64,000 nucleotides of DNA, taken from the NCBI GenBank assembly GCA_046570105.1, contig JBKHVI010000002.1, forward strand, positions 10,638 through 74,637. Reading direction: 5' to 3'. The position numbers were made by a program, and so were the translations under genes. This stretch comes from Bacteriovoracia bacterium. GTDB taxonomy: Bacteria; Bdellovibrionota; Bacteriovoracia; Bacteriovoracales; Bacteriovoracaceae. The notes beneath the pieces are model-generated. The model did no database searches and was not told where the DNA came from. It worked only from the letters and a program-made list of their open reading frames with translations. Every line of letters begins with the position of its first letter. Positions within the stretch are counted from its first letter, which is position 1. Positions 1-64,000 of the stretch are shown piece by piece.

Positions 1-14
1 ATGGTGACAAGGGC

Positions 15-1247
15 ATGGTTCGCTACCATTTAAAATCATCTATGCCTTGGGCCCACGACGCCGTAGAGAGACAACTATTTAAACTTTATAAATCCAGCGC
101 CGGTGCCCATTTTGCTGCCGCTTATGGAGCTGTCTTTGGTTTTCTCATGATGTCTATCTCCCATGGTTTTGCTTCAGAAAAAGAGCTCTGGCGCGAGATT
201 ATGGATCTGGAAGAATTCGGATTGCGACTAGATCGCTCGATGAAAAGTGGTGAACTGACACGTGAGCAATGGCGTGAAGCTGCCGCTTTGTTAGGAGATG
301 GTTACAGTGACACTATCGCCCGTTTTGAAAAAGCGACGGGTGGTGATTATTGGAAACTCGTCGCAGCTGATATGGCCTTGTGGGCGAGCGGTGGAATTAT
401 CGTTAAAGGTATAATGAAAGTCGCCAAATTTGTCGGTCGACCTATTTCAACAACCTCTGTGGGCCAGTCGACAATTCGCGCCGTCAAAAAATTAATGGGT
501 GGAATAACTGATAGAGCGCGCGCAGAGATGACTCGTTTTCGTCTCGCTGCAGGTGTGCCATTTAATGCTCTTGCTGCTGGGATGTTTAAGCAAAATTTCC
601 CACGTACCATGCGTGCATTGATGGCAAAGAATTTATTTATGCGCAAAATGGTTCCTATGGTGGTTCGTCCGGCCTTAGCCCTAAAAAAAGCAGCACGGGA
701 ATGGAAGTATATTGCTTTCATGGCAGGCATCCAGATCACGACTGAGTCTTTTGCTCACTCCAGTGAAGTGATGAGTTCAAGTCCCACTCAATTTGCCAAA
801 AACGTTTTAACTCATCCAGAGATCATGCAAAATGTGACCTACATGACAACGGATGCCTATCTAATGACGGCGGCAAGCTTGGCGATTCGACCCAAAGGCA
901 TTCGGTACGCCACTTGTGGTTTTATTGCTCTAGGTAACTCCGGTATTACCAATTTTGTGATCAAAGGTGAGACTGATTACAAACGTGTCGCCCTTGATAC
1001 TGGCTGGGAGGCCATCATTGGCAATGCGCAAGTTCAAATGGATCTCAAGGCCCTTTCTCATTTTGAAATGGCGGCGCAAAAAGCTAAAAACCCAAAACTG
1101 AAACTCTTAGGTTGGGCGATCGTCTTAGTTGATCAAACGGCAGGTTTTCTTGGTTACTCTTATGCCACTCGAGCGATACAACCAGATGAAGCGGAGAAAA
1201 ATAAAACTCCCGACATCCAACTTGTTCCCGTGTTAGCTGAACATTAA
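15..1247 (+). CDS. Hypothetical membrane-associated protein, probably 5'-truncated by the window edge
   Basis: 410-aa ORF with hydrophobic segments. The frame is also open upstream of the ATG to the window start. No recognisable motif. Confidence 0.6.
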   Translation: MVRYHLKSSMPWAHDAVERQLFKLYKSSAGAHFAAAYGAVFGFLMMSISHGFASEKELWREIMDLEEFGLRLDRSMKSGELTREQWREAAALLGDGYSDTIARFEKATGGDYWKLVAADMALWASGGIIVKGIMKVAKFVGRPISTTSVGQSTIRAVKKLMGGITDRARAEMTRFRLAAGVPFNALAAGMFKQNFPRTMRALMAKNLFMRKMVPMVVRPALALKKAAREWKYIAFMAGIQITTESFAHSSEVMSSSPTQFAKNVLTHPEIMQNVTYMTTDAYLMTAASLAIRPKGIRYATCGFIALGNSGITNFVIKGETDYKRVALDTGWEAIIGNAQVQMDLKALSHFEMAAQKAKNPKLKLLGWAIVLVDQTAGFLGYSYATRAIQPDEAEKNKTPDIQLVPVLAEH

Positions 1248-2131
1248 ACCCAATTCTGCGGACGATAATAGTTCAGCATCTTCTCATGTGCTGAGCCCTT
1301 GGCCGGAGCATATTGGTAAGTGAACTTACAGCGTGCTGGGAGCGAAATTAAAATTGAGTCCACTCGTCCATTTGTTTTCAGCCCAAACAATGTGCCGCGG
1401 TCGTGCAGCAGATTAAACTCCACATAGCGGCCACGACGATGCAGTTGAAACTCTTCATCCTCTGGTGTGAAAGCTTCGAGTTGTCGCTTCACTACAAGCG
1501 GAAAATAACTTTCAATAAAATGTTCTGAAAGATCTTTGACCATCGAAAAGTCGGTTTCTAAGTGGCCGGTATTGTATCCATCAAAGAAAAGTCCACCGAT
1601 ACCGCGCATCTCACCACCACGATGAGCATTTACAAAATACTCGTCACACTCTTTTTTCATCCACGAGTAATTCTCACCACTGGCCTTTTTCCAGACGCCA
1701 TGGAAGTAACGAAAATCCTCTTCATGGGGATAGAACGGTGTGAGATCGGCGCCGCCGCCAAACCAAGTCTTTTGGCCTTGCTGAATCATGCGAAAATTTG
1801 CATGAACGGTAGGTACACGTGGATTTGTCGGATGAATAATTAAGGAAATACCCGCGGCCCACATGGTGTCACCATCGCCGGGAAGCTTAGCTGCAAAATT
1901 GGGGTCAATTTTCCCAAAGACACAGGACGTATTCACCCCGGCATTTTCAAAGAGCTGACCTTGGAAAGCGCGTGTTCGGCCACCACCGCCCGGGGCACCG
2001 GCATGATCTACTCGCTCCCACTGATCTTCATTAATTTTCAGAGTGGGATCAAGCGTCAACATTTGTTGAGTAATCTTATCCTGCAACTGACGGACGTGGT
2101 TATGAAAAACTTCTTTCAATGATTCACTCAT
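1244..2131 (-). CDS. hemF: Oxygen-dependent coproporphyrinogen III oxidase
   Basis: Motifs HPTNPRVPTVHANFR, WFGGGADLTP, RGIGGLFFD, RRGRYVEFNLLHDRGT. ATG at 2131 follows a GGAGA SD. Confidence 0.95.
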   Translation of the reverse strand: MSESLKEVFHNHVRQLQDKITQQMLTLDPTLKINEDQWERVDHAGAPGGGGRTRAFQGQLFENAGVNTSCVFGKIDPNFAAKLPGDGDTMWAAGISLIIHPTNPRVPTVHANFRMIQQGQKTWFGGGADLTPFYPHEEDFRYFHGVWKKASGENYSWMKKECDEYFVNAHRGGEMRGIGGLFFDGYNTGHLETDFSMVKDLSEHFIESYFPLVVKRQLEAFTPEDEEFQLHRRGRYVEFNLLHDRGTLFGLKTNGRVDSILISLPARCKFTYQYAPAKGSAHEKMLNYYRPQNWV

Positions 2132-2211
2132 AATTTTCTCCAAAGACGTGCATGAATCAAAAATTACCCTAAAATAGAGAGAACGTTAAATGATTTAGGA
2201 CAGGACAAAAC

Positions 2212-4449
2212 ATGAGTTTTCTCAAACGCATCGGCAGCTTCTTTTCAAGATGGGGTGATCTCTCCGGCCCTATTCTGATCTTTTTGGCCTGTGCCGGACT
2301 GATGATTCTCGCTGGTTTGAGTCGTACTCTTGGTGAGCAAGGCCAGTTGGGAAAAATCATAACTTTCCCACAATTCTTTGAAAATAAATTCTATGACCTA
2401 CGTATTTCTTCGCAGTTAAGTGAGAAATGGGTTGATCCCGATATCACCATCGTGACAATTGATGACAAAACTCTCTCCAAGATTGGCACCTGGCCGATAC
2501 CGCGAAAAAATCATGCCCTCCTAATGCGCCGACTTCAACATTTTGGCGCCAAAGTAGTCGCTCTTGATATTCTGTTTCCTGAAAATTCTCAGGATCTCGC
2601 CCAAGATGATGACTTCGCTCTCTCCATCAAGGAGTTTCGCGACAATGGGGGTGAAGTTGTTTTGGGTTACTCGCTCACAAATCTTGATCCTGAACATGTC
2701 TCCGCTGAAGATGGCGGAGATGCTCTCGAGAAAACTCCAGACTTTGTTTACTTGCAATCTGGCAATGCTCAGCTCAATCAACCCACCAAACCTTTTTGGG
2801 TGTCACGCTACACCTTCCCGATTAAAAGTCTCGCCGACACTGAAGCACTCATGGGCCATATTGGTAATAGCGAAGACTTCGATGGTGTCTTCCGACACTA
2901 TCGCATTATTGCTAACTTGATTGATGAGCAACGTGAGTCAGTCTATGTCGCTTCCATGGGGCTCGCCAGTGCGGAAGCTTTCTCAGGCGAGAAGGCGAAA
3001 GTTTTTACCAGCTCAACTGGCCAAGCGTTGATTAGTTTTAAAGGTAAAGATATTCCGCTGGATGAGTTAGGTGAAATTAAAGTGCGCTACTCCGCCCGTC
3101 GTGAAAACTATCCGGAAATTAGTTATTACGATGTCATCACGGCGCCAGATGATAGTCCAAAGGCAAAAAAACTTTTAAATGGTCGCATGATTATGGTGGG
3201 CTCAGTCGCTGAGGGTGCCCACGATCTTCGAAACTCGCCCATCGATCCTAAAATGGCGGGGATGTACGCTCATACCAATGTGACTCACATGCTTTTACAT
3301 GGCTTCACTTATGAATCCTCAGAATTCTCTCTCAGAATTTCTATTTTGATGATGTTCTTAGGTTTCATTGTGCTCGTGGTGCTGCAGCGTCGTGGCAATG
3401 CCCTGCTTGATATCGGCACTCTTATTCTGGTTTCCACTTCTGTGATTATGCTTGATAGTCGAGTGTTTCTTCCCAAGGGTTATGAGCTACGACTCTTTTA
3501 TTGTTTGTTGTGTTTTTTCAGCACTTATTCTTGGAGTACTTTTGTTAACTTCTGGCGAGCGGCCAAAGAGAAGAAACAAATCAAAGGCACCTTTGCTCGC
3601 TACGTCTCGCCAGCGATTGTGAATGAGATGTTGAATAATCCAGAGAAGCTCAAAGTCGGTGGTGAGAAGCGCGATATCACTTGTCTCTTTTCAGACGTGC
3701 GAGACTTCACCAGTATCTCTGAAAAATTAACCGCGACAGAACTCTCCGGTGCTCTTAACCAGTACATGGGCACCATGACGGACTTGGTGTTTGAAACCAA
3801 AGGCACACTCGATAAATATATTGGTGACGCCATTGTCGCCTTCTGGGGAGCACCACTTGATCTGCCTGATCATCCCACTTATGCCGTTGAAGGTGCCGTG
3901 AAAATGATGGAAGCTCTTCCTGCCATTAATGAAGATTTCAAGTCCCGTGGCCTTCCGGAATTTAAAGTCGGAATTGGCCTTAACTCCGGTGAATGTTCAG
4001 TCGGTAACATGGGTTCAAATAAAATTTTCTCCTACACTGCACTGGGAGATAATATGAACCTCGGTGCTCGACTTGAGGGCCTGTGTAAATACTATGGCGC
4101 CCATATTCTAATTTCTGAATACACCCACGCGCGCTTGCCGCCTGGACGCTTTAACTCACGGCCTTTGGATAAAGTAAAAGTGAAAGGTAAAACCACTCCA
4201 GTGCAAATCTTTGAAGTCATCCATGGAGTCCATCCCCTCGCCAAAGACACGGAAGCTTTTAGTTTTTATAATGAGGCCTATAGCGCCTTTTCTCAGAAGG
4301 ATTTTGCCAAGTCTCGCACACTCTTAGAGGGAATTTTGTTGGCACATCCTGACGATAAACCCACCGCACGTCTCTTGAAATTATCCGAGAAGTGGCTCAA
4401 CGAACCAGTGCCAGAAGATTTTGATGTGACGACCATGACTGAAAAATGA
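2212..4449 (+). CDS. CHASE2-domain class III adenylate/guanylate cyclase
   Basis: CHASE2-like N-terminus (IVTIDDKTL..GTWPIPR), three TM helices, cyclase motifs FSDVRDFT, DKYIGDAI, GDNMNLGARLEG, VKVKGK. Confidence 0.92.
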   Translation: MSFLKRIGSFFSRWGDLSGPILIFLACAGLMILAGLSRTLGEQGQLGKIITFPQFFENKFYDLRISSQLSEKWVDPDITIVTIDDKTLSKIGTWPIPRKNHALLMRRLQHFGAKVVALDILFPENSQDLAQDDDFALSIKEFRDNGGEVVLGYSLTNLDPEHVSAEDGGDALEKTPDFVYLQSGNAQLNQPTKPFWVSRYTFPIKSLADTEALMGHIGNSEDFDGVFRHYRIIANLIDEQRESVYVASMGLASAEAFSGEKAKVFTSSTGQALISFKGKDIPLDELGEIKVRYSARRENYPEISYYDVITAPDDSPKAKKLLNGRMIMVGSVAEGAHDLRNSPIDPKMAGMYAHTNVTHMLLHGFTYESSEFSLRISILMMFLGFIVLVVLQRRGNALLDIGTLILVSTSVIMLDSRVFLPKGYELRLFYCLLCFFSTYSWSTFVNFWRAAKEKKQIKGTFARYVSPAIVNEMLNNPEKLKVGGEKRDITCLFSDVRDFTSISEKLTATELSGALNQYMGTMTDLVFETKGTLDKYIGDAIVAFWGAPLDLPDHPTYAVEGAVKMMEALPAINEDFKSRGLPEFKVGIGLNSGECSVGNMGSNKIFSYTALGDNMNLGARLEGLCKYYGAHILISEYTHARLPPGRFNSRPLDKVKVKGKTTPVQIFEVIHGVHPLAKDTEAFSFYNEAYSAFSQKDFAKSRTLLEGILLAHPDDKPTARLLKLSEKWLNEPVPEDFDVTTMTEK

Positions 4450-5973
4450 TCAGTTGGTGTTTTGTTTGAGATCCTCGGCAAAGCAATAATGATTCCACAC
4501 TGTGCGCTTATGCAGTGGTGAGTGCTGATAATCAAGGCCTATCACATGATGATAGACATTGATGCTGAGTTTGCGCAGCCTTGGACGACGACCACCGTCT
4601 TTCTCATGACGATTCCACATACGACACCAGGCACCAGCATAGTGCTTGGCGATTTTATCATTGTCCGACATATTCATAAAAAATTTGCGCCAGTGCTCAT
4701 CTCGCACACTACGAGGGAATGAGTGCTGTTTAGAGCTTAAAATATCTCTCTCTCCAGTAATCAATTCAATCGTGGCACCATTTTCTAGTTCGGCGGGAAT
4801 CTCCATCCAAAGATTTTCTTGCTTGGGAAACGGCGCGAACATATTCCACTCTTGGTAAATATGCAGCCAGCGGCCCACTCCGATCCAGAAATCACTGGTG
4901 TATTTGAGCGGCGGTTTCAGGGTCGAGAGATTCCAACAGAAAATGGCAGCAAAGATAAAAGCACCACCGAACTGAGAGAGGAGAGCGATCTTTTTGCCAG
5001 GAGCAACTTGGCCCTGCACCTGAGGAATACCTGCAAAAAAGGCCATGAAGGCGCGAAGCTTGGCCTCAATTTGAGGAAAGCGCAGAAGAAACTTATCCCA
5101 CGCCTCACTGGGGATAAAGGCCGCCCACATTCCTAAGCAGTAAAAGGGAAAGAGCCCGATGCTCATAGTGAGAATAATTCCAATGTGCAGTCCCCAAAAA
5201 CTCAAGACCGTGGCGAGACGTAACCCACACCATACTCTTCGTGGGATCAGCCAACCAAAGGCCAGACACAAGGGACCCAGCCACTCGAGCATGATGGTGC
5301 CAAAGGTGGCGAACTTCAAGAAGGTCGGAAATTGTCGAATGTATCTGCCGATATCAGTTGAGAAAATATCTAAGTGACTGGAGTAATAAATAGCTGTGAA
5401 ATCTTGGCGCCAGATGGGTGATGTTTTTAAAATGTAGCTCACGAAATAAATCACGAAGGCCTGCAAAAACCAGGTCAGCACCCAGGTGCCAGCGACTTTT
5501 CGTGGGGCCCGCTCGCCATGGCCTTGGCGCCATTGATCGATCGACCACATCTCACCCCAGGGAATAAAAACAGCAATAAACATCAGGGCACGAATGACAT
5601 CATCACCACCGTTATTCACATACCAGTTACGATTGTGCAGAGAGATAGTGAGAAAAGCGGTTAATAGAGTCGTCAGTCGCGTGCGCCAGCCAAGCGCCAT
5701 GGCGAGTGCACTCAAGGCGTGAAGTCCCAGGATAAAAACGGCAAAGCCCCATGAGCCACTCATCAGATGAATCGAATAACTCCAGGGGTAAACGAAGGTA
5801 GAAATAAAAACATCGCGAGGCATTGCTCCAATATCACTGTAATGCCATTCGGCAGATCCCATTCGCCAAAGCATATCGACAAAAATGGCAAGCCCTAGGG
5901 CCATCCTTGTCATGGCAAGAGAGCGAGTGTCTAAGGAGAACCAATCGGTGAGGCGTTGTATGAGTTTTTGCAT
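4450..5973 (-). CDS. HTTM-domain membrane protein
   Basis: DTRSLAMTR, ISLHNRN..VNNGGD, WSID, QEWNMFAP motifs and many TM helices. Start at 5973 is supported by a TACAAT box 7 nt upstream. Confidence 0.8.
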   Translation of the reverse strand: MQKLIQRLTDWFSLDTRSLAMTRMALGLAIFVDMLWRMGSAEWHYSDIGAMPRDVFISTFVYPWSYSIHLMSGSWGFAVFILGLHALSALAMALGWRTRLTTLLTAFLTISLHNRNWYVNNGGDDVIRALMFIAVFIPWGEMWSIDQWRQGHGERAPRKVAGTWVLTWFLQAFVIYFVSYILKTSPIWRQDFTAIYYSSHLDIFSTDIGRYIRQFPTFLKFATFGTIMLEWLGPLCLAFGWLIPRRVWCGLRLATVLSFWGLHIGIILTMSIGLFPFYCLGMWAAFIPSEAWDKFLLRFPQIEAKLRAFMAFFAGIPQVQGQVAPGKKIALLSQFGGAFIFAAIFCWNLSTLKPPLKYTSDFWIGVGRWLHIYQEWNMFAPFPKQENLWMEIPAELENGATIELITGERDILSSKQHSFPRSVRDEHWRKFFMNMSDNDKIAKHYAGAWCRMWNRHEKDGGRRPRLRKLSINVYHHVIGLDYQHSPLHKRTVWNHYCFAEDLKQNTN

Positions 5974-6064
5974 ATGTTCTATTGTAAATGAAACCATGAC
6001 TTTTTTAAGTCTTTAGTCTAGCCTTCCGCTACTGATTCTCATCAATTTATTGCGGAGCAACACC

Positions 6065-7495
6065 ATGCTCTTTAGAGTGCATGAAGATATAACCTCTGAT
6101 TACGATGTTACGGTCATAGGGGCAGGCCTGGCGGGCATGACGGCGGCCAATATTTTGGGCCGCTTGGGCCTTAAAGTTCTTTTGCTCGAGGCCCACAACA
6201 AACTCGGCGGCTTTGCCACCTGGTTCTACCGTGATTCACGGCAACATGTTTTTGATATTAGTCTCCACGGCTTTCCTGCTGGCATGATCAAAACCTGTCG
6301 CAAGTACTGGTCCAAAGAAATTGCCGATAGCATCGTCCAACTCAAAGATGTGCGCTTTCATAATCCGCAATTCTCAGTGCAAACCGAATTCACGAAAGAA
6401 GACTTTACTCAAAAACTCGTTGAACATTTTGGGCTCTCCCTTGAAACCGTTAATGCATTTTTCGCTCATTTGGCACAGATGAATTTCTATGATCAAAACC
6501 AAATGACCAACGGTGAGTTGTTCGAAAAATTTTTCCCAGGTCGTAACGACGTCACTCGCTTTTTGATGGAGCCGATCACTTACGCCAATGGCTCCACGCT
6601 TGATGATCCTGCTATTACTTACGGCATCGTCTTTTCCAATTTCATGTCGAAGGGTGTTTATACATTTAAAGGCGGCACTGACGTCTTGATTGCTAAGATG
6701 AAAGATGAGTTATTGAAAAATAACGTCGACATAAAACTTCAGGCCAAAGTTGAGAAGATCGTCATTGAGAATGGCAAAGTTTCCGGCATTATTCACCGTG
6801 GGAAAAAAGTTAAGTCCCGTTCGGTCCTCTCTAACGGCAATATTCTCTCAACCGTTATGAATATGGTTGGCCCTGAATACTTCAGTGAAAGTTTTGTAGA
6901 AAAAACTAAAGCGGTAAGACTCAATACCTCGAGCTGCCAAGTTTATATGGGCTTTAAAAAAGGCACTGTATTACCTGCGATGGGTGATTTGGTATTCACT
7001 AGTCTCTACCCGACTTATGAGCCTGAACGTCTCGTCGATCTCAAAGTCTCTTCTCGTACATTCTCAGTTTATTATCCTCATGAAACGCGCCCGCAAGACC
7101 CCGAGGCGCGCCCAGCGATCGTGTCTTCCACCAACTGCCGTTATGAGCATTGGAAAAACTTATCACCTGAAGAGTATAAAAAAGAAAAAGCTTTTATGAT
7201 CGAAGAAACGCTTAAAGGTCTGGAGGTGTATTATCCCGATCTGCGTGATAATCTCGAAACTGTGGAAGCTGCCACACCACTCACAGTTGAGCGCTACACC
7301 CTTCATCGCCAAGGCAGCTCTTTTGGAACAAAGTTTGAAGGCCTTGATGTCAGTATGAATCTACACAAAGAATTACCCGGTCTCTTTCACGCCGGCTCAG
7401 TCGGCATCATTATGTCAGGCTGGTTAGGCGCAGCTAACTATGGTGTGATTCAGGCCAACGAAGTCGCTTCATATCTCGCAAAGGAATCGCTATGA
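6065..7495 (+). CDS. Phytoene desaturase (CrtI)-family FAD-dependent oxidoreductase A
   Basis: Rossmann motif VIGAGLAG..LLEAHNKLGG and C-terminal ATPLTVERYT..GSSFG. SD GGAG before ATG 6065. Confidence 0.85.
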   Translation: MLFRVHEDITSDYDVTVIGAGLAGMTAANILGRLGLKVLLLEAHNKLGGFATWFYRDSRQHVFDISLHGFPAGMIKTCRKYWSKEIADSIVQLKDVRFHNPQFSVQTEFTKEDFTQKLVEHFGLSLETVNAFFAHLAQMNFYDQNQMTNGELFEKFFPGRNDVTRFLMEPITYANGSTLDDPAITYGIVFSNFMSKGVYTFKGGTDVLIAKMKDELLKNNVDIKLQAKVEKIVIENGKVSGIIHRGKKVKSRSVLSNGNILSTVMNMVGPEYFSESFVEKTKAVRLNTSSCQVYMGFKKGTVLPAMGDLVFTSLYPTYEPERLVDLKVSSRTFSVYYPHETRPQDPEARPAIVSSTNCRYEHWKNLSPEEYKKEKAFMIEETLKGLEVYYPDLRDNLETVEAATPLTVERYTLHRQGSSFGTKFEGLDVSMNLHKELPGLFHAGSVGIIMSGWLGAANYGVIQANEVASYLAKESL

Positions 7496-8229
7496 ATTTT
7501 ACAGGTCAGCACGTCATCGTTACTGGTGGGACTCGTGGTATCGGAGCTGGGATTGCCGAAGCTTTCTTAAAAGCGGGTGCTCACGTGGTTTCAACTTATA
7601 CTGGTAACACCGAAGCCGCCGAAAAATTCAAAGAGCGTTTAAAAGAATATGGCGATCGCATTTCTATCGCACGCTTTGATGTCGCGGATGAAAAAGCCAT
7701 TGAAACATTTTTTGCTGAGCTTAAATTTCCTTCGGTGGAAATTTTGGTGAATAACTCTGGTATCCGTCGTGACTCAATTATTGCCTCACTCAAAGAAGAA
7801 GATTGGGACCGCGTCATCGACACCAACCTTAAGGGCACATACCTCATGACCAAACATGCTGTGCTCGCCATGATGAAAAATCGCTATGGCCGCATCGTGA
7901 ATATGAGCTCTATCGGTGGCAAACTGGGTCTTCCTGGACAGGCGAATTACGCCGCCTCCAAGGCCGGCCAGATTGCTTTGTCGCTGGTGACAGCGAAAGA
8001 AGTCGCGAAACGCAACATCACCATCAATAACATCTGCCCTGGCTTCATCGAGACAGAACTGATTGCTGATCTGCCAGAGGAACAAGTCAAAGAATACAAG
8101 GCCCAAGTGCCGATGCGCCGTTTTGGCAAAGTCGAAGAAGTCGCTCATGCGGTGCTCTTCTTAGCTTCGAAAGAAGCGAGCTACATCACTGGTGCCACAC
8201 TTGATATCGCTGGAGGCCTCAATGGCTAA
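7492..8229 (+). CDS. fabG: 3-oxoacyl-ACP reductase
   Basis: TGGTRGIG, NNSGI, GQANYAASKAG, PGFIET. ATGA overlap with the upstream gene. Confidence 0.9.
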   Translation: MNFTGQHVIVTGGTRGIGAGIAEAFLKAGAHVVSTYTGNTEAAEKFKERLKEYGDRISIARFDVADEKAIETFFAELKFPSVEILVNNSGIRRDSIIASLKEEDWDRVIDTNLKGTYLMTKHAVLAMMKNRYGRIVNMSSIGGKLGLPGQANYAASKAGQIALSLVTAKEVAKRNITINNICPGFIETELIADLPEEQVKEYKAQVPMRRFGKVEEVAHAVLFLASKEASYITGATLDIAGGLNG

Positions 8230-8647
8230 TTTAGAAAAACTCCTCGCCCACATCCCTCAACGTCCGCCCTTCCTTTTACTCGATGGCATTGTCGATGAAA
8301 CAGAAGGCCGAGTGACGACCTTTAAACAGCTGACAGGAAATGAGGATTGGTTCAAAGGACACTTTCCTGGAAATCCCGTCATGCCGGGAGTGCTCATGTG
8401 TGAAGCGGTTTTCCAAACCGGTGCTTATTTGATGGCCCGACGAGGAGAATCCAGCGAGGCCGGCAAAACGGCGGTGGTGACTCGTATTCAAGGGGCCAAA
8501 TTTAAAAATATGGCAAAACCTGGTGATAAATTAATGATCACCGTGGACTTTATCGAAATGCTCGCCAATGCCGCTTTCATGAAAGGCAAAGTGGTGGTGG
8601 ATGATAAAACTATTATGACCATTGAATTTGCCGCAGCGATTGTTTGA
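8222..8647 (+). CDS. fabZ: 3-hydroxyacyl-ACP dehydratase (FabZ type)
   Basis: PQRPPFLLLD and HFPGNPVMPGVLMCE with the FabZ-type His/Glu pair. ATG 8222 overlaps the fabG end. Confidence 0.88.
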   Translation: MANLEKLLAHIPQRPPFLLLDGIVDETEGRVTTFKQLTGNEDWFKGHFPGNPVMPGVLMCEAVFQTGAYLMARRGESSEAGKTAVVTRIQGAKFKNMAKPGDKLMITVDFIEMLANAAFMKGKVVVDDKTIMTIEFAAAIV

Positions 8648-8653
8648 GGTTCT

Positions 8654-9448
8654 ATGAGTTTTTTAGCACTAGAGAATAAAACTTTTTTGATTGCCGGTGT
8701 CGCTAATAAAAAAAGCGTTGCCTACTTTTCGGCTAAAACTCTTATTGAGGAAGGGGCACGTTGCATCTTCTCAGTGCAAAAAGAAGAACAGATCACACAA
8801 GTGAATAAACTTTTCCCCGGTGCACCAGTAGTTATTTGTGATGTGAGTAGCGAGGAGCAACTGAATGCTCTCCCCCATGCCATCCATCAGCACGCCGATC
8901 ACATCGATGGAGTCTTGCACTCGCTGGCCTTTGCTAATTTTTCTGAAGGCCTCGTCGACTTTCACCACACCAAACGCCATGACTATCTGGAGGCCGCTCA
9001 GATCTCGTGTTTTTCATTAGTGGAAATGTGCCGGGTGCTCAATCCCATGTTCACCAGTAACGCTAGCGTGGTCACCATTTCGATTTCCAACACTCGGGCC
9101 ACCTCATATGGCTATTTGGGTCCGATTAAGGCCATGCTTGATGCCACTGTTCCCTATTTGGCCAAATCACTTTCTAAAGATTCTAAAATTCGTGTGAATG
9201 CTGTGGGTGCAGGACCTTTGAAGACATCGGCCTCGGCAGGTATTCCCAACTATATTGATAACTATCTTTTTGCTGAGGCCCTCACACTAAGAAAGACGGC
9301 GCTTGAAACTCAAGAAGTCGCCAATACCGTCGCCTTTTTACTTTCGCCACGATCTTCTGGGATCAATGCCACCACGGTTTTAGTGGACGCCGGCATGAGT
9401 TGTAATGGATTTGACCAAGAAGTGGTTAAGCGCTTCAATCGTGAATAA
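8654..9448 (+). CDS. fabI: Enoyl-ACP reductase (divergent FabI)
   Basis: GVANKKSVAY, HSLAFA, YGYLGPIK (YxxxxxxK), GPLKTSASAGI. Confidence 0.85.
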   Translation: MSFLALENKTFLIAGVANKKSVAYFSAKTLIEEGARCIFSVQKEEQITQVNKLFPGAPVVICDVSSEEQLNALPHAIHQHADHIDGVLHSLAFANFSEGLVDFHHTKRHDYLEAAQISCFSLVEMCRVLNPMFTSNASVVTISISNTRATSYGYLGPIKAMLDATVPYLAKSLSKDSKIRVNAVGAGPLKTSASAGIPNYIDNYLFAEALTLRKTALETQEVANTVAFLLSPRSSGINATTVLVDAGMSCNGFDQEVVKRFNRE

Positions 9449-10055
9449 AACATCTAAAAATTTCGAAGACTTAGACCTTAATCACTTCCGATTCGCAAGT
9501 GTGATTAGCCTGCCAGAAAACTATGAAGTCTACGACTTCACTAAAGGCTATGACCCCAAACGCTCGATGCTTTCTGAATACGGCATTGGCCGCTACAACG
9601 AAGTTCGCCAAGGCATGTACACCACCGAACTCTTTGCCGGAAACCGCAATATCCATATGGGCATCGACATCGCCGCTCCTGTTGGAACACCTATCACGAG
9701 TTTTTTCGAAGGTGAAATATTTATGTTCGCCTACAATGCTGCTGCCGGAGACTACGGACATACCCTAATCACCAAACATGTCCTTGATGGCTGCGAACTC
9801 TACGCGCTCTATGGCCACCTCAATGAGGCCTCAACAAAAAATAAAACCGTAGGCCAACAGATCTCAACGGGTGAAGTGATCGCATGGGTGGGTGATAAGC
9901 ATGAGAATGGCGGCTGGAATCCTCATTTGCATTTTCAATTATGTCTGGAAAAACCCATGGTGTGCGATATGCCTGGTGCCGTATCAAAGGATAATCTTGC
10001 CGCCGCTCTGAAAATCTATCCGGATCCTCAACGAGTCTTGGGTAAACTCTATTAA
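9441..10055 (+). CDS. M23-family metallo-endopeptidase
   Basis: HMGID (HxxxD), LYGHL, PHLHFQ. A GTG start overlaps the fabI stop. Confidence 0.85.
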   Translation: MNKTSKNFEDLDLNHFRFASVISLPENYEVYDFTKGYDPKRSMLSEYGIGRYNEVRQGMYTTELFAGNRNIHMGIDIAAPVGTPITSFFEGEIFMFAYNAAAGDYGHTLITKHVLDGCELYALYGHLNEASTKNKTVGQQISTGEVIAWVGDKHENGGWNPHLHFQLCLEKPMVCDMPGAVSKDNLAAALKIYPDPQRVLGKLY

Positions 10056-11500
10056 AGCTTAAAGTCACGACAGGGATTTGCTCCAGTCGCGGTCGAGCGT
10101 TTATAAAGCATGTCATAAACCTTTCTTTGGGCCAAACCAACTTCCACTGCTAAGACATGTGTTTCTTGCTGGCGCATAGGATATTTCTTCCAGAAATCTT
10201 GAATTTCTGCCAACTCAGGATATTGTTCTAAAAGCTGACTTCGTCTTTTTTTAGCATTCTCAATATTGGCGGCAGTAGCAGCTGCTTGGGCGGCATCTTG
10301 GCCTTTGAGTTTTGTGGACTGGCCCTTAAAGTAATCCTGCATTCGATCGAATTCTAGAGTAGCTAATTGTGCTCCATTATATTTGACACAACTTTGCTCA
10401 CGCTTAATTTTCTTCAGAGGATTGGCCTTAATTTCAGTACAAAACTCAGTCTCTTTAAGGGCCACATCAAAGCGCGCCTTTCTCATGTCAGCACGCAACT
10501 TTGCCAGATAATCATAGTAATTCACGACTCCAGCATGAAACTCACGTAATGTTCGTTCGGACTCTCCCCCATCAGCAACTTTTAATAAGTTTTCAACTTC
10601 GCGAATGAGAGCGGCTAAATGATTTTCAGGAGCGCAATGGTTAGTGTCTTTAATTTCTCTCTCTAAAAAAGCTGTCTGCTTATCAGAATTTGGATTGTAA
10701 TAATATAAGTAAGGACTAATCGCCTCATACAAGCGAGATTGTACATCACCACCTTGCGGAGATGAGATCATCGGAAAGCCAAAGTCTGCGTAGTTCACTC
10801 TTGCCTCAAGAAAGACTTCTTCTAAATTTCTGCCAGGAGCTAAAGCAGCATTAAAGCGGCCAGCGAAATTTGCAATCCCACCGCCATAAGCATAGTGCTC
10901 AGGACCGGTACTGGAGATGACACATGTTCCAGGATACTGTTTGGCCAAATTAAGTGTATTACCAGAGTGACAAGACAAATCAATCACGGCCAACTTAACA
11001 CCTTTCTGTTGGGCCAGTTCCGCAATTTTCTTTAATTTATCGAGAGAAACGACAGAAGTTCCCACATTATTGTAATTCGAAAGTGCCCCTTCAGCAGTGG
11101 CAATCTGATGGGTCATCTCCAATACCGGATTACGTGTGGCCCCATGGGTGTTGATATGAACCATTAATTGATCACCAGATTTCAACTCACCACTCAGTAG
11201 CTTTTTTTCATAGGCATCAAGTAGTTTATTGTAATTGGCGGTGGTAAAAGTCTGTCCGACAGGATTATAAGTCCCAAAATATTGGCCCGCAATTTTTTCT
11301 GTTTCACTGTGGCCGCCATTAAAGACTAGACTCGTTTCCCAATGGGGTGCTTTTTTCTTAAAATCACCGACTAAACTTAAATCAAGATCAAACATTGTTT
11401 TAGGTGCATTACGAGGCTCTCCCCCACCACCTAAAATAAGCATATGGTTCTTCGCCCAAACATTTGAACATATAAGAAACACGAGAAAAAACCATTTCAT
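10052..11500 (-). CDS. Secreted protein with clan CD (caspase/C13-like) peptidase motifs
   Basis: Signal peptide, GDQLMVHINTHG and VIDLSCHSG His/Cys dyad-like motifs. ATGA-coupled to the upstream gene. Confidence 0.6.
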   Translation of the reverse strand: MKWFFLVFLICSNVWAKNHMLILGGGGEPRNAPKTMFDLDLSLVGDFKKKAPHWETSLVFNGGHSETEKIAGQYFGTYNPVGQTFTTANYNKLLDAYEKKLLSGELKSGDQLMVHINTHGATRNPVLEMTHQIATAEGALSNYNNVGTSVVSLDKLKKIAELAQQKGVKLAVIDLSCHSGNTLNLAKQYPGTCVISSTGPEHYAYGGGIANFAGRFNAALAPGRNLEEVFLEARVNYADFGFPMISSPQGGDVQSRLYEAISPYLYYYNPNSDKQTAFLEREIKDTNHCAPENHLAALIREVENLLKVADGGESERTLREFHAGVVNYYDYLAKLRADMRKARFDVALKETEFCTEIKANPLKKIKREQSCVKYNGAQLATLEFDRMQDYFKGQSTKLKGQDAAQAAATAANIENAKKRRSQLLEQYPELAEIQDFWKKYPMRQQETHVLAVEVGLAQRKVYDMLYKRSTATGANPCRDFKL

Positions 11501-11829
11501 AAACACGCTTCTTCTTTTTTTAGGCGTAGAAATGAATTCTGAACGGGATTGAGAGGATTTGGTAGAGCATAATCAAGCTTGATGAAATCGACTGCATCAC
11601 CTTCACGAGGCTCAATCATTTTACTAATTCTTAATTCACCTTGAACCATTAAATCCACATAAGGTGCGAGCTTCATCTGTTCACTCATCGCTGGATAAAG
11701 AATGAATTGCGACAAACTTTTTTCGTTCAAAACGACTTGCATTTGATCCTCCACGATACGTGGAGTTCCTTTAAATTCATAAGTGCCACATTGAGCGAAA
11801 GCGAGAGTCGAGAAAAATAACCAAAGCAT
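11497..11829 (-). CDS. Small secreted hypothetical protein
   Basis: 110-aa ORF with a signal peptide (AFA), coupled to both neighbours. Confidence 0.6.
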   Translation of the reverse strand: MLWLFFSTLAFAQCGTYEFKGTPRIVEDQMQVVLNEKSLSQFILYPAMSEQMKLAPYVDLMVQGELRISKMIEPREGDAVDFIKLDYALPNPLNPVQNSFLRLKKEEACL

Positions 11830-13616
11830 TAGTAAGCTACCTTTAATACTTCATCGAGTGTCGTAACGCCTTCAATGATTTTGCGAGCACCATTCACTCG
11901 CAATGGCGTGAACAGGCCACGGGTCTTTTCTTTTAATTCTGTTATTTCTACTTTCGGATGAATAACTCTTTTAATCTTATCGTTGAACTTCACCAATTCA
12001 TAGACACACAAACGACCTAGGTAGCCGGTATGTTTGCATTCATCACAACCACGTGCCTCAAAAATTTTCTCTGGCATAGGAAGTTCTTCCCCATCAAGCA
12101 AAGTCTCCCACTTACTTTCATCTGTTGGGACTTCTGCTTTGCAGTGAGAACATAACTTTCTAACCAATCGTTGCGCCAGAATTCCAGATAATGATGAGTT
12201 GATAAGAAATGTCGGAAGGCCTAAGTCAATCAGTCGCTGTATGGTGGCCAGCGCACCATTGGTATGAAGCGTACTAAAGACCAAGTGGCCAGTAAGTGAA
12301 CTTTGAATCGCCATTTCACCAGTAGCAAGATCACGAATCTCGCCCACCATAATCACATCGGGATCTTGTCGCAAGAAAGCACGAATACATTCCGCAAAAT
12401 TAAGGCCGATTTGAGGATTTACTTGCACTTGGTTAAAGGTATCTACTTCCATCTCAATCGGATCTTCCGCAGTACAAACGTTCACATCTGGTGTCGCGAC
12501 AATACTAAGAGTCGTATAAAGCGTTGTTGTTTTACCTGAACCTGTTGGACCGGTCACAAGAATGAGGCCTTGTGGTTCATGGATCATGGTTTGCCAAGTG
12601 AAAAGGTCATCAGGTAAAAAACCAATGAACGAGAGATCTTGTCCTTGGACTTGCTTATCAAAAATACGAATAACCAGTTTTTCACCAAAGGCAGTGGGAA
12701 GTGTTGATAAGCGCATCTCAACACTTTTGCCGCTATCCATTTGACGCTTCAAACCGCCGTCAAGAGGCTTGCGTTTTTCATCAAGCTTCATATCTCCCAG
12801 GATTTTGAAGCGGGAGACAATCATCATAAGAATTTCATGATCTAAGCGATAAACTGTGCGCAGCTCTCCATCTACACGGAAGCGCACGAGACCCAGACCT
12901 TTTTTAGGTTCAATATGAATATCTGAGGCACGCTCCATAACGGCATAATTAATCAGCCAATCAACAATACGGGCAACAGAGCTATCTTGTGGGCCGGTAT
13001 TCTTCGCGCGTGAAGTTTCAACCAGCTTATCAAGCTCGTTGATTTTCCCCTGGCGCATAAGCTTGATTTTTTCGTCGCCCGACTTTCCTTGCTCACGTGA
13101 AACACTCTTGAGTGCTTTTTGCACCACAAAGACTTCATTCAATAAATGACGAATTTGCGCTGGTGTCGATAATTTGAGTTGAATTTTTCGCTTGGTTTGA
13201 GCTGCTACTTCATCAATCCAATCGGTCACTAATGGCTCACTGGTGGCAATCACTACATGAGTCGGAGTCACCTCTACGGGGACAATTCCTAAGCGTTCGG
13301 CATAGGGGCCAGGGATTAGAAACGAGATTGAATCTAAATTGATGTTGAGTGAATCAAGCCGCAAATAAGTAAGATCAAAAGATTTCGCCACTGTTTGTGC
13401 CAGTTCATCATAGGAAAGTTTTTTACCTACAATTCTACGATCAGCTAACGAAATTCCCTGCAAAAGCTGGAGAGGGTGTTCTTTAGAAGAGGCCCATTGT
13501 TTTTGGATTAACTCCAGTTGGCCTTGAGTAATAAGGCCTGCATCGAGCAGAGGCTTGAGCACATCAAGCTGGCCTAGTCTTTGTTCAGCAAAATGTGTTT
13601 TTCTTAAAGTGGTCAT
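11829..13616 (-). CDS. GspE/PilB-family secretion/pilus assembly ATPase
   Basis: ASDIHIEP, Walker A GPTGSGKTT, LRQDPDVIMVGEIRD, STLHTN, CxxC..CxxC. Confidence 0.93.
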   Translation of the reverse strand: MTTLRKTHFAEQRLGQLDVLKPLLDAGLITQGQLELIQKQWASSKEHPLQLLQGISLADRRIVGKKLSYDELAQTVAKSFDLTYLRLDSLNINLDSISFLIPGPYAERLGIVPVEVTPTHVVIATSEPLVTDWIDEVAAQTKRKIQLKLSTPAQIRHLLNEVFVVQKALKSVSREQGKSGDEKIKLMRQGKINELDKLVETSRAKNTGPQDSSVARIVDWLINYAVMERASDIHIEPKKGLGLVRFRVDGELRTVYRLDHEILMMIVSRFKILGDMKLDEKRKPLDGGLKRQMDSGKSVEMRLSTLPTAFGEKLVIRIFDKQVQGQDLSFIGFLPDDLFTWQTMIHEPQGLILVTGPTGSGKTTTLYTTLSIVATPDVNVCTAEDPIEMEVDTFNQVQVNPQIGLNFAECIRAFLRQDPDVIMVGEIRDLATGEMAIQSSLTGHLVFSTLHTNGALATIQRLIDLGLPTFLINSSLSGILAQRLVRKLCSHCKAEVPTDESKWETLLDGEELPMPEKIFEARGCDECKHTGYLGRLCVYELVKFNDKIKRVIHPKVEITELKEKTRGLFTPLRVNGARKIIEGVTTLDEVLKVAY

Positions 13617-13637
13617 ACTGAGTTCTCCCCAGAAGAC

Positions 13638-13664
13638 TTATCGGCTTGTGATAAAAAATGTTTT
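13638..13664 (-). promoter_or_regulatory. Putative sigma28 (FliA) promoter for the GspE/PilB operon
   Basis: Minus strand AAAA-N15-GCCGATAA with a consensus -10 box, followed by a GGGGAG SD. Confidence 0.6.
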
Positions 13665-13706
13665 CCTCTCAGGTACACTTTTCTGCGATTATGATAGAAT
13701 TTTTTT

Positions 13707-14705
13707 ATGAAAGTCTCAGATATCCTCGCTGGGCTCTCCCGAGATGAGCTGCAATCTGTACTCGCGAAGTCGGATGTTCGTGGTTTACTCACGCTAGGGA
13801 TCAATTACTTGCTCATATTGGGGTGTTTCACTCTGGTTTATCGCTATCCGACGATGTTCTGGTCTTGGTTATTGGCGACTATTATTTTAGGCAATCGCCT
13901 TCTAGGCCTTGCGATTCTGATGCATGATTGTGCTCACGGCTCACTTTTTAAATCTCCCAAACTGAATAAAGTTTTTGGAAAGTGGCTGTGTGCTGCTCCT
14001 GTGATGGCAGATTTGGATCGTTATAGAACCTATCATCTTGAACATCATCGCACCGCCGGCTCCAGTGAAGATCCGGATCGTTCTAACTACCAAGGCTATC
14101 CTGTTACTGCAGGGAGTATGGTGAGGAAATTATCTCGTGATTTGATAGGCCTGACAGGTGCCAAGATTTTTCTGCTCGTACTAAAAATGAATGCCGGTAC
14201 GGTTAAATACCAGCTCTCTTACGATGCTAATAAAAAATCTGCCGGCATTCCTCTCTCACAACAAATCGCTAATATTTTTCGTGGCCTTTATCCCACCTTG
14301 CTTATTCACACCACACTCTTCTTATGCTGTTGGCTGATTGGGCGCCCATCCCATTATCTTCTTTGGTGGCTCGCCTGGATGACTTGGTACATGGTGTTTA
14401 GTCGAATTCGTAATGCCGCCGAACATGGCGCAACGATTGACATCAATGATCTAGACCCCTTAAAAAATACCCGCACAACTCTGGCAAACTTTCTGGAGCG
14501 TCTGACTGTCGCTCCCAATTATGTGAACTACCATTTAGAGCATCACCTACTCGCAACAGTGCCACCCCATAAGCTAAAGGCCTTCCATCGTCTCTTAATG
14601 AAAAAAGATGTGCTCCAACATTCCAAAATTGCGAGTGGCTATTTAGAAGTTATGTCTGACTTGGTGGCGACGGCACCAAGAGATGGCGATAAGTCTCACG
14701 TCTAG
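13707..14705 (+). CDS. Membrane fatty acid desaturase family protein
   Basis: Three His boxes (HDCAH, HLEHH, YHLEHH) and TM segments. Confidence 0.88.
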   Translation: MKVSDILAGLSRDELQSVLAKSDVRGLLTLGINYLLILGCFTLVYRYPTMFWSWLLATIILGNRLLGLAILMHDCAHGSLFKSPKLNKVFGKWLCAAPVMADLDRYRTYHLEHHRTAGSSEDPDRSNYQGYPVTAGSMVRKLSRDLIGLTGAKIFLLVLKMNAGTVKYQLSYDANKKSAGIPLSQQIANIFRGLYPTLLIHTTLFLCCWLIGRPSHYLLWWLAWMTWYMVFSRIRNAAEHGATIDINDLDPLKNTRTTLANFLERLTVAPNYVNYHLEHHLLATVPPHKLKAFHRLLMKKDVLQHSKIASGYLEVMSDLVATAPRDGDKSHV

Positions 14706-15681
14706 AAAATAAACGAGACAATCCTTCATCTATGCTGATCTGGGGATTAAACCCTAACTCACGTTCTGCTTTGGCATGTGAGAACCAGTGATCAGTTCCC
14801 ATATTGAGTGCCACAAAACGAGTGACAGGTGGCTCAGGTGAATAAATACCGGCAATTTTCCAGAGATTTTCAAATATATTTCCCATGAAAGTTGCCATGC
14901 CCAGACTGATATTCTGATCTGGTAATGGTGCCTCGGCATGTCTTAGGACTTTTTCAATGAAATCCCACAATCTTACTGGGCCCTGGCCTAAAAAATAAGT
15001 TTGTCCATTCACAACCGAACCCGGCGCGAGTTTTTCAAGTGCTAGCACATGGGCCCGTGCTGCTTCTTCCACGTAAATCACATCGACTTGGTTCTCACCT
15101 GAGCCGACAATTTTTAATTTTCCTAAACGTGCTTGATTCACTACGCGAGGAATGAGGTTCTGATCCCCTGGCCCCCAAATGAGATGAGGACGAAGTGCGA
15201 CGGTAAAAAACTCAGAGCTATTAGCGGCCAAAACGATCTTCTCAGCAGCAGCTTTGGTACGAGGATAATGCGCCAAATGTTTTTCAGGATAAGGCAGAGA
15301 TTCGTCGGCGCCTTGATGGCCACCACGGCCAAAGACACTACTAGGAGAGCTGGTATAGACAAACTTCTTCACACCAAATTTTTTAGCGATCTCCAGCAAG
15401 TTTTGGGTTCCCTGGATATTAATACGATCAAATACTTCTCGCTTCCCCCACATACCAACTAATGAAGCCACATGTAAGATGGCATCAAAGCCCTGAGAGA
15501 GAGCATGTTCTACGTCAGCAGCGTGAGTAATATCACCACGAATAGTCGGCACACCCATTTCTTCTAGATGTTCGTAGTTATGACGAGAAAAATTAGTAAC
15601 AAGGTAGGTTGGATTTTTAAGTAACTCTTTAATAATCCATGTGCCTAAAAAGCCCCCACCACCTGTAACGAGAATTTTCAT
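14650..15681 (-). CDS. oleD: 2-alkyl-3-oxoalkanoate reductase OleD (3-beta-HSD-like SDR)
   Basis: VTGGGGFLG, YPRTK, LRPHLIWGPGD. Last gene of the oleABCD order. Confidence 0.85.
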   Translation of the reverse strand: MKILVTGGGGFLGTWIIKELLKNPTYLVTNFSRHNYEHLEEMGVPTIRGDITHAADVEHALSQGFDAILHVASLVGMWGKREVFDRINIQGTQNLLEIAKKFGVKKFVYTSSPSSVFGRGGHQGADESLPYPEKHLAHYPRTKAAAEKIVLAANSSEFFTVALRPHLIWGPGDQNLIPRVVNQARLGKLKIVGSGENQVDVIYVEEAARAHVLALEKLAPGSVVNGQTYFLGQGPVRLWDFIEKVLRHAEAPLPDQNISLGMATFMGNIFENLWKIAGIYSPEPPVTRFVALNMGTDHWFSHAKAERELGFNPQISIDEGLSRLFSRRETYRHLLVPSPPSQT

Positions 15682-17261
15682 TGATGTGCCTCTTGGATCT
15701 GACGACCTAGTGCCTCGCGATCAATTTTTATATTGTGACGAACATCCACAGGAAAATCTTTATGAACAAAAAAATCCTGTATCTCTTTAGCATACTCTGA
15801 TTGCTGACCTAGTGCCTTGAGCTCAGCTTTGATTTTATTTTCATCGGTGGGTACTTTAAGTTCCACTACAATTGAAGGTCGCTTCTTATAGTGCACTAAA
15901 GCACTTCGCAAAACTAAAGGATGCTGATTAAAAATGGCTTCCACTTGAATGGGGTAAAAACCATTCACCACATGATTCTTGCGTCCACAAAACCATATAC
16001 GGCCTTCGGCATCTTTATAACCCACATCACCCATACAATGTGCAAGGCCCTGTGGTGTTGCAATTTTCGCCAAAAGAGTTGCCTCCTCTCTTTCAAAATA
16101 TCCCGGTGTAACAGTCGAACCTCTGACAACAATTTCACCAATCTCACCCGTCGCAAGTTCGATGATTTCACTCTTTGGAATATCCGAAGCCTTAATGATG
16201 AAAACTTCATTGGTTAGAGAAGGCCTACCAATACAAACTCCCGCACCTTTTTTGGTTTTCTCCCAGGTTTCACTCAAAATTTCTCTTCCGCTAATACAAC
16301 TCACTGGCAGACATTCTGTCGCACCATAAGGAGTATAAGTCGTTCCATCGGTGAGTATCGGCGCCCACATCTCATGAATCTCTCCCCGCACCGGTGCTCC
16401 AAACATCACAACATATTTTAATTTTGGCAGAGTAATTTTTTGCTCACGACAAAAGCGTCCTACTCTCTCCCAAATGGCGGGAGAGCCGGCAGCAAAACTG
16501 ATATTCTGTTCAAGTAAGGTCCGCACCAATTTCGCCGGATCACAATGAGCAGGCCTTGTCGGATCCATATCAGGAATCACACTGGTCATTCCCATCGCAA
16601 GCGTAAATAGTGCGAACAAAGGAAAACCCGGCATATCGATTTCATTTTCATTGAGTGAAAATAAATCTCTCAACATCTCCGTCTGCGCTCGCAAAATGCC
16701 ATGAGTCGTAACGACACCTTTAGGAGTGCCAGTGCCACCGGAAGTAAAAAGAATGGCGGCAGGATCGGTGTCTTTGGCATCGTAGAGGGAAATATCAGCT
16801 GGGTAAGCATCAAGCTTATTAAATAAATGGGGTGCCAATAAAATATTTTTCTCAGTCGAGAAGGCCCATTTAACTGAAGAGAATGTCGGAATAAAAATAC
16901 GACGTAACAAATGAACGAGATTAACTCCGATCAATCCGACCGGGCGTACTTCTTTAATTGCTCGCAATAGATTCTTACGTCCCATACCTGGATCAATCAA
17001 AACCGGCACGGCCCCAAGCTTAAAAAGCGCAAAGGTAATGACGGAAAAGTCGAGACTGGGACGAACAAACAATAAAACACGATCGCCCACTTTAACTCCC
17101 TTGCGTGAAAGTCTTGCGGCAATTTGTTGAGAACGTCGCTCAAACTGAGCAAAAGTATAAAACGGATAAGTATTGCCTTGTCCCCCTGCCACTGTCATGA
17201 CGACAGATTTTTTCTCGGGATAGCGCTCAGCTTGTTCTTGAATGAGGCGGGCGATATTCAC
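15678..17261 (-). CDS. oleC: Olefin beta-lactone synthetase OleC (AMP-dependent ligase family)
   Basis: LIDPGMG, FTSGGTGTPKG, TPYGATECLP, FPVDVRHNIKI. Confidence 0.88.
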   Translation of the reverse strand: MNIARLIQEQAERYPEKKSVVMTVAGGQGNTYPFYTFAQFERRSQQIAARLSRKGVKVGDRVLLFVRPSLDFSVITFALFKLGAVPVLIDPGMGRKNLLRAIKEVRPVGLIGVNLVHLLRRIFIPTFSSVKWAFSTEKNILLAPHLFNKLDAYPADISLYDAKDTDPAAILFTSGGTGTPKGVVTTHGILRAQTEMLRDLFSLNENEIDMPGFPLFALFTLAMGMTSVIPDMDPTRPAHCDPAKLVRTLLEQNISFAAGSPAIWERVGRFCREQKITLPKLKYVVMFGAPVRGEIHEMWAPILTDGTTYTPYGATECLPVSCISGREILSETWEKTKKGAGVCIGRPSLTNEVFIIKASDIPKSEIIELATGEIGEIVVRGSTVTPGYFEREEATLLAKIATPQGLAHCMGDVGYKDAEGRIWFCGRKNHVVNGFYPIQVEAIFNQHPLVLRSALVHYKKRPSIVVELKVPTDENKIKAELKALGQQSEYAKEIQDFFVHKDFPVDVRHNIKIDREALGRQIQEAHQ

Positions 17262-18118
17262 CGGGTTCTCCCAATGAAATTCACCATGCTTTCAATCGCC
17301 TTCTTCGGCGCATCTTCTAAAACATAGTGGCCAGCATCGGCAATCCAATGGGCCTCAGCATCGGGATAAATCGAGAGCCATTTTTCAAAGAAGCCACGAT
17401 TAAAGCAGAAATCTTTTCCGCCCCAAACAATCAATTTTGGCACGGTGACTTTAGGCAAATCATTTTCAATTTTCTGGAGCGTCTTCCATGATGGATGTTT
17501 GTTATCGAGAGGAATGTCTTGCACGAAGCGCGACACCGCCACACGATTTTTCCAAGAGTCATAGGGCGCGAGGTACGCCTTCTTCACTTCAGAACTCAAG
17601 CCGCGCTTGGAGGCCATAAAAGTAGCAGGCCATGCAAAACCGTTGAGGCCGCGCACCAAAAATTCACCAAAGCGCCCGGCCTTACAAATGGCGATACGCT
17701 TAGGAATGTCTTCACTTAAAAACGCCGCAGTATTAAGTACGATCACTCGTTTAATCAAATGTGGATGACGTGTAGCAAATCCCATCCCAATCGCACCACC
17801 CCAATCATGCACGACGAGTGTAATATCTTTAAGCTGCAAAAAGCTCACGAGTTTTTCAAGATTCTGAATATGATTTTCTAAGGTGTAAGAGTAATCCTGG
17901 GGTTTATCAGAAAAGCCACAGCCCATATGATCAGGAACCACACAGCGAAAATGTCCACTGAAGGCCTTGATGAGGTGGCGATAATAAAATGACCAAGTGG
18001 GATTACCGTGCACCATAAGCATCGCCGGCCCTGTGCCCTCATCAACATAATTTAAGTTCAATCCTTCGAGACCCAAAAAATGATGGCGCCAAGGATAGAG
18101 TTCGGTTGAAACTTTCAT
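17258..18118 (-). CDS. oleB: Beta-lactone decarboxylase OleB (haloalkane dehalogenase-like alpha/beta hydrolase)
   Basis: HGNPTWSFYYR, VHDWGGAIG, AGHYVLEDA. Lies between oleA and oleC. Confidence 0.88.
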   Translation of the reverse strand: MKVSTELYPWRHHFLGLEGLNLNYVDEGTGPAMLMVHGNPTWSFYYRHLIKAFSGHFRCVVPDHMGCGFSDKPQDYSYTLENHIQNLEKLVSFLQLKDITLVVHDWGGAIGMGFATRHPHLIKRVIVLNTAAFLSEDIPKRIAICKAGRFGEFLVRGLNGFAWPATFMASKRGLSSEVKKAYLAPYDSWKNRVAVSRFVQDIPLDNKHPSWKTLQKIENDLPKVTVPKLIVWGGKDFCFNRGFFEKWLSIYPDAEAHWIADAGHYVLEDAPKKAIESMVNFIGRTR

Positions 18119-19131
18119 GTCATCTCCATAGCGAGCATTGTTGAAACGAGCCCTGATCCGATTCCCGTCAAGGCGACCTTATCGCCTGCTTTAAGTACAC
18201 CTGCCTCATGAGCTTTTGAGAAAGTCAGAGGAAGGGCCGCCGAACCGGTGTTACCAAATTGATCAAAAGTGACATAATCAGGAATATTTGTGGCGGCGAG
18301 TGCTTCGAGAAAACCACGCCGATGAGTGGAACCGACTTGATGAGGAATGATTTTATTTGCTCGTGGAAACTCTAAGAGATACTGCTGCCAAGTTTTTTGT
18401 GCCAAGGCCACACCACGCTTCATCAATTCTTCTGAATCTGTTTCCATGACGAGCTCTTCCAGATTCCCTGAACCCTGACAAAGTTCCACGGCACTGGAAT
18501 CAGTCAAACTCACGCCACCTAAAATCTTAGGCGCGCTTACCGCGAGACTCTCATGCGTTAAAAGCCAAGCAACCCCAGCAGAACCAATCGTCAAAGAGGC
18601 GATATATTTTTTAATCGACTGACGAGTAATCGTCAGATCATCTTTTAAAATTTCTAACGTGCGCAAAAGCAGAGGTCCAGAATTCTCCCCTGAAACAATC
18701 AAGGCCGCTTTAATAACTCCCGCTTCAATCATTTGTGAGGCCATGAGAGTGGCAGTCACTACTCCTAAACAAGCATTGGAGAGATCAAACAACTGACATT
18801 GAGGTGAGAGTTTTAAATTTTTATGAACCACACTGGCGGTGGCCGGTTCTAAAAAATCCCGGCAGACAGAGGCATGAATTAAAAGACCAATCTCAGAGCG
18901 CGGGAATGTTCCAAGTGCTTTTTCTGACGCCATGGTAGCAATCTCAGAAGGACGAGTGCCTCGAGGCCAGTACCCCCTGCGATTAATTCCCGTTTGTAAT
19001 TCCAGGCGACCTTCGGGCAATTTCAAGCGCTCATAGGTGGCACCCAAGTGTTTTTCAATTTCAGTGCTAGTCAAAAAATGACTAGGTTCTTGGTAAGCAT
19101 GGGAATGTAAACGCACACTTTGAAACTTCAT
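18115..19131 (-). CDS. oleA: Acyl-CoA:acyl-CoA head-to-head condensing thiolase OleA
   Basis: RDFLEPATA (OleA Glu), SNACLG, PHQVG, GNTGSA, GIGSGL. Confidence 0.88.
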   Translation of the reverse strand: MKFQSVRLHSHAYQEPSHFLTSTEIEKHLGATYERLKLPEGRLELQTGINRRGYWPRGTRPSEIATMASEKALGTFPRSEIGLLIHASVCRDFLEPATASVVHKNLKLSPQCQLFDLSNACLGVVTATLMASQMIEAGVIKAALIVSGENSGPLLLRTLEILKDDLTITRQSIKKYIASLTIGSAGVAWLLTHESLAVSAPKILGGVSLTDSSAVELCQGSGNLEELVMETDSEELMKRGVALAQKTWQQYLLEFPRANKIIPHQVGSTHRRGFLEALAATNIPDYVTFDQFGNTGSAALPLTFSKAHEAGVLKAGDKVALTGIGSGLVSTMLAMEMT

Positions 19132-20525
19132 GTCGCCTCTCCCATGAGTCCGTGGAGATTGGCCATAGAAATACCAGAGAGCATGGCACCGACAATCCCT
19201 AAGAAGCCTTGATCAGTTCCGATAATAAAAAGATTATCCACTGGTGTGCGGCCATCGCGGGTTTTATCAATGGAGCCATAAACTGTGCCATCAAGATGCC
19301 AGGTATAGCGCTCGATGGTGGTAGGAGAAAACACATCGGTAAAACGTAACTCACCATTAAATTGAGGATAGAGCTTTTTCAATAGATCACGCGCGCTCTG
19401 GGCGACTTCTGCTTTCTTTGCTTCATAAGGTGTGCGCTCAAGCTCACGCCACTGAGAATAATTCGCCATATAAGTGATGCGAAGAGTGCCTTCGCCTTGG
19501 CGGTTCGCTATTTCGTAATTATCTGGCAAACACACCACCGCTGATTGAGCATCAAAGTAATTCTCAGCAGGACGATACTTGTATTGATTTGCGTTGTTGT
19601 AGAAAACAATGGTCTCGGGTGTTTCGATCTTACGATCAAACACAAAAATGCTCTCGAGAAAGGTCATCTTCCCCACACGAGGTTTGACCGCAAAAAGATT
19701 ATCCTCCAGGCGCAGAACTGTTTCAGGCAGACCCATGCTAGAGAAAATTTTAGGCGCCATCAGTTCTTCGCCACTATCGAGCTTTACGCCAATCGCTTTT
19801 GACCCATCAGTTAGGATTTTTCCAACTGATGCTTTAAAGCGCAGCTCTCCGCCACACTCGAGATATTTATCGACTAAAAGTTTAATGATACGACGGACGC
19901 CCCCTTCGGGACGAGCAAAGCCTTCAAAGTAAAGTGACTTGAACATAATCACAAACTGCGCGAAATCCATATCTTCTTCCCACGCCGATCCATAGATCAG
20001 CAACGGGCACAGAATCATCTCGAGAAGCATTGGATCAGTGATGATCTCAGCCAATCGCGCGCGGGTTGATTGATAACCAAGTGACAGATCAAGTTCATTG
20101 AACTCACGAACGATGTTCACAAGTTTTGCAAATTCATCTTTTTGATGCGGAAACTGATCAGCGACTTCGCTACTCAACAACTCAAAGTCGTTTGAGAATT
20201 TCAATTGATGATCAGGAAAATGAATCACTGAATGTGTCTGGGGATGAAGTTTAAAATCATCCCATGAGAGACGCAGTTGTTTGAGAAGTTTAGAGAAGGG
20301 TTTGCCCTTCTCACCTTTTTTAATGAAATTGGTGAGGGCATGGAGTCCCACATCAAATTGGCGAATACCGCCCTCTTCAAAATTTCGTCTTTGGTAATAA
20401 GAGTTGAGTCCACCGGGAATGCTGTGCTTTTCAAGCACAACAACGCGCTTACCAAACATGGCAAGACGAATCCCGGCGGCCAAACCTGACATGCCGGCCC
20501 CGATGATAATCGCATCATGGGCCAT
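19128..20525 (-). CDS. Phytoene desaturase (CrtI)-family FAD-dependent oxidoreductase B
   Basis: IIGAGMSG..LEKHSIPGG, FSPTTIERYT..GTVYG. ATGA overlap with oleA. Confidence 0.85.
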   Translation of the reverse strand: MAHDAIIIGAGMSGLAAGIRLAMFGKRVVVLEKHSIPGGLNSYYQRRNFEEGGIRQFDVGLHALTNFIKKGEKGKPFSKLLKQLRLSWDDFKLHPQTHSVIHFPDHQLKFSNDFELLSSEVADQFPHQKDEFAKLVNIVREFNELDLSLGYQSTRARLAEIITDPMLLEMILCPLLIYGSAWEEDMDFAQFVIMFKSLYFEGFARPEGGVRRIIKLLVDKYLECGGELRFKASVGKILTDGSKAIGVKLDSGEELMAPKIFSSMGLPETVLRLEDNLFAVKPRVGKMTFLESIFVFDRKIETPETIVFYNNANQYKYRPAENYFDAQSAVVCLPDNYEIANRQGEGTLRITYMANYSQWRELERTPYEAKKAEVAQSARDLLKKLYPQFNGELRFTDVFSPTTIERYTWHLDGTVYGSIDKTRDGRTPVDNLFIIGTDQGFLGIVGAMLSGISMANLHGLMGEAT

Positions 20526-20530
20526 GTCAG

Positions 20531-20776
20531 TTACTGCATCTTAGGTGTGAGGTAGCTCACGCAAGAGGCCATGGTGGCAAGCTTCGGATAGTCTTCAGCT
20601 GGCACTTCAACCTTGTGGCGCTTACGAAGTTCCATGACGATATCCAAAAAGTCCATTGAATCGAGATCGATTTGCTCGCGCAATGAAACTTCGTCTTTGA
20701 TTCCTGCCAAATCTTCATCTGGAGCGATGTCGCTGATGATATCGAGAACAACTTGGCGTACTTCATCTGTAGTCAT
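20531..20776 (-). CDS. Acyl carrier protein
   Basis: Acidic 81-aa protein with the LDSMDFLDIVMEL phosphopantetheine site. AAGGAG SD before ATG 20776. Confidence 0.92.
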   Translation of the reverse strand: MTTDEVRQVVLDIISDIAPDEDLAGIKDEVSLREQIDLDSMDFLDIVMELRKRHKVEVPAEDYPKLATMASCVSYLTPKMQ

Positions 20777-20786
20777 GAACTTCTCC

Positions 20787-22022
20787 TTAAACGTCAAACT
20801 TCTTAACAATTAAAGCTGAATTGATACCCAACATCCCAAATGAGTTGTTGAGAATAGTTTTTACTTCTTTTTTGATTGGCGTGTGCAGCACTAATCCCGG
20901 AATTTCACAGGCCGGATCAAGCTCTTGCACATTGATACCTGGGTGAACTTGGCCATCCCAAAGCGATGGAATATTACCTGCGAGTTCAAGCGATCCAGCG
21001 GCACCCATCGAGTGGCCGATGTGCCCCTTGGTGAAATTCACCGATGTCTTATTTGATTCTGAAAACGCCACACGTACTGCTTCTGATTCAGAAATATCAC
21101 CGGCGCCTGTGCCTGTGGCATGCATATTTAAAATATCAATATCGGCCGGCTTCATTCCGGCACGACGAAGAGCTAAGTGCATGCACTGCACTTGGCGCTC
21201 AGGATTGGGATTCACAAAATCAGAGGCATCAGAATTGACCGCCCAACCAGCGATCTCAGCAACAATATGAGCTCCACGTTTTTGCGCATCTTCTAAGCGC
21301 TCAAGCACATAAATGCAGCCACCTTCTGAGATGGCAATACCCGTGCGAGACTTGCAAAGTGGACGTGATGATTTGGTGGGATCTTCATGATTAGCAAGCG
21401 CACCTTGAGCAGCAAAAGCGGCGTAGATACCAAAGGTCTGCGGTGATTCGGAAACACCTCCGCAAAGAGCGACATCAACTTCACCTAAAATGAGTTGTTG
21501 AGCACCGGCGATGATGCCGACGTTGCCACCAGCGCAAGCTGCACCCAAAGTATAATGCGGTCCTGTGATGCCCATATTGAGCGTTACTTCACCGGCAGGA
21601 TTATTGGCAACCGTGCGAGGATTGTGGTGTGGTGACCACAACTTCCAGTCGAGATTATTTTGGTGCATCTCGAAGATTTCATTTTCAGTTTCCACGTTGC
21701 CGTGTTCAGTGATGCCTAAGAAAACACCGACGCGAGATTTATCAACATTTTCCCAATCAAGTTTGGCGGAAGCTTTCGCTTCATTCGCACACCAAATAGA
21801 AATACTTCCGGCGCGCGTACCACGACGACGCATTTTTTTATTTTGATATTTGAATTCATCAAATTCACAGAGGCCCGCCACTTGTGAACCCATGTAACGA
21901 ATCTCTGTGTGTTTTAGTCCAGAGACTCCGTTCAACAAGGCTTCTCGAAAACTCTCCAAAGAATTACCATTCGGTGCTGTGAGCCCAATCCCTGTGATAA
22001 CGATTCTTTGCTGCTGTGCCAT
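20787..22022 (-). CDS. fabF: Beta-ketoacyl-ACP synthase (FabF-like, divergent)
   Basis: Cys-His-His triad: GAACAGG, MHATGT, TKGHIGH. C-terminal NNSFG. Confidence 0.85.
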   Translation of the reverse strand: MAQQQRIVITGIGLTAPNGNSLESFREALLNGVSGLKHTEIRYMGSQVAGLCEFDEFKYQNKKMRRRGTRAGSISIWCANEAKASAKLDWENVDKSRVGVFLGITEHGNVETENEIFEMHQNNLDWKLWSPHHNPRTVANNPAGEVTLNMGITGPHYTLGAACAGGNVGIIAGAQQLILGEVDVALCGGVSESPQTFGIYAAFAAQGALANHEDPTKSSRPLCKSRTGIAISEGGCIYVLERLEDAQKRGAHIVAEIAGWAVNSDASDFVNPNPERQVQCMHLALRRAGMKPADIDILNMHATGTGAGDISESEAVRVAFSESNKTSVNFTKGHIGHSMGAAGSLELAGNIPSLWDGQVHPGINVQELDPACEIPGLVLHTPIKKEVKTILNNSFGMLGINSALIVKKFDV

Positions 22023-22132
22023 ATTTTTCCCTTAGTAAGCGAGGAAAATTATTACCTTGCAGCGGAAAAGACGTCTAGTTAACAATTATGCTGAGCTTAG
22101 GGAAATGACATTGCACACAATCGATTTCTCCC

Positions 22133-22141
22133 TGGTATAGT
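22133..22141 (+). promoter_or_regulatory. Extended -10 sigma70-type promoter element for the histone gene
   Basis: TGgTATAGT about 40 nt upstream of ATG 22182, with a GGGAGA SD between. Confidence 0.5.
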
Positions 22142-22181
22142 GAGCGCTTATTTAAACGATTTAGTGAACGGGAGAGACCCC

Positions 22182-22580
22182 ATGGAAAACCTTATCGTCA
22201 TTTCGAAAGTTAAAAAGTTCATCAAAGAGAAGGCAGATTTCAATACTTCTGCTGGCTTCTTTGAACCATTGAACGAGGATGTGGTGAAAAGCTGTCGTGA
22301 CGCTGTGGCGCATGCACAAAAGCTTGGCCGCAAAACTGTTATGGGCAAGGACTTCAACCTCTACGTAGAGGGCAAAGAAAATGAAGAAGCTCTGGTAGTC
22401 ACGAGCAAAGTTAAAAAACTCATCAAGGACGAAGCAGGGCTTTCAACCTCTTCTCAGGCGATCGAGCAATTAACAGTACGAGTTCAGACTATTTGTATGA
22501 AAGCGATTGAAAACGCGAAAGCCGATCGCCGTAAAACAGTTATGGACCGTGATTTCACAGCTCCAACGACTTTGACCTAA
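22182..22580 (+). CDS. Bacterial histone-fold protein, tandem doublet of Bd0055-type domains
   Basis: Two collinear repeats offset by 67 aa, each LxVxSKVKKxIK...RKTVMxxDF, with the histone L2 RKT..D clamp. Confidence 0.85.
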   Translation: MENLIVISKVKKFIKEKADFNTSAGFFEPLNEDVVKSCRDAVAHAQKLGRKTVMGKDFNLYVEGKENEEALVVTSKVKKLIKDEAGLSTSSQAIEQLTVRVQTICMKAIENAKADRRKTVMDRDFTAPTTLT

Positions 22581-22583
22581 ATT

Positions 22584-23972
22584 TCATTCGGGGAGAGCTT
22601 CGGTTCTCCCCGCTCTGATCGCACTCATCAACAAAAAGCTCAAGAGACACACAATCACCGTCACAATGACGGGCGCTTCCCATTCAAAGACAAAATGACC
22701 TAAGAACCAGGTGATAAGGCTTGAGCCCATCGCCACCACCGCCGTGAGTTCATCACCTAATTTTGAGAAGAGCGCAAAACTCACCATCACTAAAATAGTG
22801 GGTCCGCCGAGACTTGAAGCGGTTTCCACTAACTCGGTGACTGAGTCCGAACTAAAAGCGATGAGATAAGCGGCAATTCCGCTGATAAACACTCCGGTGC
22901 GTGCCATGAAGACGCGTTTTTCATCATTAAGTTTCGGATAGCGAGGAAAAATTAAATTATGAGTCGCTAAGGCCGAAATCGCCAAAAGAGTTGAATCCAC
23001 CGTGGAGAGAATCGCTGACACCAGGGCCCCTACGAAAACAATATAAAGAAAAAAGCCTAAATGTTTTTTCGCCAACAAAGGCATGATGGTGTCTGAATCG
23101 GCCAGTTCAGGATGATAGACATGGCCCAAGAGACCAATCCCTACCGGCATGAGCCCCACTAAGAGATAAATAATTCCTGCCCGCCAAGATGAATGAAACG
23201 CCACATGACCTGAGCGCGAGGCCGACATGCGCGAAACTAATTCCTGACTCATCAGAGAGCCTAAGAGTGGAATGAGCCACATCTCCCATCTGGCCGCCCA
23301 ACTCATCTCTTTACTCATGGAAAAAAAATCCAGACTCTTGGGTTTAATTTGTGCGGCGGCCGGGGCGACGCCCCCCATATCCATCACCATCGCCCAAAAT
23401 AAAACGATCAATCCCACAATCAAGGCCGAGCCTTGAATCAGATCGGTATAGGCATCAGCGAGAAGACCACCTGAGATGGTATAGGTAATCACCACCAGTG
23501 CAGCTATGGTCACAGCAACAACCACTCCGTAATCAGTGGTGGCATGAATGATTTGTCCGAAGGCGCGGATTTGAGCGCCCGCCCACACCAGACTCGACGG
23601 AATCATAATGAGAGCGCCTAAGATTTCAGCACGAGCGCCAAAACGGGTGCGAAAGAGATCGGGAATGGTGGTGATTTTTTTATTCCACAGAATTCGCGCG
23701 AAAATAAAACCCATCAAAAAAATGCAAAGGGCATAACCAAAGGGATCAGCATGAGTGCCGCTGATTCCCTCACGATAAACTTTGCCCGAAGTACCAATAC
23801 AGGTTTCAGCTCCAAACCAAGTAGCAAAAATCGAGAAAGTCGCGAGGAATGGCCCCAGAGAGCGGCCTGCAAGGAAGTAGTCGGTATCGTTTTTAATACG
23901 CTTAGAAACGATATGCCCCAAAATAAGCATGCCTAATACGTAAATACTAATGCCGACCAGTTCCCAATTCAT
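22584..23972 (-). CDS. Sodium:solute symporter family transporter
   Basis: DYFLAGRSLG, FATWFGAE, YTISGGLLADAYTDLIQ, SAILSTVDS. About 13 TM helices. Confidence 0.92.
   Translation of the reverse strand: MNWELVGISIYVLGMLILGHIVSKRIKNDTDYFLAGRSLGPFLATFSIFATWFGAETCIGTSGKVYREGISGTHADPFGYALCIFLMGFIFARILWNKKITTIPDLFRTRFGARAEILGALIMIPSSLVWAGAQIRAFGQIIHATTDYGVVVAVTIAALVVITYTISGGLLADAYTDLIQGSALIVGLIVLFWAMVMDMGGVAPAAAQIKPKSLDFFSMSKEMSWAARWEMWLIPLLGSLMSQELVSRMSASRSGHVAFHSSWRAGIIYLLVGLMPVGIGLLGHVYHPELADSDTIMPLLAKKHLGFFLYIVFVGALVSAILSTVDSTLLAISALATHNLIFPRYPKLNDEKRVFMARTGVFISGIAAYLIAFSSDSVTELVETASSLGGPTILVMVSFALFSKLGDELTAVVAMGSSLITWFLGHFVFEWEAPVIVTVIVCLLSFLLMSAIRAGRTEALPE
22589..22612 (+). terminator. Strong UUCG hairpin right after the histone stop, embedded in the 3' end of the convergent gene
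   Basis: CGGGGAGAGC-TTCG-GTTCTCCCCG, a 10-bp stem with one GU pair. No U-tract. Confidence 0.5.
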
Positions 23973-24020
23973 GAACCTATCGCATCAATTTCTTAATCTC
24001 TTGTAAACTAAAAACTCATT

Positions 24021-24545
24021 TCATTTCTGTTTGATCCAAATGAGCCCTCGAAATTGGCCCAACTTAAAACCAATTGCTTGGTCTGTTGGATAAAGCTCAG
24101 AGATTTTAGTCTTGAGCTCACCAGCAAGCACTTCACCATGACAAGTTAGACATTGCGGGCCGACATAAAGTGGCTCGAGATAGGCTTTTTTACCATTGGA
24201 GAAAATGTGGATTTGCGCTTTACTCGGATTCTTCGCATTAGATTTTTGAAACTCGCTTAAATAAGGTGCCATCCAATCCTGAGTCTTGTTTTCTAAATTG
24301 CGAATTTTATGAGAACTACGACCGAATTCATATTTACTCACATCTGCACCGGCCGCCTCTTTCGCAATCGGCTTTACCTGCAAATGACAAAATGAGACTG
24401 CAGCGACTGCCCCCTCACTAGACATTTTCTTAGTTAATTGAGTCACAAGATTCATTTTTAAACGTTTAGCCAGTGACTTTGCCTCTGTTTCAAATTCAGC
24501 GGCATTCACTGAAAACGAGAACAAAACTAAAACGATAAACCTCAT
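24021..24545 (-). CDS. DUF3365/Tll0287-like periplasmic c-type cytochrome
   Basis: Signal peptide, CLTCHG heme motif, RSSHKIRN, YPTDQAIGFKLGQFRG. Confidence 0.8.
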   Translation of the reverse strand: MRFIVLVLFSFSVNAAEFETEAKSLAKRLKMNLVTQLTKKMSSEGAVAAVSFCHLQVKPIAKEAAGADVSKYEFGRSSHKIRNLENKTQDWMAPYLSEFQKSNAKNPSKAQIHIFSNGKKAYLEPLYVGPQCLTCHGEVLAGELKTKISELYPTDQAIGFKLGQFRGLIWIKQK

Positions 24546-24736
24546 ATGCTTCCTTTCTCTAGAACTTCTAGGTCAGTTTATAGTCTACAAGATTGTTTTA
24601 TCATGTAAAAAGCATGTTTATTTTCTCAATGGCAGTCCTTCCCTGCCATGATCCAACTCAGCTTTGTTAGGCTTTGGTCAAGATTTCATTTCCCACCTGC
24701 TGAAATAAGTTAGCTTTGTGATAATTTTCTCGGCAT

Positions 24737-25291
24737 ATGCGCCTCATTCAAATCTTGCTTCTTGTCTGCCTTACCAGCACTGTTTTCGCTAAAGACGAAA
24801 TCTGGTTACGTACCACTGCCACATTTAAATACAAAAAAATTCGCTTTCGTCCTGAGCAACAACACCGCATGACAGTGGATGGAAAGCTGAAGAGTAACGT
24901 TTATCGACTCTCCATGGTCAAAAAATTAAAACCTGTCAGATTGATTGGTGCTATCGGTTCATTTAATCGTTATAAAAAAGATCCTGAGACTCGCTTGAGC
25001 TTTGGTCTCTCCCAAAAATACCATCGCCTGGTTTATGAACAACGTTTTATCGAAGACGAAACTAAGTCCCGCATGCGCTATCGCACGCGCGTAAAGCTGA
25101 TTAAGCATATTGCCGTTTATCAGGAAGTTTTTTACGAGCCCAAGCTCGATCAGCTTAATGAATGGCGCTTAGGCGCTACCATCAGTAAAAACTTTGGTGA
25201 TATCGAAGGTCTTTTTCGCCTCAGTGTCATCATGGAGTCAGAAAAAGAGCCCACCGATGTGCTGCTCTTTGGCCTAAATTATAAGCTATAG
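24737..25291 (+). CDS. Putative outer-membrane beta-barrel (DUF2490-like)
   Basis: Signal peptide, alternating beta-strand pattern, EQRF..RMRYR, terminal LNYKL. Confidence 0.55.
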   Translation: MRLIQILLLVCLTSTVFAKDEIWLRTTATFKYKKIRFRPEQQHRMTVDGKLKSNVYRLSMVKKLKPVRLIGAIGSFNRYKKDPETRLSFGLSQKYHRLVYEQRFIEDETKSRMRYRTRVKLIKHIAVYQEVFYEPKLDQLNEWRLGATISKNFGDIEGLFRLSVIMESEKEPTDVLLFGLNYKL

Positions 25292-25316
25292 AAAAAATCT
25301 CTGATAGACTCTAAGT

Positions 25317-25658
25317 ATGTCTCAAAACAAGTGGCAGTTCGAATTTTTACCAAAAGATAAAGTGCCCTCTCTTTCTTCAGCTTATGGGCTTCTTTTTTTA
25401 TTTGGGCCATTGGGTTTTCATCATTTCTATTTAGATAGAAAGAAAAATGGTTATTGGCTTCTCATTTTAACAGCTATTCAACTTGTTATGCTTCTTACCC
25501 CCTTATTCCCATTTCTGGTAAAATATGGCGTCACTGAAAGATTCTATTACGGCATTTGCCTTATGCTTGCTTTGGCCATCGGCTGTATATTAATTTGGGA
25601 TATCTTCACTTTGCCTTCGGAAATTCGAAAACGAAACGGTATTAATTCTCTTTGGTAA
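25317..25658 (+). CDS. TM2/NINE-domain membrane protein
   Basis: AYGLLFLFGPLGFHHFYL motif and WDIFTLP. Confidence 0.8.
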   Translation: MSQNKWQFEFLPKDKVPSLSSAYGLLFLFGPLGFHHFYLDRKKNGYWLLILTAIQLVMLLTPLFPFLVKYGVTERFYYGICLMLALAIGCILIWDIFTLPSEIRKRNGINSLW

Positions 25659-25852
25659 ACCTCTTGCTCTTCTCATTCTTATCCCCTCTGTGACATATGC
25701 CCATTTCATTTCAAAACAATTTATCTGTTTGAATTAGGCACATATCCAAAGTTGAGAGTATCAGAGCTAATTTGTTTCAATTCAGACAAACACACTTATC
25801 CCAAATCAGTAATCCTATATTGTCTAAGCTAGTCCGTGATAGCGACCATCTG

Positions 25853-26494
25853 ATGAATAAACAAACTGAACTCAATATCTTTAAAGGCCAGCGCGGAGGA
25901 CGCCGTCCCGGTGCAGGCAGAAAACGCAAACATTCACGCGGAGTAGCACATCGAGTACGTGAAAGGGTGCTTCAAAGGCATGCACTTCATGTGAACTTCA
26001 AATACAAGACTTTGATTCGTCATAAACGTGGGCTTCAAATTTTGAAAAGGGCCATTATGAATGCTCGCGAGAAGGGCCTCAAGATAGTTCATTTCTCGAT
26101 GCAGACAAATCACATCCATTTGATCCTAGAGGCACAAGACAACGCCGCACTCACTCGTGGTATGCGATCCTTGACTGTGACTTTTGCTAAGGGAATGGGA
26201 AGAGGACGTATTCAAGTGGCACGTTATCATTTACATGTTTTGAAGCATTTAAGAGAAGCACGTAATGCACTTCATTATGTTCTATTTAATGAGCAGAAAC
26301 ATAGAGGCCTGAAAAAGGCATATATCAATGAGTACTGCTCTCTAGGAGACATTAAAGACCTAAAAAAGCTAGCACATGATGCGAAGATGCTAATTTATCA
26401 AACCGGAATCAAGGCTGGCATCAATCTCGATAGGCCAAAGTGCTGGCTTCTAACTACTCTCCTACCGCCAACCCCTCGCCACGTGGATCACTGA
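25853..26494 (+). mobile_element. IS200/RAYT-like Y1 (HUH) transposase gene without tnpB
   Basis: LHVNFK, FSMQTNHIHLILE (HUH), LHYVLFNE (catalytic Tyr). N-terminal GGRRPGAGRK. Likely start ATG 25853. Confidence 0.75.
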
Positions 26495-28178
26495 CGCCCA
26501 CCCACTGTTTACCCACACGCTGAATGGCCTGAATTTGGCAGCCCAAGACTGGATTAGTGACAGCATGACCTTTTTGTCGAAGCGCCAAAAGAGTGGCATC
26601 TGGCAATGAAGGATTTTCTACACGAAGCTCTTCTGGCTGCCACTGATGATGGATACGAGTCGCGGCGACAGCTTCATACAATGGCAAACGAAACTCTAAA
26701 ACATTCAACATGGTTTGAGCGACACAAGAAATAATTCGTGTGCCTGAAGGAGTACCCAGCGCCAAGAAGGGTTTACCATCTTTTAAAACCAGTGTCGGAC
26801 TCATGCTTGAGAGTGGACGCTTTTTTGGAGCAACGAGATTTTTATCGCCACCGATGGCGCCAAATAAATTCGATGCTCCAACGGCCTGGGCGAAATCATC
26901 CATTTCATTATTCAAAACAATCCCTGTCCCGCGCGCCACCATGCCAGAGCCAAACCAACCATTGATCGTTTGAGTTGAAACCACAATGTTTTCATCGCGA
27001 TCGGCCAGAGAGAAGTGAGTCGTTTCAGTTGGACCATCGGGGATTTTCTTTAGAGGGAAAGTGCTAGAAGGAAGCGCTTTCTCGCCAAAATATTTTTGCA
27101 TATGCGCGGCATACGCCTTTGAGCTTAATTTTTTTGAAGGAATAGGATTGAAATCCGGATCCCCCATATATTTCGCACGATCAGCAAAACTGATTTGCAT
27201 GGCCGTGGCAATTCGATGGATCGATTCAGGATGCTGAGGTCCCCATTGGACTAAGTTTTGTTTTTCTAAAAGATTGAGGATCTGCACCACATGTGTGCCA
27301 CCGGAGCTTGGAGGTGGCATAGAGATGATCTCGTAGTTGTGATATTTGCCACGTACCGCTTGGCGCTCTTTACTGCGATAGCTCTTTAAATCTTCTAAGG
27401 AAATAATGCCCCCGCGAGAGCGTACTGTTTGCACAATACTTTTGGCCACTGTTCCTTCGTAAAATCCTTTAGGTCCTTCTTTGGCAATTTTGCGAAGTGT
27501 TTTTGCCAGATCAGTTTGTTTCAAAAGCTGGCCTTGATAAGGAACAGAGCCGTCTTTTTGAAAGAAAATTTCTTTCGCATCGAGATCGGCTTTAAGTTGC
27601 GGAGATTCTTCTTTAATCGCAGCAATCAAATGCGGATAAACCGGCAGACCTTCTTCGGCCAAACGAATCGCTGGCTGCAGCGTTTTGTCCCACGAGAGTT
27701 TTCCGAAACGTTTATGAATATCCCAAAGGCCACGGACAAGACCAGGCACAGCGACAGCATGAGGACCATAAATTGATTTATCGGGATTGGGAGTGCCATC
27801 TTTGTTTAAGTACATTTTGCTGTGACTACGCAGTGGTGCGACTTCGCGAAAATCAAACACATGAGATTTGCCGGTTTTTTTCTCATAAAAAATCAGAAAA
27901 CCACCGCCGCCAATTCCCGTTGATTGAGGACGTTCAACTGAAATGGCAAATGAGACGGCCACGGCCGCATCAATAATATTTCCACCTTGGCGAAACATTT
28001 CAAAACCGGCCGACGATGAGACCGTGCCTTGAGAAGTGATCATAAAGCCTTGAGACGTGGCCTCATGCTGACTGCGCTTGTGTCCAGGAAGGAGCGAAGC
28101 TGTCCGAAGTGTTTCGTGATGAGTGCCTGAGCAGGCGACTAAAATAAGACTCAAGAGCAATAGTTTAAACTTATGCAC
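26454..28178 (-). CDS. ggt: Gamma-glutamyltransferase (lipoprotein)
   Basis: GGNIIDAAVA, GIGGGGF, ETTHFS nucleophile Thr, LNNEMDDF, PLSSMSP. LVAC lipobox. Confidence 0.95.
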   Translation of the reverse strand: MHKFKLLLLSLILVACSGTHHETLRTASLLPGHKRSQHEATSQGFMITSQGTVSSSAGFEMFRQGGNIIDAAVAVSFAISVERPQSTGIGGGGFLIFYEKKTGKSHVFDFREVAPLRSHSKMYLNKDGTPNPDKSIYGPHAVAVPGLVRGLWDIHKRFGKLSWDKTLQPAIRLAEEGLPVYPHLIAAIKEESPQLKADLDAKEIFFQKDGSVPYQGQLLKQTDLAKTLRKIAKEGPKGFYEGTVAKSIVQTVRSRGGIISLEDLKSYRSKERQAVRGKYHNYEIISMPPPSSGGTHVVQILNLLEKQNLVQWGPQHPESIHRIATAMQISFADRAKYMGDPDFNPIPSKKLSSKAYAAHMQKYFGEKALPSSTFPLKKIPDGPTETTHFSLADRDENIVVSTQTINGWFGSGMVARGTGIVLNNEMDDFAQAVGASNLFGAIGGDKNLVAPKKRPLSSMSPTLVLKDGKPFLALGTPSGTRIISCVAQTMLNVLEFRLPLYEAVAATRIHHQWQPEELRVENPSLPDATLLALRQKGHAVTNPVLGCQIQAIQRVGKQWVGVSDPRGEGLAVGE

Positions 28179-28245
28179 GACAACTCCTTCCCATGTTAGA
28201 ATGAAAGCGTTTCATGTTTGGCATGATTTTGTCTAGGAGCGGCGA

Positions 28246-28497
28246 ATGGAACTGCAAGCAGAGTGGCAAATTGAAGCCACCAGTTTAAAGCGTGATTACA
28301 AATTTAAAAATTTTCGTGAAGCCTTGGCCTTTACTAATGCTATCGGGGCAGTCGCCGAAAATCACAAACATCATCCGGATATCGAATTGGGCTGGGGATA
28401 TGTGCGCTTAAAAATTACCACCCACGACAAGGGCAATCAACTCAGTGAAAAAGATTATAAGTTGGCAAAGGCGATTGATCAGCTCTCACTTGCCTAA
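28246..28497 (+). CDS. phhB: Pterin-4-alpha-carbinolamine dehydratase
   Basis: FKNFREAL, HHPDI, TTHD, LSEKD. Confidence 0.9.
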   Translation: MELQAEWQIEATSLKRDYKFKNFREALAFTNAIGAVAENHKHHPDIELGWGYVRLKITTHDKGNQLSEKDYKLAKAIDQLSLA

Positions 28498-28959
28498 CAA
28501 CTCTAGGCGCACTTGCTTTAAAAATTCTTGCTGTTCAAGCGAGCGACCTAAGAGATAGCTCTCTGCCGGATCTACCAAAAAAGCTTGCAGGGCCTGCCGG
28601 CCCAATAACATTCGAAATTTCATGTCCCGCCGGTTCGCCAAGGTGACTTCAGTCGAATAAATTTTATCTGCAATCTTGAGATCCACATGAATCACAAAGC
28701 GTTCAAGCGATTCACCATTTGAGCTTTTTACTCGGCGACGATCCACCATAGGGGCACTGACTTCATGGCCCAAAGCAAGTGATCGCTGAACTGGCATCAA
28801 CAGGAAGCGCACAAAAGGCTGACCTTTCAGCAAGTAAGGCTCGGCATCTAAAGCATGTAAGCTAGAGGTGCGCGCTCCTGTATCGATTTTTGCTTTGATC
28901 GCCGGAATTCCCCATTGAGGAAGTCCCACCCATTCACGCCATCCGAGAGTTAATTTCAT
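28486..28959 (-). CDS. RimK-associated putative retropepsin-like protease (ATP-dependent zinc protease family annotation)
   Basis: GWREWV, AKIDTGARTSSLHA, RMLLGR. Start 28959 lies 6 nt after TATAAT. Confidence 0.85.
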   Translation of the reverse strand: MKLTLGWREWVGLPQWGIPAIKAKIDTGARTSSLHALDAEPYLLKGQPFVRFLLMPVQRSLALGHEVSAPMVDRRRVKSSNGESLERFVIHVDLKIADKIYSTEVTLANRRDMKFRMLLGRQALQAFLVDPAESYLLGRSLEQQEFLKQVRLELLGK

Positions 28960-29023
28960 ATTTTGATTATAGGACCACTTCAAGAATCTCTGCTAGGAAA
29001 AAGCCGCAATAGTTGATAAAAAC

Positions 29024-29051
29024 TTGCGCTCTTTTGTAGGCTTGTTACAAT
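29024..29051 (+). promoter_or_regulatory. Sigma70-type promoter of the lytic transglycosylase
   Basis: TTGCGC-N16-TACAAT with an extended TG. Confidence 0.5.
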
Positions 29052-29058
29052 AAAAATC

Positions 29059-29071
29059 AAACAGGATGTTT
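29059..29071 (+). promoter_or_regulatory. Putative CsrA/RsmA binding hairpin in the 5' UTR
   Basis: AAACA-GGA-TGTTT contains ACAGGATGT with GGA in the loop. Confidence 0.45.
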
Positions 29072-29083
29072 TACGTTTAAGAC

Positions 29084-30748
29084 ATGAGGTCTCCTATGAA
29101 ATTTGCACTCCCACTCATACTACTCATTTCAGCTTGCGCCCAAATGAAAGGCCATGTGACTAAAGGTTCTTCAAAAGAGGCCAAGGTTCAAATGGATAGT
29201 GCGGATGTGGTGTGGAGTGATCTTGAAAAATTAGAAGATGATGATACCGAAACGCACGCTTTGGTTGATACCGTAGCTTCAAATGATCAAATCAGTGCTG
29301 CTGTTGGCGGTGATCCTGATCAAGCAGAGGAAGTGGAAGAATCTAGAAGTCAGCGTCCCTTCTTGAAAAAAATTAAAACCAAGCGTGTGAAGTTCTGGGT
29401 CAATTATTTTACTGAGAAACAACGCGATCGTTTTCAGCGCTTTCTTAACAACGGCATGATGTATCGCCCGATTATTGAAAAAATCTTGGATGAAGAAGGT
29501 CTTCCACGCGAATTATTCTTTGTCGGTTTGATTGAGTCTGGTTACTACCTGGGCGCCCACTCTCATGCTTCAGCAGTAGGTCCTTGGCAGTTTATTCGTG
29601 GAACTGCTCATCGTTATGGCCTTGTGATGAATAGAGATCTTGATGAGCGTCGTGATATTTTTAAGGCCACACAAGCTGCTGCTCAGTACTTCAAAGACCT
29701 GAATAATATCTTCTCATCTTGGGAACTAGCACTTGCTGCTTACAACTCTGGCGAATACGGCATGATCCGTCGAATCACCAAATACAAGACACGTGATTAT
29801 TATCAACTCTCGCGCAACAAACAGATTCCAGCTGAAACTATTAACTATGTTCCAAAAGTTTTAGCGGCGATGTATGTGGTAGAAAACGCCGCGAAATACG
29901 GCTTTAAACTTCCCCAAGAGAATGCCCGTTTCTGGCAGAAAACAAAAACGATTACGGCCCCTAAAGGCACAAATCTTTCAACATTAAGTAAACGCCTCGG
30001 TCTATCATCGACGTTGCTAGTAAAACTAAATCCTGAATTGCGCAGCAAGCGTACACCACGCACTTTCCCTGGAAGTTATCAATTACGTATTCCAGCAGAC
30101 AAACACACCGCCTGGATGGAAACTTTGGTGGCAGAAGAGCCACAAGTCTCTCCCCGCGTGAAAGAATTAGAAGTTCTACGTGATCGCGTATTAAACCCTG
30201 AGCGCCATGTGGCGGCCGTTGCTAAAGTAGCACCGAAAAAGATGGCCCCTCGTGTTCATCGAGTGAAGCGCGGTGAAACACTTTCCTTAATCGCTGCTCG
30301 TAATAATATGACTCTCAAACAGATCGCTCTTATGAATGATATGACGGTTAAGAGCAAAATTCGTATCGGCCAAATCATTAAGCTTCACAAAGATGATGAA
30401 GTGAAAGTCAGAACAGCTGCTAGCAAACGAGTGGTAAAGGTACAAACGAAGCCTCTCGTTTATAAATTACAGCGCGGTGAAACACTCACTGACGTCGCAC
30501 GATGGTTTAATACTTCTGTGGATGCCCTCAAATCAGCGAATAACATTACGAAAGGCCGCCAACTTCATGTTGGCCATAAAGTAAAAATCCCCGCCACTCG
30601 TCGTGGAACCTATACTGTGCGCCCAGGCGACTACCTCATAAAAATTGCTCAGAAGTTTGGCCTGAACCAAACTGCTTTAATGAAACTCAACAACCTCAAA
30701 CGCCAAAGCCTCTATGCCGGCCAGCGTCTGGTGGTTAATCTCGAATAA
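29084..30748 (+). CDS. mltD: MltD-like lytic transglycosylase with LysM repeats (lipoprotein)
   Basis: ISAC lipobox, IESG, AVGPWQF, LAAYNSGE, ETINYVPK, and three or more LysM repeats. Confidence 0.88.
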   Translation: MRSPMKFALPLILLISACAQMKGHVTKGSSKEAKVQMDSADVVWSDLEKLEDDDTETHALVDTVASNDQISAAVGGDPDQAEEVEESRSQRPFLKKIKTKRVKFWVNYFTEKQRDRFQRFLNNGMMYRPIIEKILDEEGLPRELFFVGLIESGYYLGAHSHASAVGPWQFIRGTAHRYGLVMNRDLDERRDIFKATQAAAQYFKDLNNIFSSWELALAAYNSGEYGMIRRITKYKTRDYYQLSRNKQIPAETINYVPKVLAAMYVVENAAKYGFKLPQENARFWQKTKTITAPKGTNLSTLSKRLGLSSTLLVKLNPELRSKRTPRTFPGSYQLRIPADKHTAWMETLVAEEPQVSPRVKELEVLRDRVLNPERHVAAVAKVAPKKMAPRVHRVKRGETLSLIAARNNMTLKQIALMNDMTVKSKIRIGQIIKLHKDDEVKVRTAASKRVVKVQTKPLVYKLQRGETLTDVARWFNTSVDALKSANNITKGRQLHVGHKVKIPATRRGTYTVRPGDYLIKIAQKFGLNQTALMKLNNLKRQSLYAGQRLVVNLE

Positions 30749-31790
30749 ATTCTGGTTCAAAAAGCTTGAAGACAGCTTTAAGTGGTAAGTGGTCTGACAC
30801 CTCTGGATGAGGTGTCGTAACCACTTCGGCCCGTATTAGCGGACGATTGGGAGCATGGTAGATATAATCGAGACGTCGATCGGGACGCACACTTGGAAAA
30901 GTAAACCAGGTTTCTTCTCTCTGAAGATAGGCGACCGGCGCAACCACTTCTGTTAAAGGCAAATCTTCTAAAATTTTATAAGTTTGATCACCTTCGTAAA
31001 CATCTTTGGGATTACTAAACCCCGAACGCTTCATGGCACCAGCGGGCAGCATATTAAAATCCCCGCCGATGAAATCTACTGGATGCTTCTTCGTAAAGCG
31101 CACTAACTCTCTGGCCTGCTCTTCTTTGGCCGCTTGATCAAAAGCTTCTAAATGCAAATTGATTAGTTTTACTTCACGATCAATTAATTTAAGTGTGACC
31201 ACTTGAAAATAACGGTGCAGATAAAAAAGATTATACCACCAAGCTTGCGAGGTGGGCTTGGCCAGTAAGTGAACTTCATTTTTTACAATCGGCCAGCGCG
31301 ACAAAATCGCTCCGCCAGAATTCATACGCCCAAAATGATGAGTTATAGGCGTGAAAGGAAATGGAATATAATTAGCACGCCAAGACTCAGCTCGGGCCCA
31401 GTAGCTATATCCACTCAATCTTGCAAGTTCAGCTAATTGATCCACGTTATGAGAGCGAGAAGAATCAAAGTCTATTTCCTGGAGCAAAACCAAATCGGCT
31501 TCAGAGGCCTTTATGGTTTCTGCAATTTTGCCAATTGAAGCCTGAAAACTAGCGAGTTCTTTTGGAGCATATCCATCCGAGCCTTCTGATCCCATTCCAA
31601 AACCATACGAGATATTCCAGGTCAAAATACTAAAAGTAGAAGGCCTGACTTCGGGCGTGTTCACATTCTCACTCACTCCCATGGGAGCTTCCTGTGTTTT
31701 AGCGCCAATTTCCCATGGATATGAGGCCCAAAAGAAGAACAAAACAAACGGCGCTATTACGCTGGCACAAATCATCCATGTCATTTTCAT
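30735..31790 (-). CDS. Endonuclease/exonuclease/phosphatase family protein
   Basis: TWNI, LLQEID, NLHL, GGDFN, RLDYI, SDHLP. Confidence 0.9.
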   Translation of the reverse strand: MKMTWMICASVIAPFVLFFFWASYPWEIGAKTQEAPMGVSENVNTPEVRPSTFSILTWNISYGFGMGSEGSDGYAPKELASFQASIGKIAETIKASEADLVLLQEIDFDSSRSHNVDQLAELARLSGYSYWARAESWRANYIPFPFTPITHHFGRMNSGGAILSRWPIVKNEVHLLAKPTSQAWWYNLFYLHRYFQVVTLKLIDREVKLINLHLEAFDQAAKEEQARELVRFTKKHPVDFIGGDFNMLPAGAMKRSGFSNPKDVYEGDQTYKILEDLPLTEVVAPVAYLQREETWFTFPSVRPDRRLDYIYHAPNRPLIRAEVVTTPHPEVSDHLPLKAVFKLFEPEFIRD

Positions 31791-33058
31791 CTCTGTTTTA
31801 CTCCCGCCAAGAAGACTTGTTCCACAGAACCTGGGAAAGTCACCCCGACAAAGGGATTGTGCTTCACTTTTGTTTTTAACATTTCTGTCGTTATTTTAAT
31901 CGGTCGCTTAAGGTTGAGTACAGTCACATTACCTACAAAACCTCTGCTACAGAATCCAAATCCATGGCCATAATTTTTAAAGCGCGGCGACCATTCACCA
32001 AAACCTTTGAGGAATTGATTGGCAAAACGGCCTGGATTCTCGGCGCACATCAAAGCAATCCGCTGAGGAGTAAAGCCTTTCTCCTGCAACAGCCACGTAA
32101 CAAATGCGCCGTAGCTATCAAGGCCCGTGAGCCCGGAAGTTCCTTTCGCTTTTTCTTCGGCAGTATGTGGGGCATGGTCGGTTGCTAAAAAATCTATATC
32201 TCCTACTCGGGCCGCTGCCAGCATGGCATCACGGTCACTCATTTCACGAATAGGAGGATTCATCTGAAAAAGGACTTTATCTTTAAGCTGCAATTGGTCT
32301 TGTGAAAAATACAAGTGCTGTGGTGTGACTTCACAGCTCACAGTTACGCCCCGTTTTTTAGCTTCACGAATGAGTGGTAACCCATCACCGGCGCTATAGT
32401 GGCAGAGCTTTCCCTGGAGCTTGAACTTTTCAATTAAACGCAAGGCCGTCGCTGTCGCCATCACTTCGCATTGTGAAGGTCTGCGCAGATGATGATGGGC
32501 CCCGGCCTGATGCCGTTTTAATTCCACCGGATCTTCGCAATGAAAACTGACGTGCTGGCCTGAGTAGCGCGAGAGCGCGACTTCTAATTGCTGATCATTT
32601 TCAAAGAATAACTCGCCTATAGATGGCCCCATATAGACTTTGTAAGGAACCATCTTTTGCAATGGCGTAGTTTCAGGACCTATGCCGGCATAAAGCAAAA
32701 TGGAAATTGGTGCTTTATCGGTTAAGGACATTTTCGCGCGATAAGACGCTTCATCAATGGGTGGCACGGGATTGTTTGGCATATCGGCCACATGAGTGAC
32801 GCCGCCATTAAGGGCCGCAGCCGTTGCAGTTAAAAAATCTTCTTTATGCAGATGTTGCCCAGAAATATCTTCGCGGGCATGAATGTGAATATCTCCCATT
32901 CCGGCAAAGGCGAGGCATTCATCCGAAAAGTATTCTACTTGATTTTGTGGAACTCCAAGATCACCAAAGTCACTGATGAGGCCAGTCTGAGGGTCAATGG
33001 CCATTTGGGCGCGATTGATTTTTTCCGAGGTGGCAAAGACGGCATCAATGATCTTCAT
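31787..33058 (-). CDS. pyrC: Dihydroorotase (amidohydrolase family)
   Basis: DIHIHARE, DMPNN, HCED, EVTPQHL, NPPIR, TDHAPH. Confidence 0.82.
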   Translation of the reverse strand: MKIIDAVFATSEKINRAQMAIDPQTGLISDFGDLGVPQNQVEYFSDECLAFAGMGDIHIHAREDISGQHLHKEDFLTATAAALNGGVTHVADMPNNPVPPIDEASYRAKMSLTDKAPISILLYAGIGPETTPLQKMVPYKVYMGPSIGELFFENDQQLEVALSRYSGQHVSFHCEDPVELKRHQAGAHHHLRRPSQCEVMATATALRLIEKFKLQGKLCHYSAGDGLPLIREAKKRGVTVSCEVTPQHLYFSQDQLQLKDKVLFQMNPPIREMSDRDAMLAAARVGDIDFLATDHAPHTAEEKAKGTSGLTGLDSYGAFVTWLLQEKGFTPQRIALMCAENPGRFANQFLKGFGEWSPRFKNYGHGFGFCSRGFVGNVTVLNLKRPIKITTEMLKTKVKHNPFVGVTFPGSVEQVFLAGVKQR

Positions 33059-33807
33059 TGTGCCGACCGCTGCACAGTTGTAGGACTTCCTTGCGCCGTT
33101 GGCATAGTGGTGATCTCATCGATACACACATGGCGTGGTTGCTCCAACATAAACATCATTTGCCGAGCGACATCAGCTCCGGTTAAAGGTTGCATACCCT
33201 GGTAAACATTTTGCGCTTGTTGTTCATCACCTTTGAAGCGTACAACGGAAAACTCTGTCTCTACCATTCCCGGAGAGATCTGCATTACGCGCACATTTTG
33301 TCCGCAGGTTTCTTCACGTAGCACTTTGGTAAAGGCCCAGACGGCATGTTTGGCGGCACAGTAGACCGCGCCTCCCGGATAAGTCAGATGGCCCGCGATA
33401 CTACAAACATTGAGCACGTCTCCTCTTTTACGAGCGAGCATGCCCGGGATGAGTGCATGGGTTAAATGGAATAAGGCCTTCACATTAACATCCATCATAA
33501 CATCCCAATCGTGGACACTTGATTTGGCAACGGGATCGCGACCCAGAGCAAGGCCTGCGTTATTGATCAAGATATCAAAGTCCAGTCCCCACGTCGTTTT
33601 CAAAGTCGCAATGAATTGAGCATCAGTCACATCGTGGACAAGATAATTCGCACCTAAGCGCTCAGCAATACTTTTTAATTTATCGCCACGACGGGCCACT
33701 AAAAATAACTCTGCTCCAGCATGGGCCAATAATTCAGCACAGGCGAGTCCAATTCCTGAAGTGGCTCCGGTGAGTAAAACTTTTTGAGATTTTAAAGGAG
33801 ATTGCAT
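33055..33807 (-). CDS. YdfG-like NADP-dependent SDR oxidoreductase
   Basis: TGATSGIG, NNAGLALG, YCAAK, PGMVETEFSVVRF. Confidence 0.88.
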   Translation of the reverse strand: MQSPLKSQKVLLTGATSGIGLACAELLAHAGAELFLVARRGDKLKSIAERLGANYLVHDVTDAQFIATLKTTWGLDFDILINNAGLALGRDPVAKSSVHDWDVMMDVNVKALFHLTHALIPGMLARKRGDVLNVCSIAGHLTYPGGAVYCAAKHAVWAFTKVLREETCGQNVRVMQISPGMVETEFSVVRFKGDEQQAQNVYQGMQPLTGADVARQMMFMLEQPRHVCIDEITTMPTAQGSPTTVQRSAQ

Positions 33808-33838
33808 GCCCAAAGTTTAGCGGGCCCAAGACAATTGT

Positions 33839-35893
33839 TCAATGACCTAGAATATTCAACGACCAAGAGTTTAACACTCCCGTGTCGCCAGAGCGGGCAT
33901 CAACCATTTTAATCGTCCAGACACCATTGGCATTTTCACCATAGAAGGCATGTGTCGTGAGAACCACGTTAAGATTTGCATCTGCTATGCCACCATTGAC
34001 TGGCAGCAACAATGCATTATTAATATTCAGCAAAATACTCTTTGTTCCACTCGGTGAGGTCAATTCCACCCCCACTTGGCCAGAACGTGCATGAGTCACA
34101 CTCACTCTGACCTGAACACTTTCCACAATTTTACCGTTTCCTAAGTCGAGATCGATCTGGTCACTGACTCCTGTACTACTATTGTCGGGAATTGCTAGCG
34201 CCAGTCCATTGCGAGCATGCGAGGGGAGAGAAAAGTCAGGATTCGATTCAAACCAGGCCGGGAGCAAGCTATAACCACTGGCCGCCATCGCTACCGCTGC
34301 CTGGGCATTCACACGTCCAAAGCCATACCAGTTATGAAAATCGTATCCAGCGGCATTAGTAACCCACCCTTGCTCGTAGACATGTCCTGCTAAATTTAGG
34401 GCAGCAATATAATGGGAGCTATTTGCTGCTGTGGCGTGAACTTTATCTGCTGTGACCGCCAGAATATGTTTCACATCACGCCAGGTGAGATTAGAGTTCG
34501 CCGATAACAACAAAGCGACAACACCGGCGACGTTGGGTGCCGCCGAAGAAGTTCCATTCATCATCGAGGTATAATTACAGCTAGGGTTAAACATTTGGAA
34601 AATGGCTTCCGTGCTGGAAAAGCGTTCAAACAAATTAAAATCATACATGCCCGTTGAAGATGAGTAGCCTTGAGAGCAGGTCATTAAATCAGTTGTAACG
34701 ATAGCCGGATCTTCATCTCCGTCTTCCCCACCGGGAGCGCTTACCCACACATTACTACCAGCATTAGAATAACTGGCAGCAAAGCCATCAGCATTCGTCG
34801 CACCAGCTAAAATAATAAAAGGCGAATTATTCTCTTCAGGGATATTGGCATTTTGGGGAGCAAAAACATTTCCGACTCCTGGCACGTTGCCAGAGAAACC
34901 AAAATATTCGTTGCCTGCTGATTTAACAAAAATTTGTCCTTTGCCACTTCTACCATTGGTCACACGATCGCGTAGATGAGCGATGTACATGGCATTGTCG
35001 ATAACATCCATATTGATGCCAGTTCCATAACTATAATTGAAAATATCAAAGTCCCCACTCGCTTGACTGAGCAACATGCTGGTGGTTTGCATGGAATCGA
35101 GAAACTGGAAACCAGCGAGACGCGCTTGGGGAGCAACACCGGTCACACCGATATTGTTCCAACCTACTGCTGCGATAATTCCACTAACGGCCGTTCCATG
35201 GGCCTCACCGACTGGATTGGGGTTAGCGAGATAGTTGTTTTCATCATCGCCCGTATCATAATTGCGATGTTCACCTGATAATAAATTTGAGCTTAAATCT
35301 TCGTGACTGATCTCTACTCCCGTATCAGAAACAGCTATGCGAACATTCTGTCCAAGATATCCCAATCGCCACGCAGCTGGCACACGCATATCTTCGTCAT
35401 CATCTCCGGCATCATTGCCAGAGAAAAAACTTCCGCCATCATTTTCCAGATACCACTGGTAAGGCCGCAAGAGATCACCACGAACTTGTAACGTGAAACG
35501 CGCGACAAAACTTTGCGATGCTTTGGTGGCACGAACTTCAAAATTAGAATAAGTTTTATTTGTTTCGTTGGGCACACCCGACAACACCACAGACCCACTC
35601 ACAATCGTTGCATTCAGCCAAGCTGGTGCTGGATTGGAGAAACTGATATTCCATCCACCACCTGTCAGTCCACTGAGAACTGAGTGAGAATAATTTAGGC
35701 CCATAAAGGCATATTGGACAGATGTTGATGATGAAGGAAAATCCCAGCCAGGTGAACTCGTGCCAGGAATATTGGAACCAGCGCCACCGCCAGTACCACC
35801 ACTCGATCCACCACCTCCAGCAGAGGGAGTGGTCTGCTCCGCCGGATTGCATCCAGCGAGTAACAGTACGAGAATGAAAAAAGTGATTCTCAA
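33839..35893 (-). CDS. Kexin-like S8 serine protease lipoprotein with Ig-like N-domain and C-terminal P-domain
   Basis: Triad SDTG, HGT, GTSSAAP and oxyanion SAGN. P-domain (LTSPSGT..GENANGVW). LLAGC lipobox after TTG 35893 with a GGGAG SD. Confidence 0.88.
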   Translation of the reverse strand: MRITFFILVLLLAGCNPAEQTTPSAGGGGSSGGTGGGAGSNIPGTSSPGWDFPSSSTSVQYAFMGLNYSHSVLSGLTGGGWNISFSNPAPAWLNATIVSGSVVLSGVPNETNKTYSNFEVRATKASQSFVARFTLQVRGDLLRPYQWYLENDGGSFFSGNDAGDDDEDMRVPAAWRLGYLGQNVRIAVSDTGVEISHEDLSSNLLSGEHRNYDTGDDENNYLANPNPVGEAHGTAVSGIIAAVGWNNIGVTGVAPQARLAGFQFLDSMQTTSMLLSQASGDFDIFNYSYGTGINMDVIDNAMYIAHLRDRVTNGRSGKGQIFVKSAGNEYFGFSGNVPGVGNVFAPQNANIPEENNSPFIILAGATNADGFAASYSNAGSNVWVSAPGGEDGDEDPAIVTTDLMTCSQGYSSSTGMYDFNLFERFSSTEAIFQMFNPSCNYTSMMNGTSSAAPNVAGVVALLLSANSNLTWRDVKHILAVTADKVHATAANSSHYIAALNLAGHVYEQGWVTNAAGYDFHNWYGFGRVNAQAAVAMAASGYSLLPAWFESNPDFSLPSHARNGLALAIPDNSSTGVSDQIDLDLGNGKIVESVQVRVSVTHARSGQVGVELTSPSGTKSILLNINNALLLPVNGGIADANLNVVLTTHAFYGENANGVWTIKMVDARSGDTGVLNSWSLNILGH

Positions 35894-35945
35894 GACAACT
35901 TCTCCCTCTCTAATTATCGACTGATTGAGAGTGAAAACTAAGGAA

Positions 35946-36617
35946 TTATTGTTGGACATTTGGAGAGACTAGAATCTCCCATTCTAAGTGCTTGAAGAGG
36001 CCTGTGGCCTTAAGACAACTCATTGATTCTTCGAGCTCATCCTGACTATGAACTTTAAGCAGATAGCTCTTAATGGAGGGGAAAGATTCGACCATTTCCA
36101 CCGGACATTGACTCAAAAATTGGCCAGCAGACTCTAAACTGGCCCCACCCATGGCCTTAATGACACCGGTGAAAATTCCTTTCACTCCGTTATCTGTGCG
36201 CTCAACGAGAGGGAAACTCACCATATTTGCTGGAAGCTCCGAGCTCGCCACAATCACAAAGCCGGGTCTTTGACTGATCACTGGAACACCTGGCGGAAGT
36301 GCACTTTTCTTCACGGCAACAGCACCTTCAAGCCATTTCCATTCCACTTCATTTTGTACAATCGGCGTTTTTTCATTCACAAATGCGACTTCTCTGGGCA
36401 ATTGAATCATTGCCTCTCTGCCACTTTTTCTTTCCACAGGAATGCCCGGTAAGACCCTTTGAGCGGCCGGTTGGCGCAACGGTGGAGTGTGACTAGCGAC
36501 AAGAATGGGTGAATGAATATTATCGTTATTTGTCGTGACGTGCGTATTATCTGATGATTTCCACCAGGCAACCACAGCGACCAGAATAACAATTGTAATG
36601 AGAGCTATGCGCTTCAT
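35946..36617 (-). CDS. Membrane-anchored hypothetical protein, candidate external chaperone/propeptide of the S8 protease
   Basis: N-terminal anchor and a C-terminal alpha/beta domain (GIFTGVIKA..LEWEIL). Directly upstream of the protease. Confidence 0.55.
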   Translation of the reverse strand: MKRIALITIVILVAVVAWWKSSDNTHVTTNNDNIHSPILVASHTPPLRQPAAQRVLPGIPVERKSGREAMIQLPREVAFVNEKTPIVQNEVEWKWLEGAVAVKKSALPPGVPVISQRPGFVIVASSELPANMVSFPLVERTDNGVKGIFTGVIKAMGGASLESAGQFLSQCPVEMVESFPSIKSYLLKVHSQDELEESMSCLKATGLFKHLEWEILVSPNVQQ

Positions 36618-36651
36618 AGAACCCCTATCGGAATTCTAGCATGCCTTTTAA

Positions 36652-37620
36652 CTAAGCATTCTTGTCAGGCAATTTGTTCCAGCGAATGCGACGGATCCCA
36701 CGAGAAATCAACTCACATAAAGGCATCACCGACACAAAAAAAACATCAAACCATAATGGATGCTGCATAAAAAAATCTGATTGGGTTGCGGCGAGGCCTA
36801 GCAGGATGACAGACATGAGGTAGAGCTGGCCCATAAAACGACACCAATGAAGTCTCGACATTGCTCTAATGAGAGATAAGGACTCGAGCCTTGTTTGAAT
36901 TGGTTTCAGAAAAGATAACCTTAGCAAAAACAAATAGGGCCAGAAATTCGCCCAGAAGACCCAAGGCTTTTGGTAAAGAGCAAAACGATAATAATTGGGG
37001 CCGATGGGAGTATGAAAATAAGCTCCTAAGAATGGAAGCGATAATATTGTACAAAAAATCCACAAGCCCCACTCCCCTTTTTTTAACTTTTCCAGGCCAG
37101 TGTCATTTAGGCTCACAAGCCGTCCTGCCGTGAAAGCAAGGCTTGCTAGAAAAAACCAAGGGATGAGAGGCCAGATATCAGGTTGCGGGAAAGTGAAAAG
37201 CTCAGCTGGTATCCAAAGCATAAAAAAAGAAAATAGAAGAAAGGTAAAACGCTGCCGAACAAAACTCATGAGAATAAGCAGTAGATTTGAGGCGGCGATA
37301 AATAAGTAGATATCCCACTCAAACTTTTGCCCTTCAGACATAAAGATGAGTGTGAGCACAAGTTGGCCAAGCAAAGCAAAAAGTGAAATTTTGAACAACG
37401 AATGATTGTTTTTGTTTTTTAATCCAAATAAAAAATAGATGAGAAAAACCAGCACTTGTCCACTGATGACATTACAACGAGCAAAGAGCAAAAACGCATT
37501 ATAGATTACTGATGGGATGGGATGAATATCAGTATAAAAGATAAATTCATTGGCATGTAAGACCAAAATTGAAATCAGTGCCACTAATTTAACCAGATTA
37601 ATTCCATGAATCGTTGTCAT
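36652..37620 (-). CDS. Multi-pass membrane protein, possible DUF1624/acyltransferase-like
   Basis: GINLVKLVALISILVLH and WPLIPW motifs. About 9 TM helices. Confidence 0.5.
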   Translation of the reverse strand: MTTIHGINLVKLVALISILVLHANEFIFYTDIHPIPSVIYNAFLLFARCNVISGQVLVFLIYFLFGLKNKNNHSLFKISLFALLGQLVLTLIFMSEGQKFEWDIYLFIAASNLLLILMSFVRQRFTFLLFSFFMLWIPAELFTFPQPDIWPLIPWFFLASLAFTAGRLVSLNDTGLEKLKKGEWGLWIFCTILSLPFLGAYFHTPIGPNYYRFALYQKPWVFWANFWPYLFLLRLSFLKPIQTRLESLSLIRAMSRLHWCRFMGQLYLMSVILLGLAATQSDFFMQHPLWFDVFFVSVMPLCELISRGIRRIRWNKLPDKNA

Positions 37621-38297
37621 GGATAGTACACCGTCAGCTCATTTTTCTTATTGGTGGAGTACTTATCAAAGGGTAGTAAGAGTTCTTGGCCGTGGGTATT
37701 AAGGTAGTGGTGATAGTTTTGGGGTACACGACTTAAATGTGTCAATTTCACATGGTAAAATACTTCCACCAAAACACCATTACGATAAGTTTTTATGGTT
37801 TCACCTGAAAACTCTTGAAAGGGCTGAGGCCACAGTGCCTCTCCTGTTGGAGAAACATTTGATGTGATGACGGCCGGATCTTTTTGGCAATGATGAAGAA
37901 AATCATCAGTCCTTTTCTCAATTAAACACCATTCCCCCATTGAGTCCCACTGAATAAACCAGATATTTTTTAACTCACTCTCCCCTCTTAAATCCGCATG
38001 TAGATAGAGACGTACCGAATAGAAAGGTTGCCCGTCTTTAATCTTCATCCCAACCAGAAATTGATCCAAATTAGTCTCTGCCACTTTCCAATGATCCAAT
38101 TTTTTAAGAGCGCGCTCAATTAAAGAGCGGTGACTGTCGGTGTGTTTAAATAGATCACTCTTGAAATGTCGCTCATGCCACTTAAGATAATCGGCCACAA
38201 TATTTTGCATATAGGCCCTATTGACGGGCATATTTAGGTGCGCTGGAGTAAGAGCAAAAGCATTGATACATAACAAAAGCCCAAATAATGCTTTCAT
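37617..38297 (-). CDS. Secreted hypothetical protein
   Basis: Signal peptide (AFA). ATGA overlaps with both neighbours. Confidence 0.6.
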   Translation of the reverse strand: MKALFGLLLCINAFALTPAHLNMPVNRAYMQNIVADYLKWHERHFKSDLFKHTDSHRSLIERALKKLDHWKVAETNLDQFLVGMKIKDGQPFYSVRLYLHADLRGESELKNIWFIQWDSMGEWCLIEKRTDDFLHHCQKDPAVITSNVSPTGEALWPQPFQEFSGETIKTYRNGVLVEVFYHVKLTHLSRVPQNYHHYLNTHGQELLLPFDKYSTNKKNELTVYYP

Positions 38298-39859
38298 AAA
38301 ACTCTAGGCCTTAGCATTGAATTAACTTCACCTCGAGAAAAATCAACCTTCTTAAGAATAGGCACTAGATTTAACTTCGTTTGAAGACTGATGTTTTGCA
38401 ATTTAGCATAATCAAATTCCAGTTGAGACTTATCTGCTGCATAGGCGACAAATGAGGCATGAGGCCCAAAAACAAGCGGGTTTTTGAAATCAACAGAATC
38501 CAACGTTTTTAGAATTGTCTGTCCCTCAATTGCCATACCCCCTTTCTCATCTTGCAATATCGGCAGATCGAGCATCAATAGGCCATCGCTCTTAAGGGCA
38601 CGTTTTGCTAGTGCATAAAACTCATGGGAATACAGCTTGGCAAGATCAACCGAATTAGGAAAAGGAAAATCAATCAAGACTAAATCAAATTCTTGATGGT
38701 TGTTTTTTAAAAAATGGATGGCATCATCAACAATAATTTCCACGCGTGGGTCATGGCTCGAAAGTACCCCCTGGTTAAGACTTTTCATGATGGGATGAGT
38801 GGCCGACCACTCGATCATTTTCCCATCCAACTCTACCATGGTTATTTTCTCAAAAGCTCGCGACTTCCACTCTTTCAACAAAAGACCATCCCCCGCCCCA
38901 AGGATAAGAATTGATTTGATCTCATTTTTAAAATTCAACGCTGCTTCCACCATCGTTTGGTGGTAGACATCGACAGTGGTGAGATCAAATTGCGGCTTAC
39001 GATTCAAATAAACAGTCGCATTTCCAGGGAGTGAGAGCTGTAAATCAGGTGGTTCAATCAAAAGATCAATCGTTTGATAAGGAGTTCTGACTCTTTCTAG
39101 AACCGCGTGCTGATCTAAAAAGCGCATTAAATTTTGCCAAGAATCCCAAGAAGTAAGTCGAGCTCTCGTCGACAGGTAGCTACTTCTAATGAGCAGCCCT
39201 TCAATTCGTGACTGAGAATAATTGAGTAGAATCAAAGGAAAAATAACCAGCAGCGATAGATAGAACTGACCGCGTTTTTTTAAAACTAAGTTAAGCGCCA
39301 TCAGTCCTAGTAATTGCAATAAAACGACAAGACTTACTTGATGCCACAAAGGCCAACTCATTACTTCACCAAGCAGTAACAGACTTAAGGCCATCAGTGG
39401 GCCTAGGTAATTGATCATGACTAAGACTTCCTCATTAATCTTATGAGGAAGCTTGAGAATAAGAGGAAATTGCGAGCCGCCCAACGCTCCCATCAAAAGC
39501 GCTAACACAGAAGTTAATACCAACATAAATCGCAAGGACACAAGATTGTCGAGAACCACTTCAAAAGGCATTGCATGAGAAAAGAGAAAGACACTACTTA
39601 AAAAAATGAGGGGCATTGTTGCGATGAGAAGAAGACTTAAAAATTCTAGGCCCCATAACCATTTCAAGCGACTGCTTTCATGAACCCGATCGGCCCAGCT
39701 GCTCCCAATTCCAAGCCCTAAGAGATAAGGCCCCATGGTAAAACTTTGCGAATAAATATCTTCGCCGGTGTATTCTGTGGCAAGGCCCGCAAGGATCATC
39801 GCTGCGGCCATGGTAGCAAATGAATTGGTGAGAGTAATAAAAGAATAGAGAGCTCTCAC
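38294..39859 (-). CDS. Membrane-fused spermidine synthase-like (SAM/dcSAM-dependent) transferase
   Basis: About 7 N-terminal TMs, RTPYQTI, LILGAGDG, VELD, DDAIHFL, LYSHEFY. Confidence 0.8.
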   Translation of the reverse strand: MRALYSFITLTNSFATMAAAMILAGLATEYTGEDIYSQSFTMGPYLLGLGIGSSWADRVHESSRLKWLWGLEFLSLLLIATMPLIFLSSVFLFSHAMPFEVVLDNLVSLRFMLVLTSVLALLMGALGGSQFPLILKLPHKINEEVLVMINYLGPLMALSLLLLGEVMSWPLWHQVSLVVLLQLLGLMALNLVLKKRGQFYLSLLVIFPLILLNYSQSRIEGLLIRSSYLSTRARLTSWDSWQNLMRFLDQHAVLERVRTPYQTIDLLIEPPDLQLSLPGNATVYLNRKPQFDLTTVDVYHQTMVEAALNFKNEIKSILILGAGDGLLLKEWKSRAFEKITMVELDGKMIEWSATHPIMKSLNQGVLSSHDPRVEIIVDDAIHFLKNNHQEFDLVLIDFPFPNSVDLAKLYSHEFYALAKRALKSDGLLMLDLPILQDEKGGMAIEGQTILKTLDSVDFKNPLVFGPHASFVAYAADKSQLEFDYAKLQNISLQTKLNLVPILKKVDFSRGEVNSMLRPRVL

Positions 39860-40509
39860 TTCGCCCCCAGATATAACGTCACCAAAAAGCTCTGGAGTCT
39901 GTCTTGTTGCTGATAACTCAACATCACCAGGATTCCTACGGCTGCCGAAAGCGCCAACCGAATTTTAGCATTTGAAGGCATGATGACTGTCAATGTCGCT
40001 AAATTAAGTGTCGCAACCAATACTGTACTTGCGCCTACTCCTAGCTCTGGCAAAAGATAATAAGGAAACAGTAGTGCCGCGGCTAACATTCCTAAATAAT
40101 CAAACGCCAAAATTTTGCCATGCTTTTGTGGAAGAAGGGAGAACAAGCAAAGCAGCTCAAAACCAGAAGCAAAACCAATTAAAAACACCAAAACATAACT
40201 GATACCCGCGGCCAAGGCAGTGGAGAGAGAGGCGAAAAGTCCGGTGATAACAAATGGCCCTAATCCACCTAAGAGCGTGAGAGCAACCTCGACACAAACA
40301 AAAATTTTTTCAACTGAATACTGTCTTTTTAAGCGCCCAAAGCTTAATGAACCAAATCCAAGTGCGGTGGTAAAAAGAGCAAAAATGATAAAATATTGCT
40401 GTTTTGTTCCACCTAAATTGACGGAGAGAATCTGTCCTAAGGCCAGTTCGTAATAAAAACTACAGAACGCCAGAACGAGACTAAGGGCATAGACCAAACC
40501 ACCTCTCAC
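39856..40509 (-). CDS. Stand-alone membrane domain homologous to the N-terminus of long-form SpeE
   Basis: FCSFYYELALGQ, IGFASGFEL, LAFDYLG motifs. No catalytic domain. Confidence 0.7.
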   Translation of the reverse strand: MRGGLVYALSLVLAFCSFYYELALGQILSVNLGGTKQQYFIIFALFTTALGFGSLSFGRLKRQYSVEKIFVCVEVALTLLGGLGPFVITGLFASLSTALAAGISYVLVFLIGFASGFELLCLFSLLPQKHGKILAFDYLGMLAAALLFPYYLLPELGVGASTVLVATLNLATLTVIMPSNAKIRLALSAAVGILVMLSYQQQDRLQSFLVTLYLGAK

Positions 40510-41246
40510 TAGGGCACCGTTTTAGTTTTATTCATCAAATCATCTAAAGCGCCTTCATTTTGATGAAACACAGCTGCAGGGGCACTCATCAGAAAGAGAT
40601 ATGAACCTTTTTTATCTTTACGTTCGACATAGGCGGCATAAAGCTCCGAGGTCCCCACTTGTCCGGCCGGGATGATAGTGAATGTTCCAAGTCCTGAATC
40701 ACTGGGTGCATCGATTTTTTTTATGTCACTTTCATTGATAGTTAAGGTGCGATTGCCTAACATCGGAATTGAATCTTTTAATTCGTTGAGATAACCCACA
40801 ACTTCGTTTGTCGTTGCAGTTTTATTGGCCGCGATGATGGCAAATTGTTTTTGCTCTAAGCTCGAGACTCCATACACCCCTGTAGCAAAATCATCTAAAT
40901 CCATTTTTTCAAAATGCATATTATCCGGCAACTTCATCTGTAGCTTAATTTGCTTAAGAAACTCACCTTGTAAGGTTTTTTGCTCCTCGGCGACTTGCTG
41001 CTTAATTTCTTCATTGGAAACAGTCTTCTCGGCTTCGACATCATCTGAAATTTCTTCTGATGCACTATATTTCGATTCTTGTGGATTTTCTTTCGCTACT
41101 GGGTCTGGTTTTCGGTCACGTTTTTGACGGATTTTTACCGACGTTGTCATTTCAGGTAACGAGTCGACATCCCGCGCCTGGTAGAAGATGACCCCAATGA
41201 CAAGTGCCAATAAAATGAGTCCATATTTATATTTCTCTAAGCTCAT
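40509..41246 (-). CDS. Membrane-anchored hypothetical protein
   Basis: Single N-terminal TM after ATG 41246. First gene of the coupled minus-strand run. Confidence 0.6.
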   Translation of the reverse strand: MSLEKYKYGLILLALVIGVIFYQARDVDSLPEMTTSVKIRQKRDRKPDPVAKENPQESKYSASEEISDDVEAEKTVSNEEIKQQVAEEQKTLQGEFLKQIKLQMKLPDNMHFEKMDLDDFATGVYGVSSLEQKQFAIIAANKTATTNEVVGYLNELKDSIPMLGNRTLTINESDIKKIDAPSDSGLGTFTIIPAGQVGTSELYAAYVERKDKKGSYLFLMSAPAAVFHQNEGALDDLMNKTKTVP

Positions 41247-41321
41247 AGACGCCTCAATCTTTTGTCTTTTGCTATAGTGCTTATTTAGTTTAAGATGAAT
41301 AAAACAGATGGGAAACGTTAA

Positions 41322-42152
41322 ATGATAGCAAACAAGCTCTCTCACAAAACGGCCGGTTTTAGCTTAATGGAAGTCATGGTTTCAGTCGCACTGGTAGGTG
41401 GATTGGCCTTAGGCTTAGTTAAGTTTATGGGTAATATGAGTGATGTTCAGCAACGCTCATCGAATGCCATTACCCGGGATCAATTTGCCAACAACATGGG
41501 GCAATATATCTACACCCCCATGGGCTGTGAGGATCTCAAAGGTCAGCGCTTTAATTCATCAGACAAGGCCATCAACCTCACTCGCTGGAAGGTTTTCGGC
41601 CTGGCCAGTATTGCAACTGGTACAAAACTTAAAGGCTTCGATATCGCCAAGCTCGAGGGCGAACAGGACTTAAGTCCTACGCTTCCAAGAGTGACAATTG
41701 GTGGGCAGACACTTATCAAAACAATTTTAAAAGTAAATTTACTACTCTCCACAGAGGGTAAAACAAAAAAATTCTTCTTCAATATACCAGTCCTCTCTGA
41801 TACCGGAGGAACTGTGCGATTCTGTAATGCCGATCAAAGCTTGCGAGAGACATGTGTGCTGATGAAAGGAACATACAATGAGGCCACCGGTGCCTGCGAT
41901 GTTGACAAGACCTGTCAGTTTAAAGGCACCTATATTACTCTGAGCTGCTCACCATCAAATTATGGCTGCAGTATGAGTGAGGGCGCGGCCAAGCCCAATG
42001 AATACACCACGGGATTTTCCTGTCCTGTGCCTTCGATCGCTCACAACACTTCCAACAAGTCTTGGAATCATTCCGCTTCCTGTGGCAAGAAATGTTCCGT
42101 GACCATTCAAAACACGATGAATTGGTACACCTGCTTGGTGTGCCCTCCTTGA
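41322..42152 (+). CDS. Type IV prepilin-like protein with Cys-rich C-terminus
   Basis: Class III signal G|FSLMEVMVSVAL with E5. Confidence 0.85.
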   Translation: MIANKLSHKTAGFSLMEVMVSVALVGGLALGLVKFMGNMSDVQQRSSNAITRDQFANNMGQYIYTPMGCEDLKGQRFNSSDKAINLTRWKVFGLASIATGTKLKGFDIAKLEGEQDLSPTLPRVTIGGQTLIKTILKVNLLLSTEGKTKKFFFNIPVLSDTGGTVRFCNADQSLRETCVLMKGTYNEATGACDVDKTCQFKGTYITLSCSPSNYGCSMSEGAAKPNEYTTGFSCPVPSIAHNTSNKSWNHSASCGKKCSVTIQNTMNWYTCLVCPP

Positions 42153-42154
42153 AT

Positions 42155-42910
42155 ATGAACTCGCAAAGAGGAAGCGTCATTCTCATGGTGCTCTTTGGCT
42201 TCACCGCCTTGATGGCAATGGCTTACTATCTGTTTCAAATAAATACGGATAATGAAAAAAACACCATCGCGACTCAAAGAGTTTATTCCTATAAGGCATT
42301 ACAAAAAGCAGTTCAAAATTATCTCGACGATCCTCAACTTTGCACTGCTGCACTCAATAACTTACAGGTAAATTCGGCATTCACGACTCCACTCTCAGTT
42401 CAATTCACTATGCCTTACATAGGTGGCAACGCCGAACTCAAAGCGGGTTGGCGATCTCCTAACGGCACTAAACTCAAAGACATAACCTTATCGATGGATG
42501 GGATCGTTCGAAATAAAGTTCGACGCGATGGAAATTTTCCACATCTCATGGCGGCTTCAGGCACTCTCACACTATGGGCCGACCATGCAGGCGTGAATAT
42601 GAAGCGCGCTGATCATGAGTCCTATAAAATTAAATTGATGTTTTATCTCTGGCCCTCTGGCAGCAATCTAGAAGTACGAGGGTGCTTTGGTGCCAATACA
42701 CCGGCAGCATTTTGTACTTCCGCAGGTGGGACTTATAATCTCTTCACCGGCACTTTGCTTGATCGTATGTGCGAGCCTGATCTCTACTGTTTTGCTTCAA
42801 AAATGGGAATTACCAACCAATCAGCACTCTGCCTTCCACCCTACAATGCTGTTCCAGTTGCACCAGGTCTATTTGTTTGCCAGTGGTGCAATAGCTCGCC
42901 TACGCCATAG
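42155..42910 (+). CDS. PilX/K-like minor pilin with Cys-rich C-terminus
   Basis: MNSQRG|SVILMVLFG, lacking E5. Starts 2 nt after the upstream pilin. Confidence 0.7.
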   Translation: MNSQRGSVILMVLFGFTALMAMAYYLFQINTDNEKNTIATQRVYSYKALQKAVQNYLDDPQLCTAALNNLQVNSAFTTPLSVQFTMPYIGGNAELKAGWRSPNGTKLKDITLSMDGIVRNKVRRDGNFPHLMAASGTLTLWADHAGVNMKRADHESYKIKLMFYLWPSGSNLEVRGCFGANTPAAFCTSAGGTYNLFTGTLLDRMCEPDLYCFASKMGITNQSALCLPPYNAVPVAPGLFVCQWCNSSPTP

Positions 42911-43831
42911 AAAGGCATCTAAAATATAATGCGATAACAGTGGCGTCAGATACGCACCAATCATAAGTGCAGCGAACATCTCGCTACCATGAGATATGTA
43001 TAGATCCATATTTTCTTCAAAGCTTGATTCCACGGTACCAAAAACAAGTGCTGTCATGAAAATCAAAATCGACGCTTTCTTTATCGTCATTCGACTCGAT
43101 CGTGTCATGTGCTGGGCCATTACCGCGAGATAAGCAACACCGTGAATAAGCAACAGAGGAAAAAGCACTTGCACCAAACTGCTACCCACTAAAAAACTAT
43201 ATCCGTAAGTGAGACAAATTAAAGCGAGATACAAAATACGATTCGGCTCCTTAATTCTTTTTCGCCAAAGGTAAATTTCATGAATAAATATAAAAATGAT
43301 AATGACGAGATAACTTATCAGGGCCCATTGAAAGTATTGGGGATTCGTGAACATCAACAAATCGGCGGTACTGTAATAACTCAAATTCAAATCACGAAAA
43401 TGAAAAGCAATAAAAGGAACTATCGCGAGCACATACACTTTAAGCGAACTCATCAGACTGTAGCGTTGATTCAAGCGCTCATACCAACGTGAGAATCCAT
43501 ACACTTGACGAATATGGTGAAAGACAGTCAGATAAACCACTCCACTCCATAATGCTTGTCTTAGTCCATAATAATAAGCTGAGCTGATAACAGCAAAGAC
43601 CGCCAACAAAATAACAGGATAGAGATAAGACGCTAACGCCTTGTCGCCCCAGCGCCAAAATGTTGTATAGACATGCCCTGAATCGATGAGTGCTGTTGCG
43701 ATAAAGGCATATAGTAATGAAGTCTCACTCCAACTTGGAGCAAGGATGACGATTATAATAGACATCAAAGAAGGGAAATAAAAAAAACTAAAATCTCTTT
43801 TGAGTGAACCTAAAATCCAAGCAGCAGGCAC
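42869..43831 (-). CDS. Integral membrane protein with four His motifs
   Basis: GHVYTT, FHHIRQVYG, IHGVAYL, SHYILDAFLW within about 8 TMs. Confidence 0.6.
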   Translation of the reverse strand: MPAAWILGSLKRDFSFFYFPSLMSIIIVILAPSWSETSLLYAFIATALIDSGHVYTTFWRWGDKALASYLYPVILLAVFAVISSAYYYGLRQALWSGVVYLTVFHHIRQVYGFSRWYERLNQRYSLMSSLKVYVLAIVPFIAFHFRDLNLSYYSTADLLMFTNPQYFQWALISYLVIIIFIFIHEIYLWRKRIKEPNRILYLALICLTYGYSFLVGSSLVQVLFPLLLIHGVAYLAVMAQHMTRSSRMTIKKASILIFMTALVFGTVESSFEENMDLYISHGSEMFAALMIGAYLTPLLSHYILDAFLWRRRAIAPLANK

Positions 43832-43832
43832 G

Positions 43833-44642
43833 CTATTGTGTCTTTTGTTTCAAAAATTTCAACCCACTCATCACTGCATCTTGGGCAAATAAAAAGGCGG
43901 TTGGATGACCCCATGTTTTCACTAAGTGCAATTCGTTATCCACATTGTGAGCGCGCAGAAGATTTTGCATGTGACTAGATTGGACGGCTTCTACTAAACG
44001 GTCGCTTTCAGCATGATACATGTACATCGCAGGTGCCCATGGCCCCACGTGCGTAGTAGGAGATGCCTCTTTATACTCTGCCAAACGTTGATCGCGATAA
44101 CCATCGAGCAGATGTGTGATAATGGGAGAGAACGGATACCATGACAAATCAAACGGAGCTCCACCCGCAACAATGGCCTTGAGCTGAGGAGAATTGAGCT
44201 TTTTCCCTTCTAAGAGTGCCCATTGAGTCACCATGTGGGCCCCGGCCGAATAACCCCAGCCCGCCAAATTATCGGGATCGACTTTAAACTTGTCACTTTG
44301 AGATTTGAAGTACTGCACGGCCGCTGCCACATCTTCAATTTGGGCAGGATAACGGTGCTTAGGAGCAAATCGATAGGAGATATTCATCACCACAAAGCCG
44401 TGACTCGCCAAGAGTTCACTGAGCTTTGTCATATCCTCGCGTGATCGCCCGCCCCAAGAACCACCATGAACCATTAAGACGCCGGGATAAATTTTATCAT
44501 CGGCCGGCCGAATGATATCGGCAGACAAAATTTCTTGGGCATGCTCAGCGTATTGAACTGTTGTTGAGGTATATGAATGGGGCCCCAGATTGGACCCCAT
44601 TCCTAGAATAAATAACCAATGAAGAATTCCAACTCCACTCAT
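43833..44642 (-). CDS. Alpha/beta hydrolase (esterase/lipase)
   Basis: HGGSW, GYSAGAH, D..V and terminal His. Confidence 0.88.
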   Translation of the reverse strand: MSGVGILHWLFILGMGSNLGPHSYTSTTVQYAEHAQEILSADIIRPADDKIYPGVLMVHGGSWGGRSREDMTKLSELLASHGFVVMNISYRFAPKHRYPAQIEDVAAAVQYFKSQSDKFKVDPDNLAGWGYSAGAHMVTQWALLEGKKLNSPQLKAIVAGGAPFDLSWYPFSPIITHLLDGYRDQRLAEYKEASPTTHVGPWAPAMYMYHAESDRLVEAVQSSHMQNLLRAHNVDNELHLVKTWGHPTAFLFAQDAVMSGLKFLKQKTQ

Positions 44643-47326
44643 GCGTTGAGTTTACGAAGCACGTAATGAAGGATTCCGGAATTCTTATAATACTCAAGTT
44701 CATTCGCAGTATCGATACGTGACTGGAATTGTGTTTTCACGACTTCCCCATTAGCACGTTTGATCTCTGCTTGAATTTGTGCTTTAGGACCCATATTCGA
44801 AATCCCTGTCAGCGTCACCGTTTCAGTACCATCAAGATTAAGGGCCTTGCGATTTTCACCATTGGTGAAAACCAAGGGGATAACACCCATACCAATCAAG
44901 TTTGAGCGATGAATACGTTCAAAACTCTCAGCAATAACTGCTTTGATGCCCAACAGACGAGTTCCTTTGGCGGCCCAGTCGCGGCTTGAACCAGTACCAT
45001 ATTCTTTACCCGCAAAGATCACGAGCGGAGTGCCCGTTTTTTTGTACTCTTGAGCCGCTTCATAAATCGTTGTCTCAGCTCCGGTAGTCACAAGCGTAGT
45101 GACGCCTCCTTCTTTGCCAGACTTCACCATTTCGTTTTTCAAACGAATATTTGCAAACGTTCCACGAGTCATCACTTCATCATGGCCACGACGAGCACCG
45201 TATTGGTTAAAGTCGGCCGGCTTCACTCCGCGCTCAACTAAGTATTTACCGGCCGGAGTTTCTGGCTTGAAAGATCCTGCCGGAGAAATGTGATCGGTCG
45301 TGATCGAATCACCTAACAGTCCCAATACTCTTGCACCAATGATGTCGGTAATTGGCGCTGGATTTTTTGTCATGCCCACGAAGTAAGGTGGATTATTAAT
45401 ATAAGTTGATTCTTTATCCCAAGCGAATGTTTCTCCTTCAGGAGCATTGATCTTCTGCCAATGCACATCGCCTTTAAAGACATCAGAGTAACGAGACTTA
45501 AACATGGCAGGAGTAATCGCCTTGCTCATCGCCTCTTGAACTTCGGCAGAAGTCGGCCAGATGTCTTTCAAGAATACATCTTTACCGTTTTTGTCTTTAC
45601 CGATGGGGTCTTTGGTCAAATTGAGTTTAGTGTTACCGGCAATCGCGTAGGCGACAACTAGCGGAGGTGATGCCAAATAGTTGGCCTTGGTATCAGGAGA
45701 TACACGGCCTTCAAAGTTTCTGTTTCCAGAAATCACTGATGAAGCACAGATGTTGCCATCTTTAATCGCCTTAGAGAACTGCGGCTTCAATGGACCTGAG
45801 TTACCGATACAGCTGGTACAGCCATAGCCCACCAAACTAAAGCCCACTTGATCAAGCTCACTCTGTAGGCCAGAAGCTTCTAAATAGTCTGTGACGACTT
45901 GTGAGCCCGGAGCAAGAGAAGTCTTAACCCATGGCTTGGCCTTTAAACCCAAAGCATTGGCCTTCTTTGCAACGAGACCCGCTCCAATCATGACTGATGG
46001 GTTTGAAGTATTGGTACAAGAAGTAATAGCAGCGATCATGACATCGCCATGAGTGATGGTGAATGACTCACCCTCAATGGTCTGTTTTTTATTAATCTCG
46101 TCAGCATTCACTTTGAAATCAGCGACAGCTGCTTTCATGAAACCATCAGCGATATCGGTCAGAGCAACGCGATCTTGTGGACGCTTAGGACCTGCTAGAC
46201 TTGGCACAACAGAAGAGAGATCAAGTTCGAGAGAGTCAGTAAAGATTGGATCTTTCGAATCGTTTCTCCAGAAGCCCTGTTCTTTTGCATAGGCTTCAAC
46301 TAACTGAACGCGGGCCTCATCACGGCCTGTAAAGCGCAAGAACTCGATGGTTTTTTCATCTACTGGGAAGAAACCGCAAGTGGCGCCATACTCAGGTGCC
46401 ATATTGGCAATAGTCGCTCGATCGGCCAATGTCAGATCTTTCAAACCCGGCCCGTAGAATTCTACAAACTTATCAACCACACCTTTTTTACGAAGCATGT
46501 TGGTGACAGTCAGAACAACATCCGTCGCCGTCACACCCTCTTTGGCTTTTCCTGTCAGCTTAAAACCTACCACCTCAGGAATGAGCATCGTGACCGCTTG
46601 GCCCAACATCGCCGCTTCAGCTTCGATACCACCGACACCCCAACCAAGAACAGAAAGTCCGTTCACCATGGTGGTGTGAGAGTCAGTTCCTACACAAGTA
46701 TCGCAGTAAGCGATCTCACGGCCGTCTTCTGTTTTTGTCCAAACAGTTTGAGCGATATATTCTAAGTTCACTTGGTGACAGATACCTGTACCAGGAGGCA
46801 CCACACGGAAATTTTTGAAACTCTTTTGGCCCCATTTCAAAAACTTATAGCGCTCGCCATTACGCTCATACTCGAGCGCTTTATTTTGTTCGAATGATTC
46901 CTTGGTGGCGTAATGATCCACAATAAGAGAGTGGTCGATGACCAGATCTACTGGGACAAGTGGATTAATCTTTTGTGGATTTCCGCCCACAATTTTCATG
47001 GCATCTCGCATGGCCGCCAAATCGACCACTGCTGGAACTCCCGTAAAGTCTTGCATCAAAACGCGAGCAGGATAGTAATTAATTTCGCGGGTCGATTTTT
47101 TGTCTTTGGTCCATTGGCCCATGGCCTTGATGTCATCAGCAAAAACCGTAAAGTCATCTTCATTGCGCAACAGATTTTCCATCAACACTTTGAGCGAGAA
47201 AGGAAGATTCTCCACATCACCGACACCGGCCGCTTGGGCCGCTTTAAGCGAGAAGTAATCATAGCTTTTTCCGCCAACAGTTAATGTCTTGCGGGTCTTA
47301 AACGTATCTTTACGAGTTTGTGACAA
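44639..47326 (-). CDS. acnA: Aconitate hydratase A
   Basis: QDFTGVP, DHS, GICHQVNLE, TSCTNTSN, GCTSCIGNSG, GSSRDWAAKG. Likely TTG start at 47326. Confidence 0.96.
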   Translation of the reverse strand: MSQTRKDTFKTRKTLTVGGKSYDYFSLKAAQAAGVGDVENLPFSLKVLMENLLRNEDDFTVFADDIKAMGQWTKDKKSTREINYYPARVLMQDFTGVPAVVDLAAMRDAMKIVGGNPQKINPLVPVDLVIDHSLIVDHYATKESFEQNKALEYERNGERYKFLKWGQKSFKNFRVVPPGTGICHQVNLEYIAQTVWTKTEDGREIAYCDTCVGTDSHTTMVNGLSVLGWGVGGIEAEAAMLGQAVTMLIPEVVGFKLTGKAKEGVTATDVVLTVTNMLRKKGVVDKFVEFYGPGLKDLTLADRATIANMAPEYGATCGFFPVDEKTIEFLRFTGRDEARVQLVEAYAKEQGFWRNDSKDPIFTDSLELDLSSVVPSLAGPKRPQDRVALTDIADGFMKAAVADFKVNADEINKKQTIEGESFTITHGDVMIAAITSCTNTSNPSVMIGAGLVAKKANALGLKAKPWVKTSLAPGSQVVTDYLEASGLQSELDQVGFSLVGYGCTSCIGNSGPLKPQFSKAIKDGNICASSVISGNRNFEGRVSPDTKANYLASPPLVVAYAIAGNTKLNLTKDPIGKDKNGKDVFLKDIWPTSAEVQEAMSKAITPAMFKSRYSDVFKGDVHWQKINAPEGETFAWDKESTYINNPPYFVGMTKNPAPITDIIGARVLGLLGDSITTDHISPAGSFKPETPAGKYLVERGVKPADFNQYGARRGHDEVMTRGTFANIRLKNEMVKSGKEGGVTTLVTTGAETTIYEAAQEYKKTGTPLVIFAGKEYGTGSSRDWAAKGTRLLGIKAVIAESFERIHRSNLIGMGVIPLVFTNGENRKALNLDGTETVTLTGISNMGPKAQIQAEIKRANGEVVKTQFQSRIDTANELEYYKNSGILHYVLRKLNA

Positions 47327-47420
47327 GAGTGGCCTCACTTGATAGATTTTCAGAGGAGATTCTATCACTTTCCCACTGAACTCTCAAAGAGATACTCATT
47401 ATGGCGAGATGCAGAAGAGA

Positions 47421-47972
47421 CTAGCGTACGTAGGCAAATTCGTATTTTGGAAAGAAGTTCTCTGGGGGGGTCCATAGCCCCGCAGCGGACTTCAACTCAG
47501 AGAGAAATTGGATCGTTCTACTGGACTTAAACAAGATTAACTCTCTCAGATCTATTTTAGTCACACTATCAAAAGTTATTTCGCCATTGGTCACATTGAC
47601 CCAACAAATAAAAATGGTCCCGACTCCCACTGAACCTAACATACCATCTGGATCATTCTTTACAGTCGCTAATAAGGTCGCGTACTCGTCTCTTTTATCG
47701 CTGGAAAACCGAGCGGCTAGCTCATTAAATTCGGAATTATTTTTGTCTTTTCGTAAAAGGATATAGCCCTTACTTCCGACAATAAAAATCCCTTCGCCGA
47801 TACCTGGGGCCCAAGGTAGGCCTCGGCAAGCGGCGGCCGTCTCGCGGGTGCCGCAAAGAGATGTTTGAGCAAAACCGTCCCTTACTGCTTGTGCATCGAA
47901 ATCCTCAAGTACTTCCCCACGAGCAGTTAAGCTTAGTGAAAAGACCAAAAGGGCAATGAAATTCATTCTCAT
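47421..47972 (-). CDS. Secreted hypothetical protein
   Basis: 183-aa ORF with a signal peptide. TATAAT 6 nt upstream. Confidence 0.55.
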   Translation of the reverse strand: MRMNFIALLVFSLSLTARGEVLEDFDAQAVRDGFAQTSLCGTRETAAACRGLPWAPGIGEGIFIVGSKGYILLRKDKNNSEFNELAARFSSDKRDEYATLLATVKNDPDGMLGSVGVGTIFICWVNVTNGEITFDSVTKIDLRELILFKSSRTIQFLSELKSAAGLWTPPENFFPKYEFAYVR

Positions 47973-48048
47973 AATCTCATTATATGTTTAGCACTCAATA
48001 AAGAAAAGATGATTCAATTTTCTTCTAATAATTTCCGATATTGGAGGA

Positions 48049-48486
48049 ATGGAAAAACAAACACAGCTAACACATGAAAAGCATCTTAACCATCTCGTCA
48101 GAGTAGTCCCCCTGCTCTGTCTTGCCTACGGTATGCAAAGCTATATGATGATGAGTTTTGCCAAAGGTGGCCCGACAGGAACTTTAGTTCTGCTACTAGG
48201 ACTCTCACTTGCTATGAGCGTGATGGCCTTGGTGACTTATGACAATCATTATGTCGTAAAGTGGCAGGAAGATTTGTTCTTTGTTAAGACACCCTGGTCT
48301 TGGAAAACTCAGCAGTTTAATCGTCAAGACATTCAGTCCATCGAGGTTATTGGTGAGGTTGATGAATTTCAAACTGTGATCGTAAAACTACAAAACAAAA
48401 AACGTCTCACATTTTATTTTGTCGATAATGGCCATGATTTCAAAAAATCAATGGAGTCCCAGCAGGAGCTCTCTCGTGCTGCTTAA
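48049..48486 (+). CDS. Two-TM protein with a possible C-terminal PH-like domain
   Basis: Two hydrophobic helices followed by a beta-rich domain. Confidence 0.55.
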   Translation: MEKQTQLTHEKHLNHLVRVVPLLCLAYGMQSYMMMSFAKGGPTGTLVLLLGLSLAMSVMALVTYDNHYVVKWQEDLFFVKTPWSWKTQQFNRQDIQSIEVIGEVDEFQTVIVKLQNKKRLTFYFVDNGHDFKKSMESQQELSRAA

Positions 48487-49114
48487 ATTTTTGTTTATTT
48501 TTGCTTTGTCGATCAATGCCTTTGCGGAAGGCAAAATTACTTTCTTAAAGGGAAAAGTGACTGCGCTCACTCTTAAGCAAGGTGTCCATCACAGTAAGCC
48601 ACTTAAAAAGAATGATCGGATTAAAGCTGGTCATTCCTATCTGACTCATGATCTCTCGCAGGCCGTAATCAAAATGGAAGATGGAACATGGTTACGCTTA
48701 GGTAGTGACACAAAATTTGAAATCAGCGAGAAAAAAGAACACTTCGTTGTCACCATCTTAACTGGCACTGCTCGTGTGCTTTTTGCGCCGTCATTACAAA
48801 AAAAATCAAAATTCAAACGCCTGGTTTTGCAAACACCTGATGCGCATATCGAGACAGCCGAAGGTAAATTCACCCTCACCTACATGCCTCTATTCCAACA
48901 CACTTCTGTTTACGTGGAAAAAGGACTTGTGCAACTTTCATCATTGAGTGATCGTATTTTACAGGTTCCAGAAACCATCCATACTGGCGAATACGCGGAA
49001 CTGGTAAAAAACGAGGCAAGACCGCGCACCAGTCGCCCCATGAGCGAGCGTGAGCAGACCATGCTTAAGACCCTGATGTTTTCGCAGCTTAAAGACTCAA
49101 AGAACAGTCTCTAA
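48476..49114 (+). CDS. FecR-domain secreted protein
   Basis: Signal peptide, GKITFLKGKV, EDGTWLRLGSDT, TPDA, VYVEKGLV. GTG 48476 after AGGAG. Confidence 0.75.
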   Translation: MLLKFLFIFALSINAFAEGKITFLKGKVTALTLKQGVHHSKPLKKNDRIKAGHSYLTHDLSQAVIKMEDGTWLRLGSDTKFEISEKKEHFVVTILTGTARVLFAPSLQKKSKFKRLVLQTPDAHIETAEGKFTLTYMPLFQHTSVYVEKGLVQLSSLSDRILQVPETIHTGEYAELVKNEARPRTSRPMSEREQTMLKTLMFSQLKDSKNSL

Positions 49115-49279
49115 ACTGAAATTTATCAGTAAAGTCCGAAGCTCACAATTATCGCTCGTTGCAACGTTCTTTTTGAGGACGCCTAGATATATCGGCGTTT
49201 GTGTCACTATCATCCTGGCAGAAGTCCCATTTTAAAATCAAACCTATGCGCCAGGATGAGACTGATAAATTTCAATTTA
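49112..49279. repeat. 168-bp element bounded by 19-bp terminal inverted repeats (MITE-like or structured RNA)
   Basis: TAAACTGAAATTTATCAGT (49112-49130) vs ACTGATAAATTTCAATTTA (49261-49279), 18/19 match. Internal 10-bp IR TCATCCTGGC/GCCAGGATGA. Confidence 0.7.
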
Positions 49280-49280
49280 T

Positions 49281-50690
49281 CTAAAAATTCAGAGCTCTAT
49301 TCTCTGTTGCCGCCAGACAAGCTTCTTTAATGGCCTCTGCATAAGTCGGATGCGCATGAGACATACGTCCTATGTCTTCCGCACTGGCACGATACTCCAT
49401 CGCTACCACGGCTTCTGCGATTAAGTCTGCACAACGCGGACCAATCATATGAATGCCCAGGATCTCATCGCTGGTTTTATCTGCCAACACTTTTACAAAG
49501 CCATCTTTTTCGTCACTGGCGCGCGCGCGACCTAGGGCCATCATGGGAAATTTACCCACTTTGTAAGCAATATTTTTTGCTTTAAGTTCTTGTTCTGTAT
49601 GACCAACTCCGGCGACTTCCGGCCAGGTATAAACCACGCCAGGGATTAAGTTATAGTTGATATGCGGTTTTTGTCCGGCCAAAATTTCGGCGAGATAAAC
49701 ACCTTCTTCTTCAGCTTTATGTGCCAACATGGCACCACGTACCACATCTCCGATCGCATAAATTCCTTGAACGGGAGTCGCTAAATGGTCATCCACCGGA
49801 ATGCGACCACGCTCATCCTCCTTAAGCCCTGCACTTTCTAAATTCAAATTATCAGTGAAAGGACGACGGCCAACTGCGACCAAGACGTAATCACCTTCTA
49901 AAGTAATTTCTGCTCCACCCTCTTTGGCTTTTGCTTTCACTATGACTTTGTCTTTTTGACGATCAACGCTCGTGACACCATGACCTAAGTGAAATTCAAC
50001 ACCATCGCGCTTTAAAACTTTTTGTAATTCTTTGCCAAGATCAGCATCCATCGCCGCGATGATGCGGTCAGCGTATTCCACGACTGACACTTTAGCTCCC
50101 AGACGTTTAAAGACTGAACCCATTTCAAGGCCAATCACGCCTCCCCCGATCACGATCATGTGCTTGGGAACTTCTTGCAGTTTAAGAGCTTCAGTAGAAG
50201 TGATGATGCGTTCTTTATCAATCTTCACACCTGGAAGACTTGAGGGCTTTGAGCCAGTCGCTATGACAATTTTATTTCCGGTAATCTGTTTTTCACCATC
50301 TGATCCGGCGATTTTGACTGTGTTTTTGTTCACAAACGAGCCATGGCCATAATACACAGTGATTTTATTTTTTTTCATGAGTCCCGCCACACCGACGGTA
50401 ATCGCCTTCACCACTTTCTGGACTCGATCGGCCATTTTAGAAACATCGAGGGCAACTTTACCCACACCAATACCGTGACTTTCAAAGCTATGAGTGGCTT
50501 CGTGAAATTTTTCTGATGAATCTAGCCAGGCCTTGGAGGGAATACAGCCCACATTTAAGCAAGTGCCGCCCAAAGTGGTGTAGCGCTCGATAATCGCCAC
50601 TTTCATACCTAGTTGGGCACAACGAATGGCACAGATATATCCACCTGGACCCGAGCCAATAACAACAACATCAAAATTTTCCAAGCTCAT
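49281..50690 (-). CDS. lpdA: Dihydrolipoyl dehydrogenase
   Basis: GSGPGGY, GGTCLNVGCIPSK, HAHPTYAE. Confidence 0.96.
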   Translation of the reverse strand: MSLENFDVVVIGSGPGGYICAIRCAQLGMKVAIIERYTTLGGTCLNVGCIPSKAWLDSSEKFHEATHSFESHGIGVGKVALDVSKMADRVQKVVKAITVGVAGLMKKNKITVYYGHGSFVNKNTVKIAGSDGEKQITGNKIVIATGSKPSSLPGVKIDKERIITSTEALKLQEVPKHMIVIGGGVIGLEMGSVFKRLGAKVSVVEYADRIIAAMDADLGKELQKVLKRDGVEFHLGHGVTSVDRQKDKVIVKAKAKEGGAEITLEGDYVLVAVGRRPFTDNLNLESAGLKEDERGRIPVDDHLATPVQGIYAIGDVVRGAMLAHKAEEEGVYLAEILAGQKPHINYNLIPGVVYTWPEVAGVGHTEQELKAKNIAYKVGKFPMMALGRARASDEKDGFVKVLADKTSDEILGIHMIGPRCADLIAEAVVAMEYRASAEDIGRMSHAHPTYAEAIKEACLAATENRALNF

Positions 50691-50695
50691 TCTCC

Positions 50696-51895
50696 CTAGA
50701 CATCCAGCAACAAGCGCGCCGGATCTTCGATCATTTCTTTAACTGTTTTTAGAAAGCTCACAGACTCACGGCCATCGACAATTCTATGATCATAAGAGAG
50801 CGCAAGGTACATAATCGGACGGATCACCACTTGGCCATTCACTGCCACGGGACGCTCCACGATGTTATGCATACCCAGAATCGCCGATTGCGGAATATTT
50901 ATAATCGGTGTCGAGAGCATAGAACCAAACACACCACCGTTAGTGATCGTGAATGTGCCGCCTTGCATTTCATCAATACCGAGTTTCCCATCACGGGCAC
51001 GTCCGGCGAGTTCAATAATTTTCAATTCAATTTGCGCCAAACTCATCGCCTCAGCATTACGAACGACCGGCACCACCAGTCCACGAGGAGTTGAAACCGC
51101 CACACCGATATCAGCGTAGTTGTGATAAACGATTTCAGTGCCATCAATCATGGCGTTTACGGCAGGATAATTTTTTATCGCTTGGCAGACAGCTTTGGTG
51201 AAAAGCGACATGAACCCCAGGCCCACACCGTGTTTGTCTTTAAAGGCGTCTTTATATTTTTTTCGCAAATCCATGATCGCGGACATGTCGACTTCATTAA
51301 AAGTTGTCAGCATGGCAGTGGTATTTTTAGCTTCTACCAAACGTTTCGCAATCGTTTTGCGCAGATTGCTCATCTTCTCGCGTTTGATATCGCGACCGAA
51401 ACTTCCCTGAATGGTTTCTTTCACTAATTGCGCCATGGCATTGTCTTTAGGAGCAGAAGCCTGGGCAGTGAGTGCATCACCTTTGGTGATACGGCCATCT
51501 TTACCAGAGCCGGCGACAGCAGCAGGATCGACACCTTTCTCAGCGAGGATTTTTGCAGCAGCAGGAGATGGATAATTTTTATCACCACCTGTAGGAGCAG
51601 AAGGTGCTGATGGTTTTTCCGCAACTGGTGCCGGAGTAGCCGTTGCTGATGAGCTTGCAGCGGCGGTCTCGTCGACTTGCGCGACTTTCGCACCAATCTT
51701 AACGGTCTCCCCTTCTTTAACGAGGATTTTTAATTTACCGGCCTTTGGAGCGGCGACTTCCAGTGTGGCCTTATCCGATTCAATTGAAAGAATCGCTTCA
51801 TCCATTTTTACAATATCGCCGTCTTTTTTGAGCCAAGCGGCAATCGTTACTTCAGCAATCGATTCACCCACAGCAGGAACTACTACATCAATCAT
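50696..51895 (-). CDS. sucB: 2-oxoglutarate dehydrogenase E2
   Basis: Lipoyl [32 protein letters not shown]. Confidence 0.96.
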
Positions 51896-51907
51896 AATTG
51901 CTTCCTC

Positions 51908-54655
51908 TTAAACCGACTCAACTTTGCCAGCGGCAAAAGTCAGGTCCATTAATTTTTGTTGCTCTTGAGCATGCACGCTCGCATAGCCTGTCGCAGGACT
52001 GGCCGATGATTTGCGGGCAAGAAGTTTGAAGTCATTGAATTGTTCATAACGACGCAAGAAAGTAAACGCGCCCATGTTCTTAGGCTCTTCTTGCACCCAT
52101 ACTTTTTCAGCATGAGCATATTTTTTGATGAGAGCGAGGCTTTGCTCTTCTGGCATAGGATAAAGTTGCTCAAGACGCACAATCGCCACATCTTTACGGT
52201 TATCTTTTTTCTGGCGGGCCTTAAGATCGTAATACACTTTACCTGTACACATCACCAAGCGAGTGACCTCTTTGGCGCTGACATCAGCATCATCAATAAT
52301 TTCTTGAAAATTCCCGTCCGTAAAATCTTTCATCGAAGAGACACAATCAGGATGGCGCAGCAGTGACTTTGGCGAGAAGATAATCAACGGTTTTCTGAAT
52401 TCCCATTTCACCTGGCGGCGAAGAGCATGGAAAATATTTGCTGGTGTCGTAAGATTCGCCACCACCATATTCCACTCGGCCGCTAATTGTAAAAAGCGCT
52501 CCGGGCGTGCGTTGGAGTGCTCAGGGCCTTGTCCCTCATAACCATGAGGCAACAAAAGAGTCACACCTGATTGGCGCTGCCACTTCGACTCTCCAGAACA
52601 TATGAATTGATCAATAATGGTTTGCGCACCATTGGCAAAATCACCAAACTGCGCTTCCCAAATATTCAGACTCGATGGCGCTCCTAAGGAGTAACCATAC
52701 TCGAAACCTAATACCGCATATTCTGAAAGCAGAGAGTTGTAGATGCGGTACTTGCCTTGCTTAGGAGCAAAGTTTTGCAAAAAGACATGACGTGAATTGG
52801 AATCCTCATCCACCACTCCCGCATGACGATGCGAGAACGTTCCGCGGATACAATCTTGACCTGACATCCGTACGTTCACACCTTCTAAAAGCAGAGACCC
52901 ATAGGCCATATGCTCGGCCATCGCCCAATCCAGCTGATTGTCAGCAAAACGTTTTTTGCGCTCTTCGATGAGTTTTAAAATTTTATCGATCGGTTTAAAA
53001 CCAGCTGGCAAAGTGGTAATGCCTGCGAGCGTTTTCTCGAGGGCCTCTTTGGTGACTGCCGTTTTTGGTGAGTAATCAAAGTCTTTGGGAGTTGAACGAC
53101 GGAACGCTTTCCACTCTTCTTCAGGTTTTTGATAAAGATAGGGCAATGGCTTTTGTTTCACTTGATTGAAGCGATCCTGGAGAAGATTTTTAAACTCTTC
53201 TTCCATCTGTACCGCCAACTGCGCTTCAATCTGGCGGCCTTCAATCAACTTATCTTTGTAGACTTCGCGTGGATTGGCATGTTTGCCGATAAGTTTATAC
53301 AACGAAGGCTGTGTGAATTTTGGTTCGTCTGATTCATTGTGACCGTGTTTACGATAACAAACCATATCGATAAAGACGTCTTGCTTAAATTTTGCACGGA
53401 ATTCAATCGCCAGCTCCACCGCATAGACCACCGCTTCTGCGTCATCACCATTGACGTGGAGGATCGGTGCTTCCAAAGTGCGCGCCACGCTTGAGCAATA
53501 AATCGATGTACGGGCATCATCAAAATCTGTGGTGAAACCGACTTGGTTATTAATGACAAAATGAAGAGATCCGCCGACGTGATAACCCTTGAGACCTGAC
53601 ATTTGCAGAGTTTCGTAAACGATACCTTGGCCGGCAACGGCGGCATCACCGTGAATGATGACTGGCAATACTTTACTGCCATCTTCTTGATACAAGTTAT
53701 CAGCTTGCGCGCGTGAATAACCTAAAGCAACAGCATCAACCGCTTCCAGGTGCGAAGGATTCGGCATGAGTTTGAGATAAACACTCTTACCACTGCTCGT
53801 TTCTACTCGTGAGCTATAACCTAAGTGATACTTCACATCACCATCACCCATCGTGAGATCTGGTTTTGCTGTACCTTCGAATTCATTAAAAATGTATTCG
53901 TAAGTTTTGCCTAAAATATTGGCGAGCACATTCAAGCGTCCTCGGTGGGCCATGCCGATAACCACTTCTTCCACTCCTGTGGCCGAAGCTTTATTGATAG
54001 CAGCATCCAATGCCGGAATAGTATTTTCGCCACCTTCGAGCGAGAAGCGTTTCTGGCCCACATATTTGGTGTGCAAGAAATTTTCAAAAGCCACCGACTC
54101 ATTGAGTTTGCGTAAAATTCTTTTTTTCTTCTCTATCGGAAATTGGCGATCAGCGAGTCCCTTTTCAAAGCGCTCTTGAAACCAATGACGAACTTCATAG
54201 TTATTGATGTGCATGTATTCGGCACCAATCGGCCCCACGTAAATTTCATTCAACGTTTGAATGATCTCACGCAAGGTTGCACCCGGTTTACCTAGTACAT
54301 CACCAGTTGCAGCACGTTTATCCAAGTCGGCTTCTGTTAAACCATAATCGGCCAAATCAAGACGAGGATAACGATTTTTTCTTTCACGAACAGGATTGGT
54401 TTTGCTCAAAAGATGAGCGCGGGCGCGATAACCATTAATGAGTCGGAAAACTTTTAATTCAAAACCAAGTTCTGTACTCGCAACTCCTTCAGTGCCACTC
54501 CCAGTTGGAGACTGAGCGGCGTAATCAAAGCCACGAAAAAATTGGCGCCACGATTCGTCGATTCTAGCAGGATCGCGAAGATAGTCGCTGTAGAGACCAT
54601 CGATAAAAGCATTGTCCGCCGCGGTCACATACGAAAAATCAGATGAGGGTTTCAT
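51908..54655 (-). CDS. sucA: 2-oxoglutarate dehydrogenase E1
   Basis: GMAHRGRLN, GDVKYHLG, HGDAA, WEAQFGDF, PHGYEGQGPEHS. Confidence 0.97.
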   Translation of the reverse strand: MKPSSDFSYVTAADNAFIDGLYSDYLRDPARIDESWRQFFRGFDYAAQSPTGSGTEGVASTELGFELKVFRLINGYRARAHLLSKTNPVRERKNRYPRLDLADYGLTEADLDKRAATGDVLGKPGATLREIIQTLNEIYVGPIGAEYMHINNYEVRHWFQERFEKGLADRQFPIEKKKRILRKLNESVAFENFLHTKYVGQKRFSLEGGENTIPALDAAINKASATGVEEVVIGMAHRGRLNVLANILGKTYEYIFNEFEGTAKPDLTMGDGDVKYHLGYSSRVETSSGKSVYLKLMPNPSHLEAVDAVALGYSRAQADNLYQEDGSKVLPVIIHGDAAVAGQGIVYETLQMSGLKGYHVGGSLHFVINNQVGFTTDFDDARTSIYCSSVARTLEAPILHVNGDDAEAVVYAVELAIEFRAKFKQDVFIDMVCYRKHGHNESDEPKFTQPSLYKLIGKHANPREVYKDKLIEGRQIEAQLAVQMEEEFKNLLQDRFNQVKQKPLPYLYQKPEEEWKAFRRSTPKDFDYSPKTAVTKEALEKTLAGITTLPAGFKPIDKILKLIEERKKRFADNQLDWAMAEHMAYGSLLLEGVNVRMSGQDCIRGTFSHRHAGVVDEDSNSRHVFLQNFAPKQGKYRIYNSLLSEYAVLGFEYGYSLGAPSSLNIWEAQFGDFANGAQTIIDQFICSGESKWQRQSGVTLLLPHGYEGQGPEHSNARPERFLQLAAEWNMVVANLTTPANIFHALRRQVKWEFRKPLIIFSPKSLLRHPDCVSSMKDFTDGNFQEIIDDADVSAKEVTRLVMCTGKVYYDLKARQKKDNRKDVAIVRLEQLYPMPEEQSLALIKKYAHAEKVWVQEEPKNMGAFTFLRRYEQFNDFKLLARKSSASPATGYASVHAQEQQKLMDLTFAAGKVESV

Positions 54656-54801
54656 GAGAGAATCCAGGGTGATGAGTGTGACACTATTATAATGGGAATG
54701 GGGGCCTATCGAGAATGGAAATCGTTTTAAAAAATCACGACTTCACCAAGGCAAAGTGGCCGACATAAGTCGCGCTATGTTATTTTTTGCAACGCAAAGT
54801 G

Positions 54802-55461
54802 CTAGCGAAGAATCTGTCGCAAAAAATTGTTTAATGTTTGGAGAATGGGAGCAGGAATTTCATGGCCACCACGAAAGGGCGCCCACAGGCCTTGCCATTT
54901 TTTACTCTCTAGTACTTGATACAAATCTTTCGCTTGCGCCAGCGAGAGCAGCGGGTCTGCATCTCCATGGGATTGGAAAAAAGGAATACCATCAGGTGCC
55001 ACTGCAGCTTCTAAACCGGCCCGATCAAGTAAGGTACCTGAAAGAATAACTAAGGCGGCGGGATGAAGATGGGCCGCCAAATGAGTCGCCAACATGGCGC
55101 CTTGGCTAAAGCCACCTAACACAACTTGTGAATGCTTTTTTTGTAATTGGCGAACTTCTTCACTCATGAGCGAGAGAGCTTCGACAAATTCTGGCGGACG
55201 CTTATCCGCAAACATGCGGTGGCGACCTTCGCGCATCGCCTTCTCAAGCTCCACCATATCAATGGGAAACCAAGCGCGCCCTTCCCACATGCCACCAAAG
55301 GGAACACGCACCGGACCGTTGGGAAAATACCAATGCCACTTACTTTCAGGATCCAGAAAACGTCTGAGCGGTGCCAGATCATTCATGTCTGCGCCATAGC
55401 CGTGCAAGAGAACGACGGCGGCATCAGTGGAGCCCGAGAAATACACATGTTCCATTTTCAT
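54802..55461 (-). CDS. Phospholipase/carboxylesterase
   Basis: LHGYGA, GFSQGA, HGDAD, GGHEI. Confidence 0.88.
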   Translation of the reverse strand: MKMEHVYFSGSTDAAVVLLHGYGADMNDLAPLRRFLDPESKWHWYFPNGPVRVPFGGMWEGRAWFPIDMVELEKAMREGRHRMFADKRPPEFVEALSLMSEEVRQLQKKHSQVVLGGFSQGAMLATHLAAHLHPAALVILSGTLLDRAGLEAAVAPDGIPFFQSHGDADPLLSLAQAKDLYQVLESKKWQGLWAPFRGGHEIPAPILQTLNNFLRQILR

Positions 55462-55466
55462 GAAGT

Positions 55467-56084
55467 CTATTTTCTTTTCTTTGCGAGGAAGTCGGCAAGG
55501 GCCTTTTGAACGGCCATGAGTTCTGGTTTTAAATCAGGGTGCTTAGTATTCATGCGAACAATCAATTGTTGCACTTGATGCTGCAACAGTTTTGCGTCAG
55601 AGAGCATCTCTGCCATAAAGACACTTTTTTCCTGCGCCACCGCCACTTGCACGCTTGCTTCAAACTTGGTGTCTTCTACTAGCTGAACAAGTTGCGCCAA
55701 ATTCATATCTTCACCAGCAGGAGCTAATTGCAGAGCATTGGCCCCAGATACTGCTGGTTGAGTATTGCCGGCGGTTTTAGCCACTTGCGCTTTGGCCTGC
55801 GCCATCTTGGCACGCACATCATCTAGTTTTTTTACTGAAGCTGAGCCCGGTTGAACCTCTTCAGCTTTTGCTTCGGGCGCAGCAGCGGGTGCAGGCGTTT
55901 TAGCTTGCACAGGTTGAGCAGCCACGGCGGCTACCTTTTCTGGTTGAGGAGAAGTGACAGCTGGTGCAGGTTTTTCTGGTGCCGCTCCGAATTCTAAATC
56001 CAGATCGACGTGAACTGCTTCAGCTTTCTTCTTTTTTAATTCATCCTCATCTTCAAATTCGAGATCAAGATCTTCTAATGGCAT
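55467..56084 (-). CDS. Hypothetical protein: acidic N-terminus, Ala/Pro linker, helical C-terminus
   Basis: 205-aa ORF in operon with the esterase. Confidence 0.65.
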   Translation of the reverse strand: MPLEDLDLEFEDEDELKKKKAEAVHVDLDLEFGAAPEKPAPAVTSPQPEKVAAVAAQPVQAKTPAPAAAPEAKAEEVQPGSASVKKLDDVRAKMAQAKAQVAKTAGNTQPAVSGANALQLAPAGEDMNLAQLVQLVEDTKFEASVQVAVAQEKSVFMAEMLSDAKLLQHQVQQLIVRMNTKHPDLKPELMAVQKALADFLAKKRK

Positions 56085-56159
56085 AAGTTACACATATCCC
56101 TACAGTCTCGTCGGTCAATAGCTGCAAAAAATTGAGATTTTGATCATTTCGCTCAGGAC

Positions 56160-56186
56160 TCAAGTTTTTCTAGAAACCACCGATAT
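56160..56186 (+). promoter_or_regulatory. Putative sigma28 promoter
   Basis: TCAA(GTTT)-N15-ACCGATAT upstream of AGGAGG and ATG 56219. Confidence 0.55.
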
Positions 56187-56218
56187 GAGTCAGGTATGGT
56201 CTTTTGTTAGGAGGAAGC

Positions 56219-56734
56219 ATGTCAGGTGATGAAGACGATAAGGCAACGGTAGTCATTGATATCAATGCCTTAAAAAAACAAAAAGAAAATAAAGAAAAAG
56301 AAATCGCAGACTTGGCGAATGCTTTGAAGTTCAGTGGTGCCCCGGGAGAAACCGGAGTGGCACAAACGCCGATCATATTTTTTGAGTTTGGCGGTACCAC
56401 TTTTAAAGAAGCTCAGCCTCACATCCCGACTGATATGAATTGCAAAATTGTGAGCACTCTTCCTGAGTTGAACGATTGGCTTAAAAAGAAAATTCCCATG
56501 GTGGTGGTCTTTCCGTTTGATGTTAACCCCAAAGCAGTCAATCAGCTTTCGGCTCAGTTGAAAGTGAAATTCAAACACGTAAAAACAATTTTTGTCGCTC
56601 GCGGATTGTCGCCTGAAAAAATTAAAGTTCACCAGGCCTCGGTGGCCGGTGCTCATGCTTATTTAAAAGCACCCTTCTCAGTAAATGAAATTAAGTCCTG
56701 TTTGAGTCAGGCCTTGAAAAAAGCTGTTGCCTAA
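56219..56734 (+). CDS. Degenerate (pseudo) receiver-domain protein
   Basis: Receiver-like C-terminus AGAHAYLKAPF. The phospho-Asp and the KP Lys are not evident. Confidence 0.5.
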   Translation: MSGDEDDKATVVIDINALKKQKENKEKEIADLANALKFSGAPGETGVAQTPIIFFEFGGTTFKEAQPHIPTDMNCKIVSTLPELNDWLKKKIPMVVVFPFDVNPKAVNQLSAQLKVKFKHVKTIFVARGLSPEKIKVHQASVAGAHAYLKAPFSVNEIKSCLSQALKKAVA

Positions 56735-56773
56735 AAAAAAGGGCCGGTCAGAAAGATCATTTCACCGGCCCTT
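56733..56773 (-). terminator. Rho-independent terminator oriented for a minus-strand transcript
   Basis: Stem AAGGGCCGGT/ACCGGCCCTT. The A8 run on + gives a U8 tail on the minus strand. Confidence 0.65.
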
Positions 56774-56946
56774 AAGCGCATCTGGGAGGATGGCCAGTAG
56801 TTCCTACTGGTCTTTCGCGTTTCCATCCTGCCTGGCCTTTTATTAGGGCGTCAACAGACTGACATAGTTTTTTTTATCACACTGTGTACCAATCCATTAC
56901 TTCGATCATATTGACGGTTTCAGTCAGGGCCTGGAATGATAGCGGG

Positions 56947-58623
56947 ATGAAAAACACCCTACTTCTTGCTGCCTTGTGTCTAAGTTCTTTCTCTGCTCTT
57001 TGCGCCGATTGGTCACGAGAGGCCGAACTCCCCGGAGACGACGAATATTTAAGCTCAGAGCCTCGCACGAATATTTTTGAATTGCCTCAAGAAGAGTGGC
57101 GCCAGTCTCTTAAGGCCGGCCGTCATGCGATTTTTCATTATCCGGTCGAGATCACAGAACTGATGATTCCCTATCAACCGATGGTGGATTTTTTTGAGTC
57201 ATCAGAGAATGATCCTTTTAAAAAATGGATTTATTCGCTGGCGCAAGACATGGTGGGCATTCGCTCCATGCAAGATGTGATGAATTGGTTAGGCATTCAT
57301 CCCTTTGATGAGAACTCTCCCGAGGCCCTGATGGTGACACCCGAAGAGCGCAAACTAGGAATGGGAGCGACGATAGTCGAAACCAAAGGCACCAAGGGAC
57401 TCACTTTTAGTTGTGCCGCTTGCCACACCGGTGAGCTATTTGGAAAAAAAGTTGTGGGCCTTACCAACCGTTTCCCACGCGCCAATGAATTTTTTGCAAC
57501 GGCCAAAAAATATCTCCCCTATGCTCATCCTGAAATCTTCCAAGATATTTCTGGCGCCAGTGAGGCCGACACAGAAATTCTTAAACACTCACGCTATGTG
57601 GTAAACTTTGTGGGAGCACTCAAACCACAAGTTTTGGGCCTTGATACGAGCCTGGCACAAGTGGCTCTATCGCTGGCCCGTCGAGGTAAAGATGAGTATG
57701 CCAAACGCTCTCGTCTTAACTCCACTTTTCCTCGTAGCAATGCTTTAGAGAAAAAAATTGCTGACAGCAAACCGGCAGTTTGGTGGAACGTAAAATACAA
57801 AACCCGCTGGCTCTCTGATGGCTCGATCGTGCAAGGCAATCCCATTCATACGAATTTTTTGTGGAATGAAATCGGCCGCGGCATTGATCTGGCAGCACTC
57901 GAAAAATGGTTAGAGAAAAACCAGCAAGTCATTGATGATTTGACTGCTGCTGTTTTTGCTACCGAGGCACCTCAGTATCTTGATTATTTACCGGCCGACA
58001 CTTTAAATATTGAGCTCGCCAAGCAAGGTCAGCCCATATTTGAAAATACCTGTGCTCGCTGTCATGGTGAATATGAAAAAGCCTGGGATCAACCGGGTGC
58101 TCATCTGATGCCTCTTGCTGAACAAGTGAAAACCACGAAAGTTTGGTATCACAAGAAAACTCCGGTGCATGATGTGGGTACTGATCCAGGCCGCCATGAG
58201 GGTATGAAGTATTTTGCCAACGAACTGAATAATCTCAAAATTTCAAAAACCATGAAGACAGTCGTCGTTCCACAAAAAGGATATGTCCCCCCACCGCTCG
58301 TGGGAATCTGGGCACGCTGGCCTTATTTCCATAACAACTCTGCCCCTAATCTTTGTGCTGTCTTAACTCGTGCAGACAAGCGTCCAGAAACCTATATCGC
58401 AGGACCGGCGGTCAATCCTAGAACGGATTATGATGCTGATTGTGGTGGCTACCCCGCCATCGTGCCTGAGGCCTGGAAAAAGAATCCAGACTATTTCTAT
58501 GACACTCGTAAAGAGGGACTTGGAAGAATGGGCCATGACGAGGAGATCTTCCTGGATAATGGCGCAGAAATTTTAAGTGGAAACGACAAACGGGCGTTGA
58601 TTGAATTTTTGAAAACTCTTTAA
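56947..58623 (+). CDS. Secreted di-heme c-type cytochrome, RoxA-like
   Basis: Signal peptide, CAACH and CARCH, GYVPPPLVGIWARWPYFHNNSAP. Confidence 0.72.
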   Translation: MKNTLLLAALCLSSFSALCADWSREAELPGDDEYLSSEPRTNIFELPQEEWRQSLKAGRHAIFHYPVEITELMIPYQPMVDFFESSENDPFKKWIYSLAQDMVGIRSMQDVMNWLGIHPFDENSPEALMVTPEERKLGMGATIVETKGTKGLTFSCAACHTGELFGKKVVGLTNRFPRANEFFATAKKYLPYAHPEIFQDISGASEADTEILKHSRYVVNFVGALKPQVLGLDTSLAQVALSLARRGKDEYAKRSRLNSTFPRSNALEKKIADSKPAVWWNVKYKTRWLSDGSIVQGNPIHTNFLWNEIGRGIDLAALEKWLEKNQQVIDDLTAAVFATEAPQYLDYLPADTLNIELAKQGQPIFENTCARCHGEYEKAWDQPGAHLMPLAEQVKTTKVWYHKKTPVHDVGTDPGRHEGMKYFANELNNLKISKTMKTVVVPQKGYVPPPLVGIWARWPYFHNNSAPNLCAVLTRADKRPETYIAGPAVNPRTDYDADCGGYPAIVPEAWKKNPDYFYDTRKEGLGRMGHDEEIFLDNGAEILSGNDKRALIEFLKTL

Positions 58624-59813
58624 GGTGAGCCTACCCTAAAGAGTCCGCCAATAATATTCAAGCTGACCATGCCAGTGTTGTAGGATTCTTTGCGCGCTCC
58701 ATACTCTGGTGTTTCATAGGCGGTTGCCAGTGTTGCCAGCGGGGCAAACCAGACGTTTTCTTCAGGCACGTTCATGCTATCGATAAAAACAACTACGACC
58801 CAACGGGCCCCTTCGGAATAAGTTTTCCACAGAGTGGGATCAATTCGACCTAGAAAAAAATCAATCAAATCATTTTGCGAAGTCACTTTGGCGAAGTTGG
58901 TCTTAAATGACTCATTTATGTCTAACTTCTTTGCAATATGATCAAAAACGTTTTCACCTTTTAAAGCGGGAAGAAAAAATTGAATCACATCATTTTCTCG
59001 CCGGATCCCACTCGCAGGAATTTTTTCTAATGGTAGAGCAAGTGCATTACACAAACTTTTTTCAGTCTCAGTCGTATTACACTTGGGCATTCCGATGTAA
59101 TTCTGAATGCCCATCACATTACTTGGAACCGTGTCGACTAATTTTAATTCGCTCACCTTCATCTTAGGAGCGGCACTGGGTTGTTCGACTGGCGCCTGAG
59201 CAACCGTTTCAGGCGGGGCCTCACGTTGAAAATAGTAATAGGCCAAACCACCAATCAGCACTATGAAGGCAATAACTTTGGTATTTCTCATCCGCTGCTG
59301 ATCTTCTTTGCTATTGCTCTCCAAGACCGGCGGACCTTTCTTTCCACGTGGGGCGGTTGCACCGCTCTTTGTCGCTCGGGCCGGTGGTATGTGCTTAATC
59401 GAACCAGTACCGGCCGATTTTTTTTGAACGGCCGCCACCTTAGGTTCCGTTTTTTTAGCCACTGGGGCGGGTGCTTCAGTTAGCGACTTCGACAGCTCAA
59501 ACTTAGGTGCACCTTCTTCATCTGCCAGTAAAGCAACCGTGACAGCATGGCCCAATCTAATCGGGAAGAATGAGTTAAACTCGCTACGTTGACCAGGAAC
59601 GAGACGCGACTCGTCAACGTAGGAGCCATTAGTGCTCCCTTGATCGACCACGAAGAATTGATCATCTTTACCGATTATAAGCAGATGCTTGCGCGAAACA
59701 CCTTCGGCATTCACTTGAATATCACAATCCGCTCCCGAGCCGACCAAAGTTTTCTCTTTAGTCAGACGGTGGATGATGGGTTCGTTGCCTTCAACAGTTA
59801 TCTCAATGCGCAT
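58620..59813 (-). CDS. FHA-domain membrane protein
   Basis: GVSRKH and DQGSTNGS, low-complexity linker, one TM, periplasmic domain. Confidence 0.82.
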   Translation of the reverse strand: MRIEITVEGNEPIIHRLTKEKTLVGSGADCDIQVNAEGVSRKHLLIIGKDDQFFVVDQGSTNGSYVDESRLVPGQRSEFNSFFPIRLGHAVTVALLADEEGAPKFELSKSLTEAPAPVAKKTEPKVAAVQKKSAGTGSIKHIPPARATKSGATAPRGKKGPPVLESNSKEDQQRMRNTKVIAFIVLIGGLAYYYFQREAPPETVAQAPVEQPSAAPKMKVSELKLVDTVPSNVMGIQNYIGMPKCNTTETEKSLCNALALPLEKIPASGIRRENDVIQFFLPALKGENVFDHIAKKLDINESFKTNFAKVTSQNDLIDFFLGRIDPTLWKTYSEGARWVVVVFIDSMNVPEENVWFAPLATLATAYETPEYGARKESYNTGMVSLNIIGGLFRVGSP

Positions 59814-59906
59814 AATTCTTCATTATAGCTTCGCTAGCGTAGAGGTAAACCTTTTTGAGGGCCAAGTGAATAACTGATTAAAAAAAATTAACCGACAATC
59901 ATTCTC

Positions 59907-59935
59907 TTGCAGCCGTAAAATAGTTGCGTTAAAGT
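59907..59935 (+). promoter_or_regulatory. Sigma70-type promoter of the small lipoprotein
   Basis: TTGCAG-N17-TAAAGT. Confidence 0.5.
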
Positions 59936-59980
59936 TAAGCTAACTTACCTAAACGTGGTTATTTTTTAAGGAGACTTACA

Positions 59981-60166
59981 ATGTTCAAATATTCATTGAT
60001 TGCTGTTGCCCTCATTTTCGTAGCTGTTGCTTGCAACAAGAAAGAAGAAGCTGCTGCTCCAGTAGAAGCTGCTCCAGAAGCAGTAGAAGCTGCTCCAGCT
60101 GAAGCTGCTCCAGCAGAAGCTGCTCCGGCAGAAGCTGCTCCAGCAGAAGGCGAAGCTGCTCAATAG
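59981..60166 (+). CDS. Small acidic Ala/Pro/Glu-repeat lipoprotein
   Basis: AVAC lipobox, EAAPA repeats, AAGGGAG SD, own promoter and terminator. Confidence 0.8.
   Translation: MFKYSLIAVALIFVAVACNKKEEAAAPVEAAPEAVEAAPAEAAPAEAAPAEAAPAEGEAAQ
60086..60145 (+). repeat. Coding tandem repeat, 4 x 15 bp (GAAGCTGCTCCRGCW)
   Basis: Four consecutive units encoding EAAPA, with degenerate copies on both sides. Confidence 0.85.
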
Positions 60167-60192
60167 TATTGAGTCGCTATCAAGTTAAAAAT

Positions 60193-60221
60193 AGGGTCAG
60201 CTTCGGCTGGCCCTTTTTTTT
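60193..60221 (+). terminator. Rho-independent terminator
   Basis: AGGGTCAGC-TTCG-GCTGGCCCT followed by a T tract. Confidence 0.88.
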
Positions 60222-60290
60222 ACTCGCCATACCCAAGCGCAGCACTCAGGAATACTCAACTAATTCTCTCGCCTGCCCGATAGAGACTTA

Positions 60291-61094
60291 ATGAGATTCC
60301 TATTCATCTCTCTTCTATTCATTTCTCTTAGTAATTGGGCACAAAGCAGCTCAAAACCCACGTCACAGCAAATTGATGATTGGGAAAAATTTATTCTCAA
60401 AGAACTCACGACTTTACCAGTCATGTCGCAGGAAAAAGAATGGTTCTTGTTAATGAGTGCGGCCCGTGAATTTAAATCTTACAACTACCTCAAAAAATCT
60501 CATGAGTACTATCTCAAAGCATTCAATCACTCTCACAAAGGTGATAAATCAGAAGCCGTCATTGAACTCTTGGCACTTGCTCAAGAACAAAATCAAGATT
60601 TAGCACCTCACTTGAAGCGCGCAGAGGATTGGTTTAAGGCCAATCCCAATTATGCGACAAAAGAAATTAAAAACTGGCTTCGCCTGATGGCAGGACATAC
60701 TAAGGGTGAAACCCCGCTGCAAGACATTCAGGCCTATCATCTCGTGTGGGCGCGTGATCAACGCGTTCAAGAATTGATGAAAGAAAAAAAGTTTCAAGAA
60801 GCTTACCAATTACTAGGTCCACAAAAACTTGCTGAGGCCAATATTAATGACAAAATCCGCTATGATCTACTCGCAAGTTTAGCGATTGGTAAAAAAGCCT
60901 CTCCACCATTGTGGTGTGCCCCTGTTTTAGCTGAGTACTCCACCTCACTGACTTGGAGTATGCGTGTCTGCCGCTATCTTAAGGCCTGGCGTGAAGGAAA
61001 AAAATCAACAGAGACCATTGCCACCATTAAAGAGCAATTTAAAAAAGAAAATCCTGAAAGACTCCATTGGGTGCAAGCCTTGGAGAAACTATGA
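60291..61094 (+). CDS. Secreted helical (TPR-like) hypothetical protein
   Basis: Signal peptide and amphipathic helical pattern. ATGA overlap with the next gene. Confidence 0.6.
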   Translation: MRFLFISLLFISLSNWAQSSSKPTSQQIDDWEKFILKELTTLPVMSQEKEWFLLMSAAREFKSYNYLKKSHEYYLKAFNHSHKGDKSEAVIELLALAQEQNQDLAPHLKRAEDWFKANPNYATKEIKNWLRLMAGHTKGETPLQDIQAYHLVWARDQRVQELMKEKKFQEAYQLLGPQKLAEANINDKIRYDLLASLAIGKKASPPLWCAPVLAEYSTSLTWSMRVCRYLKAWREGKKSTETIATIKEQFKKENPERLHWVQALEKL

Positions 61095-62233
61095 AGCACT
61101 TCCTCGCACTATTCGCGCTATTAGTGTTGCTCGCCGGCTGCGATCAGAATGGTCTGGGGGCCTGGAATGCCACTAAAAACTTTTTTGCCACTCCAGTCAA
61201 TGCGGTGAAGAGCCTTTTTACTAATGCTTCGTATGAAAATAAAAAATCCAGAACGGGTTACAACACAGATCAAGCGGAAGACATTCGCTACTGTGCTGGC
61301 AGTGATGGCTTACCGATTACGGGTGAAAAGTTAACTGAATTAGAACAACTATCAGATCAAGTGATGGCGACCACATGTAAGTGCCAACCATGGGGTGATT
61401 GTCCCACCGGTGTTTGTCCTTGTGAGAGGCAGTGCCCTAATGATTTTAAAATTTTCGAACGTCCCGAGCACAAACCAATACAAAATCTAACAACAGTTGA
61501 AAACGGACTGGCCTTCCGCAACGGATCTACGCCAGGAAATTATGAAGAAACCCAAGGCTATTGCTGGGGACACGCTAACTTGAATTCACAGTTTAACCGC
61601 TTGGCATTTTTTCAACCAGAGAAACAACCTCCACACAATATTCAATCCAGCGATCCCGTGGAGCAACAAAGTGCGATTGATTATTATAAAACTTTGATTG
61701 ATCAGATTAATAATAATGAAGTGGCCGAAATTCCAGGCTTCAAAAACCTTCACCAACTCTCCTCTCATCCGGCCCTGCAATCCTATATTGGAGACAAAGT
61801 GGCAAAGACTTGGGCCAGTAAAGCGATGACGTGGCAAGGTTTAGGCACTGCTCTTTCAAGTAAGCAGCAACTTCATCACACTTATGAACTGTTGTTTGAA
61901 GATATTAAAAGTCGCTTAGATATGAATTTGCAACCAACGATTGTCTTCACTGGCAGAGACTCTCCATTTTACACTCATGCGACATTAGTTTCTCACTATG
62001 AAACAGGCCCTGATGGCAAAATGAAAATCTGCTTACGTGACAACAACTACCCTGAGGACTTCAATCGCTCGTGCAAAAACTCAATGCATCTCGACCCGGT
62101 CAAAGGTCTAATGTATGGCAGTATGGAAGTAGGCGGTGCCAAAATCGCGCACAACGAAAATGCCGACACTCTTGCTCAGGCAGAATCATTGAAGCAGAAA
62201 TGTTTGAATGATCGAGACTGCGGCAATAATTAA
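61091..62233 (+). CDS. Cys-rich lipoprotein with possible papain-like catalytic motifs
   Basis: LLAGC lipobox, GYCWGH, THATLV, LRDNNYP. Confidence 0.55.
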   Translation: MKHFLALFALLVLLAGCDQNGLGAWNATKNFFATPVNAVKSLFTNASYENKKSRTGYNTDQAEDIRYCAGSDGLPITGEKLTELEQLSDQVMATTCKCQPWGDCPTGVCPCERQCPNDFKIFERPEHKPIQNLTTVENGLAFRNGSTPGNYEETQGYCWGHANLNSQFNRLAFFQPEKQPPHNIQSSDPVEQQSAIDYYKTLIDQINNNEVAEIPGFKNLHQLSSHPALQSYIGDKVAKTWASKAMTWQGLGTALSSKQQLHHTYELLFEDIKSRLDMNLQPTIVFTGRDSPFYTHATLVSHYETGPDGKMKICLRDNNYPEDFNRSCKNSMHLDPVKGLMYGSMEVGGAKIAHNENADTLAQAESLKQKCLNDRDCGNN

Positions 62234-62283
62234 CTTGTCCTAAACCCTGCTCACAGACGACAATAGGCCAGAGGGGAGAAGTT

Positions 62284-63315
62284 ATGACTCAAAAAATTAC
62301 TATTCTATTCGGTGGCCGCTCAGAAGAAAGACTTGTTTCAGTCGCTTCTGCCCAAAACTTAGCGGGCCATCTCCCCGATGCTCGTTTGTACTTTTGGTCA
62401 CCCTCAGGTGAGTTACATGAAGTCTCGCCTACTGAACTTGCCCGCCATCAAAATCCTTTTACGACACCATTTGTTGCTCAATCTAAAAGTTTTGCCGGCA
62501 GCCTAGAAGCTGCCGTTGATTTATTTAAAGGTCACACCGTGATCCTGGCGTTACATGGAACGGAAGGCGAAGATGGTTCAGTACAAGCACTTTTAGAAAA
62601 AAATCACATTGCTTTCACTGGTACGGGTGCAAGCGCCAGTCAATTGGCGTTTGATAAAAAACTCACAAAAGAATTAGGTCGCAAAAATCATCTACCGATT
62701 ACTGATGATTTGCTCTTGAGTGATCCTGCTGAAGCTGGGCAAAAGAAATTATTAGAAAGCTTTTTTCAAACTCATCAGCATATTGTTTTAAAGCCGGTTG
62801 CCAATGGCTCAAGTGTTGGCCTGTTTATCATTCACAACCAAGCCGAATTAACCAAAGCCATGAGTGCAATGAAAGTTGAAAGTGGCGCCTACCTCGCCGA
62901 AAGATTTATCACTGGCCGCGAAATCACAGTCGGAGTGATGGATCAACTCAATGGCGAATCAAAAGCACTGCCTTGCTCAGAAGTCCAAGTCGTCCAAGGC
63001 CGCCAATTTGATTATGAAGGTAAATATCTAGGTCAAGGTGTGGTTGAACTCACTCCGGCCCCTATCACTCATGAACAAACCCAAGCGTGTCAGCAGTTAG
63101 CACTCTCGCTTCATCGCCTCGCAGGCTGTTACGGTTATTCACGCACTGATATGATTCTCACAGAGAGAGGTCCAGTACTGCTCGAAATCAATACCCTACC
63201 CGGTCTTTCAAAAGCGTCATTTATCCCTCAGCAACTCACCGCCATGGGTATGAGCTTAAAAGAGTTTTTCGCTCTGCAAATAACGCTAGCCGAAAAACGC
63301 AATCAAAACCGATAA
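62284..63315 (+). CDS. ddl: D-alanine--D-alanine ligase
   Basis: GGRSEERLVS, LHGTEGEDG, KPVANGSSVG, FDYEGKY, EINTLPG. Confidence 0.92.
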   Translation: MTQKITILFGGRSEERLVSVASAQNLAGHLPDARLYFWSPSGELHEVSPTELARHQNPFTTPFVAQSKSFAGSLEAAVDLFKGHTVILALHGTEGEDGSVQALLEKNHIAFTGTGASASQLAFDKKLTKELGRKNHLPITDDLLLSDPAEAGQKKLLESFFQTHQHIVLKPVANGSSVGLFIIHNQAELTKAMSAMKVESGAYLAERFITGREITVGVMDQLNGESKALPCSEVQVVQGRQFDYEGKYLGQGVVELTPAPITHEQTQACQQLALSLHRLAGCYGYSRTDMILTERGPVLLEINTLPGLSKASFIPQQLTAMGMSLKEFFALQITLAEKRNQNR

Positions 63316-63374
63316 ACTGGCCAAACTCCTCACCTTTGCCGCACAATAATCTCCTTTGAGACGAAGGAGAGGTC

Positions 63375-64000
63375 ATGGGACGTAAGTGGAATAACATTAA
63401 AATGAAGAAAGCCGCGCAAGATAAAATGCGCTCGGCCAACTACACTAAAATCTTGCGCGAGATCACCATGGCGGTGAGAAGTGCCGGACCTCTTCCTGAA
63501 TCAAACTTTGGCCTCAAGATTGCTCTCGTAAAAGCTAAAGAAAATAACGTCCCTCGCGACAATATTGAACGCGCTATTAAAAAAGGTTCGGGCGAAGGCG
63601 GCGAGAACTACGAAGAAATTAATTACGAAGGCTATGGTCTAGATGGTGTAGCGATCTTTGTTGAAGCAGCGACTGACAACCCCACTCGTACCATCGGAAA
63701 TATTCGCTCTTACTTCAATCGTTGGGGAGGCGCTGTCGGCACCCAAGGTTGTTTGCAATTTGTGTTTGAACGTAAAGCTGTTTTCACTGTTAAGGCCGAT
63801 GGCCTAGATATTGATGATCTCACCATGAATCTGATTGATGCTGGCTGTGAGGACATCGAATCTGAAGACGGATTCCTCACTATCAAAGGGGCCGTTGAGT
63901 CTTATGGCGAGCTTCATAAAAAACTCGAAGAAATGAAAATTAAAGTTGAAGAATCGGGCCTTGAGCGCTTGCCTCTCAACACCAAAGAAGTCAAAGACCA
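63375..64000 (+). CDS. yebC: YebC/PmpR family protein, 3'-truncated (absent from the ORF track)
   Basis: Hand translation MGRKWNNIK..NIERAIKKG..YEGYG..EAATDNPTRT. AAGGAG SD. Runs off the window end. Confidence 0.9.
   Translation, partial: MGRKWNNIKMKKAAQDKMRSANYTKILREITMAVRSAGPLPESNFGLKIALVKAKENNVPRDNIERAIKKGSGEGGENYEEINYEGYGLDGVAIFVEAATDNPTRTIGNIRSYFNRWGGAVGTQGCLQFVFERKAVFTVKADGLDIDDLTMNLIDAGCEDIESEDGFLTIKGAVESYGELHKKLEEMKIKVEESGLERLPLNTKEVKD

Follow-up and report, generated by a model that had tools for sequence, protein, structure and literature searches.

We analysed a window of 64,000 nucleotides from the genome of a Bacteriovoracia bacterium of the family Bacteriovoracaceae (3.0 Mb, 131 contigs, 87.8% complete). 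Its forward strand carries the gene of P0001, a protein made of two fused histone folds, which lies between a divergent beta-ketoacyl-ACP synthase gene and a convergent symporter gene. The features of the locus are:

20787..22022, reverse strand: divergent neighbour, beta-ketoacyl-ACP synthase of 411 aa (Pfam PF00109 and PF02801)
22112..22141, forward strand: predicted sigma-70-like promoter (-35 TGCACA at 22112-22117, 18-nt spacer, extended -10 TGgTATAGT at 22133-22141)
22170..22176, forward strand: Shine-Dalgarno sequence GGGAGAG, 5 nt upstream of the ATG, as read from the sequence
22182..22580, forward strand: coding sequence of the histone doublet P0001, 132 aa, stop codon counted in
22185..22358, forward strand: histone fold 1, residues 2-59 (AlphaFold2: alpha1 7-18, L1 19-23, alpha2 24-47)
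22359..22385, forward strand: linker LYVEGKENE, residues 60-68 (net charge -2; mean pLDDT of the 61-70 block, 79)
22386..22559, forward strand: histone fold 2, residues 69-126 (AlphaFold2: alpha1 74-85, alpha2 91-114, L2 RKTVMDRD 117-124)
22560..22577, forward strand: C-terminal tail APTTLT, residues 127-132 (from the alignment; low pLDDT at the very end)
22584..23972, reverse strand: convergent neighbour, sodium:solute symporter family protein of 462 aa (Pfam PF00474)
22589..22612, forward strand: hairpin, putative terminator (10 bp, GC-rich, UUCG loop, no T-run)

The open reading frame runs from the ATG at 22182 to the TAA at 22578-22580 and encodes a protein with a computed mass of 14.7 kDa and pI of 9.1. 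An alternative GTG start at 22140 would add 14 residues; it falls within the predicted -10 box, and the Met at 22182 is the start in 36 of 39 aligned homologues. The first-pass annotation of this DNA had described an extended -10 box, a Shine-Dalgarno sequence and a strong downstream hairpin, and each was located at the gene. In a consensus scan the promoter matched 9 of 12 positions, with TATAGT at 22136-22141 and a TG at 22133-22134, and three promoter-like sites were found against 1.0 ± 0.8 in shuffled sequences. The extended -10 (TGnTAnnnT) was present at only three of 28 doublet loci (L001, L003 and L014); the doublet family does not conserve it, and the promoter is a prediction only. A GGAG-like purine-rich stretch was visible by eye just upstream of the assigned ATG at most related loci, in a comparison where the start codons of some loci are mis-assigned. 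The hairpin has a folding energy of -20.1 kcal/mol (z = -3.7; none of 200 shuffles as stable). As no T-run follows it, the terminator scan made no call, and the T-run rule found no terminator over 21900-22800. Hairpins of -18 kcal/mol or lower, unrelated in sequence, lie within 60 nt of the stop codon at 22 of the 28 loci. The histone and symporter stop codons are 3 nt apart (window positions 22578-22612), and the hairpin downstream of the histone gene sits inside the last ~10 codons of the symporter gene. The synthase gene adjoins the doublet at 26/28 loci, the exceptions being L013, at a contig end, and L020, and a convergent symporter gene is found at 13/28, partial in some.

The two halves of P0001 are repeats of each other. 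BLASTP aligned residues 1-65 with residues 66-132 without gaps at an offset of 67 (26/58 identical, 35/58 similar, E 1e-14), in agreement with an earlier hand count of 25/55 that had put forward two gap-free repeats at the same offset. Both motif pairs pointed out at that stage were located, SKVKKxIK as SKVKKFIK (8-15) and SKVKKLIK (75-82) and RKTVMxxDF as RKTVMGKDF (50-58) and RKTVMDRDF (117-125), and the short stretch that joins the repeats is indeed acidic overall. In all 28 genome-derived doublets the linker is 9-11 aa long, aromatic or hydrophobic at its start and acidic thereafter. Within the tail, P128 and T129 are invariant in the doublet family (39-row alignment).

We then compared each half with solved structures. 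A sequence search matched residues 69-126 to HBb (Bd0055) of Bdellovibrio bacteriovorus (PDB 8cmp_A/8fvx_A, E 1.7e-14), with 31 of 58 residues identical by manual count of the alignment, which bears out the close likeness of repeat 2 to Bd0055 noted in the first-pass annotation. Residues 2-58, searched alone, also found HBb as their best PDB match (8fvx_A, E 1.5e-9). Family profiles scored lower: P0001 reached 18.8 bits with Pfam PF00808 (cut-off 21.4) and 35.9 with NCBIfam archaea_histone (cut-off 50), and these sub-cut-off scores count against the explanation that we favour.

The AlphaFold2 model, built on a 39-sequence alignment (pLDDT 92.2, pTM 0.86), consists of two helix-loop-long helix-loop-turn units, with helices at residues 7-18, 24-47, 74-85 and 91-114; the L1 and L2 loops of both units contain short bridge segments. 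Each half has an alpha2 of 24 residues and, after L2, three residues in helical conformation; in fold 1, L2 carries RKTVMGKD (50-57) before a one-turn alpha3. Half of the model fits onto HBb at 0.6-0.7 Å, and Foldseek aligned fold 2 with 9f0e_A at a TM of 0.95 and an rmsd of 0.6 Å (53% identity). In the predicted fold, the two histone folds of one chain pair with each other. The first-pass annotation had proposed a fused doublet of two Bd0055-type folds, and the HBb matches of both halves, the BLASTP repeat and the model all agree with it. The covalent pseudo-heterodimer that it had envisaged is likewise predicted by the model and its superposition on HBb.

The accessible part of Schwab 2024 marks out alpha3 'bacterial dimer' histones by a short alpha2, a one-turn alpha3, the motif RKTxxxxD, lysines in alpha1 and the lack of the R and N of FtF histones. 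Both halves of P0001 have the sequence and fold features listed there. RKTxxxxD reads R50-K-T-V-M-G-K-D57 in half 1 and R117-K-T-V-M-D-R-D124 in half 2; the loop K and T are invariant in 28/28 doublets, and R, K and T in the 39-row alignment. The alpha1 lysines K9, K11, K15, K76, K78 and K82 are also invariant in 28/28 doublets. P0001 is an alpha3-type 'bacterial dimer' (HBb/Bd0055-like) histone in which two folds are fused.

P0001 resembles HBb (PDB 8cmp, 8fvx, 9ezz, 9f0e) in the truncated alpha3 of its fold, in the RKTVMxRD loop, in the S-K-x-K with which alpha1 opens and in the majority of its DNA-contact residues. Where HBb, at 64 aa, is a singlet and homodimerises, P0001 consists of two diverged copies in one chain. 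Natural doublets also occur among nucleosomal-type histones, in HMk of M. kandleri (1f1e) and in the H2B-H2A and H4-H3 fusions of Marseilleviridae, which have a full alpha3 and wrap DNA. P0001 is of the short-alpha3 type, unlike these proteins, and its type of fusion arose independently of theirs.

The doublet itself was already known, and P0001 is a further orthologue of a protein that is already in print. In its accessible sections, Hocher 2023 separates singlet and doublet histone size classes, and its Table S1 holds five 131-132-aa Bacteriovoracaceae proteins of exactly the P0001 type. The available text of Marinov et al. (2023 preprint; Genome Res 2025) reports a histone doublet in strain A3.12 that resembles the Bd0055 dimer, and that of a 2026 paper in BMC Microbiol describes a 132-aa histone of Peredibacter starrii HCB2-198 with "two BD0055 domains", identical in A3.12. 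Hu et al. 2024, in the part available, mention pseudodimeric bacterial histones in general. The earlier remark that no Bd0055-type doublet had been characterised thus fails as to the record, since the doublet appears in Hocher 2023, in Marinov et al. and in the 2026 paper, and holds for biochemistry: full-text literature, with bioRxiv supplements outside its scope, yielded no biochemical work on such a doublet. The doublet of Bacteriovorax sp. ICPB 3264 [H-I A3.12] / Peredibacter starrii A3.12 and HCB2-198 resembles P0001 in its 132 aa, two HBb-like folds and linker layout, and each of the two proteins is encoded by the sole histone gene of its genome. P0001 comes from an uncultured Bacteriovoracaceae genome and differs from the P. 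starrii protein at 13% of residues; nothing about it is different in kind. At E up to 1e-3, homologues of P0001 fall into 409 clusters, of which the best 120 are 80-100% identical; the named ones are Bacteriovoracaceae MAGs and Peredibacter sp. HCB2-198, whose protein (P0018) is 87% identical.

The repeat, the HBb homology of both halves, the predicted pseudodimer fold, conservation, distribution and single copy are observed; DNA binding, abundance, nucleoid role and the oligomeric state of the doublet would follow by analogy with HBb. We put the probability of the whole reading at about 0.8: a fused HBb-like doublet, with a handshake inside the chain, that binds DNA non-specifically as a nucleoid histone. 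As modelled, the two folds would pair by the usual histone handshake within one chain, and a single 14.7-kDa P0001 chain would replace the HBb homodimer. If it behaves like HBb, P0001 most likely engages the phosphate backbone of DNA with no sequence specificity; the contacts would come from the opening turn of both alpha1 helices (S-K-x-K) and from two L1-L2 sites (N/S-T-S with R-K-T). Its role would be that of the histone component of the nucleoid in a Bacteriovoracaceae predator, beside three HU/IHF-family proteins. Of the sequencing runs listed, 20 contain part of the stretch; they are DNA or of unknown type, and none is RNA.

Bacterial histones have been studied for only a short time, and how HBb itself binds DNA is disputed, between the end-on coating described in the available parts of Hocher 2023 and the bending described in those of Hu 2024. 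For the doublet, the chromatin mapping in the accessible text of Marinov et al. consists of ATAC-seq, KAS-seq and Hi-C only, and how doublet-type histones bind DNA is described there as not clear. Their ATAC-seq gave no nucleosome-like protection signature, and this, as far as that text goes, counts against the favoured reading. In a single-chain doublet, unlike a homodimer, one half or one DNA site can be mutated without changing the other, and P. starrii, a predator that can be cultivated, has the doublet as its only histone.

We further investigated whether the two halves differ where HBb contacts DNA. The first-pass annotation had stated that the halves have diverged, and inside each of the 28 doublets the N-half and C-half are indeed only 39-48% identical, while N-halves of different doublets have a mean pairwise identity of 0.68 and C-halves one of 0.71. 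Of the ten HBb residues named in the available text of Hu et al. 2024 as making most DNA contacts, S9, K10, K12, K16, S24, K52 and T53 are invariant in both halves of 28/28 doublets. Where HBb has T8, half 1 carries I/V and half 2 mostly A. The position of N22 is N in half 1 (24/28) and S in half 2 (23/28), and that of R57 is K in half 1 (20/28) and R in half 2 (27/28). Standard histone geometry places L1 of each fold next to L2 of its partner. By this geometry, one site of the doublet (site A) would join L1 of half 1 to L2/alpha3 of half 2, and the other (site B) the converse. Site A keeps the N and R of HBb in 23/28 doublets (N21 and R123 in P0001), and site B has S and K in 19/28, including all 17 crown-group loci L001-L017 (S88 and K56 in P0001). 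Four deeper-branching doublets have N and R at both sites. The presence of S88 and K56 at one site, in place of N22 and R57, the top contact residues of HBb, counts against the favoured reading.

Judged from sequence, this difference between sites is the most concrete handle on the idea that the pseudo-heterodimer is functionally asymmetric, with sites and side surfaces so specialised that it would bind DNA with polarity or assemble in another way and give a different chromatin architecture. We regard such asymmetry as possible but somewhat unlikely. The halves differ within each protein and yet each is conserved between species, and the N-halves form a clade on a long stem (below); these points speak in its favour. 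Against this, seven of the ten contact positions are identical in both halves, the changes from N to S and from R to K are conservative, the deeper doublets keep N and R at both sites, and a single event may account for S and K at site B in the 17 crown-group loci, which are closely related. The narrower proposal that fusion let the two L1-L2 sites specialise in the crown group, N21/R123 staying HBb-like and S88/K56 being remodelled, we consider doubtful. If it were true, the doublet's binding to DNA would have a fixed polarity, or the bend that it makes would be asymmetric, neither of which homodimeric HBb can achieve, and the protein would be a natural single-chain tool for the dispute between end-on coating and bending.

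We built a domain tree of 248 distinct folds over 58 columns, with midpoint rooting only. A single clade of 32 rows (FastTree 0.934, IQ-TREE SH-aLRT 89.5) unites the N-halves with fragments and relatives from metagenomes; it has a long stem and is nested in a group (0.826) whose other members are the C-halves and a few singlets; with 58 columns, support is moderate and below usual thresholds. The tree suggests that there was probably one duplication-fusion in the family, followed by early divergence of the N-half. Among the doublets dN is 0.03-0.16 and synonymous sites are saturated, dS being usable in only 2 of 153 pairs, and this combination of saturated dS with low dN points to strong constraint on both halves. 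The dN/dS of both halves would be far below 1, as under strong purifying selection.

An FtF-like assembly, in which two doublets close into a torus like the HLp/HTkC tetramer and wrap about 60 bp, is very unlikely. The class Bacteriovoracia has FtF histones according to the accessible part of Schwab 2024, and half 1 has weak sequence matches to FtF chains (HTkC 9f2c, E 6.6e-4; HLp 9qt0, E 1.4e-3), but these lie far behind its match to HBb, and both halves match HBb far better. The same part of Schwab 2024 places the FtF tetramerisation residues 6 and 2 before the R of RxT (R41 and N45 in D4GZE0). Half 1 has H44/L48 at these positions and half 2 has N111/D115, as in HBb-type dimers. With the R and N of the dimer-dimer interface absent, FtF membership of P0001 was rejected.

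It is more improbable still that P0001 is a pseudodimer like the DUF1931 proteins (Aquifex Aq_328, T. thermophilus 1wwi), with no DNA binding and another role in the cell. P0001 has no sequence-family match to them: Pfam gave no DUF1931 match at E up to 10, listing just PF00808 and PF18502. Hu et al. 2025, in the part available, describe DUF1931 pseudodimers without the DNA-binding signature residues, whereas P0001 keeps RKT, the RD pair and the alpha1 lysines in both halves and has its basic pI. DUF1931 membership was rejected, with no family match and with the DNA-binding residues kept.

That a sequencing or assembly error merged two adjacent singlet genes can be dismissed, as nothing was found in its support and it is refuted by the frame, open across the linker at 28/28 genome loci from 11 genera, by the conserved linker length and by 40 full-length matches in the family sample. 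The doublet is a genuine, well-conserved protein. In the phylum sample, 351 of 401 genomes have a histone-fold match; among the best 150 matches (329 weaker ones besides), a full-length doublet occurs in 28 genomes, all Bacteriovoracaceae, with none from other families of the phylum. The family sample has full-length doublets in 40/151 Bacteriovoracaceae genomes and 16/69 genera. Nothing but the doublet matched in 7/7 genomes of the window's genus or, with E limited to 0.01, in 31 of the 40 doublet genomes. In the samples searched and among the matches listed, the doublet is confined to one family.

A search of its own genome with the doublet (E up to 10) gave the P0001 gene as the sole match. 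A relative's ZZ histone as query matched only the two doublet halves, so no ZZ histone was found in this 87.8%-complete genome. P0001 is thus the only histone-fold gene found in it. Three HU/IHF-family (PF00216) genes are present in this genome (G000) on contigs C34, C107 and C33 (L051-L053); the doublet coexists with these classical nucleoid proteins.

We also looked at the other histones of the family. ZZ histones, as given in the accessible part of Schwab 2024, share the HBb-like fold with P0001 and differ by their zinc-finger N-domain and single fold. Of the 20 non-doublet matches fetched, 18 are ZZ histones: all six second matches checked in doublet genomes, with a Cys-rich N-domain and one fold, and 12 of 14 best matches in non-doublet genera. 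The remaining two (genus g8) lack the Cys motif, and a tail precedes their fold at the N-terminus. Plain singlets were rarely met in the family, ZZ being the other type. The survey adds to the published record a family-confined doublet, its probable single origin and ZZ as the family's other histone type, an incremental gain.

The ZZ proteins L031, L032 and L035-L050 (for example L048:294-761, P0271) have 150-170 aa and occur in most other genera of the family, as best or second histone match, each with a Cys-rich zinc-finger N-domain and one HBb-like fold. Pfam had no match to P0271 at E up to 0.001. In g8 (L033 and L034), a polar/charged tail of ~40 aa precedes the fold and the 'PRRILVSS' linker motif of ZZ histones is kept without Cys; their start codon is ambiguous, and these may be ZZ histones whose zinc finger has been lost. 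In B. bacteriovorus, the available text of Hocher 2023 has a longer second histone and that of Schwab 2024 a low-expressed ZZ histone in HD100. We infer that Bd3044 is this ZZ histone, which neither passage names as such.

Fused alpha3-type folds were also met outside the family doublet. In a library of 1.8 billion proteins, the halves of P0209 (0.999) and of P0246 (0.93) are sisters in the tree, and some of P0131, P0139, P0141, P0209 and P0246 have halves that are sisters or far more alike than those of P0001, which points to independent, more recent alpha3-type duplications. Metagenome representatives of 216-274 aa (P0134, P0143, P0146-P0149, P0156, P0165 and P0221) carry a ZZ zinc finger followed by two histone folds, and P0143 is labelled as originating from a Myxococcota MAG. 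Taken with the sister halves, these proteins indicate that alpha3-type doublets arose more than once.

Bacterial histone tails are mostly positively charged according to the accessible part of Schwab 2024. The doublets L006, L010 and P0115 (149 aa, 44 member sequences) have an extra acidic N-terminal tail of ~16-21 residues, rich in N, T, E and S; as the usual start Met is replaced by Thr in them, this tail looks real.
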